A DNA stretch of 64,000 bases from an uncultured archaeon (GTDB lineage Archaea > Asgardarchaeota > Lokiarchaeia > Sigyniarchaeales > SOKP01), in contig CAZALK010000006.1 of assembly GCA_964486045.1 (NCBI GenBank), forward strand, positions 32,001 to 96,000. The letters are read 5' to 3'. The notes beneath the pieces were generated by a model, which was not told where the DNA came from, did no database searches, and was given only the letters and a program-made list of their open reading frames with translations. Both the position numbers and the translations under genes were made by a program. Shown here one piece after another: positions 1 to 64,000 of this stretch. Positions within the stretch are counted from its first letter, which is position 1. Every line of letters begins with the position of its first letter.

Positions 1-777
1 GTACCCTCAGCTATTCCGGGAAGATATATTTTAGCGAACGAGCAAAATATGGGTGGTGGAGCGTTGTCTTTTCTTAGGGATAAGATACTCTACCATAAAG
101 ATGAACTTCTAAAAGAAGAGGCAGTTCCAGATGTATATAAAATATTTGATAGAATTGTGGAAACAATCCCGGCTGGTTCTAACAATTTAATTTTCACTCC
201 TTGGTTAATAGGGGAGAGGGCTCCAGAAGATGATCATACGATTCGAGGGGGGTTGTATAATATCTCCCTAGAAATGTCTCGAGAACACCTAATTAGAGCT
301 ATATTCGAAGGGGTTGCTTATAATGTTAAGTGGCTCTTTACATATGTCGAGAAATTCATCCAGAAAGGGAAAATGAAAGCCAATCCTGGAATGACAAAAA
401 ACGACATTGTTATGCCCGAGATTAATATTATTGGAGGGGGTGCTCAAAGTAAAGTATGGTGTCAAATATTCGCAGATGTTTTAAACAGAAAAATTAGACA
501 AGTAAAGGATCCAATTCAAGCAAATGCTCGAGGTGCTGCTTTTATCGCATCTGTAGGACTTGGATATATTAAATGGGATGAAATTCCTAAATATATTGAA
601 ATTTCAAATACTTTCACACCAAATCCAGAAAACAGACATGTTTATGATAGACTCTTCAAAGAATATCTAAACATCTATAAGATAATGAGAAAAACTTATA
701 ATCGTCTAAATAGGCAAGATTCCATATTTTCTGCTAAACATGAAAAAAAATTAAGAGAGATCCCATTAAAGGGATAA
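1..777 (+). CDS. FGGY-family carbohydrate kinase (xylulokinase-like), C-terminal part; 5' end lies outside the window
   Basis: Frame is open from base 1 (VPSAIPGRY...). Motifs PWLIGERAP, RAIFEGVAY, IIGGGAQSKVWCQIFADVL, ARGAA. Confidence 0.85.
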   Translation, partial: VPSAIPGRYILANEQNMGGGALSFLRDKILYHKDELLKEEAVPDVYKIFDRIVETIPAGSNNLIFTPWLIGERAPEDDHTIRGGLYNISLEMSREHLIRAIFEGVAYNVKWLFTYVEKFIQKGKMKANPGMTKNDIVMPEINIIGGGAQSKVWCQIFADVLNRKIRQVKDPIQANARGAAFIASVGLGYIKWDEIPKYIEISNTFTPNPENRHVYDRLFKEYLNIYKIMRKTYNRLNRQDSIFSAKHEKKLREIPLKG

Positions 778-789
778 ATAAGATAATTT

Positions 790-1893
790 TTATTTTATAT
801 TTGCCGCAACGCTTTTTATTGATAATTCTGCATCAGAGACAATATCATTGATTATATCAGACACACTTTCAATGCTATCAATTACGCCAATACTCTGACC
901 TAAAAGTACTGCCCCTGATTTCACATCTCCTCTATACGCGGCCATATACGCATTAGCTGATGCAATAAACTCTTTGATCATATCTTCGCGAGACATACTG
1001 GTAAGTTTTTGTTCTTCAGCTATTTTTGCCTGTTTATCTGAAACAAGTCCATGATGAAGACTATACTCATTCTTCCATAAGCGTATAGGTCCTAAAGCAC
1101 CTGTGACTAATATTGTATCCGAAGCCTTAGAAGGTGGTACAACTCCTTTATAACTTTCATGGAATTCAGCATCTTTGCTTGCAATAAAACGTGAGCCCAT
1201 TGCAATACCCCCGGCACCCAAACTCAATGCAGCAGCTAATCCTGCACCAGTAGCAAATCCCCCACAAGCAATTACTGGAAAATCAGGATGTTTCTTATGG
1301 ACTTGTTGAAGTAAAACTAATGTGCTTACTTTCTCATATGATTGATGTCCTCCACCTTCACCACCAGTTACAACCATTCCATCTACTCCAGATGCAACAC
1401 ATTTATCCGCTAACCATGAAGCGGGAGCAACATGAAAGTGTTTAATTTCTGATTTCTTTTTTAATTCTTGGAATGATTTACTTGCAGGTAATGTCTTAGA
1501 TGAACCGGCACTTGTCAGAGCATAGATACACTGGTCTCTTATTCTTTGATTCTCCATTATAAACTTCGGAATTTCAGTGCACAACTTACCTGCCTGGATT
1601 TCATTTCTGGAAGTTCTTATATTAAATCCAAATGGTTTATCAGTGTGTTCTACAACAAATTTCATGTTTTCTTTCATGGCTTCTACAGCGTCAGCACCTA
1701 ACCTTGCTGAGCTTGTTGTAGGTTCAGTACCAATATTAGAACCACGTTTTATAGAGGTGTGGGATAGAACACCTAATCCACCTGCTTCACTAACTGCTAC
1801 ACAAAGGTCTGTAGTGTAAAATGGCCCCATCGCCGCAGAAAAAATCGGGTGTTTGATACCAAACATTTTGGTAATATTTGTTTCTATTGTCAT
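790..1893 (-). CDS. Nitronate monooxygenase / FabK-like FMN oxidoreductase
   Basis: HPIFSAAMG, VSEAGGLGVL, GGEGGGH, VIACGGFATG, MGSRFIAS, GQSIG. Confidence 0.85.
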   Translation of the reverse strand: MTIETNITKMFGIKHPIFSAAMGPFYTTDLCVAVSEAGGLGVLSHTSIKRGSNIGTEPTTSSARLGADAVEAMKENMKFVVEHTDKPFGFNIRTSRNEIQAGKLCTEIPKFIMENQRIRDQCIYALTSAGSSKTLPASKSFQELKKKSEIKHFHVAPASWLADKCVASGVDGMVVTGGEGGGHQSYEKVSTLVLLQQVHKKHPDFPVIACGGFATGAGLAAALSLGAGGIAMGSRFIASKDAEFHESYKGVVPPSKASDTILVTGALGPIRLWKNEYSLHHGLVSDKQAKIAEEQKLTSMSREDMIKEFIASANAYMAAYRGDVKSGAVLLGQSIGVIDSIESVSDIINDIVSDAELSIKSVAANIK

Positions 1894-2007
1894 TTAATCA
1901 CATTTAATTATTTTCTTCTTTTAAAATTGTTTTAACTGTTTTAATTACGGTAAAATTTTGTTAATTATAATCTTTACTATTCAAATGCTTGACTATTAAC
2001 TAAATAA

Positions 2008-2481
2008 GAATTCTCAGAATCCCTTCAAACAAAGTTTAAGAAAGTTCTCCCTCACACAGCAAGTTGGAGTAATCCAATAGATATAACCTTTGACATGAAC
2101 ATCTTTAATCTATACATAAACTTTCCAAAAATGTTAATGAAATCGGGGGAAATCGATATCATAATAATATATGGTGCTATGGGATTCGGAGATATGGCAT
2201 CATCGGAACAACAAAATACGCGAATTTCTCAATATATTGAAATGAATGAAGAAATGAGAGAAAGAGTGGGGGAGATGGATAAATTTCTTATACCGCCCAC
2301 AATTCAAGCATCCCACAAGTATTCCGTTCCTGTAATATATATTAATCCTCAAAGTTATGCAAATGAGTGGTCAAAAAGAATACGAGGACATGGGGGAATT
2401 GTCTTTCAATTTTGGGACCGTCCGGTTAACGCTTTAGCAAAAATATGTGATTATTCTGAATATCGTAGAAGATTCGAATAA
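2008..2481 (+). pseudogene. 5'-truncated remnant of an NDP-forming acyl-CoA synthetase alpha subunit (C-terminal domain only)
   Basis: Frame is open from 2008, after TAA at 2005-2007: EFSESLQTKFKKVLPHTASWSNPIDITFD, the LP..AS..NPVD motif. The motif lies upstream of the first ATG (2095), and there is no N-terminal CoA-binding domain. Confidence 0.65.
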
Positions 2482-2532
2482 TAAAAGTAAAAAAAAATAT
2501 GATCTTACTTTTCTAGGTAATTATAATGTTAA

Positions 2533-3084
2533 TCAGAATCGACGGCGACTTTTTTTTTGATTTTCTTCTTTTTCATGGTGGATCATGATAACAATTCCTA
2601 ATATTAGCATTGCAGACCCGTCATCTAAATCAGGAGACATTTTAATTCCATAAGTTCCTTTAAGAATGCTTTTAAATAATTTTTTATGAATTTCTGCGAC
2701 TACCTTTTTATTTTTGATAACCTTGAATTTCAATGTCCAAATATTACCCTTCATTGTAAAAACTTTTTCTTCATTTGGATCTTCGAACCAATACTTAGGT
2801 TTTACGGATATAAGTTTTTGCTTCATTTTCCCTATGAATTTATCATCATCTTGCTCACCACCTAAGTAGAATTTATAAGCTGAGCGTAAAGAAATTATTT
2901 TTTCATGAATAGTTAAGATAGGGGTCTCATCAAGTTCTCTGATTCGGTAGGTATTACCGATTTTTATCAATTTACCTCTAAAAGTGCCAATAACTTCTCC
3001 ATCAGTATTCATTATATTTCCTTTATCCGTCAAAGATATCATTTTCTCTTGAAGGATAAAATCTCGAGTTTTTTGTAGTGACAT
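2533..3084 (-). CDS. LURP-one / scramblase-like (Tubby C-terminal-like) protein
   Basis: Repeated beta-hairpin units QEKMISLTD / HEKIISLRS / KQKLISVKPKY, MKGNIW..KF, VAEIHKK, terminal hydrophobic helix. Confidence 0.7.
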   Translation of the reverse strand: MSLQKTRDFILQEKMISLTDKGNIMNTDGEVIGTFRGKLIKIGNTYRIRELDETPILTIHEKIISLRSAYKFYLGGEQDDDKFIGKMKQKLISVKPKYWFEDPNEEKVFTMKGNIWTLKFKVIKNKKVVAEIHKKLFKSILKGTYGIKMSPDLDDGSAMLILGIVIMIHHEKEENQKKSRRRF

Positions 3085-3267
3085 TTTTTTAATGTATTTA
3101 TCTATTTGTTTGATAGTCTTTATTATTACTAACTATATTTTTGCTTATTAAATATTTACTTAAACTGAGAAATTAAAAGGTTTATATTTTTTAATATTGG
3201 ACTCCAAAAGTTAAATATAAGAATAAAATATATAGTAAATCAAGTAAAAACAAAAACAAAAAAAATT

Positions 3268-3645
3268 ATGTCTTTACTTTATAACTCAGAGGGATATTTT
3301 TGCGAAGGAGAACCAGGTCGTAATTGGCAATTTGATATGACATCTGGAGAAATAATTTTGACGGATGAAAAATTATCTCTAGTAAAAAAATCTGATATAA
3401 GTCTGACTGAAATTGGCACTTCGGTAGATAAATTCCGTGAAGATTTTAAGATACCTTTAACTAAAATAGAAAAAGCCTATAGCAATAATAATGGAAAAAT
3501 ACACTTCGTTGTCGTTGAAACAAAAGATAATTATAAATTTACTCTTACAATGGCAAATGAAGAGAACTATGGTAAGAAAAAAAGTATTGCATTAAGTGAA
3601 TTAATCACTGTCTCAGTTTTAAAAAATAAAATAGATAAGAAATAA
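3268..3645 (+). CDS. Hypothetical protein, PH/GRAM-like fold
   Basis: SGEIILTDEKLSL ... FKIPLTKIEK pattern and C-terminal helix. Confidence 0.45.
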   Translation: MSLLYNSEGYFCEGEPGRNWQFDMTSGEIILTDEKLSLVKKSDISLTEIGTSVDKFREDFKIPLTKIEKAYSNNNGKIHFVVVETKDNYKFTLTMANEENYGKKKSIALSELITVSVLKNKIDKK

Positions 3646-3660
3646 AAAAAATAAAAATAA

Positions 3661-5514
3661 TTATCCTTTAATAGGCTTTCCTTGTTCGGCTTTAGCTTTA
3701 TCTTTCTCTTGAAGTTCACGCCTTTGAACTTTTCCCGTCATACTAACTGGCATTTTACGAATAACTTCAATTAAGCGAGGAGATTTCCACTTAGCCATGT
3801 TTTCTAAGCACCATGCTTTAATCTCTTCTATCATTATGTTCTTACCGACCTTAAACCCTTTTTTTAAAACGACCCACGCTTTGACTTTTTCACCAGTGTT
3901 TTCATCAGGTAAGCTAGCAACTGCAACTTCATCTATAGCCTCATGATGTCCCATCAAATCTTCAACCTCTTTAGGAAACACTGAATGACCAGAAACTTTA
4001 ATAAGCGATTTCTTACGATCTCGTATTTCAACCCATCCATGTTCATCCATAAAACCAATATCACCAGTCAGGAGCCATCTTTTTCCGTCCCACATTTTTA
4101 AATTATCTTCTTGTTCTGCTTGCTTTCCTAGATATCCCAACATTACATGAGGACCAGCGATGCATATTTCACCTGTATTTTCAACGCCAAAACCACCTTT
4201 CTCTTTTGTACCGTCACAGATAGGTCCCGCTTCAAAATTTTCCGAATCAAATATAGCCCAGTTTGCACCAGGCATAGGCAGACCTAATTTTCCCGTTTTA
4301 GTATCACCCCAAAAAGGTGCTACACTATGAATTGGAGAAGTTTCAGTTAAGCCATAACCTACTCTTATTGGACAAAAGATTTCTTCAAATGGAACGCGTA
4401 CATGGTCATGTAATGGCCCTGCCCCAGAAGTAGCATACTTTAATTTTTTCCAAAAGTCGTACTTAGACTTAAATTCGTCAACACCCATGGTTTGAACGAA
4501 ATCTGTCAATCTTTTAAATAGCATCTCCACCCCGGTATACATAATTCCTTCGGGAGGATTTAACTTATTTATTGTTTCGCAGAGGACATCATCAGTGGGA
4601 GGCCTTGGGAAGAGGAGCATCTGCATTCCTAACGCCAAACTCGCCGACATGACACAAGTCATCCCAAAACTGTGGAAAAATGGAATACTTCCAATAGTTA
4701 ACATCCCAGGTCTAAGATTAGTCCATGGCTTTATCATGTTTAAATTTAATACTAGATTCGCGTGTGAAAGCATAGCTGCTTTTGGCAAACCTGTAGTCCC
4801 TCCGGTCATAAGGTACACTGCAGGAGTTTTCCAAGGATCTATATCTAGTTCAATTTCTTCTGGTTCGGTCTCTTTAATTATTTTCTCCATCCAAATAACT
4901 TTATAATCATCCGTTTCATCCGGAAGTTTGCCTTTTGCACTTGGAATTCCTAAGGCTTGAATTGTTTCGTCATCAGCAGTTAGAAAATCTACGAAATTAG
5001 TTGGGATAACAAATTTTACGCTTGTTTTTGGAAGAACATCTTTAGGTCCAGCAATGTAAAGCATATCCATCATGACAAACACTTTAGCATTAGTCATTGT
5101 TAATGAATGTAACAGTTCCATGGGGCGATACGTTGGATTAATCCCTTGTACAATTGCTCCTATATATTGACAACCCATATAGGCTACAACAAAGTTTATT
5201 GAATTTGGAAGATCGATTGCTACAACATCCCCTTGTTGTATACCTAGCTCTTTCCTGAGATATGTTCCAAATTTTTTTGCATAATCGAATAAAGTTTTAA
5301 GTTTTACTCTTTCCATGTGTGGTCCATAAACAAAAACGCAAATATCAGCTTCCCAAATATCATATAATTCGACAGCCTTTTCAAAACTCTTCCAGATTGA
5401 TGAGACTTCAACATTCTCAACATCTTTTAATTGCTTTGGAACACCTTCCGGCCAGTAACCACCTGTAAACCAAACTTTATTCTCATCTACTACAAAATCA
5501 TCTAAACTCGGCAT
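3661..5514 (-). CDS. Long-chain-fatty-acid--CoA ligase (AMP-binding)
   Basis: MTGGTTGLPK, GYGLTET, TGDIG, DRKKSLIKVSG, GKVQRR. Confidence 0.92.
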   Translation of the reverse strand: MPSLDDFVVDENKVWFTGGYWPEGVPKQLKDVENVEVSSIWKSFEKAVELYDIWEADICVFVYGPHMERVKLKTLFDYAKKFGTYLRKELGIQQGDVVAIDLPNSINFVVAYMGCQYIGAIVQGINPTYRPMELLHSLTMTNAKVFVMMDMLYIAGPKDVLPKTSVKFVIPTNFVDFLTADDETIQALGIPSAKGKLPDETDDYKVIWMEKIIKETEPEEIELDIDPWKTPAVYLMTGGTTGLPKAAMLSHANLVLNLNMIKPWTNLRPGMLTIGSIPFFHSFGMTCVMSASLALGMQMLLFPRPPTDDVLCETINKLNPPEGIMYTGVEMLFKRLTDFVQTMGVDEFKSKYDFWKKLKYATSGAGPLHDHVRVPFEEIFCPIRVGYGLTETSPIHSVAPFWGDTKTGKLGLPMPGANWAIFDSENFEAGPICDGTKEKGGFGVENTGEICIAGPHVMLGYLGKQAEQEDNLKMWDGKRWLLTGDIGFMDEHGWVEIRDRKKSLIKVSGHSVFPKEVEDLMGHHEAIDEVAVASLPDENTGEKVKAWVVLKKGFKVGKNIMIEEIKAWCLENMAKWKSPRLIEVIRKMPVSMTGKVQRRELQEKDKAKAEQGKPIKG

Positions 5515-5608
5515 ATTTTTTCACTATTTTCATATAGTTTTTTTTTTCTATAAAATAATTATTATAATATTGATTGATATACAATCTTATAATAATTTAT
5601 CTCGATTC

Positions 5609-5632
5609 AGATTTGTGTAATGAGACAAATCT
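5609..5632. promoter_or_regulatory. Perfect 8-bp inverted repeat AGATTTGT-N8-ACAAATCT (operator or hairpin)
   Basis: Lies between the 3' end of the 395-aa gene and the start of the acyl-CoA ligase gene. Confidence 0.35.
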
Positions 5633-5699
5633 AAATTTTGACTTGGAAAAGGTGCAAAAAGAATGGTGAAAAGATAATTGGTAAAGAATTTATTTCTTT

Positions 5700-6887
5700 T
5701 TAAGAAATTTGAGTTCTGTCTTTAAACCTTTTGCGTCTTTTAACAAAATAGTAGACGTTGATTCCAATTAAAATCCCAACAACGACCCATTGAGGAGGTG
5801 GCCAACTAGTTAGCAAAGAAATACCAAGTAAAGTTAGCAGGAGATTACTGGTAATTTCTTTGAAGAATTCTCCTTTTTCCAGTGATTCTTCTAATCTTTC
5901 TTGAATAATTCTATCAGTGTCGATGTCCTGTTTATATTCTTCAACGAGTTTTCTTAAATCATCATCTTCTTCCATATAATTCATAGATTTGGTTGAATTA
6001 ATAATCCAGTCGTTTAGTATTGAGAGAGAAATAAAGGCTTTTGTTTGGAATTCAAGTGCTTCTGAAATGAAATTATAATGGGATTTCAAATCAAAGTTTT
6101 CTTCCTTGTCCCCATTTATGATTAAGGAGTGTTTTCCGTAAAATAATTTTCCTTTAAAATCTTTAGGAAAATCATAGAAAATTCTTAAGGCATTTGAATA
6201 TTTAGTCTCATAGAATACACCCTGTTTTTTCGATCTAAAGATAGGAACAACAGGGAAAAAATCTGATTTTATAGGAAAGCAAATTTGTAGCACTTCTGAG
6301 TATCTAAAATTAAGTTTAATTAATTCTGTTAAAATCCCCCTTCCAAATTGCACAAGTGTATAGAAAGTTCTATCAAAATTCTCATTTGATGTTTTACATT
6401 TCAAAATAAACTTATCTTCATCAAAATATCCAGTTATTTCTTTCTCATCAACGGTAAAGTTTAAAGTTTTTTCAAATTTTTTATCTACTTTAATTTTAAA
6501 ACCTAAAATCTCCGCTAATGGGAAACAACTCATTAAAAAATGATGTGTGTTTGTATTCGAACCAGGGATTTTAAAAATAAGATATATTTCATCATTACCA
6601 CTAGGGATATTATAATTCTTCCAATCAAATTTTACTTCGCTACCCTTACGGCTTATCATCTTTTTCTTCTCATCAATATAATAAGCGTGAGCACCATTTA
6701 TTATAGAAAATTTTATTTTCTTCTCAAATCGTAATTTCTTTAAGGTTTTACCTATTTTTGGTATTTCTGCGAAAATTTGATTAGAAGAGAGATTTAATCT
6801 GAATTCATAATCTTTTATTCCAGAAGCTATTAAAAGATTTGTAAGAGTTAATTTAGAATCAACTTTGTTTTTTAAGAGGATTTTCAA
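5700..6887 (-). CDS. Hypothetical protein with two C-terminal TM helices
   Basis: Long ORF: soluble N-terminal part, helical stalk, then LLLTLLGISLL / WVVVGILIGINVYYF and a basic tail. Start uncertain (TTG). Confidence 0.6.
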   Translation of the reverse strand: MKILLKNKVDSKLTLTNLLIASGIKDYEFRLNLSSNQIFAEIPKIGKTLKKLRFEKKIKFSIINGAHAYYIDEKKKMISRKGSEVKFDWKNYNIPSGNDEIYLIFKIPGSNTNTHHFLMSCFPLAEILGFKIKVDKKFEKTLNFTVDEKEITGYFDEDKFILKCKTSNENFDRTFYTLVQFGRGILTELIKLNFRYSEVLQICFPIKSDFFPVVPIFRSKKQGVFYETKYSNALRIFYDFPKDFKGKLFYGKHSLIINGDKEENFDLKSHYNFISEALEFQTKAFISLSILNDWIINSTKSMNYMEEDDDLRKLVEEYKQDIDTDRIIQERLEESLEKGEFFKEITSNLLLTLLGISLLTSWPPPQWVVVGILIGINVYYFVKRRKRFKDRTQIS

Positions 6888-6993
6888 AGATTTGTTTTTC
6901 TAAAAAATCTTCTGCTTTTATCTCCTTACCTTCTTCATCTTCTTCGAATTCTTGTTCCACTATATACTTATTTTTTGAGACTTTTCTATTCAT
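6859..6993 (-). CDS. Small acidic ORF (44 aa) or frameshifted N-terminus of the 395-aa gene
   Basis: ATG at 6993, MNRKVSKNKYIVEQEFEEDEEGKEIKAEDFLEKQIFENPLKKQS*. Overlaps the next ORF by 29 nt in another frame. Confidence 0.35.
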   Translation of the reverse strand: MNRKVSKNKYIVEQEFEEDEEGKEIKAEDFLEKQIFENPLKKQS

Positions 6994-7131
6994 TTTAATC
7001 ACTCGAGAATTATCAAAACAACTTTATTTAATTTTTACAATTTTTAATTATTATTTCTTTTTAAAGTGATGGTTGATTTAAAAGAATATTATAATTCAAA
7101 ATACTATCAAAAAGTAGTATGAGCAAGGTTT

Positions 7132-7989
7132 ATGAGTTTTAAAAAGAAGATAGCAGAAAAGTTAAAAGATGTTTTCACTGAGGAAGAACTTTCAATTCTT
7201 CCACGCGGTTTCCAAACTTTAGGAAATCTTATTATTCTGAAATTAAATCCAAAATTATCAGAAAAAAACAAAGTTATTGGTCAAGCTTATTTAGATCTAC
7301 TTCCTAAAATTAGGAGTGTATATTTAAACAAAGGTCGTATTATTGGATCATTCAGAGAACCAGAGAATATTGAATTTCTCGTTGGGGAGGATAATCCCTT
7401 TGTAGAACATAAGGAACACGGAGTAAGATATCGATTTGATATAACAAAAATTATGTTTAGCCAAGGAAATCTTAATGAAAGAAGGTTATTAGCAACCTTT
7501 GTTAAGAAAGGCGAGGTTATCGTGGACATGTTTGCGGGGATGGGTTATTTTTCATTACCTATAGCAAAACATTCTGAAGCAGAGCAAATCTATAGCATTG
7601 AACTTAATCCTACATCATACAGAACATTACTCGAAAATATAAAAATCAATCATTTTGAGGAGAAAATAATAGCAATTAATGGGGATTCTAAACAAGAAGT
7701 TTTAGAGTTAAGTAACTCTGGTATTAAGGCTGATCGTGTGATTATGGGCGTCTTTCCTGCCCCAAAAGATTATGTTAAAGAGGCACTAAGCCTAAATAAA
7801 GAAGAAGGCACAATATACCATTATGAGGGTGTGGTCGAGAAAGATGCTTATATGTCTCTTTTTAAAGAATTTGAGGAAATTTGTCAAAAAGAACAGTTTA
7901 ATTGTACTCTAGAATCACATAGATTTGTAAAAAGCTATGGTCCAAATTTATATCATACTGTATTAGATATCTTTGTGAAAAAAAATTAG
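7132..7989 (+). CDS. Trm5/Taw2(TYW2)-family tRNA-modifying SAM-dependent transferase
   Basis: HKEHGVRY..D..KIMFSQGN..ER, VDMFAGMGYFSLP, ELNP, ADRVIMG, VKSYGP. Confidence 0.85.
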   Translation: MSFKKKIAEKLKDVFTEEELSILPRGFQTLGNLIILKLNPKLSEKNKVIGQAYLDLLPKIRSVYLNKGRIIGSFREPENIEFLVGEDNPFVEHKEHGVRYRFDITKIMFSQGNLNERRLLATFVKKGEVIVDMFAGMGYFSLPIAKHSEAEQIYSIELNPTSYRTLLENIKINHFEEKIIAINGDSKQEVLELSNSGIKADRVIMGVFPAPKDYVKEALSLNKEEGTIYHYEGVVEKDAYMSLFKEFEEICQKEQFNCTLESHRFVKSYGPNLYHTVLDIFVKKN

Positions 7990-8083
7990 ATAATTTTATT
8001 TATGGAATAAGAGAAATATATCTTATAAGGGATATAAAAAGAGATTTTTTCTTTGTATTTAACTTCAAAATGAAAATGAATGA

Positions 8084-9346
8084 GTGAATTTGCCAGATAA
8101 AGCTATTATTGGTCTTGATTATGGCCATAGCAACATTTTAACGCTAGAAGCATCTAGCTTTGGTGAATTTACACAATTTCTATTTACTTCTGGTTATTCA
8201 ATTGTTAAAATTGATTCTGGCTTTAACTCTTTAAGTGATTTAAAAAGATTTAAGGCCATTATCCTTTCAACACCAAAAAATGTGAGTTTGAACCCGAAGG
8301 AAATTGAGACGTTAGTGAGTTATGTGAAAAATGGTGGTAATCTTTTAATAACAAGTTCTAGTGGAGGAGACCACTCTAATAAAACCAATTTAAATGATTT
8401 GACAAGGAATTTTGGATTTGAATTTGTACCAGATGAGATAAACGATTCTGTGAGTTATGTTAACCTTCAAAAAAGACCTCTTATATCAAGATTTAAACCA
8501 CACATAATAACTGAACAAATAAAGAAAATAGTATTTTCAAGCACATGCTCTACCCGGGTGTTAGATTTTTTTGATGAAGATAAAAATATAAAAATCTTTA
8601 GGTTATTGCTCTCTGGGTTAAATAGTTGGCATAAAATTTATGATGGAAGTGAATGGGTTGAAGAAGATTCACCTAAAATCCCAATGCTGGTAGCTGTGGA
8701 ATATTATTCAGGAAGAGTAGTTGGATTTGGTAATGTCAGTATCTTTTCTTCTCTCACAAGAGAATATGGATTTACTGCTTTTGATAATGATCTATTAATT
8801 GCGAATACATTGAATTGGTTAACAACCGGAATCGAAACTGAAGGAAAGCCCGTAACAATGGAAATAAACTTAGAATTGTACTATTGGTTAGAGAATATAG
8901 TTAAAAATGAAAAATGGAATAGTTTTTCGGACCTTATCAATGTTAGTTTAAAATATTTCAAAGACAATTATCAGGAAATAATAGAAGGGATAAAGAAAAC
9001 CCAAGAAGAGAAATTAAAAAGAAGAAAAGCGTATGAAAAGTCAAAAAAAGATGTAAAAAAAGATTCTTCTGAAGAAAAAATTCTTGAGAAAGTTCCAGTA
9101 CTTGAACGAAAAAAGGAAGATCTTGAGGATATTATGAGTGCACTAGAAGAAATTACAGGAGAGCGTTATGAATTATCAATAGATCTTGAGGAAAAAGAGG
9201 AAGAAACAGATATGTCAACACAATCTTTAAATTATAACAAGAAAGATATAGAAGAATTTGAAAAAGGGTATCCAAAAAAAGCAATTTGGCACGGAGCACC
9301 AACTAAAGCCTTTAAAAACTGGTTAAAAAAAAAGGATAACAGTTAG
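8084..9346 (+). CDS. GldG/IFT52(GIFT)/DUF4350-like domain protein with RHH-like segment and charged C-terminus
   Basis: DYGHSN, IILSTP, EI..L..YV.NGGNLL, NLN.L...FG.EF, GRVVGFG, DN..LI.N.LNWL. Confidence 0.55.
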   Translation: MNLPDKAIIGLDYGHSNILTLEASSFGEFTQFLFTSGYSIVKIDSGFNSLSDLKRFKAIILSTPKNVSLNPKEIETLVSYVKNGGNLLITSSSGGDHSNKTNLNDLTRNFGFEFVPDEINDSVSYVNLQKRPLISRFKPHIITEQIKKIVFSSTCSTRVLDFFDEDKNIKIFRLLLSGLNSWHKIYDGSEWVEEDSPKIPMLVAVEYYSGRVVGFGNVSIFSSLTREYGFTAFDNDLLIANTLNWLTTGIETEGKPVTMEINLELYYWLENIVKNEKWNSFSDLINVSLKYFKDNYQEIIEGIKKTQEEKLKRRKAYEKSKKDVKKDSSEEKILEKVPVLERKKEDLEDIMSALEEITGERYELSIDLEEKEEETDMSTQSLNYNKKDIEEFEKGYPKKAIWHGAPTKAFKNWLKKKDNS

Positions 9347-9431
9347 ATTGATGGTTTTTTTATTAATACTATCCAAAAAATAGAAATTCTACTCAGAATT
9401 CTTAATTTTAAAGATTTTTTTATTCTTACTT

Positions 9432-10844
9432 ATGGAAAGATTTTTATTTGTTTTAGGTTCGAATTGGCAAATTTCAATTGCAGAACTTGATAACTATCTT
9501 AGATATTCCAGAAATAAAGGGACGATTATTGATTATTCAGCTAATATAGCAGTAGTTGAGTTCGAAAAATTACATAAGGAAACATATTTTATAAATAAGC
9601 TTATGGAAATACAATTCACTTTAGGTGGTTGTCAGAAGATTGCTAAGATATTTGATTTTATTGATATTCACACAATCGAAGAGGGTTTCCCGTTGGAAAT
9701 TGAAAAATATAGATTTGTAGCAAAAAGTCGAAAAAAAATTCTAACCACAATCGATAATTCTCTAATAGGAAAAAATTTGATATTTCCCAAAGTATATGAA
9801 AGTATGTTCTTCGCGATATCGATATATCCAAGTCTTTATGAGGATAAATACTATTCTGAAATATTAGTAAAACATTTTTTACCTTTTTTAAATAAAGGAG
9901 TAATGGAACTTCTAAAACAAAAAGGAGCAGTGAAGAGCCTTTATTATAAATATCCAGAAAAAAATATGAAAGCAGGGAATTTAAATCCAATATTTCCTCA
10001 TGTTGTAATTAAATACGATTTACTTACCCAAAATAGAGCTGAAATTATATTCGGATTTACGGAGGAAGGAGTATATTTCGCAAGGACATTCATGGTTGAT
10101 GATCCTAATTTTAAAAAAAAAATCGATGAAGAACGACCTTTTAAAGAATTTAAAAGTAGTATTTCACCGAAGTTATCACTGATTATGTTAAATTTTTTAA
10201 ATTTGTTCAATAACAGAGAAAAAATAAAAATACTTGATCCGTTTGTTGGGAACGGTACTATTCTATTATTTGCACTATTACAAGACTTTCAAATCTATGG
10301 CTCAGATAAAGAGCAAACGAAAGTTAAAAATACTATTCGTAATTTAAACTGGATGTTGGAAGTATTAGAAGAACCACCACTTTTTATCGCTAACCAAATA
10401 CTAAAAATTGATGTTAAAAATTTATCGAATAATTTTAAACTAAATTTCTTTGATGGTATATGTACTGAACCAGAATTAGGACCTTTTTTTTTAGAAAAAC
10501 CCTTTTATATTCAAGCGAAAGAGGTGTTAGAAACAAAATTAGAGCCTATATATAACGATTTATTCAGAGAATCATATAAAATATTGAAAAATGATGGAAG
10601 AATTTGCTTAGTTGCTCCAATCATTAATACAATAGACGGAAATGATATCCAGTTAAACCTCGAGATTTTAGCATTGAAGCATAATTTTCAACTGATACCA
10701 ATGTTAGATCCTGATAGATTAATAAATAAATCAAATCCTAAGCTTCAATTTCGTAAGAAACCAGTGAAAAATTTAATTGATGCTAAGAAAGGTCAGATTA
10801 TTAAAAGAAAACTATACATTTTTGAGAAAAGCGTAAAAAAATGA
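9432..10844 (+). CDS. Trm11/TrmG10-like RNA methyltransferase
   Basis: SISPKLS, ILDPFVGNGTIL, GSD, ICTEPELG. Confidence 0.7.
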   Translation: MERFLFVLGSNWQISIAELDNYLRYSRNKGTIIDYSANIAVVEFEKLHKETYFINKLMEIQFTLGGCQKIAKIFDFIDIHTIEEGFPLEIEKYRFVAKSRKKILTTIDNSLIGKNLIFPKVYESMFFAISIYPSLYEDKYYSEILVKHFLPFLNKGVMELLKQKGAVKSLYYKYPEKNMKAGNLNPIFPHVVIKYDLLTQNRAEIIFGFTEEGVYFARTFMVDDPNFKKKIDEERPFKEFKSSISPKLSLIMLNFLNLFNNREKIKILDPFVGNGTILLFALLQDFQIYGSDKEQTKVKNTIRNLNWMLEVLEEPPLFIANQILKIDVKNLSNNFKLNFFDGICTEPELGPFFLEKPFYIQAKEVLETKLEPIYNDLFRESYKILKNDGRICLVAPIINTIDGNDIQLNLEILALKHNFQLIPMLDPDRLINKSNPKLQFRKKPVKNLIDAKKGQIIKRKLYIFEKSVKK

Positions 10845-11518
10845 ATTTTAAGGAAATATTAAACAAAATTGAGATTGAAATTGAAGGGGAAGCACATTTA
10901 GATGAACTAGCTAAGAAAAAACAAGATCCATTTAAAATTTTAATATCAACAATACTCTCAGCCCGAACAAGAGACTCTAATACAAGAATTGCATCTGAAA
11001 GATTATTTGCCATATATGACACACCTCAACTAATAGCTGAGGCACAATTAGACGAACTCGAAGAATTAATTAAAGTCTCTGGATTTTATAAGGTTAAAGC
11101 TGCGCGGATAAAAGAAGTTTCTAAAATACTGTTTGAGGATTATAATAGTAAAGTTCCTACTGATTTTGAAGAATTGATAAATTTACCAGGAGTTGGTCCT
11201 AAAACTGCAAATTGTGTGTTAGTGTATGCTTTTAAGATTCCTGCCATTCCAGTAGACGTTCATGTTCATAGGATAACAAATAGATTACAGTGGGTAACTA
11301 CTACTAACCCTGACAAAACAGAACAAGCTTTAAAAAAAATAATTCCTAAGGATTTATGGATAGATTTAAATCCATTGTTGGTTAGATTTGGCCAGCAAAA
11401 ATGTCTACCTATTCGTCCTAAATGTGAAATTTGCTCAATAAGGGATCTCTGTCCTAAAGATTTTTCAATGGAGAGAGCTAAAAAAAAGAAGAAGAAACTG
11501 AAAAATAAATCGGTTTAA
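10841..11518 (+). CDS. nth: Endonuclease III (HhH-GPD, 4Fe-4S)
   Basis: PFKILISTILS, LPGVGPKTA, VDVHVHR, C-x6-C-x2-C-x5-C. Confidence 0.93.
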   Translation: MNFKEILNKIEIEIEGEAHLDELAKKKQDPFKILISTILSARTRDSNTRIASERLFAIYDTPQLIAEAQLDELEELIKVSGFYKVKAARIKEVSKILFEDYNSKVPTDFEELINLPGVGPKTANCVLVYAFKIPAIPVDVHVHRITNRLQWVTTTNPDKTEQALKKIIPKDLWIDLNPLLVRFGQQKCLPIRPKCEICSIRDLCPKDFSMERAKKKKKKLKNKSV

Positions 11519-12114
11519 TATAATTCTGTTATTTGGTTTTTACGATAATAGAATATATAACCTAATAGAAGTCCAGCTAGTAAACCAAAAATATGAGCCC
11601 ACATATTAATTCCTGGTGCAAAAGAGGCTATAATAAAATAGCCTATATATAAAAGGGCAAAAGGTAAGAGAGCGCGATTATCAGTTATTATTATGATTAG
11701 TGCTACCCCAATTAGGCCAAATATGGCTCCTGAGGCTCCCAAACTAATTACATCTAACGGTAATAAGAATAGTGAGAATAAATTGCCAAAGAATCCGGCT
11801 ATAAAATAAATCAATAAAAATTTTAACCTCGAAAGCCTCTGATTCGTTTCTATAGTTGCGCCAAACAATAATAGAGCAATTGAATTTGAAAGTAAATGTA
11901 ATTCACTTGCGTGAAAAAATATTGGTGTAATGAGTCTCCATAACTCATAGTTATCTATAATGTTTCTATTAATCTGGACAAATAATAAAATATACTCATC
12001 TGGTAGAGCGAAATTAAAGAGTAAAAAAATTGCAATATTTAAGAAAACTAAACTTATCGTGATTTTTGCATCCTTCAGATGGTCAATATCTAGAAACATC
12101 ACGATCAAAATCAC
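11515..12114 (-). CDS. Rhomboid family intramembrane serine protease
   Basis: WRLIT..F.H...HL..N, GASGAIFG, AHIFG. Confidence 0.92.
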   Translation of the reverse strand: MILIVMFLDIDHLKDAKITISLVFLNIAIFLLFNFALPDEYILLFVQINRNIIDNYELWRLITPIFFHASELHLLSNSIALLLFGATIETNQRLSRLKFLLIYFIAGFFGNLFSLFLLPLDVISLGASGAIFGLIGVALIIIITDNRALLPFALLYIGYFIIASFAPGINMWAHIFGLLAGLLLGYIFYYRKNQITELY

Positions 12115-12218
12115 TTTTTATCCAAAGTTATGTTGAGATAGAATTGAGAAAAACAGTTAAAAGTTATTATAACAAAATATAATAGTCTAGTTTTATATTA
12201 TTTTTTTAACAGCTCAAG

Positions 12219-13463
12219 TTGATAAATTTGGACAGAAATGAAAGACTAAAAGATAGGTTAAAAGTTAAAAAAAAACGTTTGTTAGATACCTTAATTTATA
12301 ACGAAATTTTAAAAGATAAAAGGCTAATTAAAGCATTTATTGACGTTCCTTTAGAACATTTTATACCCGAAAAGCTCAGAAATAATAGACTCTATGAGGA
12401 TGTACCAAACCTCTTTTATTATATTAAAGATAATCCAAGAAGTTCTAGGACAATTTCTGCTCCTCATATGATTACAATAATGCTTCAAGGACTAAATCTT
12501 GAGGAAAGTGATGATCTTTTAATACTAGGAGCAAAAAGTGGCTATATTGCAGCTTTAGCACATAAGTTAGCACCTAAAGGTGAGATAATAATTCTCGAAG
12601 CAAATTCCGATATTGCAAAACTTACAGCACAAAATTTAAAGAAGTTAAAATTAGACGATAGTGTAACAATTATTATGAAGAATCCTCTTAACGGAGCGCC
12701 AGATTTATGCCCATGGCATAAAATATTAGTAACGGGTGCAATTGAGCAGTTAAAGATTTATTCTTTGTTAAATCAACTTGATAAAGATGGTGGGGTTTTA
12801 TTCGCTCCTATTGGACCATCAAATACACAGTTGGATCATCAAAATTATACTCAAATTTTGAGACAAGGAGACGAATTTTTTGGAAAAAAACAACTTCAGG
12901 TAAGGTTTTCACCATTAATAACTCAATTAGAAATAGATGAATTAGAATTAATAACAGATTTTGAGAAATTTGAGATTAAAGATTCACCTGGTCCAGCAAA
13001 CGATTATGAAAAAGATTATTGGGAAAAAAAAATAGCTATTAAATACACATCCAATATTCTTGATACTATAACTCCAGAAGATATAGTTAGAACTGAATCT
13101 ACAGATAAATCCGAAAGGGATTTAGTGGTGTCGCATTTTGAAAGAGTTGCCGAAATTGTTAAGAGCTTAAGATTGGAAGAAGACCTCAACAAAATTTTTA
13201 CTAAAATTGATACCATTGATGATACATTTGAGAAATTAAGAGTACATAAACGAAATTTTGAGCTTAAAATTAAAAAAATGCAAAATAGTTTAAATCAGAT
13301 AAGATCTCTTAATATCGTTAGAAAAGAATTAAAAAACAAAGATTTAACAGATTCTGCAGTTTTAGAACAAAAAATTAGTGTAATAAATCAACAGCTTTTT
13401 GAACTTAATCAATTGATGAAATTAATAAAAGAAGAAATAAAACGGATAAAATCTGTATATTGA
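12219..13463 (+). CDS. Protein-L-isoaspartate O-methyltransferase-like protein with C-terminal coiled-coil extension
   Basis: TISAPHM, LILGAKSGY (degenerate motif I), ILVTGA, LLNQL..GG.LFAPIG, VRFSPL. Confidence 0.7.
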   Translation: MINLDRNERLKDRLKVKKKRLLDTLIYNEILKDKRLIKAFIDVPLEHFIPEKLRNNRLYEDVPNLFYYIKDNPRSSRTISAPHMITIMLQGLNLEESDDLLILGAKSGYIAALAHKLAPKGEIIILEANSDIAKLTAQNLKKLKLDDSVTIIMKNPLNGAPDLCPWHKILVTGAIEQLKIYSLLNQLDKDGGVLFAPIGPSNTQLDHQNYTQILRQGDEFFGKKQLQVRFSPLITQLEIDELELITDFEKFEIKDSPGPANDYEKDYWEKKIAIKYTSNILDTITPEDIVRTESTDKSERDLVVSHFERVAEIVKSLRLEEDLNKIFTKIDTIDDTFEKLRVHKRNFELKIKKMQNSLNQIRSLNIVRKELKNKDLTDSAVLEQKISVINQQLFELNQLMKLIKEEIKRIKSVY

Positions 13464-13556
13464 AATGGAGTCAGATTTACATTTCTTATAAATATTACAA
13501 TTGATAGACAGATTGCGAGAAGCGTTGATATTTTACTTTCCTCAACTCACTTATTA

Positions 13557-14204
13557 TTAAAAAATATATTCCAAATTATAAAATCCGATTAAAATCACAA
13601 AGATTGCTATAATCATGAGTAAAGAATTGTAAGGTGGGGATATTACTCTATAAGGTGTTTTTTCTTTATAGGTTTCATACAGTATACCAAATCTAGGGAC
13701 AAACACGTATTTCTCTTTTAAAAAACCATATAAATTTGTTATTATTATTAATAGAGGAGTAATGACTAGACCAACAAATGAATCTAATATAAATGTCGAA
13801 CCTATAAATAACAATAACCAGGCTAAGCAGGTTGGATGCCTTATAATCTTGTAAACACCATTTGTTACCAATCTATAATCTTCTTCATCTTCTTGTATAT
13901 CTTTTACGCTTTTCTTGATTAAAGTATAAATTTTAACTCCTACGGCTGAGAAAATGACACCAAGCATTAAAAACCAAATCCAATATTGTCGGAAATAACT
14001 TACGTTATCATTAAAGTAGGGCTCTAAAAAGCTTGAACTAATAAATGGAATAGGATTTAAACATATAACACAAATAAGTGGAAATATTTTCTTATAAGCA
14101 GATAATATTTTATCTTTCTTATTCAAAATTTTAATCTGTATTGTCCAGAAGACGGTAAAATTTATTAGAAATACTGTAATTAAGATTAGACTTATTATTA
14201 TCAT
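13557..14204 (-). CDS. Isoprenylcysteine carboxylmethyltransferase / PEMT-family membrane protein
   Basis: LVTNGVYKIIRHP, FG..Y..Y...TP, multiple TM helices. Confidence 0.75.
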   Translation of the reverse strand: MIIISLILITVFLINFTVFWTIQIKILNKKDKILSAYKKIFPLICVICLNPIPFISSSFLEPYFNDNVSYFRQYWIWFLMLGVIFSAVGVKIYTLIKKSVKDIQEDEEDYRLVTNGVYKIIRHPTCLAWLLLFIGSTFILDSFVGLVITPLLIIITNLYGFLKEKYVFVPRFGILYETYKEKTPYRVISPPYNSLLMIIAIFVILIGFYNLEYIF

Positions 14205-14492
14205 AAAACACTTCCTACAGATAGAAGTCGATTTTCTATTGTAATGCTATACATTAGAATATTTTTTGTAGCTAAATTAATTTTCTAAAAGCATGGATTT
14301 TCTTATTCTTCTTTAATACTTTAAAACCACATCTCTAAACTCAAAACTGGTTGTTTAAGACTAAAAAATGTTATGGTTTCGTTGTTAAAATCAAACTATT
14401 AAGAATTTAATAAATCTTTAACCGAAACTTTTTATCTTTCAAGAAACTTTTTCTTTTTATAGAATTTTGATGGATTTTTGGTTATCTCTTAA

Positions 14493-15737
14493 ATGCCTGA
14501 ATTAATATCTCTTAGATGTTTTTATTACAGTAATGGAAAGGATCCTTCTGTGTTGAGTTCATATATAGCTCCACCATATGATGTTATTTCAGAAGAAGAG
14601 AAGCGAGATTTGAAGAATAAGAATCCTAATAATATATGTCATGTAATACTTCCAGAAAGGTATGAAATTGCTGGTCGGAAATTAGATGAGATGATTGAAA
14701 ACAATACTTTAATTTCTAACAAAAACAGATGCATTTGTATATATGGAATAGAATACGTAAGACCGGATAATGGTAAAAGAATGACTAGATATGGCTTTGT
14801 AGGCTTATTAAAGCTAGCTGAAATATTTCCGGCGGTAGATGGAATTGTGCCACATGAAATGACTTTTAAGAAATTTACGGTGGATAGGTTAAATCTAATA
14901 GAGAAAACTGATGCGAATTTTTCTCCCATTTTTACAATTTATAATGGAAACGGTTCTGCTATTAACATTTTTAACAAATACGTAAGCACAGAACCGTACC
15001 TTAAAACTTTTGATAGAGAAGGTTTCACTCATAAAATCTGGATGATTTCAAATGAGGAAGATATTAAACAGTTTCAGGAGATCATAAAGAAGAATAGTGT
15101 TATTATTGCTGATGGTCATCATCGTTATATTACATGTCTTCGTCATAGCCGGAATGGTGGGTGTAAATACATTATGGCTCTTTTTATCGACTTTAACGAT
15201 CCTGGGCTAATTATCTATACTAATCACCGTCAAATACACAAACTCCCTGTTGAGAATCTAGATGATCTTAAAAACAAGGTTAAATCTACTTTTATGATTA
15301 ATGAAAATATTACTAATTTTCAAAAGCTAAGAGAATTAATGGAAAAAAACAAAGGAAAACACGTTTTTGGATGTTACACAAAAAACAAATTTATTTTTTT
15401 AAAACTAAAAAAAGAAATAAATATCGAAGAATTGGTATCAGGAAATCACTCAAAAGATTGGAAAAATTTATCTCTCCCTATATTGCATAATATTCTTTTA
15501 AAGAATTGTCTCAATATCAAACCAGAAGATATATCTTTTATTAAAGATGAAGAAAAAGGTTTAGAAAATGTTGACAACGGAATTATTGATGCACTATTCA
15601 TGGTTAATCCTCCAACCCTGGAGGAAATTCAAAGAATTACTCAGTTAGGAGAAATTATGCCTCAAAAATCCACTTATTTCTATCCTAAACCATTATCTGG
15701 GCTCATAATACACCGTCACACAGGTAGTATAGAGTGA
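14493..15737 (+). CDS. DUF1015 family protein
   Basis: APPYDVIS, PHE.T, ANFSPIF, IADGHHRY, MPQKSTYFYPK..SGL. Confidence 0.9.
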   Translation: MPELISLRCFYYSNGKDPSVLSSYIAPPYDVISEEEKRDLKNKNPNNICHVILPERYEIAGRKLDEMIENNTLISNKNRCICIYGIEYVRPDNGKRMTRYGFVGLLKLAEIFPAVDGIVPHEMTFKKFTVDRLNLIEKTDANFSPIFTIYNGNGSAINIFNKYVSTEPYLKTFDREGFTHKIWMISNEEDIKQFQEIIKKNSVIIADGHHRYITCLRHSRNGGCKYIMALFIDFNDPGLIIYTNHRQIHKLPVENLDDLKNKVKSTFMINENITNFQKLRELMEKNKGKHVFGCYTKNKFIFLKLKKEINIEELVSGNHSKDWKNLSLPILHNILLKNCLNIKPEDISFIKDEEKGLENVDNGIIDALFMVNPPTLEEIQRITQLGEIMPQKSTYFYPKPLSGLIIHRHTGSIE

Positions 15738-15817
15738 ATCTTTTTAACAATGGTCTTAGCTTTAAATTCGATATATTTAAAATATTATTTTAAATCTAAG
15801 ATATTAACATTATTATA

Positions 15818-16192
15818 TTGGTGATTGAAATGGGAGAAGAAGAAAAAGAAGAAGATAATTTATCAAAAGAAGAACTTGAAGTGTTCTACGAGGTTTTATT
15901 TAAAAGAATTATGGACTTAATTAAAAAACCCAAAATTGATGCTGATCCATTTGGAGAAATGATTAAAGGATTATCTGTATTATCTGGCATATTTTCTTTT
16001 AAAGGAATGGTTTCTTTGATACCAGAGCTAATTGCAAGTGCCATTAGATACGGAATGATGGTCGAAAAAGCATATGAGCAAGAGCAATTGAATATAGATG
16101 AAGATGAACAAGGATTAAGCGTTATTAAAGAACAAGAAAGACGATTGTCCAAAATTAAAGAAGATTTAGACAAAGTTGGTTTATACCTCTAA
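15818..16192 (+). CDS. Hypothetical helical protein
   Basis: ORF with coding-like composition. Likely ATG at 15830 after GGTGA. Confidence 0.55.
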   Translation: MVIEMGEEEKEEDNLSKEELEVFYEVLFKRIMDLIKKPKIDADPFGEMIKGLSVLSGIFSFKGMVSLIPELIASAIRYGMMVEKAYEQEQLNIDEDEQGLSVIKEQERRLSKIKEDLDKVGLYL

Positions 16193-16285
16193 AAATATGG
16201 TTTTTTTTTAATTTTTTTGTTCAGTATTTCTCCTTTATTTAAAAAAATTAGAAAAAAAGAAAAATTATATGGAATTTTTAAAAAA

Positions 16286-18409
16286 TTAGTTATATTTGGT
16301 TTTAAATCCTTTTAACTTAACTAAAACATCATCTCTCAATGAACCAACTACAATTTTATCACCAAGATTTTTCATTTCTTTAGCAAATGCTAATACTTGA
16401 TGTAAAACTGGTCCCGGAGGTAGAGCTTCCTTAGTATCCTCCAAAATCTGACTTAATTTTGTTGCAGTTATAGCTTTATCAACTTGTTTATATAAATTAA
16501 TAAAAGTATCATGAATCTTTCCTGATTGTGCATGTTCAACATGTGCTTTTGGTGTTTCTGTACCTGCAGGAGGTGCTCCAGAAGAACCAGATGATTCTCC
16601 ACCACCTCTTCCTAAAACTATAATAACGGGTTCAGATCGCGGATAGTCACCTGAACCTGAGCAATTATAATTAATGCTTATAGAAGAACCACCTTTAATT
16701 TCAACTACTTTTACATGTAATTCTGAGAAATCACCTACTTGGACAACTTCGTGAGTTGTTCCTTCGGGAGGTGTGAATTCGGTTAAACTAAAACCTGTGG
16801 GTATTATGTCTTTAACTAATAAATTCTCTAATTCCACATCTCCTTTGTTTTGAACTCTTACTCCTATACTAAATTCCCCTTCTGAAAGTCCAGGTTTGAT
16901 ACTTTTGAGTGTTTTGAGTTTACGTTTAACGTATCTGACTTTTAGTTCTGGTTCTTCATCAGGTGATTTTATAAAAGATTTTCCCTCAAGAGGACTATTA
17001 ATATCTATTTTTACGGGCGTCATGTATTTTGTTTCTGTTGGTGGCCTTGGATTTCTTGCTAAAAGTGGATAGGAAATTACCATCTCCTTCTGTGGTAGAA
17101 ATTCCTTTGAAAGATTAAATAGCTCTATATACACTTGATGTTTTTTAGAAAAATCTTGATCACTAGGATCTATAAGTATTCGATTGATAAATTCCTCTCT
17201 TGAACCTACATCTACATCTCCTCCTAATATAATTGATAAATCTTTTACTAAAGGAGGAATAAAATCAGGAGGGATTTCATCTGACACAAATACTTTTTCA
17301 ATCACAGAAGAACCAATATTTACAATGGTGTTAACAATTTTCATATTTGTATTGGCATAAGCGTCAACTTCAGGCGGATTAATAGCTTTATCAATACTTG
17401 CACTTAAAACAGTATAAATTGTCGATTCCTTTATAATTTCTCCAATGACTCTAGGAACTACTATAAACAATGGTGTAAAAACAATTTCTGAAGATAATTC
17501 AGGAACATCTTTAGCCTCAACCAGAAAATCAAAATCCCAAGATTCATCAGGATTTAGTACTTTATCTGGTGTTTCGGAAACAACCGTTTCTACTCCAGTA
17601 GGAATATTTTGCGTGACTTTGGTATCTTCTAACTTTACTTGGAATTCAGATTCATTAATGAATTCAACATTGCAATCCCACATTCCTGGCGTAGTGCCTT
17701 CATCTCTATCAATTCCACTCATTGAATCTGTTAATCCCCGTACACTAGGATCCATCATTGTTAATTTATAATTATTAATTAAATAATTAACAGTTAAGAC
17801 TCCTAGTTCTTGGCTAACTAACTCACTCATCTTTACCGTGAAGAAGATTTCCAGTTCAGCTGGAGTTTGAGCATCTAAAGAGGGTATTTCCCATGAAAGG
17901 ATTCTTTTCCCCTCTTCTTCTCTCAGAGATGCGGCACCGTGGCTTGGATCTCTCATTTCAACCTCTTGAATAAAAGCAGGCATGTCTCTTTGAGTTTTAA
18001 TATCTAAAATAGGCAAATTCAAAGGATTAGTAAGGATTAGTTTGAGACTGCATTTATTGTCATTTTGATAGAGAAATGCATTATTTACTTTGCCTGTTAT
18101 AGACTTTTCTGCATCAAACATTTCCTCTACTTTTAGAGTGGGGTTTTTAAGATCCTTAATTTCATAGTCTTTGGCAAATTCTTGAGTAGGGTTTATGATA
18201 CCAACGGATAACTCTTTTGATTCAAGATTAGTGTTAACGGGTTCCTTAACATCGCACACCATATTCCAGAGTCTGCTCTTTTGAGTAGGATTTTTTACAA
18301 GAAGTGTTCCACTGCCAGAAATTTCTTTCAGATTTTGCTCTCCATCGAGAAGGATGAATTCTTTATCAGTTATTTCTATTATTATTAGGTTTTCGGACAT
18401 CGATATCAA
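16286..18409 (-). CDS. Large beta-sandwich protein; N-terminal adaptin mu-homology-like region, DUF11-like Ig repeats, C-terminal helical domain
   Basis: NLIIIEITDKEFILLDGEQNLKEISGSGTLLVKN and ILSWEIPSL resemble mu-homology strands. N.G......V.D.IP..F repeats. Likely ATG at 18400. Confidence 0.5.
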   Translation of the reverse strand: MISMSENLIIIEITDKEFILLDGEQNLKEISGSGTLLVKNPTQKSRLWNMVCDVKEPVNTNLESKELSVGIINPTQEFAKDYEIKDLKNPTLKVEEMFDAEKSITGKVNNAFLYQNDNKCSLKLILTNPLNLPILDIKTQRDMPAFIQEVEMRDPSHGAASLREEEGKRILSWEIPSLDAQTPAELEIFFTVKMSELVSQELGVLTVNYLINNYKLTMMDPSVRGLTDSMSGIDRDEGTTPGMWDCNVEFINESEFQVKLEDTKVTQNIPTGVETVVSETPDKVLNPDESWDFDFLVEAKDVPELSSEIVFTPLFIVVPRVIGEIIKESTIYTVLSASIDKAINPPEVDAYANTNMKIVNTIVNIGSSVIEKVFVSDEIPPDFIPPLVKDLSIILGGDVDVGSREEFINRILIDPSDQDFSKKHQVYIELFNLSKEFLPQKEMVISYPLLARNPRPPTETKYMTPVKIDINSPLEGKSFIKSPDEEPELKVRYVKRKLKTLKSIKPGLSEGEFSIGVRVQNKGDVELENLLVKDIIPTGFSLTEFTPPEGTTHEVVQVGDFSELHVKVVEIKGGSSISINYNCSGSGDYPRSEPVIIVLGRGGGESSGSSGAPPAGTETPKAHVEHAQSGKIHDTFINLYKQVDKAITATKLSQILEDTKEALPPGPVLHQVLAFAKEMKNLGDKIVVGSLRDDVLVKLKGFKTKYN

Positions 18410-18679
18410 TTTTATTTTCTTATAATAAAATTTTCTACAAATTTTGTTATCAAAATAATAAAACTAAGGTTTTATAAATTTCTCTAAAAACTAAATCCTT
18501 AAGTAGTGAACTAATAAAAATCATTCAGTTGTGAATTAGTAACTAAGAAGAAAAAAAATACTTAATCAAATGAAATGGTCACAATTGCTAAAATATTTGA
18601 TAGAATCGGGTTAGTCATAGTTAGAAATACCATGCTCTATTTAAATTCGTGAATTGAAATTCTTTTCTATGGTTATAAT

Positions 18680-20260
18680 TCATTTCTTCTTTGCAGTGAG
18701 AATATGTTTCTTGAACTCTTCGTTCTGTAAGGTCTGGCAGCAACCCTTGTATGAATACTCAAGATGTATGTCTGGTTCGGAGACAGGAACCCCTAAAATT
18801 TCCCTTTTTGTGAATTCGCTTAAAATAAATGCTTTATATTCATCATTTTGCTCTAAACTTATCATAGACTGCGCAACTTCTTGATATGTGGCATTCATAT
18901 GTTTATTCAAAAATAAAGCATTAATAATTAGCAATGCCATATGGTACCCCACCCGATAAAGTGTCTCAGCAGGGTCGTATCTATCAAGATTTAAATGACT
19001 ATCAAACATGTCAGCAAGAATATCATATACCGCTCCAGTGAATACTTGTGAAATCTCATGAACTTCGGTTGAAACTTGACTCATTTTAAGATCATTATCT
19101 GCATTTCGTAGTCCAGTAGATTTCCCAAATAAAGCTTCACCAAATTGTTCACCCATAATAGGAAAGAAGGTTTTATTATGGAGATCGGCCTTTGATTCGG
19201 CAACAATTGCATCACATATATCGAACTGAGCCAATAACATGAATATTGAAGTAAGATCCCCAAAGGATTCGTGTAACCCACCGGTCTCAGGATGCCAACT
19301 AATCAAAAATTCGGGGCATAAGGCATCAAGGAAAGCATGTCCAGTCTCATGGGCTACAATATCGAAAGAACGGCAAGTATAAACTAAAGGTTTTGATTGA
19401 TCGTCGTTCGGATGAAAATAAAAAAATTTTAAAGCTTGCTCGTCTCTACTATAGTATGCATTAGCTCCATATTCCGCATATGGGTACACGTTAATCTGAT
19501 CTTTGCCCCATTGCCACTGAAAACCAGAATACCGATCATTTTGTTTTAAAAGCGCCCTATTATACATAGTGATCACTTGTCGAATCACAGTAAATGTGTG
19601 AACGGCATCAAACTTCTTTGGGTTTTTCTTATGGTCGTATAAAAAATCATTTTTATTGTCTGACTTAGCAATCGGTAAACCGACTATATTAATGTCACCA
19701 TCTTTTGGGCCATCTTGAATTAAGGTGTGTAAATAAGTTAGGGTTGGAGATGAAACAGTCGGGTCTTGCTCCCAAACTCTTACTTTTGAGCCCATGGTGT
19801 TTTTTTTTTCATTTGGTATTTCAATAGGATCTCCCGGACCGTTTCCATCGTTTTTAGCTTCTGAGACCCAATCCGTCACTTCCTTAAAAGATGGTACCTT
19901 AGTAAGTAGATCTGGTTGTTCCTTTTTCAATGTGACAATTTTATCTAAAAGAGTTTTTGGATTTCTCCGTGCTAGTTGTTTGACAGAGTTAACTCCGGAT
20001 AAATTTATAATGTTTGCATATTCTGGAGTAATACCTTTTATTCGCATTAAATCGGCATGTTCTTGCCATGTGTCAATTAGTTTTGCGGATATTCCTGTTT
20101 TTTTAGCTAATTTTTTTATATCATAACTAGAAAGTGGCAGTAGATCCTTAACAGAATGAATTCCTTCTTTTTCTAATTTTTTTGCATGAACAATTTCAAG
20201 CCCAATTATTTCTATTAATTTCATACTTTTTTTCACCAATTTTTTGATTAATAACAACAT
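18680..20260 (-). CDS. DUF4332 (HhH) domain fused to M4/M36-like zinc metallopeptidase
   Basis: N-terminal ADLMRIKGITPEYA..I..SGV.SV..LA.RNP. Peptidase motifs NAYY, AHETGH, GLHESFGD, EVH. Likely ATG at 20224. Confidence 0.75.
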   Translation of the reverse strand: MLLLIKKLVKKSMKLIEIIGLEIVHAKKLEKEGIHSVKDLLPLSSYDIKKLAKKTGISAKLIDTWQEHADLMRIKGITPEYANIINLSGVNSVKQLARRNPKTLLDKIVTLKKEQPDLLTKVPSFKEVTDWVSEAKNDGNGPGDPIEIPNEKKNTMGSKVRVWEQDPTVSSPTLTYLHTLIQDGPKDGDINIVGLPIAKSDNKNDFLYDHKKNPKKFDAVHTFTVIRQVITMYNRALLKQNDRYSGFQWQWGKDQINVYPYAEYGANAYYSRDEQALKFFYFHPNDDQSKPLVYTCRSFDIVAHETGHAFLDALCPEFLISWHPETGGLHESFGDLTSIFMLLAQFDICDAIVAESKADLHNKTFFPIMGEQFGEALFGKSTGLRNADNDLKMSQVSTEVHEISQVFTGAVYDILADMFDSHLNLDRYDPAETLYRVGYHMALLIINALFLNKHMNATYQEVAQSMISLEQNDEYKAFILSEFTKREILGVPVSEPDIHLEYSYKGCCQTLQNEEFKKHILTAKKK

Positions 20261-20617
20261 AGAAATAGATTTTTTTAAAGTTTCTCACAATATTCAGATA
20301 AAAACACAATTAATGTCAATTCTTGAATTCTCTTTTGAAGGCAAATTACCTTTAATAATACAGAGAAATAGGATAATGTAACCAGATTTAATTAACCATA
20401 CCCTCTAGGTATCGCAAAATACATCTTTACAGCATTTATTTGTGTTTTTTACCTTTTACTAACTCAAGGTATATTTTTACATCCTCACCTTTCCATCATT
20501 TATTATTTAATACAGAAATGATTTATCGTGAGAGTTATTATTTTAATTCATAAAAAATAATTCAATAATCATCACTCTTTATTTTTAGAGAAAAAAATAA
20601 ATTTAATATATAAAACC

Positions 20618-21424
20618 TTGGTTGCGAACAAATTCTGGGATGTTGTTAGAAATTTTAATAGCTTAATGAACTCAGCAATAGAAGGTCCAGATTGTTTGAA
20701 TATTTGTCATGGGGATTGCTGTTCAATAAAGATTGACATTCCTAAACTATTAGCCGAAGAATACATACGAAAAGGATATGCATATAAAACTGATTTCATC
20801 AGAAGTAATGTTTTTAGCTTTAAATTAAGATTCGATGAGAAAAAAGCAAAATGTTTTTTATATGATAAAAACATTAATGGATGCCTTGTTCATAATTCTG
20901 GAATAAAACCTCCTCAATGCTGGATTTACCCTACAAACTTTTCAAATCCTAAAAATGTGAGAATAAGTTGTAAAAGAGCAAATGGCTGGAAAATTCTAGA
21001 TTCAAAGAAAACTAAGAAGGCTGAGGATTTATTACAATATTATGTCTTTTTGTGTAAACTTGAAGCAAAGAGTGAATTAGGATCTATTAAAAAAAGAATC
21101 TCCAGCAGTATTTTAGGAAAAGATTTGAAAAATTTAATGAAAAAAACATCTCCACACTTAATTGCTGGTTTTAAAGATACATGGGATAATATTACAATCC
21201 TTTCTGCTGAGGGGATTTCTCTGCAAATGACACAATTTTGTAAAAAAAACGATGTAGAATGTGAATTTTTGGAGTGTACGTCTGTATGCGATATGGTTTT
21301 CACCGAAGTCATCAAATATTTACAACAAAACTTAACTGACTACGTAATAAATTCTGATCTTGGTCCTGATGGTGATGGAGAGTATCCAATCATTAAACTA
21401 AAAGAAGTAGAAAAAGAGAAATAA
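20618..21424 (+). CDS. YkgJ-like cysteine-cluster (CxxxCxxxCC) protein
   Basis: CLNICHGDCC, CFLY...C.VH, KPPQCWIYP. Confidence 0.6.
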   Translation: MVANKFWDVVRNFNSLMNSAIEGPDCLNICHGDCCSIKIDIPKLLAEEYIRKGYAYKTDFIRSNVFSFKLRFDEKKAKCFLYDKNINGCLVHNSGIKPPQCWIYPTNFSNPKNVRISCKRANGWKILDSKKTKKAEDLLQYYVFLCKLEAKSELGSIKKRISSSILGKDLKNLMKKTSPHLIAGFKDTWDNITILSAEGISLQMTQFCKKNDVECEFLECTSVCDMVFTEVIKYLQQNLTDYVINSDLGPDGDGEYPIIKLKEVEKEK

Positions 21425-21534
21425 AAAAGAAAAAGGAAGTATTTTCTGGATAATACTTATTTTTAAGTAATATTATTGAAATAACATTTACATAACACAG
21501 AAAGAATATTAAAATTTAACAATAGTGAATGTAG

Positions 21535-21903
21535 ATGACATTTTTTGATAAGAATTTAACGGAATTAGCTAAAATTGTATTTTCCGAGAAGTATGAATTT
21601 GTTAAAGGTCCAGTGCAGTTTAAAGGGAAATCTGGAAAATCTTGGTCTTTTGATGCTATTGTAAAAAACAAACTGAATACTTTTGGGGTGTTTATAAGAG
21701 ATTGGAAAAGAGAGATTTCAATCACTCAATTACGCCAATTACATAAAGCATGTCTGGATACAAATATCCAAGGAGGCATAATGGTTTGTAACATCACAAC
21801 TGATTTTTCTCGCGATTATAGTTCTCAATTTGGAATTCAATTGCTTTCCAGAGGTCATTTAATTTCAACGTTAAAAAGAAGGCAATATCAAAACAATTTT
21901 TAA
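21535..21903 (+). CDS. Small Mrr_cat / restriction-endonuclease-like fold protein, probably inactive
   Basis: GKSG....FD.IV, GVFIRDW in place of ExK, GGIMV....T..S..Y....GI.L. Confidence 0.55.
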   Translation: MTFFDKNLTELAKIVFSEKYEFVKGPVQFKGKSGKSWSFDAIVKNKLNTFGVFIRDWKREISITQLRQLHKACLDTNIQGGIMVCNITTDFSRDYSSQFGIQLLSRGHLISTLKRRQYQNNF

Positions 21904-22119
21904 AGAACTGTTAGTTTATCTTCAAATCTATATTATTAGGTTTATTTAATCTGGGACATTGTCTTATTTTCCCTTCTTCATTTTACTTAAGAGAGAATTT
22001 TAACTACTAAACTACTTATTTTTAGGGATTTTCCAATCCTAACCATAAAAATTTTAAAAATTTATATGTATTGATTAAAATTATATAATTATAGAAAAAG
22101 AAATTCAAATGATAGAATA

Positions 22120-22413
22120 TTGATAATTGTATATCAATTCAATAATGATTTGGGAGAATTTGAAGGGATAAATATAGAAGAAAACATCCCGTTGTTCGAA
22201 TTGTTAGATTCGGATAAAATGTTGCTTTTTATAGATAAAACTAATAAAAAAGTGTGGTTATGGGAGGGTAAAAATACTTCTACTCGAATGAAGTTTATTT
22301 CTGCTCAAGAAGCACCTAAAATTCGAGATAAACATGATATGACTTTTACAATTAGTTCTGTAGATGATGGTGATGAAACAGTAGCTTTCAAAATAATAGT
22401 TGGTCTTTTATAA
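22120..22413 (+). CDS. Single-domain gelsolin-like protein (Asgard actin-regulator type)
   Basis: LDSDKMLLFID...KVWLWEGKN.S...KF.SA..A..IRD ... VDDGDET..F. Confidence 0.7.
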   Translation: MIIVYQFNNDLGEFEGINIEENIPLFELLDSDKMLLFIDKTNKKVWLWEGKNTSTRMKFISAQEAPKIRDKHDMTFTISSVDDGDETVAFKIIVGLL

Positions 22414-22556
22414 TTTAAGTCTACATTATCGGTTAATATAAATATATTTATGTCATAAGAAAGTAAATTTTCTAAAAATTTTTTCTAATTATTTTCATTA
22501 TATTCAATGTTAATTTATAGATTTATTTTAGAGAACAAACTATTTGGTATGAAACC

Positions 22557-24713
22557 TTGAATGAAAGAAAAAAGGATTCTGAAGAGGAATATGTATTCGA
22601 ATTTTATGATGAAGAATACAACAATACTTTAGAAGAAGAAGTTCCAGCTGCTCTAGAAGATTACAATGAAATAAACTTTAGTGAAGATTTAAATAAAGAA
22701 CAGCTTGAAATAATTGATAATATTAGAGGGCCAATGTTAGTTATTGCTGGTGCAGGAAGCGGAAAAACAAGGACAATTACTTTTTCAGTAGCAAAACTCT
22801 TGTTATCTCAGGTTAAACCAAGTGAAATTATGCTCGTAACATTTACTAATAAAGCAGCTAATGAAATGATCAAAAGGGTGGAAAATCTTTTAGGTAAGCG
22901 TCCAAAAGGTATTTGGGCCGGGACATTTCATTCAATTGCCAATCGTTTTATTCGAAGATATGCAAAAATCCTAGGTTTGAAAACAAATTATACTATAATG
23001 GATGAAACCGATTCAAGAGCTTTAATGAAGCTTTCAATTGAAAGAGCTAATGTAAAAGAAATCGAAGAACGCTTTCCTAATGCTAGAATGACCAAAGCAA
23101 TCTTATCCTTTTCAATAAATTGTCATAAATCGATTCGAGAAATCATTCTTTGGAAATACTCTCAATTTAACAGTGAAAATGTGTTAAAGAAATTAGAAGA
23201 AGTTCACAAGATTTATGGAGAGAAAAAAGCTAAAGATAATTTAGTTGACTTTGATGACTTATTAATTTATTGGAACCGTTTATTAGATGAGAGATCAGTT
23301 GCTCAGTTAATAGCAAGGAATATAAAATATGTACTTGTTGATGAATATCAAGATACAAATTATATCCAAGATGAAATTATATATAAGATTGTAAAACAAA
23401 ACCCAGATCATAATGTCATTGCGGTAGGAGATGACGCTCAGAGTATATATGCATTTCGTGGTGCGAATTTTCAAAACATCCTGAATTTTGAAAAAAGATA
23501 TCAGCATTGTAAGAAATATACAATAACTTATAATTATAGAAGCGTTCCACAAGTTCTAGGTCTAGCCAATAACTCGATCCAACATAATGTGAAGCAATTC
23601 AAAAAAACTATGCAAACAACTCGTCCTAGTGGGATATTACCATATCAAGTTAATGTTGGAGACGATAAAGACCAAGCCAATTTTATTGCAAACCAAATTT
23701 TGAAATTACGTTCAGAAGGATATGACTTAGAAGATATGGCAGTTCTTGTTCGGGCAGGATTTCATTCACTACGAATTGAACTTGAATTAAGAGCTAAAAA
23801 TATACCCTACGAAGTACGAGCAGGGGTGGCATTTTTTGAAAAGGCACATATTAAGGATATGATTGCTCATTTACGTATTATAGAAAACCCTTATGATGAA
23901 ATTTCATGGTCTCGAATTTTCACTATAATTCAAGGTATAGGAACCTCATCGGGAACAAAAATATTTGAAGAAATTTCCAGAGTTGAAAATCCAATAGATC
24001 TATTAATAAATAAGCTGTTCTATGCAGAAAAATTAAAAGGATCTAGGATCTCAAAGGAAGGCATAAAAAATACAATATCCTATGCAAAGAAGTTGGTAGG
24101 GTTTAACCCAAACGATATCCCCTCTGAGACCATAAAAAAACTTATGAAAGTGTTGGAGGATCATATCAAGTCAAAATATGATAACTGTCAGGATAGAATT
24201 GATGATCTTAATCAATTAAGTATATTTGCTGGTAATTTTCAAACTATTCGTAAGCTGCTTGAAAATCTGAGTTTAAATAAATCCAATTTAGAATCGAAAA
24301 CTGTTTTAATGGGTAGTCAACAAGATGAAGAAAAACCTATGATCCTATCTACTATTCACCGCGCAAAAGGTCTTGAATGGAGAGTTGTTTTTATCCCGAT
24401 GCTATGTGAAGATTTCTTTCCTTCTTCAAGAGTTAAAGGGGATTCTGAAGGAATTGAGGAAGAACGTCGTGTATTCTATGTAGCCGTAACCAGAACTAAA
24501 GATCAACTCTATTTGATATCTCCCTCTTTAATTCAAGGATCTAGAGGATATCAGACTATGCGAATTTCCCCTTTTATTACAGAATTGAATCCAAAAGTCT
24601 ATAAGAAGTCATCAGTACAGATTAGATCCAAGACAAGAGATATGATAAAGGGGTCAAGTAAGCATCAAAAATCTCTATTTCAAACAGCTGATGAATTATT
24701 AAAAGAGGATTAA
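22557..24713 (+). CDS. uvrD: UvrD/PcrA-family SF1A DNA helicase
   Basis: AGAGSGKT, TFTNKAA, GTFHS, VDEYQD, VGDDAQSIYAFRGA, NYRS, TIHRAKGLE, EERRVFYVAVTR. Confidence 0.92.
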   Translation: MNERKKDSEEEYVFEFYDEEYNNTLEEEVPAALEDYNEINFSEDLNKEQLEIIDNIRGPMLVIAGAGSGKTRTITFSVAKLLLSQVKPSEIMLVTFTNKAANEMIKRVENLLGKRPKGIWAGTFHSIANRFIRRYAKILGLKTNYTIMDETDSRALMKLSIERANVKEIEERFPNARMTKAILSFSINCHKSIREIILWKYSQFNSENVLKKLEEVHKIYGEKKAKDNLVDFDDLLIYWNRLLDERSVAQLIARNIKYVLVDEYQDTNYIQDEIIYKIVKQNPDHNVIAVGDDAQSIYAFRGANFQNILNFEKRYQHCKKYTITYNYRSVPQVLGLANNSIQHNVKQFKKTMQTTRPSGILPYQVNVGDDKDQANFIANQILKLRSEGYDLEDMAVLVRAGFHSLRIELELRAKNIPYEVRAGVAFFEKAHIKDMIAHLRIIENPYDEISWSRIFTIIQGIGTSSGTKIFEEISRVENPIDLLINKLFYAEKLKGSRISKEGIKNTISYAKKLVGFNPNDIPSETIKKLMKVLEDHIKSKYDNCQDRIDDLNQLSIFAGNFQTIRKLLENLSLNKSNLESKTVLMGSQQDEEKPMILSTIHRAKGLEWRVVFIPMLCEDFFPSSRVKGDSEGIEEERRVFYVAVTRTKDQLYLISPSLIQGSRGYQTMRISPFITELNPKVYKKSSVQIRSKTRDMIKGSSKHQKSLFQTADELLKED

Positions 24714-24866
24714 CTAAAAGACTTATGAAGTTAAGATGGTTATTCAATTCAATATTAAGATTCATGTTAATTTTGCCATAACACAAATTATAAAAATCCT
24801 TAATGAGATATTTCGAGGCGGTTATTTCCCAATTTTTAATTAAGTTTTTTCACTTCGGTTTATGAC

Positions 24867-25067
24867 CTACATACCATTCTTCTCTCGAATTTCATTCTCA
24901 GAATATTTAATATCGCAAGATTTGCAATAATAGTCCCAATCTGTATTAGCTTTCAGTAAATTTCCACAATTAGGACATTGAATATAAATTTTGAAGTATT
25001 TGAAGTTTAAATTTAAAGAATCAATACGCTTTTTATTAGTGTTTATGTTGTTTGATTTAATACCCAT
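24867..25067 (-). CDS. Small zinc-ribbon protein
   Basis: CPNCG ... YCKSC. Confidence 0.5.
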   Translation of the reverse strand: MGIKSNNINTNKKRIDSLNLNFKYFKIYIQCPNCGNLLKANTDWDYYCKSCDIKYSENEIREKNGM

Positions 25068-25403
25068 TTTTTATCAAATTCACCTTTTTTATTTTTTTTT
25101 TTTAGTTTAATTTTTTGATTGAATCATTCTTTTTTTCTAAATATTTAAAAGAAAATATTACTCAGATAGGAGGGGCCTCAGAAATGAAGAAATTTTTCAA
25201 AAAAATTTTGAATTGTTTTTTGTATCTTTATTTTAATTTTTTTTTAAAAGTAGAAAAAGTAAAAGGATCTTAAAACTTAAAATTAAATTAATAATCAGTC
25301 TGAGCCTTAAAATTTTAAATATTAAAAGACTATTTTAGATTTACAGAGGTTTATTTTATAATTCGGATAAAAGTTTCCAACTCAAAAGATAAAATTTGAA
25401 ACT

Positions 25404-28400
25404 ATGGGCAATAATAATTTTAATAAGCAACTTTTAACTCGATATACAGAATCGGAGTGTAAACGACAGTTGTTTTTGATCTTGGGGCAAGGTAGACCAG
25501 ATTTATGGTATAAGGATAATCGACCTATAGAGAGTATAAGACATAAACGCCTTCCAACTGATCTACTCGAACGTTTAGGTCAAATATTTGAGCAAAAAGT
25601 ATATTCCCATCTTATACGGTATAATGGAGCCAAATATAATGTTGAACAAAATGGTAAAGTAGGTGAAACCTATTTAAATCCACAAATATTTGAACAATTT
25701 TATGATGAATTAAAAAATGACACGAACTTAGAAGACCTAATGCTACTAGAATTTCAATATGAAACTCCAGAATATTTTGTCAAGAATATTTTCCCCCCCA
25801 AAAATAACTTGAATGAAATACCGGTTAATTATGGAGAACAAAGACCTGATATTATTATTATCGGAAATTCTTTTAATAAAAAAAAGAAAAAAGTGTTAGA
25901 ATTACTTTCTAATGGAACAATTCGAGAAGTACCAAAGAGTGAACAGGGTATTCGGTTTGGAATTTCAATTATTGATGTGAAAAATACTAGAGAAGACCAT
26001 ATTGGAAAAAAGCAATTTATTGAGATATTGTTCTATCTTTGGACTATGGCTTCTTATTTAATAGAAAAAAGTTTGAATGATAAGTTTTTTGTCCGTATGG
26101 ATTTTAATGGTATTTTTCCTCAATATAGTGAGGAAAATTTAAAAAAACTCCTTACTTTAGATGATCTTCTGGATTTAACAATTCAATTACATTGGGACCA
26201 GATCCATCAAGTTTTCCTTAATATTATTCAAAAAATTAAAAGACTATGGAAAAAAGCTCCTCTCCCTATAGAATCGATACCAGTAAATATCCAAGCATCT
26301 TGTGGATTTTGCTATTTTATTGAAGATTGTAAAAAAACGTTAGGAATAGATCGCGCGCCCTCAGATTGGTCATTACAATTAATTCCATATACATCATTCT
26401 CTATCTCTCAACAATTACTAGACTTAGGATTTGAAACTATTGGAGATGTTTTTACAAATATTGATTCAGTAACGGTTGGAAATACTCCTGAACCTCTTTA
26501 TGCGGAATTACCTCTATTGAAATTAAAAGCATTAGCTCTGATTAATAACCAAGTAGTGATCCCTCAACCAGGAGAGATACATACATATTCTATTCCAAGA
26601 TTTACAACTATTTCTATAACTTTCGCGGTAGAAAAAGATCCCTCAAATGAGAGAGTGTACGCAGCTGGATTCTATGTTGATATGATTGCTTCTGGAAAAA
26701 TCCCTTTTGGGGGTGTTTTCAATAACTGGTGGAAGATATGGAAAGATGCGCTTAAGTTTAACAAGGAACCTAAAGATATTCAAGCTGAATTAAATAAAAA
26801 TCTTATCAGATCTATACCTCTTGTAGTAGTTGAGCAGTTTTTATATCTTCTAAATAAACTAAAAACCATAATTATCTATTTGAAAGGAGATAAAACCACC
26901 GCTGGTACACCGAGAAAAAATACTGAAATAATATATCAATTTGCAATTATCAACAGATGCCATACTAATGAAGAAGAAATAAAGTTTACAAGGCATATTA
27001 TTAAACAGCTCTATTTGATATTTGAGTTATGTAATGTTGTAGAAAATTATGTAGTGACCGATGGATATAAAGCGGGAACTTATTATGGCCCTACAACTAG
27101 CCTATTTTATTGGTCCAAAAGGCAACTGGACAATTTTCAGTCTATGTTGGAGCGAAACCTTAATAGTATCATTGATGATATTGATGTATGGAGGAAATAT
27201 TTAGCAATTATCTCTTATTTTACACCATCAGACTCAGAAGTTGCTCATCCTTATCAACACAAAAAACTTTTCAATGTTCAAGATTTTGCTGAGACAATTC
27301 TTGGATTTCCAAGTATTATTAACTACACGTGGCATGAAATCGCTAAAATTACTCAGGGAACAAATAGCAGTAAAAAGTATTGGATACAGCATTTTAATTA
27401 CATGGATTTTAATAATTGGTATGTAATGCTTGTTGAAGATGATGATTCTAAGCAGAAAACTATCCGTTTAGAACTACGTAAACAAGTGATGCATAAAATC
27501 CGTACTATTAACAAACTACGAAAGGCTTTCCAAATAGAGAGTAGGTTTAATATATCGAAGAATGCGCATGTGATCAGTAAAGAACAAATTCGAAGAGCAG
27601 TTTTATCTTCTGAGTATCATTCAATCGCACAAGTCTGGTATCTCTTTTCAAAACTGACAGGCTCAATAGAGGAAATGGATAAAGAATATCTCCGTACTAT
27701 TTATCCCGAATTCAGTATTGCCAAATTGGTAGCAGCAAAAATTACTAATTTAGTAGTACAGAAAAGTGGAACCAAAGTTTATTATGAATTTCAAATGAAA
27801 GGACTTTCTAGTAATATGAAAGTTCGACCTAACGACAGAGTTTTACTTATTCCCAATGAAAAACGAGATATGAATGCTAATCGTAGAAACGAATCTTGGA
27901 AAGTAGCTATCGAAACTATGGAGTACTTGTCTCAAATCAATGGATATAATGTAAAGACTAAAGAAACAAATACTAATTTATTTGATTTAATCAAAAAGGA
28001 TAAAGAAATTTCTGAGAGTCCAGAAGATTTAGATTGGTATTTGTATCCCACATATATAGATGCATGGTCAAAGAAACTATACGGAGAAAAAGGATTACTA
28101 CAAAGACATAATATGGGGAGATCCTGGCTTGGCTCTCTGCTTTCCTATATGTGGAAAATCAGATCCAAACAAGAATTATTTTGGCCAGAAGAATGGACTT
28201 TTAGTGCGCCCTCAGTCTATTTATATGCACCAAATCTCCTTTTAAATATGGCAAGCAAAACTAAAGAAACCTATGATAAATTGCTAACTCAAATAGACCC
28301 TACTCCTGATCCTTCTCAAAAGAGAGCTATTCAGTTAGCTTTAGAAAAAGTTATTTCTGGTATACAAGGTCCTCCCGGTACTGGTAAATCTCAAACTATC

Positions 28401-29888
28401 GCTGCTTTAATTGATGAATATTATATAAGAAGAGTAAATAGCGGTAAAAAATCTGTTAAAATTCTAATAACAGCGTTTTCTTATGCTGCGATACGAGTCC
28501 TCGTCAAGAAAATTAGAGAAGGGAAAGATAAAAACGGTAAACCTAATCCCTCTTCTAAAATTCAAATGATTTTTCTTCGCTCAATTTATCAAAAACCTAT
28601 ACCTTCTCGACCCGGAAGTAGAAATGTGGATGATTTAGTTAAAAGTGGGGCCACATGGAAATTAAATGGACAATCTAGGACAGTTACTGAAACAATGCCA
28701 TTAGAGGAATCTTTAGAATCAAGTTATATAATATTTGCTAATGCACATCAGCTTTATCATCTACCTGAACGGGTTGAAGAAGATGAATTTTCTTTTAATC
28801 TTATATGTGTTGATGAAGCAAGTCAACTCCCAGTAGATAATTTTATGTCTAGTCTTCAATTTGTTGACAAACATAACTTCGTAATTAAATCTAAATTTTC
28901 CGGTTCCCCAAAAACAAAGATTACAGACATCAATCAAGTAAAACAATTATCTATTGAAAATAAAATTGATCCAAAGAATCTTACCAAAATCGTAATCGTG
29001 GGCGACTTTAATCAGCTTCCCCCAGTTCAACCAGTTCCGCCACCCAAAAACCTAGAAAGTATTTTAAAAAGTTTATTTGTGTATTATGTAAAAAATCATG
29101 AAGTTCCGAATTCGCAACTTCAAATAAATTATCGAAGTCATAAGGATATAGTAGAGTTCACTTCCCTCTTAGGTTTTTATAAAAATTTAAAACCAGATCC
29201 TAATAATATGGATAGATTATTACAAGGGGAAATTAAAAACGTTGAGGAAAGCTGGATTCAAGAGATCCTCACACCCCAAAAAGTTGTTTCATGCATTATA
29301 CACAACAAAAAGTTTGAAATCGGTGTTAGCGCACTAGAAGCTTTTCTTGCAGTAAAAATTATATTAGGCTATTTTAAAATGGTACGACCTAATTCAAAAG
29401 TTCAAGAACGCGTATTTTGGAGAGAAACTGTTGGCGTTGTAGCCCCCCATAATGCACAAGGACGCTTGATAATAAGACAACTATATGATAAACTCATAGA
29501 TCCATCAAAGCCATTAACGTCTCTTAATCATTCTGAGTTAATGAATCTCCTGATTAATACAATTTATTCTGTTGAAAAATTTCAAGGGTCTGATAGAGAA
29601 CTCATTATCTCATCAATTGGGATTTCTGATAAGGATCAGCTTAATTCTGAGAGTGAATTTATATATAATATAAATCGGTTCAATGTTCTTACTTCAAGGG
29701 CAAAAAGTAAGATAATATTGATAGCAAGTAAGAGATTCTTCAATTTCATACCCAAAGAAAGGAATATCATGGAAGAAGCTGCACATATCCGTAATTATGC
29801 ACTAAATTATTGTAATAAATCTGAAAAACTTCACATTAAAGATGAGAAAAATTTAGATGAGTTAGTTGAATTTAGATATAAAGATTAA
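25404..29888 (+). CDS. Dna2/TM0106-like Fe-S PD-(D/E)xK nuclease fused to a Upf1/Dna2-type SF1B helicase
   Basis: N-terminal ESEC plus CGFCYFIEDC (C...CxxCx5C), RPDII ... IIDVK ... EILFY. Helicase motifs GPPGTGKS, VDEASQ, VGDFNQLPP, NYRSH, APHNAQ, VEKFQG.DRE, RFNVLTSRAK. Confidence 0.85.
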   Translation: MGNNNFNKQLLTRYTESECKRQLFLILGQGRPDLWYKDNRPIESIRHKRLPTDLLERLGQIFEQKVYSHLIRYNGAKYNVEQNGKVGETYLNPQIFEQFYDELKNDTNLEDLMLLEFQYETPEYFVKNIFPPKNNLNEIPVNYGEQRPDIIIIGNSFNKKKKKVLELLSNGTIREVPKSEQGIRFGISIIDVKNTREDHIGKKQFIEILFYLWTMASYLIEKSLNDKFFVRMDFNGIFPQYSEENLKKLLTLDDLLDLTIQLHWDQIHQVFLNIIQKIKRLWKKAPLPIESIPVNIQASCGFCYFIEDCKKTLGIDRAPSDWSLQLIPYTSFSISQQLLDLGFETIGDVFTNIDSVTVGNTPEPLYAELPLLKLKALALINNQVVIPQPGEIHTYSIPRFTTISITFAVEKDPSNERVYAAGFYVDMIASGKIPFGGVFNNWWKIWKDALKFNKEPKDIQAELNKNLIRSIPLVVVEQFLYLLNKLKTIIIYLKGDKTTAGTPRKNTEIIYQFAIINRCHTNEEEIKFTRHIIKQLYLIFELCNVVENYVVTDGYKAGTYYGPTTSLFYWSKRQLDNFQSMLERNLNSIIDDIDVWRKYLAIISYFTPSDSEVAHPYQHKKLFNVQDFAETILGFPSIINYTWHEIAKITQGTNSSKKYWIQHFNYMDFNNWYVMLVEDDDSKQKTIRLELRKQVMHKIRTINKLRKAFQIESRFNISKNAHVISKEQIRRAVLSSEYHSIAQVWYLFSKLTGSIEEMDKEYLRTIYPEFSIAKLVAAKITNLVVQKSGTKVYYEFQMKGLSSNMKVRPNDRVLLIPNEKRDMNANRRNESWKVAIETMEYLSQINGYNVKTKETNTNLFDLIKKDKEISESPEDLDWYLYPTYIDAWSKKLYGEKGLLQRHNMGRSWLGSLLSYMWKIRSKQELFWPEEWTFSAPSVYLYAPNLLLNMASKTKETYDKLLTQIDPTPDPSQKRAIQLALEKVISGIQGPPGTGKSQTIAALIDEYYIRRVNSGKKSVKILITAFSYAAIRVLVKKIREGKDKNGKPNPSSKIQMIFLRSIYQKPIPSRPGSRNVDDLVKSGATWKLNGQSRTVTETMPLEESLESSYIIFANAHQLYHLPERVEEDEFSFNLICVDEASQLPVDNFMSSLQFVDKHNFVIKSKFSGSPKTKITDINQVKQLSIENKIDPKNLTKIVIVGDFNQLPPVQPVPPPKNLESILKSLFVYYVKNHEVPNSQLQINYRSHKDIVEFTSLLGFYKNLKPDPNNMDRLLQGEIKNVEESWIQEILTPQKVVSCIIHNKKFEIGVSALEAFLAVKIILGYFKMVRPNSKVQERVFWRETVGVVAPHNAQGRLIIRQLYDKLIDPSKPLTSLNHSELMNLLINTIYSVEKFQGSDRELIISSIGISDKDQLNSESEFIYNINRFNVLTSRAKSKIILIASKRFFNFIPKERNIMEEAAHIRNYALNYCNKSEKLHIKDEKNLDELVEFRYKD

Positions 29889-29906
29889 AAGTAAAGAAGA
29901 TATAAT

Positions 29907-31406
29907 ATGAATGCAAAATTTGTCCATATTGCTGATCTTCATCTCGGAAAAAGGCAATATAATAATAATGAGCGATATCTAGATTACTTTCGGGCTTTTA
30001 AATGGATTCTAAAATTTGCAATTCAAGAAAGGGTTGATTTTATCTTAATTGCGGGAGATTTATTTGATAACCGTAAGATAAGTCCGAATGTTTTGACTGA
30101 AGTTTTCTATATTATTCGAAATTTTAAAAACAAGTCACAAGAAGAGCTTAATCGTGAGATCCCATTAATCTGCATTGAGGGAAATCATGACACTCCTATT
30201 TATTCTACTCAATCTTGGATGACATTTTTAGCAGATTTAGATCTAATTATTCTCTTATCTGGAGATTATGATAAAAACAGGAAGATTATCAGTTTTGAAC
30301 CCTATGATGCTAAAACTCGCCGGGGCGGAATGATACAGATAAAAAATGTCAAAATCTATGGAGTTTCTTTTTATGGAAGCTCTACAATTCATCTATTCCA
30401 ACCGATTATTGAAGCGATTAAGGAAGATACCCCCAAGTTAAATATTTTAATGATGCATTTTGGAGTAGTAGGCCAAGATTCGTCTAAACCAGGTATTGAA
30501 TTTTCTGAGCCTTTTAAAAATTTGCATACCAAAGTTGATTATTTAGCTTTAGGTCATTACCATAAGCTGTATCAACTTCCTCGTAAAAATCCATGGATTT
30601 ATAATCCTGGATCCCTAGAAATTACAGATATTAGGGAAGCATTTGATTATTTTGAGAAGGATGCTAAAAGAGGAGCAATTCTTATATCTAGTGATGAAAA
30701 AATATATCAGAGTAAGACTATAATATGCGAGAATGGTGCTACCGATCTAAATTTGATACCGAATCGTAAATTCTTACGGGTTAGTCCTATTAATATCGGA
30801 GAAACTACATCATTTGATGAATTAATAAAACTTGTGATGGATACAATTAAAAGGTGGGGAACTCCAACAAAAAATTCTCCGATGGCTTCTGCTCCAAACG
30901 ATCTAAATTGTCCCATTCTTTTCTTTAACATTGAGGGTGAGGTTAATTATTCTCGTTTAGAAGTAAATATAAATCAACTTCGACATGAAATCTTGAATGA
31001 ATTTGCTCTTCTTGAAGTTAGGATCTTCTCCCCATATCTAATTTCCAGCTTAGATAATATAAAAATACCTCAAGGAAAAAAAACTATAGATGAAATAGAA
31101 TTTGAAATTTTTTCTGCCATGGTAAAAGAAAACTCAATGTTCGAGCATGTTGAAGAAGAAGTAGTAGATTTAATGAAAAATTTAAAGAGGGAATTATTAG
31201 TTGGTAAACCTAATTATTCCGCTTTAAAAGAACTTATCAAAGAATGGTGCCTGCATAATGCTGGTGAATTTAAAATCCAGGATAAATTATTTCAATCAGA
31301 ACAAGATGAAACACCTGAAGTAGAGAAAATTGTGGAAAGTGATGATGATGGAGATTTAGATCTCGATGATTATATTGATAATATTGAAGAAGAAGGGATA
31401 GATTAG
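29907..31406 (+). CDS. mre11: Mre11/SbcD-family nuclease
   Basis: ADLHLG, AGDLFD, EGNHD, ALGHYH, NPGSLE; acidic tail. Confidence 0.88.
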   Translation: MNAKFVHIADLHLGKRQYNNNERYLDYFRAFKWILKFAIQERVDFILIAGDLFDNRKISPNVLTEVFYIIRNFKNKSQEELNREIPLICIEGNHDTPIYSTQSWMTFLADLDLIILLSGDYDKNRKIISFEPYDAKTRRGGMIQIKNVKIYGVSFYGSSTIHLFQPIIEAIKEDTPKLNILMMHFGVVGQDSSKPGIEFSEPFKNLHTKVDYLALGHYHKLYQLPRKNPWIYNPGSLEITDIREAFDYFEKDAKRGAILISSDEKIYQSKTIICENGATDLNLIPNRKFLRVSPINIGETTSFDELIKLVMDTIKRWGTPTKNSPMASAPNDLNCPILFFNIEGEVNYSRLEVNINQLRHEILNEFALLEVRIFSPYLISSLDNIKIPQGKKTIDEIEFEIFSAMVKENSMFEHVEEEVVDLMKNLKRELLVGKPNYSALKELIKEWCLHNAGEFKIQDKLFQSEQDETPEVEKIVESDDDGDLDLDDYIDNIEEEGID

Positions 31407-31407
31407 A

Positions 31408-34128
31408 ATGATAATTACAAAAATTGAACTCGAAAATATTACAACTCACAAAAAGACAACAATTGATTTTCAAGCCGGATTAAATTTGTTATATGGTCCC
31501 AATGGAACAGGTAAATCTACAGTTCTTAAAATGATTGGATTTGTACTATTCGATTTTCTTCCAGGTAAACAAAAAGATTATACTAGGAAGAGCTTTGCAA
31601 AATCACCCAAATTTGGGAAGGTTAAGCTTTGGGTTGTGGGTTTAAACGACGATCAATTTGTTATTCAGAGAACTCTAGCAAAAACTAAACAGTTAATTGA
31701 AGTTTCAGATGCAAGGACAGGAATTATTGAAAAAGGAATAAATAGTACCGCACAATTACAGGAATGGTTAAAAAATCAATTATCTTTAAGTCCGGATGTT
31801 GATTTAGCAAATCTATTTAAAACTTCTGTGGGTGTCCAACAAGGTACTTTTACAGAACCATTTTTACGCACACCGCAGAAAAGAAAAGACTTTTTTAATC
31901 CTGTTTTACAACTTGATGTATACAGAACAGTTTGGTCAAATCTTCGTAATATTATAAAAGAATTTAACAGAGATTTACAACAAGCTGAAAATAAACAAAC
32001 AGAATTAGAAACTAGATTAGAAAATAAGGAAGACTATGAAAAGAAGAAGACACTAAACGAATTAAAGCAAAATAATGCCCGAACTAAACTTCACAAAACA
32101 AACCTTGAAATTGCTGAGTTAAATGAACTAGTTAAAAAACAGAAGCATATACGTGATAATTTGAACAAGATTCAAAATTCTCTTGAAAATTTGGAATCCA
32201 GACGTATCGACCTACATGAATCAAATAAAAAATTAAACACAAATTTAAAGAGCGCACAAACAGCAGAGATAGTTTGTATGGAGAATTTAACTGATTATAA
32301 GCGTTTTAGAGAGTTGACTAAAGATGAACTCATATTTAGGAGGCTTAATGAAGAATTGAAAGGATTACAGGAAGAAATTATAGAATTAAATCAACACCTT
32401 ACTAGAATAAATACTCTTAAAGAAAATATCGAACCCCAAATTGAAAATATACTTAAAGATAAAGCAAATTTACCTACATTAGAAAAAGAAAGCGAAGAAT
32501 ATCATAATCTTCAAAACCTAATTCAAGTTCAAAGAGATAAGCTCAGTAAGATAGAGGTTGCTGAAGACCTTCAGAGTAGATTGAAAACTCAATATCTTGA
32601 AAATTTAGCAAAAATTGAAAAACTTGAAACACTATTGAAAGAGCTCCCAGAATTAGAAAAACGGGATTTAAAGGTTGAAGTCCTTAGTGAAAAATCAAAT
32701 GAAATCAAACTTAAAATTAATTCATTAGAAACAGAAATTACTACATATCTCACTGACAAGAAAATTTCAAAGGATGGATTATGCCCGATTCTAAACATAG
32801 AATGCAATAAAGCAGATGGTAGCTCCTTTGAGGTGATTTTTCAAGAAAAGATTGAAAACCTAAAAAAAAATCTTATCCCGATTAAATTTGAATTTGAGGA
32901 ACTAAATAAAACAACAATAAATTATGACAAATTCCAGAAGAAATTATCTGAGTTAAAGCTGAAAGAAAGAGATTTTCAAAACCTAAGAGAACGACAGCTT
33001 GTGTTTGGAAACGAGATACAGAAAAATAAAACTCAAATTGATTTAAAAAATGAAGAAAATGAAATTTTAAAAAAATTAAAAATCCAACAAGAAATACTAG
33101 AACCATCCGTGGAAAAATATAATGTTCTAAAGGAAAAGGTTGAAAAGCAACTACCAGAATTCCAAATAAAGCTAGAAGAATTACAAAAACAACTTGTACC
33201 ACTCAGAAAAAAATTGACACCTTTAGAAAAAGAAAGAGAAAAATTAATTCATGTACCCGAGAAATTAAAAGAGTTTAATGACGAGTTAGACAAACTTAGA
33301 GAAAATCATGATAAATATCAAATGAACAAGGGGATTGCAAGAAATCTGCAAAATATCAAATCTGACCTTGAAAAATGTAAAACAAAACTTTCAGAAGTCG
33401 ATTTATTGCTTAAAAACCAAACAAAAGAAAATAAATTATTAAGTGAGCAATTTAATGAGAAAGAATTTGCCGTTATTAAGAGTAAATTACTAAAGTTAGA
33501 AGAAGCAAAAGGAAATTTAAAGAATCAAGTTTTAGATGCAGTTGAGAATTTAGCAGATGCCGAGGAGAAATTAAAAGTACTTAAAGAAACAGAAGAAGAG
33601 TTAGCATTGGTATTGAGCAATATAGAAGCTTTAATATTTATGAAGAATTTCACTAAAATAATACGTAATTATTTTGATAATGCAGGGCCAAAAATCTCAG
33701 AGGTTCTGCTTGTCAATATCAATATAGAAGCAACAAGCCATTATAGAAATATCATGGACGATCCAAACGTGATTCTGGAGTGGGAGCAAGATTATCAAAT
33801 AAAAGTAAAAACCTCAGAAAACGAAAAAGTGTTTCATCAGCTCTCAGGAGGAGAACAAATGGCATCAGCATTAGCTATCCGATTAGCTATCTTAAAAGTG
33901 CTTTCAAATGCGGAATTTGCCTTTTTTGACGAGCCGACGATGAATCTAGATCCAAACAAGCGGGAAAATTTAGGTAAAATTATTCAAAGAATTAAGGGTT
34001 TTAAACAATTCTTTGTGATTTCACACGACGATACATTTGAAGAGTATGTGGAAAATGTTATTGAATTCTCCAAAGATGAGAAGGAAATAACTAAAGTTGA
34101 TTTTATTACTAAAAATAAAGACTTATGA
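31408..34128 (+). CDS. rad50: Rad50/SbcC-family SMC-like ATPase
   Basis: GPNGTGKS, Q-loop VQQG, coiled coil with central CPILNIEC, LSGGEQ, FFDEPT, ISHD. Confidence 0.88.
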   Translation: MIITKIELENITTHKKTTIDFQAGLNLLYGPNGTGKSTVLKMIGFVLFDFLPGKQKDYTRKSFAKSPKFGKVKLWVVGLNDDQFVIQRTLAKTKQLIEVSDARTGIIEKGINSTAQLQEWLKNQLSLSPDVDLANLFKTSVGVQQGTFTEPFLRTPQKRKDFFNPVLQLDVYRTVWSNLRNIIKEFNRDLQQAENKQTELETRLENKEDYEKKKTLNELKQNNARTKLHKTNLEIAELNELVKKQKHIRDNLNKIQNSLENLESRRIDLHESNKKLNTNLKSAQTAEIVCMENLTDYKRFRELTKDELIFRRLNEELKGLQEEIIELNQHLTRINTLKENIEPQIENILKDKANLPTLEKESEEYHNLQNLIQVQRDKLSKIEVAEDLQSRLKTQYLENLAKIEKLETLLKELPELEKRDLKVEVLSEKSNEIKLKINSLETEITTYLTDKKISKDGLCPILNIECNKADGSSFEVIFQEKIENLKKNLIPIKFEFEELNKTTINYDKFQKKLSELKLKERDFQNLRERQLVFGNEIQKNKTQIDLKNEENEILKKLKIQQEILEPSVEKYNVLKEKVEKQLPEFQIKLEELQKQLVPLRKKLTPLEKEREKLIHVPEKLKEFNDELDKLRENHDKYQMNKGIARNLQNIKSDLEKCKTKLSEVDLLLKNQTKENKLLSEQFNEKEFAVIKSKLLKLEEAKGNLKNQVLDAVENLADAEEKLKVLKETEEELALVLSNIEALIFMKNFTKIIRNYFDNAGPKISEVLLVNINIEATSHYRNIMDDPNVILEWEQDYQIKVKTSENEKVFHQLSGGEQMASALAIRLAILKVLSNAEFAFFDEPTMNLDPNKRENLGKIIQRIKGFKQFFVISHDDTFEEYVENVIEFSKDEKEITKVDFITKNKDL

Positions 34129-34146
34129 TCAGTTTGGGATGAATAG

Positions 34147-34182
34147 AAAAAAAAAAAAAAATTCGGTTACATAACACCGAAT
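34147..34182 (-). terminator. Hairpin plus long U-tract terminator of the 34217-35188 gene
   Basis: ATTCGGT-N8-ACCGAAT inverted repeat adjoining a run of about 15 A (T on the minus strand). Confidence 0.55.
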
Positions 34183-34216
34183 AATCATACTATTTATAAC
34201 TACAATTTTATCCTAT

Positions 34217-35188
34217 CTACCACCAAGACACTAAAAATTCCCATTGGGGTAACTGCATGATTTCTTGCCAAGCATTTGCTCCCACACCGTTGTACCAACT
34301 GAATTCATGATCCAGAGTATGAGGTCCCCATCCTAGAGTCCATGGGTCGTAAATTTGATAAAAGATTAGAACCATAGTGGGTTCACCGATTAAAACACCT
34401 CCCTTATCGTACCACCAGAAACTACTTAATTCATTTTCCCATCCATCTAGTAGAATTGTCATTGACCAAGGTAAATTAAAAATTTTATCCTTTTTTTCTT
34501 GGTCTGTTTGGATCATCCCCATAAGTACATAGTTTGTTTCAGCGACGTTATACTCCCTATTGGGGCGTATTATATTATCCCCATTAAACCATTCGTTTAA
34601 TACCGTCTCTTGTTCTTGTTTGATAAAATCAAATTGGTCAGCACCAATTTCTTCATAGGTTGAGATGACAGTTAAAGTACCCCATTCACCTAGTGGGTTG
34701 TTAGGTCCCAAATCTCCGGTATCACCGTCAGTATACCCAGCCCAAGCCCAGTTTCCCCCCAAGGTGAAAATTATGGTGATTTCTGCTTCGGGGTAAGTAG
34801 CGGTTTGGGTTTTAACAACACCTATACCGACCATAATCCAAACATACTGCCAGTATTGCTCTGAATTTGGGTCCCACCACCATTCTAGATAAAAAGCCTC
34901 TCCCTCTTTGAGCTTTCCATGAGATATCATAACTTCCTCGTTTGTAATAGGATCTAAATATATTTTTTTGAAATCTGCCTTTCCCAACCAACTGCTGCCA
35001 TAATCATGTTCAACATGTGCATTGATCAAGACTCTGGCTTGCGAATCCCAAAGGTCTGGTCCCTCTGCATTCATATGAACTTTTACAGCTTCACCAGATT
35101 TAACGGTATTTACTGAAGTAGCACTTGCAATAGTGCTTACCAAAAAAAGCAATAACATAGCCATTATAACTTTTGATTTCACTTTCAT
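34217..35188 (-). CDS. Secreted Trp/Gly-rich hypothetical protein
   Basis: Signal peptide MKVKSKVIMAMLLLFLVSTIASA. No recognised family. Confidence 0.65.
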   Translation of the reverse strand: MKVKSKVIMAMLLLFLVSTIASATSVNTVKSGEAVKVHMNAEGPDLWDSQARVLINAHVEHDYGSSWLGKADFKKIYLDPITNEEVMISHGKLKEGEAFYLEWWWDPNSEQYWQYVWIMVGIGVVKTQTATYPEAEITIIFTLGGNWAWAGYTDGDTGDLGPNNPLGEWGTLTVISTYEEIGADQFDFIKQEQETVLNEWFNGDNIIRPNREYNVAETNYVLMGMIQTDQEKKDKIFNLPWSMTILLDGWENELSSFWWYDKGGVLIGEPTMVLIFYQIYDPWTLGWGPHTLDHEFSWYNGVGANAWQEIMQLPQWEFLVSWW

Positions 35189-35456
35189 TATTATTCTCTC
35201 CTTTGATTTTTTATTTGCTCTTATGTTTGTTTTTCCAAATTTTTTGATCGATAATGATCAAGAATTAAGTATATCACTTAGAAATATAAAGCTTATTTCA
35301 AGAATAACCAGTAAAAATTAAAAATTAGTGGTAAATCAAATATTTTAGTGAAAAAATTCACGCTTTATGGTTATCATTTTAAAAAACTATTGCAAAATAA
35401 AATGAGTTCAAATTTTAAGAATAGAAAAATAAAAAAAAAGTGGTTGAAAAATAAAC

Positions 35457-35657
35457 TTACAAATCGCGCGCTTTAACAGTTTTTCGATTATTACCTTTAG
35501 CACGTCCAACAGCTTTATCAAGTATATCCATGATGATTGCGTTGAATTCAGTTCCATCTAATACAGCGCTACTTGTATTACAAGCATTTCCTTTAATGTA
35601 TTCTCTTACTTTTGACTTTACGAAGAGTGGCTCAACCTTTCCTCCTTTTTTTGCCAT
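35457..35657 (-). CDS. Histone-fold protein with truncated alpha3 (non-nucleosomal type)
   Basis: LFVKSKVREYIK ... ILDKAVGRAKGNNRKTVKARDL with RKT....D clamp motif. Ends immediately after it. Confidence 0.8.
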   Translation of the reverse strand: MAKKGGKVEPLFVKSKVREYIKGNACNTSSAVLDGTEFNAIIMDILDKAVGRAKGNNRKTVKARDL

Positions 35658-36019
35658 TTTACATCTTCCTCTTTTTTGAAATTTTTTAGATTTTTATTAA
35701 ACTAAGGTTTAAAATTGATTTGAATAAATTACAGTTTGTTAATTATTTATTTTTTATCTGTACTATTAAATCTTTGCTATTTTAACTAGATTTTTTCATA
35801 TTCTTTTTCTCTACTGGATTTTGGGAAGGATTTTTGAAATCTAATTGTTGAATAAAAGTTGTCAAAACAGAGAAAAAGTCTAAATTCGTATCCAAAAAAT
35901 AATGCACATACTTATTTAATTACTTCTATGATAGAGGATTAAGTGTTAAGGCTAAAATATAATAAAAAAAAAGTAGGTTTGTTGAATAAAGTTATTTCAC
36001 AGAGAAAATGTAAATCTAT

Positions 36020-36307
36020 TTACTTTGGCGGAGCTAGTACAATTTCAATACTTGAGACGTTGTTTGTTTGTCCATTTTCTCCCTCTAATTGTTCAGTGCT
36101 AAGTGCTATATCTTTATATTCAGTGCCCTTTAAGAATCTATTTCTTAAAATTTCACATACATCAACGGCATGGGAAATGGCTCTACCTCGGGCTTTCACA
36201 GTACAATCTTCACCCTTGTTAAGGATCATCATCGTAGCCATCACGTAGTTCATGGTAGGACGGCGACCGACAAAAACAGCATTTTCTTCTCTAGGTTTAT
36301 CGTTCAT
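36020..36307 (-). CDS. albA: DNA/RNA-binding protein Alba
   Basis: VFVGRRPTMNYV, VKARGRAISHAVDV.E, NVSSIEI.L. Confidence 0.93.
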   Translation of the reverse strand: MNDKPREENAVFVGRRPTMNYVMATMMILNKGEDCTVKARGRAISHAVDVCEILRNRFLKGTEYKDIALSTEQLEGENGQTNNVSSIEIVLAPPK

Positions 36308-36597
36308 TATTTTTTTCCTCTTTGTTTTTTTATTTTTTGTTGTATTTACTAACTTTTTAAGCTTTTATGCGCTTGAGTATAACGAATTGTAGCTTTATCG
36401 TAATTTCAAATTTAATTACGGTATTTATATTCTTTTGAAATTATAGGCATTTTTTAAATTTTATTGTCTAATAATAAATGTATTTGGATAGTTAAAGTAA
36501 TATTTTTTGTTCTCTTTTTTCTGGTTAATGCTCTATCTAATGAGAAAGAAATTGTTATCATTGGTTTAACAAAAAATAGAAATTTAATGTTGAAGTT

Positions 36598-36810
36598 TTA
36601 TATGCCTTTCAGTTTTACTCCAAGGAAGAAGAGAAACCAAGTGAGAAATATTAGAATCAATGCGATAATGAGCCATACATTGTACGGTCCCAAAGAAAAT
36701 GCAGGCAGTAGACTGACCCAAAATAACGCTGTAAAATCAAGAAGGATAAAAATCCCAAAGACCATTGTTAAGAATGTTAAAATTAAAATTTTTTTCTCGG
36801 AGGTGTCCAT
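36598..36810 (-). CDS. Small two-TM membrane protein
   Basis: Two hydrophobic segments; GGTGA upstream of the ATG. Confidence 0.5.
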   Translation of the reverse strand: MDTSEKKILILTFLTMVFGIFILLDFTALFWVSLLPAFSLGPYNVWLIIALILIFLTWFLFFLGVKLKGI

Positions 36811-36936
36811 CCCATTTTTTTCACCAGTTAACCAATCAATTTATACTTTTTTTTAGAGTTAGTATGATACTATTTGTTTTAGATTTATATAAACCTTTAA
36901 TGATCTTTTTATAGAAATGAGTTAAATCTTGAAATC

Positions 36937-37614
36937 TCAGTTTTTCTTAGTTTTGGTGAAATCGATTTCGATTTCCTGTTTAAACTCCTTCTCATTATAA
37001 ATTCTCTTTGAATCATTACTTTCAGGTTTATCCTTATCTTTTTTAACAATGTCCCATATTACACTGCCAACAAGTAATACTGACACAATCACTAACAAGG
37101 GTATTAATAGATTGGATTCAGTTAGAATAATTTTTACCCACCCGATATAAGGAATCCTGCCCGTTACTACTCCGAAAATTCGTGTTTCTGGAATCCATAC
37201 TATATCAGGGTTAGCGTTTGCATCCCCCTTGGTTAAAAAAAACCAACCGTTGTCATATTTCTTATCAATAACTCTATGAACTATTGGATCCGTAGGCGCA
37301 TGATACCAACCTAATCCACGTGCATCAAAAACAATAATATCTCCCTCTTTTCCTTCAATCGTACCATTTTGAATGTTTTCTGCATCGATCCCTCTTAGAA
37401 ATAACAAATCTCCTCTATATAAATTAGGTTCCATTGAACCTGAAACAACTACAACCATTGGTGTATTCGTGTTCAACGCTACTTGCATAATAAAATACAC
37501 TAAAAAGGCTCCAGAAAAGGCCATGACAAGTAGAATCGCGGTTACAATTATTTTTCTCTTGGTCGAGGGCCTTTTTTCCTTTTTAACCGGGGATTTAATT
37601 TTTCTTCGTTCCAT
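36937..37614 (-). CDS. sec11: Signal peptidase I, archaeal/Sec11 type (S26B)
   Basis: VVSGSMEP..RGD, IVHRV, TKGDAN, IPYIGW. Confidence 0.9.
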   Translation of the reverse strand: MERRKIKSPVKKEKRPSTKRKIIVTAILLVMAFSGAFLVYFIMQVALNTNTPMVVVVSGSMEPNLYRGDLLFLRGIDAENIQNGTIEGKEGDIIVFDARGLGWYHAPTDPIVHRVIDKKYDNGWFFLTKGDANANPDIVWIPETRIFGVVTGRIPYIGWVKIILTESNLLIPLLVIVSVLLVGSVIWDIVKKDKDKPESNDSKRIYNEKEFKQEIEIDFTKTKKN

Positions 37615-37877
37615 TGTTTTATACTAATATCCTATGAACTATTAAATAAAATAATGAATTTAAGTTTTCTAATTAATCATTAAAACTGTAATAATAAGAT
37701 GAATGATAGATGAGATTTAGGATTTTTTTAATTTTCCTCTGAGTATTTTAATTGATTGTTGTATTAAACTAGATTTTTAGAAAAAAAAATTGCATTAATA
37801 TTTTAAAGCATAGATTCTTGATTTTAATCATTCAATACATCTTAGAAAAAAACTGGGATAGGGTTAAGATCTTCTAA

Positions 37878-38663
37878 ATGCTTGAGAGAACTCAATCATT
37901 TGACATGAATGGTAAGAAATGTAGTGGAATCCAAGTAAAAATAGAGAATATTTTATATAAAGAGATGAAATTCTCTACTAATACTATTAAATTAGGGGAA
38001 TCCTTACTTCGTATAACTTATTTTGATGAAAAAATAGATAAAAAGAAACAAAGAAATAACAGAATTACTATACTACAAGAACCAGAGAAGAGAATTTATA
38101 TTCAAGTTAAAGGACAACTAAATGATTCCCAAGTTGAGCAAATCTGGCAGGAATTAAATGATGATTTAAAAATTTCAAAGAACATTGAGGAGAAAAATGA
38201 AATTTTATTAACAAAAGATGTTATTATTGAAAAGATTATTGAATCTATTAAGCTTAAGGGTTATTCAATAAATGAAAATGATGCTCGAAACTTCTTAGGT
38301 AGTTTTCAAGAGAAATATAATAGACTACCTAAAAACCAAGAAATAAATTCAATAGCTAAGGGCTATATCATAATGATGAATGAAGATTATCTATTAGAAA
38401 AGACCGAAATATCAACCGAAACTGAACAAGCATTAGAAGTTAAAGAACCTTTTATGGAGAGCAGTGAAGTAAAAACACCATTAAACTCTTACAATAGTTC
38501 TGTTTTAGTCGTTGAGAATTCAGCTGGCCGTAGGAAATGTCCTAACTGTGGAGACCAAGCTTCAATTCATGAAGTAAATGATAAAAGTTTAGTTTTGTTA
38601 GACTACCCACGAATTTATGGGAAAAAAAAATATTGCGGCGCATGCGGGCTTGAGTGGCATTAG
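37878..38663 (+). CDS. Hypothetical protein with C-terminal zinc ribbon
   Basis: GRRKCPNCG ... DYPRIYGKKKYCGACGLEW. Confidence 0.6.
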   Translation: MLERTQSFDMNGKKCSGIQVKIENILYKEMKFSTNTIKLGESLLRITYFDEKIDKKKQRNNRITILQEPEKRIYIQVKGQLNDSQVEQIWQELNDDLKISKNIEEKNEILLTKDVIIEKIIESIKLKGYSINENDARNFLGSFQEKYNRLPKNQEINSIAKGYIIMMNEDYLLEKTEISTETEQALEVKEPFMESSEVKTPLNSYNSSVLVVENSAGRRKCPNCGDQASIHEVNDKSLVLLDYPRIYGKKKYCGACGLEWH

Positions 38664-38797
38664 TCATTTTTTGTTAAATATCTCCCTAAATAACTAATAA
38701 CAATTTGACTGTTTTTCAAAATAGTTATAAATATTTCTTTAATCAAAGTGATATTAACTTATGTAGTAAATTCTGAACAAATTATTTAAAATTTGGA

Positions 38798-39763
38798 GTG
38801 ATAAAAATGGAAGATTTTGCTATTATTCACAATCCTGCTGCTGGAACTAAAAAAAAAGGAAAGATCGGTATAGAAAATGCTTGTGGATATTTGGATGATT
38901 TAAAAGTTTCTTATAAGATTTTTAATACTGAATATGCAGAACATGGCATTGAGCTGGCTAGTCAATTATCTAAAGATGGATACAGAGTTATTGGAGCCGG
39001 TGGTGATGGAACATGCAATGAAGTACTCCATGGTGTCATTAGCTCTAATTCAGGCGGATTATGTGGTTTTATTCCCATGGGATCTGGTAATGATGTCCCA
39101 GCAGCAATTGGAATTCTACCAGATGTTAAAAGAGCTTGTGAAATTATTGCAGAGGGTTATACTAGTAAGTCTGATGTAGGATTGGCACTTAAAGATGACG
39201 GTGTTGAGAGATATTTTCTTGGTATAGGAAGTCAAGGATTTGATGCAGAAGTCGCAAAAAGAGCAAATGAAAATAAAGAGAAAAACTATAATACACTTGT
39301 CCTTAAAACCTTATTTGGGTGGAAAAACAAGAAAATTAAGGTAATTATGGATAATGATACGTATGAGGGAGACGCAAATCTGGTTGCAGTCGGGAATGGC
39401 GCTTGTTATGGGGGTGGAATGTACATTTGCCAAAAAGCTATGGTTGATGATGGTTTATTTGATATCAGCATTGCAAATATTAAAAAACTCAAATTACTGT
39501 TCCAATTTAAAAGAATGTATAGTGGTTCTTTATCACCGCATCCGGATATTTATGAATATCAGAGTAAAAAGGTTCGGATTGTTATGCAAAATCCTGATGG
39601 TGAGTCTTACCGATGTCAAGTTGATGGTGAATCAATAGGAAATTTACCGGTTACGTATGAAACTTTGAAAGATGGACAGGATTTCATTAGACCTCAAAAA
39701 AATGAAGTTGCAGAGGTTTTTAAAGAAAAATATGGTCATTATTTTTGGGAATCTGATCACTAA
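38798..39763 (+). CDS. Diacylglycerol kinase / YegS-family lipid kinase
   Basis: NPAAG, GGDGT.NE, PMGSGND, GFDA, YGGG, DDG.FD, DGE. Confidence 0.9.
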   Translation: MIKMEDFAIIHNPAAGTKKKGKIGIENACGYLDDLKVSYKIFNTEYAEHGIELASQLSKDGYRVIGAGGDGTCNEVLHGVISSNSGGLCGFIPMGSGNDVPAAIGILPDVKRACEIIAEGYTSKSDVGLALKDDGVERYFLGIGSQGFDAEVAKRANENKEKNYNTLVLKTLFGWKNKKIKVIMDNDTYEGDANLVAVGNGACYGGGMYICQKAMVDDGLFDISIANIKKLKLLFQFKRMYSGSLSPHPDIYEYQSKKVRIVMQNPDGESYRCQVDGESIGNLPVTYETLKDGQDFIRPQKNEVAEVFKEKYGHYFWESDH

Positions 39764-39806
39764 TTAATGAGTTTTTATTTAAGAAAAATAGATATATTTA
39801 ATTTCC

Positions 39807-40430
39807 ATGCCTGATTGGGACGAAATTTTCAAAAAACGGGGAAAAATCTTTCTTAAACCCCATCCTGATATGGAAAGAATTTCTGAACTATTTACCGAAA
39901 AGAAGGTAAGACGGGTTTTAGATCTTGGTTGTGGAACTGGTCGTCATCTTATTTTCTTCTCAAAAAAAGGATTTGATATATATGGACTTGATGGTTCTCC
40001 TAAGGGTATCGAGATTGCAAGAACATGGCTAGCGGAGGAAGGAGAAGAAATAGATATTGAACTTGGTAGAATTGAACAACGTTTCCCGTATGAAGATAAT
40101 TTTTTTGATGCGATTATTTCTATTCAAGTAATTCACCACAATTTTTTTAAGAAAATATTGAAAACGGTTAAGGAAATCGAAAGGGTTTTGAAAAAAGATG
40201 GTGTCATATTCATAACAGTTTCTTTTAGAAAAAAAAATTATAAGTTTGATAAATGGGGTTTAAAGGAAGTTGAAAAAGGAACATATATCCCCCAAAAAGG
40301 CCAAGAAAAAGGTCTACCCCATCATTTTTTTTCGAAGGAGGAAATTCAAAGAGTCTTTAAATGTTTTGAACTTTCAGAGATTTATATTGACGATACAAAT
40401 CACAGAGCTATTTTGGGAGTTAAAAAATAG
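39807..40430 (+). CDS. Class I SAM-dependent methyltransferase
   Basis: VLDLGCGTGRH, FDAIIS..V.HH, EI.RVLK..G. Confidence 0.88.
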   Translation: MPDWDEIFKKRGKIFLKPHPDMERISELFTEKKVRRVLDLGCGTGRHLIFFSKKGFDIYGLDGSPKGIEIARTWLAEEGEEIDIELGRIEQRFPYEDNFFDAIISIQVIHHNFFKKILKTVKEIERVLKKDGVIFITVSFRKKNYKFDKWGLKEVEKGTYIPQKGQEKGLPHHFFSKEEIQRVFKCFELSEIYIDDTNHRAILGVKK

Positions 40431-40489
40431 GTAGAATAATTAAGATTTTTTTAACGTTTGAAATGTATTCAAGATTTCATGGAGTAAAT

Positions 40490-41647
40490 CTATTCTTCAA
40501 ATTCACTTTTTCGACTCTTTTTTTTAACTGATGATTGGTTTTTAACAATATTCAATGTTAATATAATTATTGACCCAATTGCAATAATAATTATAAGGAA
40601 CATAATGATTTCTAAAAACGTCCTATCTATATCTTCGAGCCAAGGATAATTACCTTTATAAATAAGTGTTGTCGTATTGAAGTAATTATTGTAAATAAAT
40701 TGCTCTACAGTTTTTCCCGTAATTTCCAGGCTAATATTAGCAATATTACTTATGTCATCTTGAGTAGTATGATGAAAAGGCCAATTTGGATTATTCCAGA
40801 AATTGATAATCAGATCTGCCGCGGGAATGCCAATGTTTATAAAAGCCCTATGATCATCGACAATTGAGTTTGATATAGGATTTGAAGGAAATTGTCTGGT
40901 AAACCCTAGACTTCTGCCAATAGCAAATATCTCATCTAATAAAGAGGAAGTAGAATATTGTTCGTCTATAAATTGTAAATTAGTTCCCCCTACCATATCA
41001 AACAAAATCATACCATCAATATTTTCTATTTCAGCATTATAATAATTATCAATTTCACTCACGAAAGCAGTAGAACCTTCGACCCAACTCCAACCATTTA
41101 TTCCACCTTGATCTTCTGCATCAAAAAATAAAAACCAAATTTGGTTAGATAAATTTTCTTTTACTTCATAGAAAACCCTAGCAAGTTCTATTAAAACAGC
41201 TGCTCCACTAGCACCATCATTAGCACCAGGGACTGGATCGGATGTTTTTAAAGGATCAGAATCTCGTGTTGCTTTTGCGCGTGAGTCATAATGGGCTGCT
41301 AAAATGATGATATTGCTATTTATTTCATTTAATTTAAATAATACATTCTGATTGTTAGTTGAATGAACTGTAAAGTTGTGTAAGAAGTAAGTGAAATTGG
41401 TATCAATTTCTTTGAATTCAGAGATAAAGTAATTAGCACAATCTGCTCTAGTTTGTGTTCCTGGGATTCGAAAACCAATTTTTACTTGATTCACAATGTG
41501 CGTATAAGCATTATCACCATCAAAATTTAATTCTACATCTTTATTTTGAACTTCTAGGTTACTTTTAGAAAAATAAGGTATATAAAAAGATCCTAACCCT
41601 AAAAATATAAAAATTAATGGGATTAAGAATTTGGCTTCTTTTTTAAC
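40490..41647 (-). CDS. M28-family peptidase / glutaminyl cyclase-like enzyme with N-terminal signal and C-terminal TM; real start lies upstream of the ORF-track GTG at 41494
   Basis: AHYDSR, GANDGASG, FFDAED, DMVG, DDH..F, HT..D. Frame stays open to 41653 and adds a signal peptide and FDGDNAY.HI. Confidence 0.8.
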   Translation of the reverse strand, partial: VKKEAKFLIPLIFIFLGLGSFYIPYFSKSNLEVQNKDVELNFDGDNAYTHIVNQVKIGFRIPGTQTRADCANYFISEFKEIDTNFTYFLHNFTVHSTNNQNVLFKLNEINSNIIILAAHYDSRAKATRDSDPLKTSDPVPGANDGASGAAVLIELARVFYEVKENLSNQIWFLFFDAEDQGGINGWSWVEGSTAFVSEIDNYYNAEIENIDGMILFDMVGGTNLQFIDEQYSTSSLLDEIFAIGRSLGFTRQFPSNPISNSIVDDHRAFINIGIPAADLIINFWNNPNWPFHHTTQDDISNIANISLEITGKTVEQFIYNNYFNTTTLIYKGNYPWLEDIDRTFLEIIMFLIIIIAIGSIIILTLNIVKNQSSVKKKSRKSEFEE

Positions 41648-41749
41648 GAAAATTCACCATAATATAAAGAGCTCTACTTGATCATAGCTAATTTATTTTT
41701 TATCATAAGTCTTATTTTTTGTATAATATTTTATTTATAAAAAAAGGGG

Positions 41750-43789
41750 ATGTTTGTAATGAGTGAAGAAATACTTAAAACTGAATTATTGAAATTACCT
41801 TTTATGGATATTACTCTTGATTTAGAGAAAAGAGTAGCTGATTTACTAGAAAGATTGACTCTACATGAGAAGTTTAGTTTATGTTCCGGTATTCATTCTT
41901 GGTATACACAACCAATAAGTAGATTAGGGATTAAATCATTTGCAATGCATGATGGACCTCATGGGGTACGAGTGGATAATCAAGGTAAAATTAAAACTAC
42001 CTATTTTCCCTCAGCCATATGTAGAGCAGCCACTTGGGATCTTAATTTATCCAAGAAATTTGGAGAAGCAATAGCTCAAGAAATACGGGATGTTGGTGCA
42101 CATATGTTGCTTGCTCCAGGCATAAATATTCAAAGGACTCCAATGTGTGGTCGGACATTTGAATATCAATCAGAAGATCCGTATTTAAATAGAAAATTGG
42201 CTGTTGCTGTTGTAAAAGGAATTCAGAGTCAAAGAATAGCAGCATGTATAAAGCATTTCATCTGTAATAATCAAGAAACAAATCGATTCATAGTTGATTC
42301 AAAAGTGAGTCCAAGAGCTCTCCAAGAGATATATTTCCCTGCTTTTAAAACTGCTGTTCAAGAAGCAGATGCATGGTCAATTATGAGCTGTTACAATAAA
42401 GTAAACGGAATTTATGGCTCTGAACATAAATATCTTCTAAGAAAAATATTAATGAATGAATGGGGATTTAGAGGATTTGTAGTTTCAGATTGGGGTGCTA
42501 CTAGAAGTTCTACTAGCACAGAAAGTTGTGTAAATGCAGGATTATCTCTTGAAATGCCAGTACCAAATAAATATGACGTTTTAAAACTATTGAATGCTTA
42601 TAAAGAAGGGAAATTTACAGAAGAAATATTTAATGATAATGTAAAACGATTGCTAAGAGTAATGTTTCTGGTGGGTCTTTTTGACGATGAAAGCACTTTA
42701 CCAAAGGGAAGTCGAAATACTCCTGAACATCAAACCTTAGCTCGTGAAATCGCCGAAGGGGGGATAGTACTTTTGAAGAATAAGGAAAATATTCTTCCTT
42801 TAGATATGGAAAAAGTCAAAAACCTCGCAGTGATAGGACCAACTGCGAATAAAAGGACATATTTAGGTGGTGGAAGTTCTGCGAATTTTCCGCCCTATGA
42901 AGTTAAACCAATTGAGGGGATAAAAGAAAAGTGTAAAGAAAAATTAAATGTAACTAATTCACCTTCAGAAGCAGACATAACCATAATTTTTGCGGGGTTA
43001 AGGCATAAGAAAGGAATGGATAGGGAAGGTGAAGATAAAATTGATTTTAAATTACCAGAAGATCAAATAACACTTATCATTAACACTGTAAAAGAAAATC
43101 CAAATACTATAGTAGTTCTTACAGGTGGTAGTCCAGTTTCGATGATTGAATGGATTGATAAAGTCCCCGCTGTCGTTCAGGCATGGTATAGTGGAATGGA
43201 AGCCGGAAATGCAATTGCAAATGTTCTTTTTGGTGAGGTAAATCCATCAGGAAAACTTCCAGTAACATTTCCTAGAGTGCTTTCAGATTCACCCGCGCAT
43301 GCTTCTGAGCGCACCTACCCTGGCGATGAGAAGGTTTTTTATGAGGAGGGTATATTTGTAGGATACCGTCATTTTGATACAAAAAACATAGAACCTCTAT
43401 TTCCTTTTGGTTTTGGATTATCTTACACTAATTTCACTTTTGATAATCTTAAGATAAGTCACGATAAAGTGTCGGGCGATGAGGGATTTTATATAACATT
43501 AGATATTACGAATTCTGGTGAGCGGTTTGGATCAGAAGTTGTCCAATTATATATCCAAGATGCTGAGTGTAGTGTAGAAAGACCGCTCAAAGAACTTAAA
43601 GGATTTAAAAAGGTGAAATTAAAACCTAATGAGAAAAAAACTATTAAATTTGAATTAACAAAAGAAGATCTCTCCTTTTTTGATGAAAATAATAATTGCT
43701 GGAAAGCTGAGAAAGGTCAATTTAATATACTCATTGGAAGCTCATCACGAGATATTAGGTTACAAGAAGAGATAGAATACTTAGAGTAA
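41750..43789 (+). CDS. GH3 beta-glucosidase (BglX-like) with Fn3-like C-terminus
   Basis: DGPHGVR, GRTFEY.SEDP, KHF..N.QE, VVSDWG, EG.D, GYR.FD, FPFGFGLSYT. Confidence 0.92.
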   Translation: MFVMSEEILKTELLKLPFMDITLDLEKRVADLLERLTLHEKFSLCSGIHSWYTQPISRLGIKSFAMHDGPHGVRVDNQGKIKTTYFPSAICRAATWDLNLSKKFGEAIAQEIRDVGAHMLLAPGINIQRTPMCGRTFEYQSEDPYLNRKLAVAVVKGIQSQRIAACIKHFICNNQETNRFIVDSKVSPRALQEIYFPAFKTAVQEADAWSIMSCYNKVNGIYGSEHKYLLRKILMNEWGFRGFVVSDWGATRSSTSTESCVNAGLSLEMPVPNKYDVLKLLNAYKEGKFTEEIFNDNVKRLLRVMFLVGLFDDESTLPKGSRNTPEHQTLAREIAEGGIVLLKNKENILPLDMEKVKNLAVIGPTANKRTYLGGGSSANFPPYEVKPIEGIKEKCKEKLNVTNSPSEADITIIFAGLRHKKGMDREGEDKIDFKLPEDQITLIINTVKENPNTIVVLTGGSPVSMIEWIDKVPAVVQAWYSGMEAGNAIANVLFGEVNPSGKLPVTFPRVLSDSPAHASERTYPGDEKVFYEEGIFVGYRHFDTKNIEPLFPFGFGLSYTNFTFDNLKISHDKVSGDEGFYITLDITNSGERFGSEVVQLYIQDAECSVERPLKELKGFKKVKLKPNEKKTIKFELTKEDLSFFDENNNCWKAEKGQFNILIGSSSRDIRLQEEIEYLE

Positions 43790-43803
43790 ATGCTATTTTA
43801 AAA

Positions 43804-45081
43804 ATGATTGTAAAAGAAGATTTAGAAGAAGCAAAGGAAAGAATGAAAGCATGGTGGGACCATGAAACTACTGATAGACCTACAATTGCTTATAATATAC
43901 CAGAAGGCCCGAATTCTGCAAAAGCCCTCTTAGCATCGGGTGCATTAAATTATGATTTAGGTAAGAATTGGGACGGAATTGAGCCGATTCTAGATACACT
44001 CGAAAACAATAGTGATGGTCTAGTTTGGGGTGGTGAATGTATACCTCGATATTTTCCTAATTATGGTCCGTTAGCAATGGCAGCAGTATTAGGTGCAAAT
44101 CCTGAATATAAATCAGGTACTATATGGTTTCATAGAAAGACTGATGTGAAAGATATTGTTAATCTCCTTGAGAATGCTAAATTAAACAATGATAATGAGT
44201 GGTATGTTAGATTAAAGCGTACAACAGAAATTGCTGCTAAACGGGGTGCAAGATATAATTATTGTGTTGCTACAACAGATTTAGGAGGGATACTTGATAT
44301 ACTAGTGTCATTTCTAGGACCTCAAGAAATTATTATTCAAATGAAGAGGAATCCAGAACTAATCGATACTTGTAGAGCGATAATAATGGAAAAATATCTG
44401 AGACTTTATGATGAACTCCAAAATTTGATTAATAAATACGTGGATGGCTATGATACTTGGTTGAATCTTTGGTGCCCAAAGCGATATTATACCATGCAAA
44501 GTGATTTTTGTGTTATGCTTAACCAGAAATATTTCGAGAGATTTGTGCTACCAGACTTAAAAGAGCAGGCAGAGCATATGGAATATTCATTTTACCATTT
44601 AGATGGCCCAGAACAAATAAAATTCCTTGACGATATTTTAAAAGTAGTTGATGGAATTCAATGGGTACCAGGAGCAAAACCTAACATGCCCCAGGATGGT
44701 GCTGATGAATGGATGCCCCTTTATAGGAAAATTCAAAAGGCTGGAAAAAATCTTCACATGACAATTTTGGATTGCCCAGTGGTTCCAAAGGTATACAAAC
44801 AATTAGATCCCAAAGGATTATTTGTGTATTCTGTATTTTTTACAAAGGGATTAGCTGAGTGCTATTTACCGAAATTCATAGGAGGAGATGGTGGAGATCT
44901 TGTTAAAAAAATCTCAGATTGGACAAAAATTAATAATATAGAAAGGGTTACTCGAGCAAGAGTAAAAGAATATACAACTAAAAAGGGTATTCAAATTAGT
45001 AAGTCTCTTCAAGGTCAAATAGTTAGAGAGTTAAAACAGGATAGAGAGACTTTTAATTATATTCGCGGATTTGAGAATTAG
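43804..45081 (+). CDS. Uroporphyrinogen-decarboxylase-superfamily (methyltransferase-like) protein
   Basis: DLGG.LD.L, QSDF, F..FVLP.L, YHLDGP, IQWVPG. Confidence 0.65.
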   Translation: MIVKEDLEEAKERMKAWWDHETTDRPTIAYNIPEGPNSAKALLASGALNYDLGKNWDGIEPILDTLENNSDGLVWGGECIPRYFPNYGPLAMAAVLGANPEYKSGTIWFHRKTDVKDIVNLLENAKLNNDNEWYVRLKRTTEIAAKRGARYNYCVATTDLGGILDILVSFLGPQEIIIQMKRNPELIDTCRAIIMEKYLRLYDELQNLINKYVDGYDTWLNLWCPKRYYTMQSDFCVMLNQKYFERFVLPDLKEQAEHMEYSFYHLDGPEQIKFLDDILKVVDGIQWVPGAKPNMPQDGADEWMPLYRKIQKAGKNLHMTILDCPVVPKVYKQLDPKGLFVYSVFFTKGLAECYLPKFIGGDGGDLVKKISDWTKINNIERVTRARVKEYTTKKGIQISKSLQGQIVRELKQDRETFNYIRGFEN

Positions 45082-45247
45082 TAGATATACTAAAATTAAG
45101 AATAAAAGGATGCATAAATCTCTATAATTATAAATTTTTTATATTAAAGACACTTCTTTTATTTCAATAGAATTATTGATGTTTCAATAAATTTGATATA
45201 GTTGTAATATAAAGTTCCAAATAAAATACATAAATTGATGTATTAAA

Positions 45248-46048
45248 ATGGTAGACCGTTTAAAGGGAAAAATAGCTATTGTAGTTGGGGCAGGACAACA
45301 ACCAGGAGATACTATCGGGAACGGTAGAGCAATGGCAATATCTTTTGCCCGTGAAGGAGCTAAAGTAATGCTTGTTGATAAACATCTTGATTCTGCAAAG
45401 GAAACAAAATCTATGATAGATAAGGAAGGTGGAGAATCTTTTGCTTTTATGGCAGATGTTACTAATGAGGAGGAATGCCAAAGATTAGCAGAAAAATGTG
45501 TTGAAGTCTACGGTAAAATTGATATACTTGTAAATAATGTTGGTATAGGTACAGGAGATAGGAAACTGGTGGATTTGAGTGAAGAAGTATGGGACAAAAT
45601 ATTCGATGTAAACCTTAAGGGAATGTTTTTTGTGTGTAAATATGTATTACCCGTAATGGAAAAACAAGAATGCGGTTCAATAATAAACATTTCTTCTGTT
45701 GCTGCTGTTGCTGCTACCCGTTATGTAGCCTATAAAATTTCAAAATCAGGGGTTAATTCTTTAACTCATCAACTTGCCATGAAGTATGCCAAGAATGGTA
45801 TCCGAGTTAATGCTATCATGCCAGGCTTAATGAATACTCCAATGGCGATTGAAGGAATTTCAAGAGCGGCTGGGATACCAAAGGATGAGCTAATAAAGTT
45901 AAGAAATAACATGGTTCCACTAAAGGGTGGAATGGGAAGTGGATGGGATATAGCGAATGCTGCGCTATTCTTAGCCTCAAATGAAGCGAAATTTATAACG
46001 TCTGTAATACTCCCCGTAGATGGTGGCCAAAGTTCAAAGATCGGCTGA
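45248..46048 (+). CDS. Short-chain dehydrogenase/reductase
   Basis: GAG...IG.GR, NNVG, NISS, YKISK, IRVNAIMPG, VDGG. Confidence 0.92.
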   Translation: MVDRLKGKIAIVVGAGQQPGDTIGNGRAMAISFAREGAKVMLVDKHLDSAKETKSMIDKEGGESFAFMADVTNEEECQRLAEKCVEVYGKIDILVNNVGIGTGDRKLVDLSEEVWDKIFDVNLKGMFFVCKYVLPVMEKQECGSIINISSVAAVAATRYVAYKISKSGVNSLTHQLAMKYAKNGIRVNAIMPGLMNTPMAIEGISRAAGIPKDELIKLRNNMVPLKGGMGSGWDIANAALFLASNEAKFITSVILPVDGGQSSKIG

Positions 46049-46122
46049 ACTTTTAAAGCTATTGCTAAAATATTCATTCAATAATTTATCAATGTTTAAA
46101 AGATAAAAAAAGGATTTTGAGA

Positions 46123-46542
46123 CTACACGGGTTCAAATCCTAAGTCTACTCGGGTTTCACCCGTTAGTTCTGTTTCTATGAAGGTCAATTTTACAGGAGT
46201 ACCAATTGAAATTGATTCTGGTTTACTTTCATCAACACCTATTAACTGCCCTGAAATCATTGGCCCTTCCTCGAGTTCTATGACAGAAAAACAGTATGGT
46301 CTTTTCATAGAATAACCCTTACTTACCATGAAAGTTGTTCCTACCCCAATACACGAAAATGCAGCAAGTTTACCCTTACCAGACATTTCTACCCATTCTA
46401 AATCGGTTGAGTTGCATTTAATACATAATTTCCTTGGAGGTACATAGGTTGCGTTACATTTTTTGCATTTAGAACCCATTAATTTCTTACTATTTACAAA
46501 TTCTAGATAATTTTGAACTGTAATTTCCTTTTCTTCTGACAT
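46123..46542 (-). CDS. DUF35 Zn-ribbon/OB-fold protein (thiolase partner)
   Basis: CKKC...PPRKLCIKC, SGKGKL, ELEEG, IGTPV. Confidence 0.88.
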   Translation of the reverse strand: MSEEKEITVQNYLEFVNSKKLMGSKCKKCNATYVPPRKLCIKCNSTDLEWVEMSGKGKLAAFSCIGVGTTFMVSKGYSMKRPYCFSVIELEEGPMISGQLIGVDESKPESISIGTPVKLTFIETELTGETRVDLGFEPV

Positions 46543-46564
46543 TTTTACATTTCACCTAATGAAT

Positions 46565-47824
46565 TCATTTTTCATAAATCGTTACAACACAAGTAGCTCC
46601 TGATCCTCCTAAGTTATGAGAAAGAGCTCTTTCTACATCAAATTTCACTTGTCGATTTCTTTCTGCAATACCACGCATCTGTTTAAAGATTTCTACCGCC
46701 ATCGCTGCGCCTGTCGCACCTACGGGGTGACCCTTTGATTTAAGACCACCGGATGTGTTTATTGGTAACGAACCATCTCTTTTTGTTTCCCCATTTTTTA
46801 TAGCTTCAGCAGCTTTTCCCTTTTCATAAAAGCCCATATCTTCTAATGCTATCAATTCAGCTATCGTAAAGCAATCATGAACTTCAGCAATTTGCATATC
46901 CTTTGGTCCTAAACCAGCCATTTTATATGCTTGTCGGGCTGCTTCTTTTGCTGCTACAAAACTCATTAAATCATCTCTATCGTGCAGAGACAGAGCTGCA
47001 CTCCCTTGACCTGTTCCAGATATCCAAATTGGTGTATCTGTAAAGTTTTTTGCCACATCTTCAGCAGCCAAAAACACACATGACGCACCATCTGTGACGA
47101 GCGAGCAATCAAAAAGCCTTAACGGGGAGGCAATCATAGGATTAGATGAGCTATTTAAATAGTCCATCTCATCTTTCCAGTCAGGAATATCTTTTCCTTC
47201 AGATTCGAGCTTACTAACTTTCTTAGTCATTAAATCATGAATAGAACTTTGCATCTGAGCATATGGATTTTCCTTACCATTTTCATGATTTTTGATAGAT
47301 ATTCTTTTCAAATCATCATGAGAAGTACCGTATTTATTGAAGTGAGCAGAAGCAATAGCAGCATACAAACCTGGAAATGTTGCTCCAGCAGGATATTCAA
47401 ACAAGTTATCAGACGCAGTAGCTAGAGCATCAGTTACGAGAGTTGTCGAAACTTCATTCATACATTCAACCCCACTTACGACGATTACATCATGTATACC
47501 CGAGGCTATCGCTATAATAGCTTGACGAAATGCTACACCACTACTTGCACATGCTCCCTCCATACGCGGCGCAGGTTTTGGAGATAAGCCAACTAAGTTT
47601 GCCATTTGTGGACCTAGGTGTCCTTGATGATTGAATAGGTCTGAAGAATAATTCCCTACATAACAGGCATCAACATCTTTAGGTTCGATACCATTGTCTA
47701 CTCTATTAACGGCATCTAACCACGCATCAACCCATAAATCTGGATTTCTTTTGACAGGAAATAGTCTACCAAATTTAGACATTCCCGCACCGATAATTCC
47801 GACTTTTCTTGCTAATTTGCCCAT
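46565..47824 (-). CDS. Thiolase, archaeal/SCP2-type
   Basis: EGACASS, EVHDCF, SGGL..KGHPVGATG, HNLGG. Likely ATG at 47824. Confidence 0.9.
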   Translation of the reverse strand: MGKLARKVGIIGAGMSKFGRLFPVKRNPDLWVDAWLDAVNRVDNGIEPKDVDACYVGNYSSDLFNHQGHLGPQMANLVGLSPKPAPRMEGACASSGVAFRQAIIAIASGIHDVIVVSGVECMNEVSTTLVTDALATASDNLFEYPAGATFPGLYAAIASAHFNKYGTSHDDLKRISIKNHENGKENPYAQMQSSIHDLMTKKVSKLESEGKDIPDWKDEMDYLNSSSNPMIASPLRLFDCSLVTDGASCVFLAAEDVAKNFTDTPIWISGTGQGSAALSLHDRDDLMSFVAAKEAARQAYKMAGLGPKDMQIAEVHDCFTIAELIALEDMGFYEKGKAAEAIKNGETKRDGSLPINTSGGLKSKGHPVGATGAAMAVEIFKQMRGIAERNRQVKFDVERALSHNLGGSGATCVVTIYEK

Positions 47825-48030
47825 AATTTCACCATTCTTTGTTTTAAATTTTAATAATTTTGAAATCAAAAAATTGAATAATCTAAGAATTAAATTTGTT
47901 ATTATTTAATTTGACAATTTTATTTCCAATCTTTATAATAGTTTCAGAAGGTTCAGACATTATATCCTATATTTCATGAGATTATTCAAATCATAATCGA
48001 CAAGTAGAGAAGTAAAAAAAAAGTAGAAAA

Positions 48031-49068
48031 CTACAATTGAAAAATACCCTCATTTTTATTGCTATTATAGTATATGTCGATCAGCATTAAATGTGACCCT
48101 AGGATGACTCCAAACACTGTATCTGTGCCAGATGTACTACCCAAATCCAAGATATTTCTAACAGAATTCTCTAACTCTCTTTGTCTTGAAGTCAACAAGT
48201 TCTCCATAAGAGAGGCGACAGCTTCATTTACTTTTCCAACTGAAGCTTCTCTTAAGAATTCTTCGCTTATAATTGTAGTTCTCCCTGAAATGATTGATAT
48301 AATATCCTTATTGATTTTCTTGACATCAATACTCGTTTTATTAAAGTTTTCTGAAATATACAACATACTAATCATTAACCCGAGAAGCATATCATCAGCA
48401 GCAGGAGTTAGTCCTGGACCCAATCCTACAAGATGTTTGGTAATTCGTATTATGTCGTGGGAATAACCAGATTTAATTGCCTTGAGCATTGATGAAATAT
48501 GAGGTAACGCCAAATGAGAAACAGAACCTAATTTTTCAGTTTTTGAATCTTTAAGACCGTTAATGTGGGTGAAAGGAATTAGTTCACCTAAACCACTGAG
48601 GTGATCAGAAGTAAGGGCAATATCTCTCATAATCTCTATGTTTGCCATAATTGTCTTAAGGGGTTGCAGACTAGCTTGAAATTTTCTCTTTGGCTCCCAT
48701 AATTCAGTCCACTGGGTTGATATCACAATAACATTCTCACCTATAACTATCGACTCACCGACTCGTGCTACGCTGTCACCCCTCTTTATCCCGATTTTTG
48801 ACAGATTGATATGATTAGGAATGTCCACAAGTATATTCAATGACCCTTGTCCTATCTCTTTTCCAACCAAAATGATCAATCGGTTCTCCATCACGGTGAT
48901 GTTGATTACACGTTGGAATATACTATGTATCAGACCAATTTTGCCTTGTCTTTGAATCCTGTCATTTGCAGATAGGCCTATTGATTGAGCATTCAAGTAC
49001 AATGATTTAGCATGACGACCTGAACGATAATAGGGCGCCTCCGAATCAGTCATGTTGGATTTCCTCAT
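48031..49068 (-). CDS. DUF2877 / YlbF(AllH)-like oxamate carbamoyltransferase subunit
   Basis: HSIF...IN, LVGLGPGLTPAADD.L.G, TT..S...L, G.TSG.D...G. Confidence 0.8.
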   Translation of the reverse strand: MRKSNMTDSEAPYYRSGRHAKSLYLNAQSIGLSANDRIQRQGKIGLIHSIFQRVINITVMENRLIILVGKEIGQGSLNILVDIPNHINLSKIGIKRGDSVARVGESIVIGENVIVISTQWTELWEPKRKFQASLQPLKTIMANIEIMRDIALTSDHLSGLGELIPFTHINGLKDSKTEKLGSVSHLALPHISSMLKAIKSGYSHDIIRITKHLVGLGPGLTPAADDMLLGLMISMLYISENFNKTSIDVKKINKDIISIISGRTTIISEEFLREASVGKVNEAVASLMENLLTSRQRELENSVRNILDLGSTSGTDTVFGVILGSHLMLIDIYYNSNKNEGIFQL

Positions 49069-49138
49069 CTAATCTCAGTCCTTAAAAATATTAACAAGGT
49101 TCCCCCCATACCATGATCAAGATTTTCATCAGTGGACC

Positions 49139-50743
49139 CTATACAACACCAGTCATCATCCGACCAATTTCACTGATCTTTGCATCAGCAGCAGGAACTA
49201 TCCCTACAATTTTACCCTCATATATGACTGCGATGCGATCACTCAGGGTCATAATTCTTTCTAAGTCCTCAGAGATGAGTAAAATGGCCACTTGTCTTTC
49301 TCTCTCCTCCAAAATTTTTTTAGATATGAATTCTGTTGCTCCAACGTCTAATCCAGCTGTAGGCTGAGCGATAATAAGCAATTTTGGATTTCTAGAGAGA
49401 ATTTTTGCTAAGAGAACTTTCTGGAGGTTACCACCTGACAGGTTTCTTACTGGAACATTAGGACTTGGTGTGTCAATATCATATTCTTGGATAATTTTTT
49501 CTGCATACTTTCGGATTTCGTCTTCATTCAAGAACCATCGATGTGAGAATGGAGTCTTAGTATGGGACTCTAGAATCAAGTTTTTCGCGATGGAAAAGTT
49601 TATCAGAAGACCAGTACCTGCCCGATCCTCAGGGATGTCCCCTATACCTAATTCTATTAATTTCTTTGGGGTGTAATTGGTTACATCTTGCTCCAAAAAG
49701 CGAATCGTGCCATCTGTAGATGGTCTCATACCAGAGAGTACATCTGCGAGCTCCTTTTGACCATTTCCTGAGACTCCTGCAAATCCCAATATCTCACCCT
49801 CGTGAATTGAAAAAGAAATACCCTTGAGGGCTTCTTGACCTTTGTCATTCATGGTTTTAAGACCCTGAACATCAAGAACAACCTTACCAGGCTTGACATC
49901 AATCCTCTCCTGTCCTAAATGGATCTCTCTTCCGACCATTTTTAGCGAAAGATCCTGAGGGTTAGTTAGTTTGGTCTCAACAGTCTCAACAAAACGCCCA
50001 TGTCTAAGAACTGTGACACGGTCACTTATAGCAAACACTTCGGGTAATTTATGAGTTATAATAACAACAGTCAACCCTTCTTTCACCATGGATTTCAGAG
50101 CGTCAAAAAAATCGTCAATTTCCAAAGGAGTGAGAACTGAGGTCGGTTCATCGAGAATAAGTATCCGTGCACCACGGTACAGAGCTTTTATTATCTCAAC
50201 TCGTTGACGAATACCCATTGGGAGTTGTTCTACCTTTGCTTTGGGGTCAACCTCTAGATTGTAGGTCTTTGAGAGCTCGATTATTTGCTTCTCGGCTTCA
50301 GAGAGATTCAAAAGAGGTCCTTTGGAGGATTTAACCCCCAGAATAATATTCTCAGCAACGGTCATTACCGGTATTAGTGTGAAGTGCTGGTGAACCATTC
50401 CAATTCCAATTGCAATGGCGTCCTTTGGCGATCTTAAGTGAACCGGGACTCCTTGAATTTTAATTTCACCTGAATCTAATCGATAGAGTCCGTATAAGAT
50501 ATTCATCAAGGTTGTTTTGCCTGCACCGTTTTCTCCAAGCAAAGCATGGATTTCACACGCTTTCAGCTCAAAATTAATAGTATCATTAGCTAATACACCC
50601 GGGAATCGCTTTGTGATCCCCTGCATCTCTACTACTAATTCACCCGGTTCAAGTTGCTTAATTTTAGATGTTTTGATGTAATCGCTTCTTTTCCTTATCT
50701 TTTTTTTCTTAACTTTCCCTAACTCTATTTCCTTAACCTTCAT
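49139..50743 (-). CDS. Nucleoside/sugar ABC transporter ATP-binding protein (double ABC domain)
   Basis: GENGAGKTT, MVHQHF, LDEPT, LSGGNLQK, QPT.GLDVGA. Confidence 0.92.
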   Translation of the reverse strand: MKVKEIELGKVKKKKIRKRSDYIKTSKIKQLEPGELVVEMQGITKRFPGVLANDTINFELKACEIHALLGENGAGKTTLMNILYGLYRLDSGEIKIQGVPVHLRSPKDAIAIGIGMVHQHFTLIPVMTVAENIILGVKSSKGPLLNLSEAEKQIIELSKTYNLEVDPKAKVEQLPMGIRQRVEIIKALYRGARILILDEPTSVLTPLEIDDFFDALKSMVKEGLTVVIITHKLPEVFAISDRVTVLRHGRFVETVETKLTNPQDLSLKMVGREIHLGQERIDVKPGKVVLDVQGLKTMNDKGQEALKGISFSIHEGEILGFAGVSGNGQKELADVLSGMRPSTDGTIRFLEQDVTNYTPKKLIELGIGDIPEDRAGTGLLINFSIAKNLILESHTKTPFSHRWFLNEDEIRKYAEKIIQEYDIDTPSPNVPVRNLSGGNLQKVLLAKILSRNPKLLIIAQPTAGLDVGATEFISKKILEERERQVAILLISEDLERIMTLSDRIAVIYEGKIVGIVPAADAKISEIGRMMTGVV

Positions 50744-50851
50744 TTTTCTTAATTGTTTATGCTTATTTTATTTAAAATTTTGAGAAAAAATCTCGAAACA
50801 ACAGTTTTTATTCGAGTCATTTTTTGTGTCATGAATATTCACTTTAATTTT

Positions 50852-51766
50852 TTAGACCAACGATTTTTTAAAATGTGTGCCGGTCTTTCCAAGGAGGGCA
50901 TCTTGAATATGATCAATCGAGGTAATGATCGCTTGAGCGCCGCCTTGTTCAATAAAATTGATACATGCTTGGACTTTCGGCCCCATACTTCCTTTCGGAA
51001 ATTGACCTTCGGCCAAAAATTTTGTTGCTTCGGCGATAGTCAATGAATCAACAAATTTCTCATCCGGTTGCATGAAATTGAGGGAAACTTTTTCTACATC
51101 TGTAGCTATCAAGAGGATATCGGCTCCGATCTGTTCCCCGAGTTTGGCGGTAGCTAGATCTTTATCAATGACAGCTTCAACTCCGTGAAGACGTTCATCT
51201 TTTTTATAAACAGGGATTCCTCCCCCGCCACATGCGATGATAATAAACCCTTCTTCCATTAAATGCTTGATTTCTCGCCATTGGTAGATTTTATAGGGTT
51301 TCGGTGATGGTACCACTCGGCGCCACCCCCTTGATGTGTTGACAAATCCTGGACGGGGATCTGGATAAGCAGGTCCAACGGGTTTTGTGGGGTTCTCAAA
51401 TGCTGGATCATCTTTTTTTACCGAGGTATAAGTAAGCACCGTGAGAAAGAATTTGTCATCAGATATACCTAGGCGCATTAGCTCTTCGTCCAGGGTTGAT
51501 TCAATCATGTACCCAATTTGACCTTGTGTCTGCGCTCCGATGATGAATAACGGCATTTTTGGGACCTCATCACATGCTTCTTGTTGTATTAGTAAAGCCC
51601 CCGATTGAGGGCCATTTCCGTGAGTTATCACAATTCTGAATAATTTCGAGAGTTCGGCAATGGAAGCAATAGGTTTTCGAATGTTGGCAAATTGCTGTTC
51701 TACTGTGCCTGCTTGGCCTTTTTGGATGAATGCGTTCCCACCCAATGCGATGATTAATTTTTGCAT
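50852..51766 (-). CDS. arcC: Carbamate kinase
   Basis: ALGGNA, THGNGPQ, TQGQIGY, PTKPVG, RRVVPSP, GGGGIP, EAVIDKD, GSMGPK. Confidence 0.93.
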   Translation of the reverse strand: MQKLIIALGGNAFIQKGQAGTVEQQFANIRKPIASIAELSKLFRIVITHGNGPQSGALLIQQEACDEVPKMPLFIIGAQTQGQIGYMIESTLDEELMRLGISDDKFFLTVLTYTSVKKDDPAFENPTKPVGPAYPDPRPGFVNTSRGWRRVVPSPKPYKIYQWREIKHLMEEGFIIIACGGGGIPVYKKDERLHGVEAVIDKDLATAKLGEQIGADILLIATDVEKVSLNFMQPDEKFVDSLTIAEATKFLAEGQFPKGSMGPKVQACINFIEQGGAQAIITSIDHIQDALLGKTGTHFKKSLV

Positions 51767-51774
51767 TGTTTTAT

Positions 51775-51951
51775 TCAGCTTCCTTCCAATTTTTCTAAGA
51801 ATTTGAGGATATCAATGTCGCCTCCAGCAGGAGGTCGCCAATCTACATGGATTACATCCACATTCTGTTTCTCCAAATCATCAGCAAACATTTCGATTCC
51901 AATATTGATAACCTTGAGTTCCTTGTTAAATAGTTTTTCTTTCTCAGTCAT
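51775..51951 (-). CDS. Small FdrA/YlbE-associated protein (58 aa; not in ORF track)
   Basis: MTEKEKLFNKELKVINIGIEMFADDLEKQNVDVIHVDWRPPAGGDIDILKFLEKLEGS. TAATG overlap with fdrA; VINIG...F..DL and VDW.PPAGG motifs. Confidence 0.75.
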   Translation of the reverse strand: MTEKEKLFNKELKVINIGIEMFADDLEKQNVDVIHVDWRPPAGGDIDILKFLEKLEGS

Positions 51952-53534
51952 TAGAACACCTCCTCAAAAAGTTTATCTTGAATAACACCTCTAGTCGCAA
52001 TTAATGCAGCCATTCTGGCTGCTTGTGCGTTACTAGGCATAATTATCACACCTACATCCTCCAGAAGCTTATACTGTTTATGAAATTCTTGAGGATCAAG
52101 GGATGTACCCACGATGGAAGCCACAACAGACAAATACGTCCCGTTACGTTCAGCATTGGCTTTTACTTCTTGTATGGGTGATATGAGTTCAGCTGCGGGG
52201 TTATCGTGGGACCCATATCCTAGAACAACATCCAGAAGAATAACAGCTGTACCAGGATCATTTCCTTCTTTGATTATTCTTTGATTCCGGAGTGTGTAAT
52301 CAATCATTGGGTGTGGTCTCCCTATTACGAATTCTTCCGCACCCATGTCCACACAAGTATGGTTCTTGCTTAAAGTTGAATCTTCTAGCTTCAGATGAGG
52401 TTTCAGGGGCGAATTGGAGAAAATCTCTTCGAGTAGAGGTGTCATAAGAATCAGCGCTTCATAAGAGAGAGTTCCACCAGTATAAAGACCCCGGACGAAG
52501 TTCTGATTAGAAGCCAATCTATCCCATTCTGATTGGGCGATAGAAAGAATTTTATCTTTTGACGCAGTAAATATATTTTTTATAGCTTGTTTTCCTTGAA
52601 CAAGAGCACAAGCTGTGGTGGCTGCATCTTCTAATGTTTTGGCAGCAGTTAAACCTTGACTTTCAATATTTTCAATATCACCACCAAGAAAATTCACTAT
52701 TACTGGCTTACTAGATTGATGTGCGATTTTTAGTACTGTTTCACTTACCTCTTGATTGGGTGGTTTAGAAATGAGAACTATAACTTTGGTTTCATCATCT
52801 TGTTCTAGACGTTTAATACCTTCAATCATCATGATGCCTCCTACAGTTTTGGAGAGGTCATTTCCACCAGTTCCAATTGCTTGAGATATACCAAAACCTT
52901 CATTATGTATCAGAGTGGAAACTTGTTGCAATCCTGTTCCAGCTGCTGCTACTAGTCCAATATTACCTTGATTAACAACATTCCCAAAACCCAAGACTAT
53001 ATTATTAATAATTGCAGTTCCACAGTCAGGACCCATGACCAAGAGACCTTTTTCCAAAGCTAATTGTTTGAGCTCTAATTCATCTTCAAGAGATACGTTG
53101 CTGCTGAAGATAAAGACATTGAGTCCTTTTCTAAGGACTTTCGACGCTTCTCTCTTGGCATATGTCCCCGGTACAGAAATAATAACTAGATTTGCGTCAG
53201 GCATCCCTCTAAGTGCAGAATCAAGTGTCTTGGGGACGATTTTGGTCTCATCTTTTGAAACTCGAGTTATAAGGAGTCTTTCAACTTCAGAGAGTGCATG
53301 AGCCATGCTCTTTTCATCTTGAGTGTCTAGAGCTATCACTAGATCGTTTGGACTTGCCTTCCTGGCATCTTCGGTTAGAAGATTCAAGGCTTTCAGAAAT
53401 TCCTTGTTGGTAGGTGTGCCCATGACAACACCAGCTTGTAACACCCCATCGAGCTCAGCAATTTTGTTAGATAATCTCATTAGAATCACAGAGTCTCGAT
53501 ACGTGTCTTTCCGAATAATTACAGTTACAGTCAT
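51951..53534 (-). CDS. fdrA: FdrA / AllF-like subunit (succinyl-CoA synthetase alpha-like)
   Basis: YRDSVILM, MGTP.NK, ISVPG, MGPDCGT, GTGG.DL, GLY.GGTL..E, GRPHPMID, LDVVLGYGSH. Likely ATG at 53534. Confidence 0.88.
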   Translation of the reverse strand: MTVTVIIRKDTYRDSVILMRLSNKIAELDGVLQAGVVMGTPTNKEFLKALNLLTEDARKASPNDLVIALDTQDEKSMAHALSEVERLLITRVSKDETKIVPKTLDSALRGMPDANLVIISVPGTYAKREASKVLRKGLNVFIFSSNVSLEDELELKQLALEKGLLVMGPDCGTAIINNIVLGFGNVVNQGNIGLVAAAGTGLQQVSTLIHNEGFGISQAIGTGGNDLSKTVGGIMMIEGIKRLEQDDETKVIVLISKPPNQEVSETVLKIAHQSSKPVIVNFLGGDIENIESQGLTAAKTLEDAATTACALVQGKQAIKNIFTASKDKILSIAQSEWDRLASNQNFVRGLYTGGTLSYEALILMTPLLEEIFSNSPLKPHLKLEDSTLSKNHTCVDMGAEEFVIGRPHPMIDYTLRNQRIIKEGNDPGTAVILLDVVLGYGSHDNPAAELISPIQEVKANAERNGTYLSVVASIVGTSLDPQEFHKQYKLLEDVGVIIMPSNAQAARMAALIATRGVIQDKLFEEVF

Positions 53535-53548
53535 ATTATAATACCTCT

Positions 53549-54469
53549 TCATTTTCTCCAATACGGGACAGTTAGTGCAGATGGAGCTCTTGTTGTCCCT
53601 CTAAATAGTACAATTACTACTAAGGCCACAATATAGGGCATCGCATTGATTAAGTAGATCCAATAGCTTGCGATAAGTCCCGCACCTATTAGATTAGACG
53701 CTATAGAGAATCCTATGCCAAATATCAAACTACCCAAAATGGCTCTGAATGGACTCCAGCGTGAAAAAATTACAACAATGATGGCAATCCAACCACGGTT
53801 TCCTGCCATAGCGCTATCATAGAGCCCTAGGTATCCCAATGATAAAAATGCACCAGCCAATCCTGCCATTGCCCCGCTAAAAATGTCACAAAGATGTCTA
53901 ATCAGGTTAACATTAATACCAGCTGCATCACATGCTTCAGGATTCTCTCCAACCGCTCTAATTTTTAGACCCCAAGTGGTTTTGTATAGGATCAACCCGA
54001 AAACAATCGCTAGGAAGTAGGCGAGATAGACAAATAAATTATGTTGAAATAAAATCTCCCCAAGCACAGGAATATCGCTCAGAAAAGGGATATAGATATC
54101 GGGTAGGATAGTGACAATTGGAACTGTTTCTTGATTTGCAGTAAAATTAAGAAAGTTAGCTAAACCGTTAGCTAAAGACAGGATTAGTAATCCAGCTATC
54201 AATTGATTGACTCTCATTTTGACACAGGTAAAGCTATGAATCAATCCAACACCTGCACCCGCAACAATAGCTGCAAGTGTGCCTAAGAAGAAATTCCCAG
54301 TTTTAAATGTTACCCATAAACCGACGAAAGCAGCGAGTGTGATTATTGCCTCGAGCCCTAAGTTGATTACCCCTGCTTTCTCATTATAAACTTCGCCAAT
54401 GGAAACAAAGAGAATCGTCACTGAGAGTAAAACTCCCCCTGCAATGATCGATGTAATAATATCTGTCAT
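53549..54469 (-). CDS. Nucleoside ABC transporter permease
   Basis: EKAGVINLGLE, RAVGENP...DAAGI, RGWIAI, P.AL..PY. Likely ATG at 54469, overlapping the upstream stop. Confidence 0.88.
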   Translation of the reverse strand: MTDIITSIIAGGVLLSVTILFVSIGEVYNEKAGVINLGLEAIITLAAFVGLWVTFKTGNFFLGTLAAIVAGAGVGLIHSFTCVKMRVNQLIAGLLILSLANGLANFLNFTANQETVPIVTILPDIYIPFLSDIPVLGEILFQHNLFVYLAYFLAIVFGLILYKTTWGLKIRAVGENPEACDAAGINVNLIRHLCDIFSGAMAGLAGAFLSLGYLGLYDSAMAGNRGWIAIIVVIFSRWSPFRAILGSLIFGIGFSIASNLIGAGLIASYWIYLINAMPYIVALVVIVLFRGTTRAPSALTVPYWRK

Positions 54470-55683
54470 GATGAATTCCTCGTAGTCATCCATTTTTGAA
54501 CTATCAAGACAGTGAGCACTAGCACTGCCTGCATAATGAAAATGATATCAACAGGGATTCCTGCTCCCCGCTGCATAGATTCTCCTCCGATTTGTAGAAC
54601 TGCAAAGAAGAAAGCAGTAAAAATTACACCAATGGGATGAAAGATTCCCAAAGCTGCTACTGCTATTCCTATATAACCAAAACCAGGAGAAAATCCACTA
54701 ATCAAGTAATGATGTACACCAAATACTTCCATAAACCCTGCTAGTCCAGCTACTCCCCCACTTAGCAGTCCTGCAGTAATCACAACCCTAGTTACGTTAA
54801 CTCCTCCATGTTCGGAAGCTCTTGGATTTTGTCCAACAGCTCTAATTTTATATCCAATTGTTGTTTTATATAGAATCATATAGATAATCAAAGCTATAAT
54901 GACCACTAGAAAGACACCTACATGAAGCCTGTATATGCTATATTCTCCGATGGTTATTGCTTCTATTGCTTCTAATAATCCCATACTTAAAGTAATAATT
55001 GTAAGAGTAAGAAATGTAAAAACTAATGCTAAATATAGCATAGGATGCACTTTTCTTTCTTTCCATTTTAGATACATCTTAATTGTAACTGCTAATCCAA
55101 ATATAGATATGAAAACATAAGTGACAAATATTAGATCTATCAAAGGCAACCAAGTTGACTCTGGAAGGAAATATGTTCTTGGATTGAACGAAGCTGGATC
55201 CTTGAGCGGTCCAATAGTGAGCCAAGCGATTAAAAACATCGCAATGAAGTTCATAACGACAGTTGGAAATATTTCGTTAATTCCCAGCTTGGTCTTCATG
55301 ATAAGGGGGATTGCTAACCATAACACTCCTCCCATGAAACCTGCAATAAATATCAATGGTATTGCGATAAAGCTAGATACTAATTCCATCCTAGCACCAA
55401 CCAAATACGCTAGAAGCGCACCAATGTAGAGTTGCCCCTCGATACCTAAATTCATAAATCGAGCTTTGAGAGCAATCAGGAAAGCCATTGCGGTCAGTAG
55501 TAGTGGAATAAAGCGGATTAGCGTTTCACTAAAACTATTGGGATTACCAAAAGCACCGGTAGGTATTGATACTAAAGCGCTGATAGGATCGTAACCCAAC
55601 AATAGTAGGGTGACAGAGAAGACAATTATGGCCAAGAACAATCCAATTGGATAAGATAAGTAATTTAAATATTTCTTTGCCAT
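54466..55683 (-). CDS. Nucleoside ABC transporter permease
   Basis: NLGIEGQL..G, NEI...V.MNF, GY.IRAVG.NP.AS..GG, GYIGIAVA.LG..HP.G. Confidence 0.88.
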   Translation of the reverse strand: MAKKYLNYLSYPIGLFLAIIVFSVTLLLLGYDPISALVSIPTGAFGNPNSFSETLIRFIPLLLTAMAFLIALKARFMNLGIEGQLYIGALLAYLVGARMELVSSFIAIPLIFIAGFMGGVLWLAIPLIMKTKLGINEIFPTVVMNFIAMFLIAWLTIGPLKDPASFNPRTYFLPESTWLPLIDLIFVTYVFISIFGLAVTIKMYLKWKERKVHPMLYLALVFTFLTLTIITLSMGLLEAIEAITIGEYSIYRLHVGVFLVVIIALIIYMILYKTTIGYKIRAVGQNPRASEHGGVNVTRVVITAGLLSGGVAGLAGFMEVFGVHHYLISGFSPGFGYIGIAVAALGIFHPIGVIFTAFFFAVLQIGGESMQRGAGIPVDIIFIMQAVLVLTVLIVQKWMTTRNSS

Positions 55684-55723
55684 ATAAAATCAATCATTCT
55701 GTGTTCGCAATATCGTTGTTTTA

Positions 55724-56974
55724 CTATGTATACTTCTTAGCAAAGGCGACAAAAGCTCCTTTAAAACATTCCATTGGAGGGTCAGCCCTACCTCCTCCGA
55801 TCATAGGATGTCCACCGTCTTTGTGAGCCATACCGGTATTTATAACAGGTAAAATTCCTGTTTCAACAACTTTTCTTATATCAATCCCCACAGGAACACC
55901 AATGAAGTCAAGGTAAGGGATCTGAAAAAGAGTGTCCTCTGTTTGGGTGATTTCATACATCTGTTTAGTGCGCTCAATAGCATCTTTGAAATCTCTTCCT
56001 ATGAATCTTGCATGACCAGGTGCTGCTGGTGCTGCCATCCCTCCAAAACCTCTCGTTTCTGAGATGGCACTATCTCCAAGATCTAATGTAGAGTCTTCCT
56101 GTCGATATCCAGGGAAGGTGTATCCTATTATCGTCCCTGCAGGTCCAGTAAACCATTCATTCCCAAGTCCGCTGACTTGAATACCAAAATCCACTCCATT
56201 TCTAGCCATTGCAGTTACTATTGTACTGTACTCGATGTTCTTGGCTGGATCCATCATTGCCTTGCAAGATGCCATCATCAAGTTTCCTCCGTACCAGCGT
56301 CCTGGGTTGGTGTTGAAGTACTCCCCAACCTGAGCAAGGGTATCTTTATCGAAATCTGTCTTCACAATATGTGGTAGAAGACGACTCACAAAAACACTCC
56401 TAGTACCATCTAACTTGCCATGAAGCTCATCACCCATCTGTATGCCGGTTGCAAGTATTTCTTTAAGGTTAATCCCACCCGCCTCCTTGATAGTTGCTTT
56501 CAATACTGGTGCAAGTATATTTCGTACAAAATCAAGCTCGGTAATTGACTCATACTTATTACCGAAAGCTGTCAAACTTGTTTGTTGAAGGCAATAGGAA
56601 GTGTTACCATGTACCGGATTCTTAACCACAAGAACTGGAAGGGATGCTGATGTAGCTCCGCACATTCCACTAACTGCATCGTAGTTGTGGTTGGGTTCGA
56701 TTATAACTTCTCCGGTCTCAGCTAGTCTTGCAGCTTTTTCAGGTGTGTCAGCTAATCCTTCATATCTTATCAGATTTGTAATTGCATATTTCTGTGTATG
56801 ACACATCCTCTCCCACTCAATTGGAGGTCCTGCATGTGTAAACAAATTGCTCTTAAAACCGGGTATAATTTTACCCGCCGATTCAATATCAACGAGGTTA
56901 CATTCAGCTGACAGTACCCTCTTGACTGCCTCTTCATTTGCTTTTTCAATTTTGGAACTTATCGAATTTGCCAT
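55724..56974 (-). CDS. DUF1116 / YlbE(AllG)-like oxamate carbamoyltransferase subunit
   Basis: HAGPPI, AV..M.G, MGDELH, TAMARNG..FGI..SG, D.GDSAI.E..G.GG, TGILP.INTG.AH. Confidence 0.85.
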   Translation of the reverse strand: MANSISSKIEKANEEAVKRVLSAECNLVDIESAGKIIPGFKSNLFTHAGPPIEWERMCHTQKYAITNLIRYEGLADTPEKAARLAETGEVIIEPNHNYDAVSGMCGATSASLPVLVVKNPVHGNTSYCLQQTSLTAFGNKYESITELDFVRNILAPVLKATIKEAGGINLKEILATGIQMGDELHGKLDGTRSVFVSRLLPHIVKTDFDKDTLAQVGEYFNTNPGRWYGGNLMMASCKAMMDPAKNIEYSTIVTAMARNGVDFGIQVSGLGNEWFTGPAGTIIGYTFPGYRQEDSTLDLGDSAISETRGFGGMAAPAAPGHARFIGRDFKDAIERTKQMYEITQTEDTLFQIPYLDFIGVPVGIDIRKVVETGILPVINTGMAHKDGGHPMIGGGRADPPMECFKGAFVAFAKKYT

Positions 56975-57086
56975 TTCAAATCATTAATCCTATAATTTTG
57001 ATTTTATCAACTATTATATAATATTCATCTAAAATGATCAATGATTAATAAATGATGAAGGACTATAGAAATAATCTTACTAAAAA

Positions 57087-58328
57087 ATGAAATTAAAAAT
57101 GGATAGATTAAAAATGAAAATGAATATGAAGTGGAGATTCTCCATAATCGTCCTGACGGCTATATTTCTGGTTTCAATGGTTCCAAATACAACCGTGATG
57201 ATCTCGAATGACGCAGTACAAACTGAGGCACCTACTCTGAGTACAAGTCATAAAAAGGCTGCTCTTATGATTGGTGGAGATGAAACCGACTTGGGATTCT
57301 CTTGGGTGGCAATACAAGGCATGTACGAACTGAGGGACAAATATAATTGGAGTATAAGCATATCACGACAAGTAGCGTTTCCCGATCAGTATAATGTAGC
57401 TAGTGCTTACGGTGCTGCCGGATATGATGTAGTTTTCATGGTCGGAGGCCAATTTATAGAAACTTCCTACTTCTCGGGACTTCCAGATTTATACAATCAA
57501 ACCGTATGGGTTCAGATACCCGGTCTTAATTTCTCACTCGCACAAAATCTTGTGGGTCTTCATCCAAATTTCCAGACAGAAGGTCACTACCTAGCTGGAG
57601 TACTCTCAGGATTGATGACAGAAACCAATAGTGTGGGTGTAGTTTTTGGACAATGGTTTGAATACTTGTCAATGGAGTTCTATGCTTTTAAAGCTGGCTT
57701 TGAGAGTGTTAACAGTGATGGTTGTGTGCATGGCATAGTCGCTGGTACTTGGGGTGATGCTGCGCTTGGTAAACAGATCACGAAAGCGTTAATAGAAACA
57801 AAAAATGTTGATATTGTTGTCCAGGTAGCTGATACAACTGGAAGAGGAGTTATCGCTGCTGCCGTAGAGGCTGGTATTGCGGTAATCGGAACGGTTGGTG
57901 ATCAATACAGCTTAGCACCTTTAAACACAATGACTAGCATTGGGATGAATACATCAATCGTGATGGATTATGTCATATCGAACCTCGAAAATGCAACACC
58001 ATGGAATCTGTATTATGCATCTTTGAATATGACAGAGGTTGGTGGCTTCCTATTTCCTTACCATCATTATAATGATACAATCCCTCAGTCAGTGAAAGAT
58101 CAAGTTGATAATGCCGCAGCCGCTATTGCTAACGGTACAATCGTAGTCCCTGAAATATGGTATGATGACGCCGGCCCAGTAGCTCCTACAGACTGCCCCA
58201 TAGATGCGGCCCCAGCGATACCTGGATACCCCCTTTTCTATATAGGGATAGCAACAACAACAATGCTTGGTGTGATGTTTGTATTGATAAACAGAAAACA
58301 GAGAATCGTTAATAAACACAAATCTTAA
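57087..58328 (+). CDS. BMP-family (purine nucleoside-type) ABC substrate-binding protein with C-terminal IPGY-TM anchor
   Basis: D.GF.....QG, YLAGVL.G.MT.TN.VG, GTW.D...G, GVI.AA, IG...DQ. Ends in IPGYP, a TM helix and a basic tail. Confidence 0.82.
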   Translation: MKLKMDRLKMKMNMKWRFSIIVLTAIFLVSMVPNTTVMISNDAVQTEAPTLSTSHKKAALMIGGDETDLGFSWVAIQGMYELRDKYNWSISISRQVAFPDQYNVASAYGAAGYDVVFMVGGQFIETSYFSGLPDLYNQTVWVQIPGLNFSLAQNLVGLHPNFQTEGHYLAGVLSGLMTETNSVGVVFGQWFEYLSMEFYAFKAGFESVNSDGCVHGIVAGTWGDAALGKQITKALIETKNVDIVVQVADTTGRGVIAAAVEAGIAVIGTVGDQYSLAPLNTMTSIGMNTSIVMDYVISNLENATPWNLYYASLNMTEVGGFLFPYHHYNDTIPQSVKDQVDNAAAAIANGTIVVPEIWYDDAGPVAPTDCPIDAAPAIPGYPLFYIGIATTTMLGVMFVLINRKQRIVNKHKS

Positions 58329-58359
58329 TTAGGCTCCTACGGAGCAAAATAATTAATTT

Positions 58360-58386
58360 GACTGAGTAAATCGGTCTTTTTTTTTT
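58360..58386 (+). terminator. Hairpin plus T10 terminator after the BMP gene
   Basis: GACTGA-GTAAA-TCGGTC followed by ten T. A second small hairpin GCTCC-TAC-GGAGC lies just upstream. Confidence 0.5.
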
Positions 58387-58713
58387 ATTACTTTTTAGTT
58401 AATATACTATTTGATTTCCAACTATCCTGGAGCAATGAACTTGTAAATTAATCGGGGGTGATGATAATTTTTTTAGGATTATTCAATTATAACTGAAAAA
58501 TTATATTTGTGATTAGTTTATTAAAAATTAGTTTTGAGTTATTCCCAATCTTTAATAAAAATAGTCATAGTCATCTTAATAAGAAAATAAAAAAACATTT
58601 GTGTAAATCTTTACCTTTTGTCTTAATAAAATCAAAAAGAATAAAAGTATCAATTAGTTTATTATATAAGAAATATCACACTAATAAAAATTTGGTTTCA
58701 TAAGAGTGATCCA

Positions 58714-59805
58714 ATGCGCTTAATAGAACAGAAAAGAAAAAACAGTATATATCTTTATTTTTTAGCTAAAGGGCAAAGAAAATATTTAGGAAAACCTGAT
58801 AAGATAAATCAAGAAAAAGCAAATGAAGCATTAAATCTTCTTGATACTCAAATTACGGAGTATAAATCTTTTCGAGACAAAATTGAAAAATATCTCTATG
58901 GAAAACGTGAAATTGAAATCAAAGATTCTGAATATAAAATGATCTTTTTTGACATGGATGGAGTTTTGTTTGAGAAACCATGGCAAGAAAGTAAAAGTAA
59001 AAAGGTTGCTATTAGTACATGGGATCTCCTCTTCAGAAAATTAGGACAAGACGATATATTTGAGGCGCTTAAGAAAAATTTTGAAAATGGTCTTTATGGT
59101 GACGATGTTGACAGCTATATAAAATGGAAAGAAGCTACGTGTAAAACCTTGAAAATCATACCGTTGGATGAGAAAACTTTCCAAGATGTGATTGACAGTC
59201 GAATTTTATCTCGAGGTGCCAAAGAATTATTTCAAATATTGAAAAAAAGTAAGATTAAAACAGCTATAATTACAGGTAGTTTCTATAGGCTTGCACAAAG
59301 GGCAAAAAAAGAATTAAATGATGTCAATCATGTCAGGGCTCATTGTCGATTGTTTTTTGATGACAATAGTTTATTAGAAAGATGGGAGCTAAATAAAACT
59401 GATTATAAACATAAGATAGAAATTATGGAAGAACTTGCTTTGAAAGAGGGAATTATTGATAAAAATGGGCATCCTGACCTTAATCAATGTGTATATGTTG
59501 GGGATGATGTTAACGATCTAGAAGCTTTTGGAGCAGTTGGGCTGGCAATTGCGTTTAATTCACATAAAAATATCGTTAAGAAGGCCGCTGATATTATAAT
59601 AATAGGTGGAGACTTAACTGAGATTCTTTCTCCTCTTTTCGATTTTGAAATGGATAAGGAAAAAATATCATTTTATGTATCAAAAGATGTAAAAGATGAA
59701 TGGCTAAATTTTGCTAAAACCAAAGATTATTCTACGTTACCTGATTTTATTATGAAAAGTATTGAATTCTACATTAAAGAAGAAAGAGCTTCCTCAAAGA
59801 CATAG
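58714..59805 (+). CDS. SerB-like HAD phosphatase with N-terminal basic domain and C-terminal ribbon-helix-helix
   Basis: FDMDGVL, ITGS, VGDDVNDL, IAFN. N-terminal IYLY....RKYLGK; C-terminal ISFYVS..VK.EW..FA.....TL..FI..SI..YI. Confidence 0.7.
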   Translation: MRLIEQKRKNSIYLYFLAKGQRKYLGKPDKINQEKANEALNLLDTQITEYKSFRDKIEKYLYGKREIEIKDSEYKMIFFDMDGVLFEKPWQESKSKKVAISTWDLLFRKLGQDDIFEALKKNFENGLYGDDVDSYIKWKEATCKTLKIIPLDEKTFQDVIDSRILSRGAKELFQILKKSKIKTAIITGSFYRLAQRAKKELNDVNHVRAHCRLFFDDNSLLERWELNKTDYKHKIEIMEELALKEGIIDKNGHPDLNQCVYVGDDVNDLEAFGAVGLAIAFNSHKNIVKKAADIIIIGGDLTEILSPLFDFEMDKEKISFYVSKDVKDEWLNFAKTKDYSTLPDFIMKSIEFYIKEERASSKT

Positions 59806-60311
59806 AATAAGATCCCTCTCTTTGAGGAGGAGTAGCTTTATCCATGGAAAAAGCAGAAATCTTCATTAACCTCCTCCCCTAGTCTCTTATCTCTGGGGAA
59901 ATTAGCCAACATTTTGTTTATCCACAAGAGGAACATTGGGAAATGATGCTAAATTTATTTATTGTAATGAAGCATTCAATGAATTATTGAAAAATTAAAT
60001 TAGTTATTGTTTTATTGAAAAGTCATAAATAAATTCTTCAAATCTATTATCATTAAAAAATATAACAAACAGAAATTTCTAATTCTTAATTTAGGTTTAT
60101 GCTAATTTTCTATAAATTTTTCATAATTAAATGACAATGCTTTAATCTAGAGGATATTTCAATAAACCCTAAAATTCTATGGGAATGAAAGAGGGGTAAA
60201 AAAGATATGTATGCTATTCTGCATATAATAACCAATCAAATTCTTTTTTGACGTTGAAAATATAATTTTCAAAAAATTATGATATTAAGATATAATAATG
60301 TTTAAATAATT

Positions 60312-60671
60312 ATGTTTTTATATTTAATTCAAGCAAAAATGAATGTATCCGAAGATTTGATCAATTTTTTCAAAACACTGGGAGAATCTACTAGATTAAA
60401 TATTATAAATTTTATTGGGGAGGGAGAAAAATCAGCCCAAGAGATCCAGAGTGGCTTGAATAAAAGCCAGTCTATAATCTCTCAGAGATTAAAGAATCTT
60501 ACTGATTCTGATATTATAACTGTCCGGAGAGAAAGACATCAAAAATATTACAAAATCAAATATCCAAATGTATTAGAAATCATCTCTGGAGCAGAAAATT
60601 TAATCTCACAAAAAAAGAAAGCAGAAATGGATAGATTAACTAGTGATGATATCTTGGACACATTATTTTAA
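60312..60671 (+). CDS. ArsR/SmtB-family winged-helix transcriptional regulator
   Basis: FKTLGESTRL.I, SQSIISQ.L..L, KYY.I. Likely ATG at 60339. Confidence 0.88.
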   Translation: MFLYLIQAKMNVSEDLINFFKTLGESTRLNIINFIGEGEKSAQEIQSGLNKSQSIISQRLKNLTDSDIITVRRERHQKYYKIKYPNVLEIISGAENLISQKKKAEMDRLTSDDILDTLF

Positions 60672-60700
60672 GAAAATCAAGCACTTAAATTTGATGGAAA

Positions 60701-61222
60701 TTGTCAGAAGGAAAGCAAAAGATAAAAATCTTAATTTTAGGATTGAAAAGTAGTGGAAAAACATCAATAGTTATTAGTTTACAAAAAAAAATCAATTTAT
60801 TAAATTTCATTAATTTGAAGCCCACACGAGGAATCAATAAAATCGAATTCGAAGAAGGTAATTCTAAATTTTATATTTGGGATTTTGGTGGTCAAGAAAG
60901 TTACCGGAAAGAATATATTGAACGAATGGATCGTTATTTCAACGAAACTAAGAAATTTATTTATGTTATAGATATACAGGAACAAGAACTTTACGACAGC
61001 TCATTAGGATTTCTTGAAGATATCATCTTAATCCTCAAGAATAAAGAACTCGTTACGAATATTTCAATCTTTTTACATAAATTTGATCCAGACTTAGAGA
61101 TAGAAGAGGAGATTCCAATAAACCTGGTGAAAAAAATAGAAGCTTTAATCCCGAAAGAATTTAAATATAAAATCTTTAAAACAAGCATTTACACAGTTTT
61201 TCGAAAAATGCCTTTTTCTTAA
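60701..61222 (+). CDS. Small GTPase, Rag/Arf-like
   Basis: G1 GLKSSGKT, G2 PT, G3 WDFGGQ, G4 HKFD, G5 TSIY. Confidence 0.85.
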   Translation: MSEGKQKIKILILGLKSSGKTSIVISLQKKINLLNFINLKPTRGINKIEFEEGNSKFYIWDFGGQESYRKEYIERMDRYFNETKKFIYVIDIQEQELYDSSLGFLEDIILILKNKELVTNISIFLHKFDPDLEIEEEIPINLVKKIEALIPKEFKYKIFKTSIYTVFRKMPFS

Positions 61223-61429
61223 AATAATAAATCTCTCCCAATTCCCTTTCTTAAAGATTAAAAAGCTTGTTTGTATAATTTTTGTCTACTTTTTATATAC
61301 AATTTGTGATTTACAAAACTTTAAAATTTCATAGGTTACTATGAATCTGAATTTTATATAGTGAACTGATTGTTTACTGTACTGGTGTTTAAGAAAAATT
61401 TTTAAATTGAAACAGCAAGGGATGAGGAT

Positions 61430-64000
61430 TTGAAATATTTAATTCTTTCTTATTTTGATGACTGGGAAGGCCCAAAAATATTTTTGCAACACCCAAAAAC
61501 AAAATCTCATGAAGAATTAGAACAGATTCCTCAATTAATGAATCTTTATGATAAAGGATTTTTTACTCATTCGATAAAAGGATTTACTAGCGCAAACTTA
61601 ATTTTTGATGTAGCGAGTAATTATATCAGAGGTGGATCTGAATTACTCCAAATAACAATTCTTTGTAAAGATGAATACTTGAATACAGATCTTTCAAAAA
61701 CACTTCTTGAATGGTTTGTGCATCAAGTAAATGAAATTTCTGAGGTATTTAAAGCGTTTTATCCTGAATTAGAGGAAAAACCAGCGAGTAACAATAAATA
61801 TGTTATTCCCCTTTCCACTGATTCTTCAACAGGAAAAAGGGGTAGTAGAGGTAAATTAGCACAAGTTCGAGATTTATTTTTTAATGTTTTCAATAATTTA
61901 CCTAAAGAAAGCATTACAATAAGGCGTTCAGACTCAAAAATTTTTATATTTGGATTATCTAAAGTAGGAAAATCAACGATTATAAAGGTTATTCAAGGTT
62001 ACCAAAATACAAGTACAATTCCCACTTTCAATGTGGATATTTCACAAATACTATTTAATAATATTTCTTTAATAACGTATGATGCTCCTGGGCAGACAAA
62101 ATTCCAAAATTTTTGGAAACCTTATCTAAAAAATTTGGATGGATTAGTTTTTATACTTGATATTACAGACTATTCTACTTTTCCTTAAGCTCGTGAAATT
62201 TTACACAGTATTGCTAATAAACCAAACCTTAGAAACATACCTTTATTGATACTTTATAATAAGATCGATTTAATGACCCCTGACGTAGAGAAAATCAATG
62301 ATGCACTTAGTATTGATAAATTTGGGAAAAGAGTCTGTAGACATTTTTTAACTAGTGGTTTAACAAATGAAGGAATAGTAAACGCATTCACTTGGTTGAC
62401 TAATAATATTTTGAGTCGAAGAATTTTACCTGGAGAGGAAGAGTTAGGAATAATTTTTTCACGTTGGGATGAAATTATCGGTCTTAAAATTCTTACAACA
62501 TATCCGGAAAATGTTGTTGATGATCCTGAAAGTGTCGCTCTAAAGTGTTCTTCAATATCACAATTTGTTTATGAAGGGGAACAAGTAAAAAAATCTGCGT
62601 TTATCTTGCCCTTACCACAATTGAGGGCAAAGGCAGCAATTTATTATGATTATATTCAAGATAGTTCAATCCGAGGTAATCGGTTACCTCTCTCTATAAT
62701 CTTAATTTATCAAGAAAAGATTCCAAATTCAATTATAGATAAATTTAATAGTTTAGTACTAGATAAATTTGAGCTTATTAAAAAATGTTATATGAACGAA
62801 GAGAACTTCGATAAAAATTTTTATGAGCTCCATGGAACAATTCGGGAGAGATTAAAATCTTTTAAATCTACTGTAAAAGAATTGAGAGTAGCAGAATTAC
62901 AATATAAAGCTTTGTTTAAAGCCGCTCGAGATGCAATCTTAATTATTGAGCAGAAATCAGAAATAATTATTGATGCAAATGAGCAAGCTGAGAACTTCTT
63001 TTTATTACCTTTGGAAAAAATCATTGGTTCTCACATGACTAACCTAAAATTTGATATTGAGTATGAATTGTTTAGAGAAAAAATGGCAAATCAAGTTAGT
63101 GTAGAAGGTACTCCCCCATTTGGAGCCATAATTTTGAATTCTGAGGAATCTTTCATTCCTGTGGAAATAAATGCAAGTAGAATTCAAATGGGGGGTAGAA
63201 ATTACATACAATTTATAATTCGAGATGTTACTGAGCGTAGTAAAGCCGAACAAAGATTAAGAGAATCTGAGGAAAATTATCGACTCATTTCAGAAAATGC
63301 GAATGATCTAATTATCGTTATTAATAATAAATTTGAAGGGGAGTACATAAATGAAGATGCATATCAGAATATAATGGGATATTCAAAGAAAGATGTTATA
63401 GGCAAGTCTGTTTTAGAATTTATTCATCCAGAAGATCTTCAGAAATGCACTCAAGCAATAATGAAGGGTTTCAAAAAGGGTGGAGGACGTGTTGATGCCA
63501 GATTTAGACATAATGATGGTCATTATGTATGGTTAGATATAAAAGGAAGACCTTATTACCCTAAGGAAGGTTTAGGAAAAGCGCTTTTAATTGCTCGAGA
63601 TATTTCTGAGCGAAAAAAGGCCGAATCTACTATTAAAAAGAATTTAAAGTTTGAAAAAACTGTTGGGGTCATTTCCTCTCGGTTTATTGATGCAAACGAT
63701 TTTGATAAAGCAATTAATGATACTTTACGAGATATTGGGATACTTTGTGATGCGAATCGAGCTTTTCTTTTTAGTTATAATAAAAATGATAAAACTATTG
63801 ACAACACTCATATGTGGATTGAAGAGGGAATAAAAGCCAAAATTCAGGATTTACAAAAAATCCCTAAAATGATACTTCTCTACTGGGAGCAATTAATAAT
63901 TGAAAATGGGTATGTGCATATTACGGATGTTTCAAATCTCAAATCAAGAAATTATTTTCTTAAAGAACACTTTGAAAGCCTAAAGATTACATCTTTTTTA
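61430..64000 (+). CDS. Longin/uDENN - Arf-like GTPase - longin/uDENN - PAS - PAS - GAF fusion, with in-frame TAA at 62186-62188; runs off the window
   Basis: The same frame stays open for 604 codons after the TAA. G1 GLSKVGKS and G3 DAPGQ precede the stop; G4 NKID and TSG..NEG...AF.WL follow it. Then WDEIIG..I...YP, two PAS domains (..RDVTER, FIHPED..RDISERK) and a GAF domain (DANRAFLF). Confidence 0.75.

Follow-up and report, generated by a model that had tools for sequence, protein, structure and literature searches.

The window analysed here is a 64,000-nt stretch of contig CAZALK010000006.1 (assembly GCA_964486045.1) from an archaeon of the Lokiarchaeia (Sigyniarchaeales, SOKP01), and all coordinates given are window positions. 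It contains an operon of three co-oriented forward-strand genes, the first encoding a large nuclease-helicase that we refer to as BIG and the other two encoding Mre11 and Rad50, in that order; the ORF coordinates leave gaps of 18 and 1 nt, precisely as the initial annotation had described. The neighborhood of the operon includes UvrD-like, Alba, and S26 peptidase genes. The genes, the domains of BIG, and the surrounding landmarks are as follows:

22557..24713, forward strand: UvrD/PcrA-type SF1A helicase, the conserved left border in the genus (Pfam; 73-80% identical in relatives)
24717..35411, no strand assigned: swapped segment of ~10.7 kb (no DNA homology to same-genus genomes by blastn)
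25404..29888, forward strand: BIG, 1494-aa nuclease-helicase (P0001; ORF, with ~1490-aa full-length homologues across Lokiarchaeia)
25404..26393, forward strand: BIG residues 1-330, Cas4-like PD-(D/E)xK nuclease with a four-Cys (Fe-S) staple (fold and invariant residues)
26346..26558, forward strand: BIG residues 315-385, (HhH)2 DNA-binding domain (fold matches)
26601..27713, forward strand: BIG residues 400-770, DEDD/DnaQ-type (RNase-H-like) 3'-5' exonuclease fold (structure matches and conservation)
27735..27959, forward strand: BIG residues 778-852, beta-barrel that precedes the motor and resembles domain 1B of Upf1-type helicases (strands in the AF2 model)
28308..29732, forward strand: BIG residues 969-1443, SF1B helicase core of the Upf1/Sen1/Dna2 type (AAA_11 4.6e-13, AAA_12 2e-19)
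29907..31406, forward strand: archaeal-type Mre11, 499 aa (Metallophos; best NCBIfam and PDB matches)
31408..34128, forward strand: archaeal-type Rad50, 906 aa (PRK03918 over positions 1-888 of 906; PDB matches)
32782..32805, forward strand: apex of the Rad50 coiled coil, CPILNIEC (C459-C466), a Cx6C hook as against the canonical CxxC (sequence)
34217..35188, reverse strand: 323-aa ORF inside the swapped segment (no family match; no counterpart in relatives)
35457..36307, reverse strand: conserved right border, a 66-aa ORF (35457-35657) and the chromatin protein Alba (36020-36307), where blastn homology restarts

Both partners of BIG are of archaeal type, and the initial annotation was wrong to consider them SbcCD-based. 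Mre11 matches Metallophos (7.8e-17) and, at 104 bits, Mre11_Pyroc (equivalog cut-off 600); its best NCBIfam and PDB matches are archaeal (P. furiosus Mre11 1ii7, 2.3e-25), and it carries the phosphoesterase motifs DLH, GDLFD, GNHD, H(FG), and GHYH together with an acidic C-terminal tail. Rad50, the sole Rad50 in this genome, aligns end to end with the archaeal Rad50 model PRK03918 (176 bits; cut-off 700), finds its best PDB matches in M. jannaschii and P. furiosus Rad50, and displays Walker A (GPNGTGKST), Q-loop, signature (LSGGEQ), Walker B (FFDEPT), and H-loop (ISHD) motifs. The unusual hook is characteristic of the trio: CPx5C is found in 22 of 24 trio-type Rad50s, and CPxC only in L048 and L067.

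Conventional family models say little about the greater part of BIG. No Pfam model matches residues 1-950, no Pfam nuclease or exonuclease family matches 31 BIG-family members at E 0.5, and Foldseek, run on the entire 950-residue model, returned nothing stronger than weak matches. The individual domains are more informative. The AF2 model of residues 1-395 has a pLDDT of 93, and on this model the closest fold of the N-terminal nuclease is that of Cas4 (7mi4_A, Z 10.8; 8d3l_I, Z 9.9, the latter also the top Foldseek match with probability 1.0); language-model look-alikes in the atlas, which we treat only as leads, are PDDEXK_1/Cas4/TM0106-like clusters at 0.88-0.95. The key residues C19, C300, C303, C309, E116, D149, D191, K193, E207, and Y211 are invariant, and the C...CxxCx5C pattern with D149, D191-x-K193, E207, and Y211 stays invariant in 31-49 homologues with identities down to 27%. 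The four-Cys iron staple around a PD-(D/E)xK core that had been proposed from the sequence is thereby borne out, as is the proposed HhH-like segment, since residues 315-385 form an (HhH)2 fold matching the Rad51 N-terminal domain (3lda_A, Z 8.2, rmsd 2.5 over 61 residues) and also the RAD51C N-terminal domain, RNAP alpha-CTD, and NusA AR2. BIG and Cas4 share the four-Cys cluster geometry as well as the nuclease site, but BIG does not lie beside cas genes, is fused to other domains, and has no PF01930 match.

The following domain, residues 400-770, most resembles the exonuclease domains of family-B polymerases (Z 13-14; 8d0b_F, 4m8o_A, 5mdn_B) and also DEDDh exonucleases (Z 10-11; 3'hExo, ERI2, TREX1, ExoI, RNase T). 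E525 is invariant, conservation reaches at least 90% at E410, D412, and E547, the Lokiarchaeial set also retains H663-x4-D668, and all of these (E410-x-D412, E525, E547, and H663-x4-D668) occupy plausible positions in the secondary structure of the model. Thus the RNase-H-like region noticed earlier is indeed a DEDD fold, but its description as degenerate may not hold, given the conserved acidic residues. Because hhalign of this region against the exonuclease domains of the genome's two PolBs found nothing (probability 0.1), we infer rather than observe the equivalence of the catalytic residues; the domain may be catalytically competent, and RNase_H_2 clusters in the atlas (0.82-0.84) are again a lead only. 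The N-terminal half of BIG as a whole (Cas4-like nuclease, HhH-type segment, and RNase-H-like domain) recalls the TM0106 family (TIGR03491), whose members are to our knowledge uncharacterised, but the atlas clusters of that family, at 269-462 aa, are too short to include a helicase; neither TIGR03491 nor any other NCBIfam model matches BIG at E 0.01, PF01930 and PF13482 are unmatched in 31 BIG members at E 0.5, and the TM0106/Cas4/RNase_H_2 look-alikes (0.82-0.95 taken together) carry no more weight than the other atlas leads.

Local Foldseek matches to Upf1 (9qdq_A, probability 0.97), Sen1 (8ram_O, 0.99), and 5mzn (0.96), which Foldseek reports without residue ranges, presumably cover the beta-barrel ahead of the motor. 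The motor itself is a complete Upf1/Dna2-type helicase, as the initial annotation had recognized, with AAA_11 and AAA_12 matches and intact motifs (GPPGTGKS, VDEASQ, GDFNQLPPV, NYRSH, EKFQGSDR, LTSRAK). In phmmer searches of the PDB it is closer to Sen1 (6.4e-9) than to Upf1 (~9e-6) or Dna2 (1.2e-5, a match confined to the last 60 residues).

Eukaryotic Dna2 acts with MRN/MRX in long-range resection, and one could ask whether Dna2 has its Asgard orthologue or ancestor in BIG, and MRN/MRX-Dna2 resection its direct forerunner in the operon. The general layout is alike, since in both proteins a four-Cys Fe-S PD-(D/E)xK nuclease is followed by a beta-barrel and an SF1B helicase, and both have a genetic link to Mre11-Rad50; the nuclease domains align (5ean_A, Z 7.3 over 191 residues); and this genome offers no other candidate, its sole other AAA_12 helicase being a kinase fusion. 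We nonetheless consider such descent extremely unlikely: i) BIG lacks a Dna2-family sequence signal, as PF08696 yields no match to BIG (E 0.1), to any protein of the genome (E 0.01), or to 31 family members (E 0.5); ii) Cas4 is the nearest fold, the Z score of Dna2 is level with those of RecE, MGME1, AdnAB (9np6_A, Z 7.4), EXO5, and AddB (3u44_B, Z 7.0), and the four-Cys staple, being common to Cas4, AddB, and EXO5, is not specific to Dna2; iii) the helicase is nearer Sen1, and so not specifically Dna2-like; iv) the HhH2 and exonuclease folds add ~450 residues in a TM0106-like layout, with no counterpart in the aligned Dna2 nuclease domain (126-422); and v) most of the family belongs to Lokiarchaeia and Myxococcota, and it occurs in 31 of 301 Asgard genomes. 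Of the Dna2-like character originally ascribed to BIG, only the general layout survives.

The BIG family is small (158 clusters at 50% identity among 1.84 billion representatives) and rare outside Lokiarchaeia and Myxococcota. In one Lokiarchaeial clade (SH-aLRT 99), which includes P. syntrophicum MK-D1 and L. ossiferum, BIG is linked to Mre11 and Rad50 in 26 of 27 members with varying flanks, so that the possibility of a trio not conserved elsewhere falls away; the three proteins also diverge from the window copies in step with one another (r = 0.86-0.92 between their identities, 24 loci). The UvrD-like gene was considered as a fourth member of the module and rejected, as it is present at 0 of 63 other BIG loci. 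Stand-alone BIG genes are found in Heimdall, Kari, Myxococcota, and a Loki paralogue clade, the distant BIG clade shows no recurrent neighbours, and the BIG of G225 (L027) has no adjoining Mre11-Rad50; a neighbouring Mre11-Rad50 gene pair is therefore not a requirement for BIG. These solitary copies, together with the occurrence of RNase-H-like folds and Upf1/Sen1-type helicases in RNA-directed enzymes, would suit a BIG that acts apart from Mre11-Rad50, for example in fork or flap processing or in removal of RNA/DNA hybrids, with adjacency reflecting co-regulation only. We think this very unlikely in view of the near-constant linkage within the clade, the tight spacing, the joint divergence of the three proteins, and the replacement, described below, of a helicase, nuclease, and Mre11-Rad50 set as a block.

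The classic archaeal end-resection operon, as in Sulfolobus and Pyrococcus, is nurA-herA-mre11-rad50, and it is this operon that the trio has replaced in situ. When the window is compared by blastn with the same-genus genomes L095, L096, L098, L099, and L100, homology stops at ~24716, the stop codon of the UvrD-like gene, and restarts at ~35412 before the right border, whose Alba matches NF003088 at 1.7e-33. The intervening segment consists of a 690-nt upstream spacer, BIG, mre11, rad50, and the 323-aa ORF. Flanking proteins are 58-86% identical between the window and its relatives; Mre11 and Rad50 are 25-31% identical. At the same site the relatives carry one of two other cassettes, variant A, NurA(378)-HerA(530)-Mre11(434)-Rad50(695), or variant B, a divergent HerA(582)-401aa-Mre11(436)-Rad50(698) (sizes in aa). 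The cassette borders contain no integrase, tRNA, or Rfam family, and no remnants of displaced genes are present. The window BIG groups in the tree apart from the BIG of its same-genus relative, implying transfer. Next to the site in G030, the UvrD-like gene follows one for an OLD-family ATPase/TOPRIM protein, and the pair recalls the layout of Gabija.

The three cassettes are close to mutually exclusive. Typing within the genus with Mre11, family-model, and HerA queries assigned variant A to 24 of 53 genomes and variant B to 25 of 53, and found both in one genome only. Across the order, 115 of 154 genomes have exactly one of A, B, and BIG, 11 have at least two, and 28 have none, which leaves 126 with at least one; A or B coincides with BIG in 7 genomes where 23 would be expected, although the 154 genomes are related rather than independent, so that kinship inflates the apparent exclusivity and the statistics overstate the case. 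In at least two of these 7 genomes (G225 and G183), moreover, the BIG homologue paired with A or B is a solo or paralogue copy. The closed genomes G321, G324, and G213, which we take to be L. ossiferum, P. syntrophicum MK-D1, and Harpocratesius, have BIG and no A or B match.

Neither herA nor nurA was found within the operon, by ORFs or by Pfam, in agreement with the initial annotation, and the search that it had proposed for a second, canonical mre11-rad50-herA-nurA locus in this genome turned up none; nor did the genome contain a variant A or B HerA or a match to the HAS-barrel PF09378. NurA and HerA-like genes are instead scattered singly, NurA on contig C14 and the HerA-like genes on C1 and C17. 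Stand-alone NurA is core to the genus (29 of 30 genomes), and because both it and HerA-like ATPases are encoded elsewhere, HerA/NurA-independent action cannot be claimed for the trio. These stand-alone NurA and HerA-like proteins could still participate in resection.

The initial annotation had left two readings of the operon side by side, a eukaryote-like resection module and a defence system against viruses or plasmids. If the trio serves mainly in defence, Mre11-Rad50 would sense foreign ends or hairpins and BIG would degrade the invader processively, the repair-like make-up reflecting an overlap of repair and defence as in RecBCD. Such a role would account for the swapping of three or more highly divergent cassettes at a single site within a genus, for a patchy distribution across genera of the kind typical of defence loci, for the position of the window BIG apart from the same-genus copy, for the Gabija-like pair beside the site in G030, and for partial PADLOC matches of the helicase core to MkoA (1.2e-29) and DpdJ and of Rad50 to LmuB (1e-35). 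We judge it unlikely, however, as the main function, because PADLOC 2.0 yields no full-length component match and its partial hits (the MkoA and DpdJ helicases; the LmuB, mad3, and PtuA ABC heads) cover generic helicase and ABC-ATPase cores, with none over the N-terminal 950 residues of BIG; because the Rad50, the only one in the genome, scores higher and over its full span against archaeal Rad50; because the presence of at least one variant in most genomes, and usually of exactly one, is the pattern of an obligatory function with alternatives rather than an optional island; because the set replaced is the established archaeal resection operon; and because the borders have no integrase, tRNA, or known RNA.

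We conclude that BIG-Mre11-Rad50 is probably a double-strand-break end-processing module in which BIG supplies the roles of the HerA motor and the NurA nuclease in one chain. This fits best because the trio sits where same-genus genomes have nurA-herA-mre11-rad50 and the cassettes are largely exclusive; of the reading offered earlier, the resection module is retained and its eukaryote-like Dna2 aspect is not. The evidence supports the view that BIG, as a fusion, takes the place of both the HerA helicase and the NurA nuclease. Both operons unite a helicase and a nuclease with Mre11 and Rad50, at a common site and with Mre11-Rad50 of archaeal type; the differences are that the classic operon relies on a hexameric FtsK/HerA-type ATPase plus NurA, whereas BIG combines an SF1B motor, a Cas4-like nuclease, and a DEDD fold in a single chain, and that the coiled coil of the trio Rad50 is longer (a protein of 906 aa, against ~695 aa in the nurA-herA operon) and bears a Cx6C hook.

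As to how an end-processing module of this kind might work, Mre11-Rad50 would recognise, tether, and open or clip the DNA end, presumably in physical contact with BIG. The SF1B motor would then load on the 5'-terminated strand and move 5'->3', threading that strand into the Cas4-like Fe-S nuclease for degradation and leaving a 3' tail for RadA. The (HhH)2 domain might hold the duplex or junction, and the DEDD-fold domain might be either a scaffold for DNA binding or a trimmer of the 3' strand; in the latter case BIG would work with two nucleases, as AddAB and AdnAB do. The bacterial AddAB, AdnAB, and RecBCD enzymes likewise couple a motor to a RecB-family nuclease for end resection, AddB is also Fe-S-stapled, and BIG may have two nuclease sites; but they consist of two or three different subunits with SF1A (and, in RecD, SF1B) motors and work without a neighbouring Mre11-Rad50 pair, and BIG is a single SF1B chain whose second domain has a DEDD fold. 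We can also imagine, as a possible though doubtful extension, that Lokiarchaeia maintain three interchangeable end-processing cassettes, swapped horizontally like alleles at one site under pressure from resection-inhibiting viruses, so that BIG-Mre11-Rad50 would serve both repair and defence as RecBCD does, and BIG would represent a novel enzyme that unites two nucleases, one Cas4-like and one DEDD-like, with an SF1B motor in one chain.

DNA-end resection is not known to have been worked out in the archaea most closely related to eukaryotes. Asgard NurA has been called 'completely uncharacterized' in a 2026 review, which asked whether it still works with HerA-Mre11-Rad50 (PMC13748450), and we found no description of the present operon in the literature searched. 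BIG may be the main partner of Mre11-Rad50 in two cultured Asgards, because these carry the BIG trio and operon-type HerA was not found in G321 and G324; in P. syntrophicum MK-D1 and L. ossiferum that partner may thus be an enzyme for which we found neither a Pfam model nor a paper. We wish to stress that a Dna2-like layout should not be read as ancestry of the eukaryotic pathway. Myxococcota, as a second home of the family, provide one more case of gene sharing between Asgards and Myxococcota. The natural three-way replacement of cassettes at a single site is a genetic argument for their functional equivalence, and BIG is a concrete candidate for biochemistry.

The three co-oriented genes of the initial annotation (hereafter the trio) stand as open reading frames separated by intergenic gaps of 18 and 1 nt:

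25404-29888, + strand: BIG (P0001), the nuclease-helicase, 1494 aa
29907-31406, + strand: Mre11 (P0002), 499 aa
31408-34128, + strand: Rad50 (P0003), 906 aa

P0002 matches Pfam Metallophos (7.8e-17), has archaeal Mre11 as its top NCBIfam models and P. furiosus Mre11 as its closest solved structure (1ii7, 2.3e-25), and all five phosphoesterase motifs are readable in its sequence; P0003 gives an end-to-end alignment to archaeal Rad50 (model PRK03918, 176 bits), with M. jannaschii and P. furiosus Rad50 as closest solved structures. Both proteins score under the NCBI equivalog cut-offs and are therefore divergent Mre11 and Rad50 members, but their best models and structures are archaeal, and they are not the bacterial SbcCD once entertained for them. 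The canonical Rad50 zinc hook is CxxC; the apex of the window's Rad50 (C459-C466, window 32782-32805) is of the form CPx5C (Cx6C) found in 22 of 24 trio-type orthologues, and two trio-type Rad50s (L048 and L067) have a CPxC apex. Mre11 ends in a strongly acidic tail (window 31260-31403, ending …DDDGDLDLDDYIDNIEEEGID), on which BIG or a single-strand-binding protein might dock.

Pfam sees only the C-terminal SF1B helicase of BIG (AAA_11/AAA_12, residues 969-1443); residues 1-950 drew no match from Pfam, NCBIfam or PADLOC, and in a set of 31 diverse members of the family no nuclease or exonuclease family was hit, even at E 0.5. Domains were assigned by exhaustive structure comparison of AlphaFold models (residues 1-950, pLDDT 84, pTM 0.81; residues 1-395, pLDDT 93). 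Specifically, i) residues 1-330 are nearest in fold to Cas4 (7mi4_A, Z 10.8; 8d3l_I, Z 9.9), which Foldseek likewise ranks top for the nuclease domain, with lower scores against other RecB-family nucleases (RecE, Z 7.9; MGME1, 7.6; AdnAB, 7.4; Dna2, 7.3; EXO5, 7.1; AddB, 7.0); ii) residues 315-385 form an (HhH)2 domain resembling the Rad51 N-terminal domain (Z 8.2); iii) residues 400-770 have a DEDD/DnaQ-type exonuclease fold, nearest to family-B polymerase exonuclease domains (Z 13-14) and then to DEDDh exonucleases (Z 10-11); and iv) a beta-barrel at 778-852 lies ahead of the motor, and is consistent with Upf1 and Sen1 turning up as local Foldseek matches for the 950-residue model, reported without residue ranges. 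A language-model look-up of the two N-terminal domains returned PDDEXK_1/Cas4/TM0106-like and RNase_H_2 clusters, which we treat as leads only. Because the cysteines (C19, C300, C303, C309) and catalytic residues (E116, D149, D191, K193, E207, Y211) are invariant among homologues down to 27% identity, the Fe-S-stapled nuclease is, on this conservation, very probably active. The exonuclease fold has an invariant E525, three residues at or above 90% conservation (E410, D412, E547), and an H663-x4-D668 conserved within the Lokiarchaeial set, all of which opposes the earlier description of this RNase-H-like region as degenerate; hhalign of the region against the PolB exonuclease domains of the window's genome found no match (probability 0.1), and the domain may be active. 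BIG fits best as a fusion of a TM0106-like module, made up of a Cas4-like nuclease, HhH, and an RNase-H-like fold, with an Upf1-type SF1B helicase.

The label "Dna2-like" holds for the general layout but not further: PF08696 (Dna2) gives no signal in BIG, in the whole genome, or in the 31 family members; Cas4 is the nearer nuclease fold; and the helicase is closer to Sen1 (6.4e-9) than to Dna2 (1.2e-5, over the last 60 residues only). BIG also differs from Dna2 in having about 450 residues of HhH2 and exonuclease fold between its nuclease and barrel. There is no other Dna2 candidate in the window's genome, where the sole other AAA_12 helicase is a protein kinase fused to an Upf1-type SF1B helicase (1129 aa, contig C8, L105:4772-8161), flanked by two large proteins without a Pfam match.

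The N-terminal module of BIG marks out a small family, with 158 clusters (50% identity) in a set of 1.84 billion representatives and lengths nearly all close to 1500 aa; full-length homologues occur Lokiarchaeia-wide. Among 63 BIG loci from a scan of species-representative genomes, Mre11 and Rad50 follow BIG in every main-clade Lokiarchaeial locus extending far enough, except L027; these include L. ossiferum (L043), Harpocratesius (L048), and P. syntrophicum MK-D1 (L038), whose BIG is 1653 aa and is separated from mre11 by unrelated oxidoreductase-like and citrate-transporter genes (L038:14962-17575). Trio-type BIGs form one clade in a maximum-likelihood tree (SH-aLRT 99) with Mre11-Rad50 linkage in 26 of 27 rows, and the three-gene synteny flagged in the initial annotation is thus conserved; unlinked BIGs, for which no recurrent neighbours were found, fall in a Loki paralogue clade, in Heimdall, Kari, and other archaeal rows, and in a separate bacterial clade, mostly Myxococcota. 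The trio's flanks vary from lineage to lineage, and the window's upstream UvrD-like gene accompanies none of the 63 loci. BIG, Mre11, and Rad50 co-vary in their identity to the window copies (r = 0.86-0.92, 24 loci). We conclude that the three genes are inherited as a unit.

Same-genus genomes keep the window's flanking genes in the same order, with proteins 58-86% identical:

Left flank: genes of 707, 268, 122, and 97 aa, and the 718-aa UvrD-like gene
Right flank: 66-aa ORF, Alba, S26 peptidase, and genes of 261, 321, and 207 aa
35457-35657, - strand: the 66-aa ORF, at the right border of the variable site, conserved in relatives
36020-36307, - strand: Alba, at the same border, conserved in relatives

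Alba is 93-96% identical in relatives; the 66-aa ORF has no family match. DNA homology to relatives ends at 24716 and returns at 35412, so that the swapped block is about 10.7 kb. Its borders are free of tRNA genes, Rfam RNAs, and gene remnants. The swapped segment also holds a 323-aa ORF (34217-35188, - strand) that matches no family and lacks counterparts in relatives and in other BIG loci. Two HerA-containing cassettes occupy this site in relatives: variant A, NurA(378)-HerA(530)-Mre11(434)-Rad50(695) in opposite orientation with HD and OB genes (G302, L095:8107-14256; G303, L096:5902-12040; and G207), and variant B, HerA-like(582)-401aa-Mre11-like(436)-Rad50-like(698) (G304, L099:4403-10833; G192, L100:4843-11281). 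The window's Mre11 and Rad50 share only 25-31% identity with their variant A counterparts, and A and B, whose HerAs are only 26-27% identical, diverge from each other as much as either does from the trio. In this one genus, at least three cassettes, all very divergent, are found between the UvrD-like gene and Alba. One same-genus genome, G225, has a 48% identical BIG among metabolic genes with no adjoining Mre11-Rad50 (contig C5, L097:6932-11407), and part of a variant A operon on a separate contig.

In the order as a whole (154 genomes), 37 genomes carry BIG, 47 carry variant A HerA, and 54 carry variant B HerA; 115 have exactly one of the three, 11 two or more, and 28 none detected. BIG coincides with A or B in 7 genomes against 23 expected, an exclusion to be read as a pattern and not a formal test because the genomes are related and those assembled from metagenomes are incomplete. 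Of 53 genomes in the genus, 24 have A and 25 have B, with both in one genome.

A search of the window's genome for a second mre11-rad50-herA-nurA locus found none. The genome has one Rad50 in total; a further Mre11, a 387-aa paralogue (33% identical to trio Mre11, contig C8, L015:9639-12529), adjoins a PHP-domain protein and recurs in 27 of 30 same-genus genomes searched; HerA-like ATPases stand alone and lack the HAS-barrel. The one stand-alone NurA (426 aa, contig C14, L016:9516-10796), beside methyltransferase and CAAX-protease genes with a Sec23/24-like protein nearby (L016:12954-14612), belongs to the core of the genus regardless of cassette type (29/30 genomes, 66-84% identical), and is therefore a separate paralogue.

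A block of helicase, nuclease, Mre11, and Rad50 has been replaced at the same site by one of helicase-nuclease fusion, Mre11, and Rad50. Given this shared location and the retention of one such block by almost all genomes, functional equivalence of the cassettes is the simplest reading, and BIG probably serves Mre11-Rad50 as HerA and NurA do, in long-range DNA-end processing. By analogy with Dna2 and other SF1B enzymes, its motor would track 5'->3' on the 5' strand and would feed that strand to the Fe-S nuclease, while the DEDD-fold domain may add 3'-strand trimming. The main rival, a defence function for the trio, would suit the exchange of cassettes at one site, their patchy distribution, a tree position of the window's BIG at odds with its genus, and a Gabija-like OLD and UvrD pair beside the site in G030; we think it unlikely, given that one cassette is present almost universally, that there is a single Rad50, and that no PADLOC defence model matches specifically. 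The OLD-family ATPase/TOPRIM gene of G030 (637 aa, L101:1150-5348) lies directly upstream of the UvrD-like helicase and adjoins the variant A operon; in the Gabija system an OLD-family ATPase/TOPRIM gene is likewise followed by a UvrD-like helicase gene. End processing and defence are not mutually exclusive.

We found no description of a BIG-Mre11-Rad50 operon in the literature searched, and Asgard resection is uncharacterised according to a 2026 review (PMC13748450). BIG probably belongs to a known class, the helicase-nuclease partners for end resection, but its domain combination had not been described. Stand-alone full-length homologues, 25-36% identical and forming their own clade, occur in many Myxococcota/'Deltaproteobacteria' MAGs (L049-L051, L055, L056, L058, L060, L062, L063, L065, L066, L068, L070, L076, and L078). 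BIG is a protein family common to Asgard archaea and Myxococcota.

What the first reader, a model, noticed from the sequence alone, without database searches (positions are those of the whole stretch)
60312..64000. Candidate new signalling system: ArsR + Rag-like GTPase + longin-GTPase-longin-PAS-PAS-GAF sensor fusion
Seen: the ORF track stops at 62188, but the frame continues without another stop to the window end, giving at least 857 codons in total. The order is a longin/uDENN-like domain (YFDDWEGPKI..HP ... IRGG), an Arf-like G domain (GLSKVGKS at about 61952, DAPGQ at 62081, NKID at 62258), a second longin/uDENN-like domain from about 62440, two PAS domains (about 62890-63240 and 63270-63615), and a GAF domain from about 63650. 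Upstream on the same strand are an ArsR gene and a stand-alone GTPase with Rag-type HKxD/TSI motifs. Established: longin/DENN domains regulate Rag, Arf and Rab GTPases in eukaryotes, and PAS-GAF arrays usually feed histidine kinases. Inference: a eukaryote-like GTPase switch is covalently wired to a prokaryotic sensory module, probably a histidine kinase beyond the window, and is under ArsR control. I do not know of a described protein with this architecture.
Basis: partly seen in the sequence, partly recalled or inferred. Interest (0 to 1): 0.9.

Follow-up and report, generated by a model that had tools for sequence, protein, structure and literature searches.

The report
Longin-Arf-longin PAS sensor, stop-interrupted
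A Loki-type Asgard archaeon encodes a 1,647-codon signalling protein in which an Arf-like GTPase sits between two folliculin/NPRL2-type longin domains and is fused to a long PAS/GAF sensor array with no kinase; this copy is cut by one premature stop codon.

Summary
From window 61430 one frame runs to 66373 on the extended contig, giving 1,647 codons, with a single in-frame TAA at 62186-62188 inside the G domain.

The order is longin, Arf-like G domain, second longin, 2 PAS, GAF-like, 3 PAS, small unknown domain, 2 PAS. There is no HisKA or HATPase_c, so the predicted kinase beyond the window does not exist in this gene. Some relatives do end in a kinase module, intact in a few and degenerate in most.

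Longin 1 models confidently. It matches FLCN-FNIP2, GATOR1, Lst4 and SMCR8 longins and a solved Lokiarchaeota longin (Z 10-13.6).

The three closest intact orthologues (80-85% identity) have Gln at the TAA position; CAA was read in the one checked. The stop is therefore one recent C-to-T change or a consensus error.

The ArsR gene, a roadblock-less Rag-like GTPase and this gene are adjacent in all five loci of the branch.

In the genomes sampled the family is confined to one Lokiarchaeia-type order. Longin-Arf fusions and NPRL2-like longin fusions to two-component domains are already published. This scan also found the 1,123-residue sister type on other DNA (e1-4926362).

Verdict: a real and interesting new variant of a known kind.

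The parts
60339..60671 (+). ArsR/SmtB-family winged-helix regulator. It is 110 residues from the ATG that the orthologues use; the ORF is open from 60312. It has no Cys.
   Evidence: Pfam HTH_5 3.4e-08. NCBIfam NF033788 59.3 bits against a cut-off of 55. Orthologues of 110-111 residues sit in the same position in L031, L053, L055 and L056.
60701..61222 (+). Stand-alone Rag-like small GTPase, 173 residues, consisting of a G domain only with no C-terminal roadblock domain.
   Evidence: Pfam Gtr1_RagA 3e-20 and Arf 1.9e-19. The motifs WDFGGQ, HKFD and TSIY are in the sequence. It is 90-93% identical to its neighbours' copies. 232 homologues of 95-303 residues were found, named Arf-like in Loki, Hel and Promethearchaeota MAGs.
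61223..61429 (+). 207-base spacer before the large gene. It is well conserved against the orthologous locus and carries TATA-like runs.
   Evidence: Alignment with L053. The promoter role is inference only.
61430..64000 (+). Large gene, first 857 of 1,647 codons. It continues to window-equivalent 66373 (L007 3430-8373).
61430..61900 (+). Longin domain 1 (residues 1-157). Topology is two strands, a short helical turn, three strands, then two helices. A 23-residue disordered insert (116-138) is specific to this branch. A conserved Arg67-Gly68 sits in the loop between strands 4 and 5.
   Evidence: AF2 pLDDT 86.5, pTM 0.81. VIA-align: 6nzd_H Z 13.6 (rmsd 2.5, 134 aligned), 8yqg_B Z 12.3, 8fw5_C Z 11.7, 8adl_S Z 10.5, 4zy8_C Z 10.4. 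Foldseek's top 12 hits are GATOR1, SEA and FLCN-FNIP2 complex chains and the Lst4 longin. Arg67 is present in 39 of 44 sequences and Gly68 in 40 of 44.
61922..62425 (+). Arf-like G domain (residues 165-332). G1 is GLSKVGKS, the switch I Thr is in TIPT, G3 is DAPGQ with the catalytic Gln, G4 is NKID and G5 is TSG.
   Evidence: Pfam Arf 3.4e-17 for the first half and 2.3e-07 for the second. The intact orthologue scores 2.4e-33. Structure matches: Arf1/Arf6 Z about 20, Asgard HodArfR1 8oul Z 19.0; Foldseek 5e-12.
62186..62188 (+). In-frame TAA at codon 253, between G3 and G4.
   Evidence: The orthologue has CAA at this codon and the bases on both sides are identical. P0272, P0002 and P0273 all have Gln here.
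62441..62779 (+). Longin domain 2 (residues 338-450). Topology is two strands, one helix, three strands, then helices, with no N-terminal helix. A conserved Arg415-Gly416 sits in the equivalent loop.
   Evidence: DSSP on the 450-residue model, pLDDT 74-92 in this stretch. hhalign to domain 1: probability 58%, E 1e-4, 80 columns. Arg415 is present in 22 of 26 sequences. Together with the G domain it aligns to the G-plus-C-terminal-domain chains 4arz_B and 9m28_A. It was not folded or searched alone.
62894..63244 (+). PAS 1 (residues 489-605).
   Evidence: Pfam PAS_9. Repeat boundaries from an iterated search.
63263..63619 (+). PAS 2 (residues 612-730).
   Evidence: Pfam PAS and PAS_3.
63698..64000 (+). 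GAF-like domain (residues 757-900), cut by the window end. Beyond the window lie PAS 912-1030, 1038-1155 and 1163-1281, a conserved unknown domain at about 1290-1405, PAS 1415-1524 and a PAS-like unit at 1530-1632.
   Evidence: GAF E 0.0055, 17.7 bits, profile positions 1-132 of 133. P0002 gives GAF 2.5e-4.. For the unknown domain there are Atlas leads only.

Best explanation
What it is. The gene encodes a soluble multidomain signalling protein of a Loki-type Asgard archaeon. It belongs to a lineage-restricted family built on a fixed N-terminal module: an NPRL2/folliculin-type longin domain, an Arf-like GTPase and a second, homologous longin domain. A helical linker joins this module to PAS/GAF sensor domains. 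This copy lies in a branch that has no kinase or any other enzymatic output, so the GTPase module is the only candidate signalling output.

How it probably works (inferred). The two longin domains pair as the longins of FLCN-FNIP, NPRL2-NPRL3 and C9orf72-SMCR8 do, and form a regulatory platform for the G domain lying between them. The conserved Arg-Gly loops (R67, R415) may act as arginine fingers. Ligand or redox signals read by the PAS/GAF array shift the GTP/GDP state. The always-adjacent Rag-like GTPase that lacks a roadblock domain, and the ArsR-type regulator, are the likely partner and transcriptional component.

State in this genome. The gene carries one C-to-T change, CAA (Gln253) to TAA, in the middle of the G domain. 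Nothing else is damaged, so the allele is very recent, polymorphic, or a consensus error. If it is real, the GTPase is inactivated.
For: Shown:
- Full anatomy, and absence of HisKA/HATPase_c.
- Longin fold of domain 1, with GAP-type longins as best matches.
- Domain 2 has longin topology and is weakly homologous to domain 1.
- Arf-type G domain with all G motifs.
- The fusion is one uninterrupted ORF in relatives. Every other match at 1e-40 or better in 241 genomes has no internal stop. 87 protein clusters carry it.
- Three intact orthologues of the kinase-less branch share its C-terminus and have Gln at codon 253. The codon is CAA against TAA.
- dN/dS is 0.34 before and 0.22 after the stop.
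- The ArsR / 171-173-residue Rag-like GTPase / large-gene order is conserved in five loci.
- The sister type has 315-residue Gtr1/RagA genes directly upstream.
- In relatives the kinase module is mostly degenerate: the H-box His is replaced in 5 of 9 sequences aligned, and the G1 box is kept in only 2. This fits the GTPase being the conserved core.
- Arg67 is present in 39 of 44 sequences and Arg415 in 22 of 26.

Inferred:
- Pairing of the two longin domains, the arginine-finger role, the direction of signal flow, the partnership with the neighbouring GTPase, and the ArsR role.
Against: - No binding, GTPase or expression datum exists.
- I could not see model coordinates or PAE, so I could not test whether R67 or R415 reaches the nucleotide pocket, or whether either is structurally equivalent to FLCN R164 or NPRL2 R78.
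- Pfam's Folliculin model matches domain 1 only below threshold (13 bits against 23.3).
- In sensor proteins the output is usually C-terminal. Here the GTPase module is N-terminal, and in kinase-bearing relatives it could be an input.
- In this genome the gene is interrupted, and in the closest GTDB relative (G022) it is truncated after about codon 202. The branch may therefore be dispensable or decaying.
- The 207-base spacer with TATA-like runs suggests that the large gene may not be co-transcribed with the ArsR and GTPase genes (inference).
Confidence: 0.55

Rival explanations
1. One reading: a GTPase switch wired to a histidine kinase that lies beyond the window, so that GTP/GDP loading sets kinase output under ArsR control.
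For: Some family members do end in a kinase module. P0006 (833 residues) has HisKA plus HATPase_c at 1.4e-14, with H, N, G1 and G2 boxes. P0003 has HATPase_c at 8e-18. HATPase_c is found in 6 of 23 representatives, and about 20 of 87 clusters list PF02518.
Against: The complete ORF of this gene has no HisKA or HATPase_c and ends in a PAS-like unit. Its three intact orthologues end identically. No kinase gene follows it; the next genes are a convergent two-CW protein and a hemerythrin/PAS_10 protein. In most relatives the kinase residues are lost.
Confidence: 0.05
2. The TAA is an assembly or consensus error, or a minority allele, and the cells carry an intact gene.
For: It is a single-base difference from CAA in otherwise identical flanks. 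There is no other lesion in 1,647 codons. dN/dS is well below 1 on both sides.
Against: The same 252-residue product is called on three assembled contigs, and the one shown is identical in DNA. These may share the same reads, so this is weak. The closest GTDB relative also has a damaged copy, so loss in this clade is plausible.
Confidence: 0.15
3. The stop is functional: programmed read-through, or a deliberately split gene whose two products reassemble.
For: Only that the downstream frame is intact.
Against: TAA is an ordinary terminator here; the ArsR, GTPase and Bmp genes all end in TAA. No orthologue has a stop at this position. The break lies between G3 and G4 inside one fold, and the downstream piece has no natural start.
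Confidence: 0.02
4. The longin domains are not a GAP acting on their own G domain. Instead they are a dimerisation or GEF-type platform, as in TRAPP, Mon1-Ccz1 or MglB, for the neighbouring Rag-like GTPase, with the internal Arf-like domain as the second half of a Rag-like GTPase pair.
For: The neighbouring GTPase lacks the roadblock domain that Rag proteins use to pair. A Rag-family gene sits directly upstream in two sub-branches. G plus longin 2 aligns with the G-plus-C-terminal-domain chains Gtr2 4arz_B and LokiRagM 9m28_A. Longin GEF platforms also appear among the fold matches, at Z 8-9.
Against: The best fold matches are the GAP-type longins rather than GEF-type ones. The 1,123-residue sister type has no Rag-like neighbour.
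Confidence: 0.2

Closest known systems
Eukaryotic longin-domain GAP complexes: FLCN-FNIP2 (RagC/D), GATOR1 NPRL2-NPRL3 (RagA/B), Lst4-Lst7, C9orf72-SMCR8 (Arf/Rab)
   Same: Longin 1 matches their longin domains best (Z 9.9-13.6). There are two longin domains per unit. The target class is an Arf/Rag-type GTPase. A conserved Arg sits in a loop of each longin.
   Different: Here the GTPase and both longins are one polypeptide. There is no DENN or NPRL2 C-terminal domain. The module is fused to PAS/GAF sensors. Sequence membership in the Pfam Folliculin family was not reached. Equivalence of the Arg to the known fingers, and any GAP activity, are untested.
Asgard longin-GTPase fusions: Lokiarchaeum longins fused to Arf-like GTPases (Klinger et al. 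2016, as cited in PMC4917890); MK-D1 longin-GTPase and longin-GTPase-roadblock architectures (PMC10933270)
   Same: Same phylum-level lineage, same longin-then-Arf/Rag-like-G order, and a third roadblock/longin-superfamily domain after the G domain.
   Different: Those reports, as far as I could read them, describe short proteins and do not mention PAS/GAF arrays or kinase modules. Here the module heads a 1,647-residue sensor protein.
NPRL2-like longin domains fused to two-component signalling domains in Asgard archaea (Liu et al., bioRxiv 10.1101/2020.10.19.343400, Fig. 5c)
   Same: An NPRL2-type longin is combined with prokaryotic sensor or kinase domains, and the same idea is proposed: eukaryote-like regulators are plugged into two-component signalling.
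   Different: I could not see the figure, so I cannot say whether this exact architecture is shown. The text does not mention an embedded GTPase. This branch has lost the kinase entirely.
Sister type found earlier by this scan (e1-4926362): a 1,123-residue longin-Arf-longin-PAS-PAS-GAF protein with a dead kinase
   Same: Same N-terminal module, 42-46% identical over 450 residues. Same genus and family.
   Different: That type ends in a degenerate HATPase_c, with Asn in place of the H-box His, and has Lys in place of the catalytic Gln. It has no Rag-like or ArsR neighbours. The present branch has seven PAS units, no kinase and a conserved three-gene neighbourhood.
Rag/Gtr GTPases (G domain plus C-terminal roadblock domain) and the solved Lokiarchaeota Rag-like proteins (PDB 9m28, 8yl2)
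   Same: G plus longin 2 aligns with G plus C-terminal domain of Gtr2 and LokiRagM. The upstream neighbour has Rag-type HKxD and TSI motifs.
   Different: The internal G domain is closer to Arf (Z about 20) than to Rag (Z about 15-16). The neighbour has no roadblock domain at all.

Membership tests
Longin domain (fold level; FLCN/NPRL2/Lst4/SMCR8 type) | Five-stranded sheet with one helix between strands 2 and 3, two C-terminal helices and no N-terminal helix | tested here: met
   Domain 1: AF2 pLDDT 86.5; Z 13.6 to 6nzd_H, 12.3 to 8yqg_B, 11.7 to 8fw5_C; Foldseek 9e-06 to 8.5e-04 for the top 12. Domain 2: topology only, from the 450-residue model, plus hhalign 58% to domain 1.
Longin domain (fold level; FLCN/NPRL2/Lst4/SMCR8 type) | Sequence membership in a curated longin family (Pfam Folliculin, NPR2, Longin) | tested here: not met
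   Only Folliculin PF11704 appears, at E 0.091 and 13 bits against a cut-off of 23.3, for residues 44-120. There is nothing for domain 2.
Longin-domain GAP | Catalytic arginine finger equivalent to FLCN R164, NPRL2 R78 or SMCR8 R147, and GAP activity | not testable with these tools
   Arg67-Gly68 and Arg415-Gly416 are conserved in the loop between strands 4 and 5. No residue-level structural alignment or coordinates were available, and there is no biochemistry.
Arf-family small GTPase (Pfam PF00025; Asgard ArfR) | G1-G5 motifs and a Pfam Arf score above the cut-off | tested here: met
   62.9 bits for the N half and 30.9 bits for the C half, against a cut-off of 22.3. GLSKVGKS, TIPT, DAPGQ, NKID and TSG are present. 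Z is about 20 to Arf1/Arf6 and 19.0 to HodArfR1.
Arf-family small GTPase (Pfam PF00025; Asgard ArfR) | N-terminal amphipathic helix or myristoylation site for membrane binding | tested here: not met
   A 157-residue longin domain and a linker precede the G domain.
Arf-family small GTPase (Pfam PF00025; Asgard ArfR) | Uninterrupted reading frame | tested here: not met
   TAA at codon 253. The frame is intact in all relatives.
Sensor histidine kinase (two-component) | HisKA dimerisation/phospho-acceptor domain and HATPase_c | tested here: not met
   Neither is found in the 1,394 residues after the stop at E up to 0.01, nor in the last 128 residues at E up to 5. Both are present in some relatives.
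PAS domain | Pfam PAS-clan matches above the cut-off | tested here: met
   PAS_3 232 bits, PAS_9 212 bits, PAS 197 bits. Seven units were delimited; the last is degenerate.
GAF domain | Pfam GAF above the cut-off | tested here: inconclusive
   17.7 bits against 22.4, but covering profile positions 1-132 of 133. The orthologue P0002 scores 22.0 bits.
Rag/Gtr GTPase (the upstream 173-residue gene) | Gtr1_RagA G domain with HKxD and TSI motifs | tested here: met
   73.1 bits against a cut-off of 22. HKFD and TSIY are in the sequence.
Rag/Gtr GTPase (the upstream 173-residue gene) | C-terminal roadblock domain used for heterodimerisation | tested here: not met
   The protein ends 9 residues after G5. 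The profile is matched only over positions 1-161 of 232.
ArsR/SmtB metalloregulator | Winged-helix domain of the family | tested here: met
   NF033788 59.3 bits against a cut-off of 55; HTH_5 33.7 bits.
ArsR/SmtB metalloregulator | Metal-binding Cys or His sites | tested here: not met
   The sequence has no Cys and a single His.

The most novel reading that the evidence does not exclude
The longin-Arf-longin module is a complete, self-regulating GTPase switch in one chain. The two longins form an intramolecular FLCN-FNIP/NPRL2-NPRL3-like pair, and their Arg-Gly loops act as a built-in GAP. The PAS/GAF array gates that GAP in response to a ligand. If so, this is a prokaryotic, sensor-coupled forerunner of eukaryotic longin-GAP control of Rag/Arf GTPases, acting with the adjacent roadblock-less Rag-like GTPase.
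Probability: 0.25. Interest if true: 0.8.

Novelty: new variant of a known kind. Interest (0 to 1): 0.55.

Why it matters
Tran et al. (PMC10933270) state that Asgard small GTPases cannot easily be matched to their GAPs or GEFs from genome layout. This family solves the pairing problem by covalent fusion: one Arf-like GTPase, two GAP-type longins and a sensor array lie in one chain.

In this branch there is also a fixed Rag-like neighbour and a dedicated regulator. That gives a compact system, expressible in E. coli, for asking two questions. Did longin-mediated GTPase control predate eukaryotes? How was it linked to prokaryotic sensing?

The gradual loss of the kinase across the family (active, then dead, then absent) suggests a shift of output from phosphotransfer to a GTPase switch.

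This particular copy is less useful as an exemplar because of the premature stop. The intact orthologues P0272, P0002 and P0273 are the ones to study.

Tried and rejected
No read-level check of the TAA was possible. The look-up of sequencing runs listed no RNA holder.
The natural pair P0002:1-450 plus P0157, from one contig, gave 'no answer' with a score of 0.20 against a mark of 0.32. This is no evidence either way.
- A profile of longin 1 searched against PDB sequences found only helical designer proteins and no longin. Sequence alone does not reach the fold.
- The search for related loci with the alignment failed for lack of a conserved stretch. With the single protein it found only the truncated G022 copy, in an unnamed MAG. 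The taxon is therefore inferred from the names of homologues (Lokiarchaeota, Promethearchaeota, Helarchaeota) and not from a marker gene.
- A profilin family search of the genome found nothing. It also found nothing in the control genomes, so it is uninformative.
- Paper searches for a small GTPase with PAS or histidine kinase in Asgard, for LokiRagM and for Roadblock-Longin found nothing relevant. The library is incomplete, so this is not proof of novelty.
- The unknown domain at residues 1290-1405 has no Pfam hit. Atlas feature hits go to unnamed bacterial clusters and GAF clusters at 0.86-0.95, which are leads only.
- I counted same-frame ORF pairs separated by one stop across the genome to judge assembly quality. 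The result, 99 pairs, cannot separate abutting genes from broken ones.
- Recoding of TAA was considered and rejected, because TAA terminates the neighbouring genes.


Full report
**Observation**

The window is G000:C6:32001-96000 of a 5.18-Mb, 45-contig assembly. On the plus strand an ORF starts at TTG 61430 and stops at TAA 62186-62188. The same frame then stays open to the window end.

I extended the contig as L007 = C6:90001-108000. There the frame runs to a TGA at L007 8371-8373, giving 1,647 codons with only that one internal stop. At about 30% G+C, 1,394 open codons after the stop cannot be chance.

**Anatomy**

Pfam gives an Arf G domain split by the stop: residues 165-249 score 62.9 bits and residues 254-327 score 30.9 bits. 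It also gives strong PAS matches and no HisKA or HATPase_c anywhere.

An iterated search with one PAS unit delimits seven units at residues 489-605, 612-730, 912-1030, 1038-1155, 1163-1281, 1415-1524 and a degenerate one at 1530-1632. Residues 757-900 match GAF over the whole profile but below threshold. Residues 1290-1405 are a conserved domain without a family.

The kinase predicted beyond the window is therefore absent.

**The flanking domains**

An AF2 model of residues 1-450, built on 48 homologues, has mean pLDDT 84 and pTM 0.68.

- Residues 1-157 form two strands, a short helical turn, three strands and two helices.
- Residues 338-450 form two strands, a helix, three strands and helices.

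Folded alone, domain 1 has pLDDT 86.5. Its best matches in the PDB are longin domains of Rag/Arf GAP complexes and a solved Lokiarchaeota longin:

| PDB chain | Entry | Z |
|---|---|---|
| 6nzd_H | FLCN-FNIP2 complex | 13.6 (rmsd 2.5 over 134 residues) |
| 8yqg_B | Lokiarchaeota longin | 12.3 |
| 8fw5_C | GATOR1 | 11.7 |
| 8adl_S | SEA complex | 10.5 |
| 4zy8_C | Lst4 | 10.4 |
| 7o2w_A | C9orf72-SMCR8 | 9.9 |
| 6ekk_A | DENND1A | 9.9 |

SNARE, adaptor and TRAPP longins follow below them. Foldseek agrees.

Domain 2 aligns to domain 1 profile-to-profile at 58% probability and E 1e-4, over the same motifs. I did not fold it alone, so its longin assignment rests on topology and that homology.

An Arg-Gly pair in the loop between strands 4 and 5 is among the most conserved positions of both domains: R67 in 39 of 44 sequences and R415 in 22 of 26. 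An earlier first-reader note (e1-5505181) raised the idea that this is a folliculin-type arginine finger. I could test its conservation only, not its geometry.

The G domain is Arf-like. Z is about 20 to Arf1/Arf6 and 19.0 to the Asgard HodArfR1. All five G motifs and the catalytic Gln are present.

**The stop codon**

The three closest relatives are intact proteins: P0272 (85% identity, 1,661 residues), P0002 (83%, 1,772 residues) and P0273 (80%, 1,897 residues). All have Gln where this gene has TAA.

At the DNA level the orthologue reads CAA in otherwise identical flanks, so the difference is one C-to-T change. dN/dS against that orthologue is 0.34 before and 0.22 after the stop. Both halves were therefore under purifying selection for nearly all of their divergence.

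Every other match to this module at E 1e-40 or better, in 241 related genomes, lacks an internal stop. TAA is a normal terminator here. The same truncated product is called on three assembled contigs, and the one shown is identical in DNA over 7,988 bases. I could not inspect reads.

The closest GTDB species (G022) has the same three-gene locus, but its gene is truncated after about codon 202 and runs into a cobalamin adenosyltransferase-like gene. My reading is a real, very recent nonsense allele (about 0.8), with a consensus error as the main alternative (about 0.15).

**The family**

The N-terminal module is fused to different C-terminal parts in different relatives:

- nothing (310-345 residues, longin plus G domain)
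- the second longin only (about 480-500 residues)
- PAS units (about 700 residues)
- PAS-PAS plus a kinase-like end (about 945-970 residues)
- PAS-PAS-GAF plus a kinase-like end (1,123 residues)
- very long PAS/GAF arrays with HATPase_c (2,300-2,470 residues)

The first longin alone also heads a 553-residue PAS-GAF-PAS protein in this genome.

HATPase_c is detectable in 6 of 23 representatives and listed for about 20 of 87 clusters. Aligning nine kinase-like ends shows the phospho-acceptor His kept in four and replaced by Y, N, Q or T in five. The ATP-lid G1 box is kept in only two. This agrees with the earlier scan report on the 1,123-residue type (e1-4926362).

The branch containing this window's gene has no kinase at all, and its four full-length members share the same C-terminus. 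The loss is therefore not a truncation artefact. Its members differ by gain and loss of whole PAS units.

**Distribution**

In an even sample of 201 genomes across the phylum (29 families), strong matches occur only in the window's own family: 10 of 40 other genomes, in four genera. Within the order, a second family has a longin-G-longin-PAS form and a third has the longin-G form. Source names of homologues are Lokiarchaeota, Promethearchaeota or Helarchaeota MAGs. One orthologous contig comes from a marine-sediment metagenome whose proteins carry LCGC14 names.

**Neighbourhood**

The following order is found in G000, G022 and the three metagenomic contigs L053, L055 and L056:

- an ArsR/SmtB-type regulator with no Cys
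- 13-29 bases of spacer
- a 171-173-residue Rag-like GTPase without a roadblock domain
- 207-300 bases of spacer
- the large gene

A convergent two-CW-domain gene follows the large gene in G000 and L056; similarly placed small ORFs of 118 residues (L055) were not checked for that domain.

The roughly 950-residue sister type instead has one or two 315-residue Gtr1/RagA-family genes directly upstream. The 1,123-residue type has neither. A link between a Rag-family GTPase and this module thus recurs at two depths. A link to ArsR is seen only within the shallow branch.

The complex prediction for the natural pair gave no verdict.

**What is known**

- Longin domains fused to Arf-like GTPases in Lokiarchaeum: five cases, Klinger et al. 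2016 as cited in PMC4917890.
- Longin-GTPase and longin-GTPase-roadblock architectures in MK-D1: PMC10933270.
- NPRL2-like longin domains fused to two-component domains across Asgard: bioRxiv 10.1101/2020.10.19.343400.

I found no text describing a GTPase flanked by two longins and fused to PAS/GAF arrays, but the library is incomplete and I could not see figures. Database records already carry the composite automatic name. I therefore class this as a new variant of a known kind.

**Mechanism**

Shown: the anatomy, the folds, the conservation, the neighbourhood and the nature of the stop.

Inferred: the two longins pair and regulate the embedded G domain. The PAS/GAF array modulates that switch. 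In this kinase-less branch the GTPase is the output. The adjacent Rag-like GTPase and ArsR protein belong to the same circuit.

The main rival places the longins as a platform for the neighbouring GTPase rather than as a cis-GAP.

Noticed in passing
L007:8436-8768 (-), window-equivalent 66436-66768, just beyond the window: A 110-residue Cys-rich ORF lies convergent to the large gene. It is a two-CW domain protein (NF045718, 2e-27). An ORF of the same size sits in the same position in L056, and a 118-residue one in L055; neither of those was checked for the domain.
   Followed up: partly
window 60339-64000 and L007:2339-7311 compared with L053: Synonymous divergence from the orthologous contig is mosaic. 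dS is about 0.2-0.3 over codons 1-500 of the large gene, and the 207-base spacer is well conserved. By contrast dS is 0.54 for the GTPase gene, 1.1 for ArsR and 0.6-1.7 for codons 600-1294. This suggests a recombination tract over the longin-G-longin module, or nucleotide-level constraint.
   Followed up: partly
L031 (G022:C30:24686-28291) and L054: The closest GTDB species keeps the ArsR and Rag-like GTPase genes. Its large gene diverges after about codon 202 into unrelated sequence and abuts a CobA/CobO/BtuR-like gene that lies about 7 kb further downstream in G000. This is a deletion of roughly 11 kb or a misassembly in a contig whose name gives about 6-fold coverage.
   Followed up: partly
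P0272, P0002, P0273 compared with P0001: Orthologues differ by whole PAS units. P0272 lacks PAS 2 and has an extra unit before the unknown domain. P0002 has one extra and P0273 two. This looks like unit-wise expansion and contraction of the sensor array.
   Followed up: partly
L011:214-1875 (-) = G000:C12, and L010:1483-2520 (+) = G000:C17: Two paralogues reuse the same longin 1. One is a 553-residue longin-PAS-GAF-PAS protein, with 553-555-residue open frames matching longin 1 in many genus relatives. The other is a 345-residue longin plus GTPase protein.
   Followed up: partly
L007:9060-10418 (+), window-equivalent 67060-68418: A 452-residue DUF1858-DUF438-hemerythrin-PAS_10 protein (a likely O2/NO or iron sensor type) lies two genes downstream of the large gene.
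   Followed up: no
G000 genome-wide, e.g. C23:11771, C6:210604, C6:219372, C14:104065, C20:38316: There are 99 pairs of open frames of at least 200 codons separated by one stop. Several very large pairs are separated by TAG (1260+1256, 1022+1311, 1613+1005, 652+652, 851+751 codons). They may be abutting genes, broken genes or TAG read-through. I did not examine them.
   Followed up: no
window 61775-61843 (residues 116-138): A disordered insert of about 20 residues between the two C-terminal helices of longin 1 is present only in this kinase-less branch.
   Followed up: no
window 56000-58500: G+C is 0.36-0.46 here, against 0.24-0.33 from 58500 onward. The richer block covers the Bmp-family binding protein and the genes upstream of it.
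   Followed up: no
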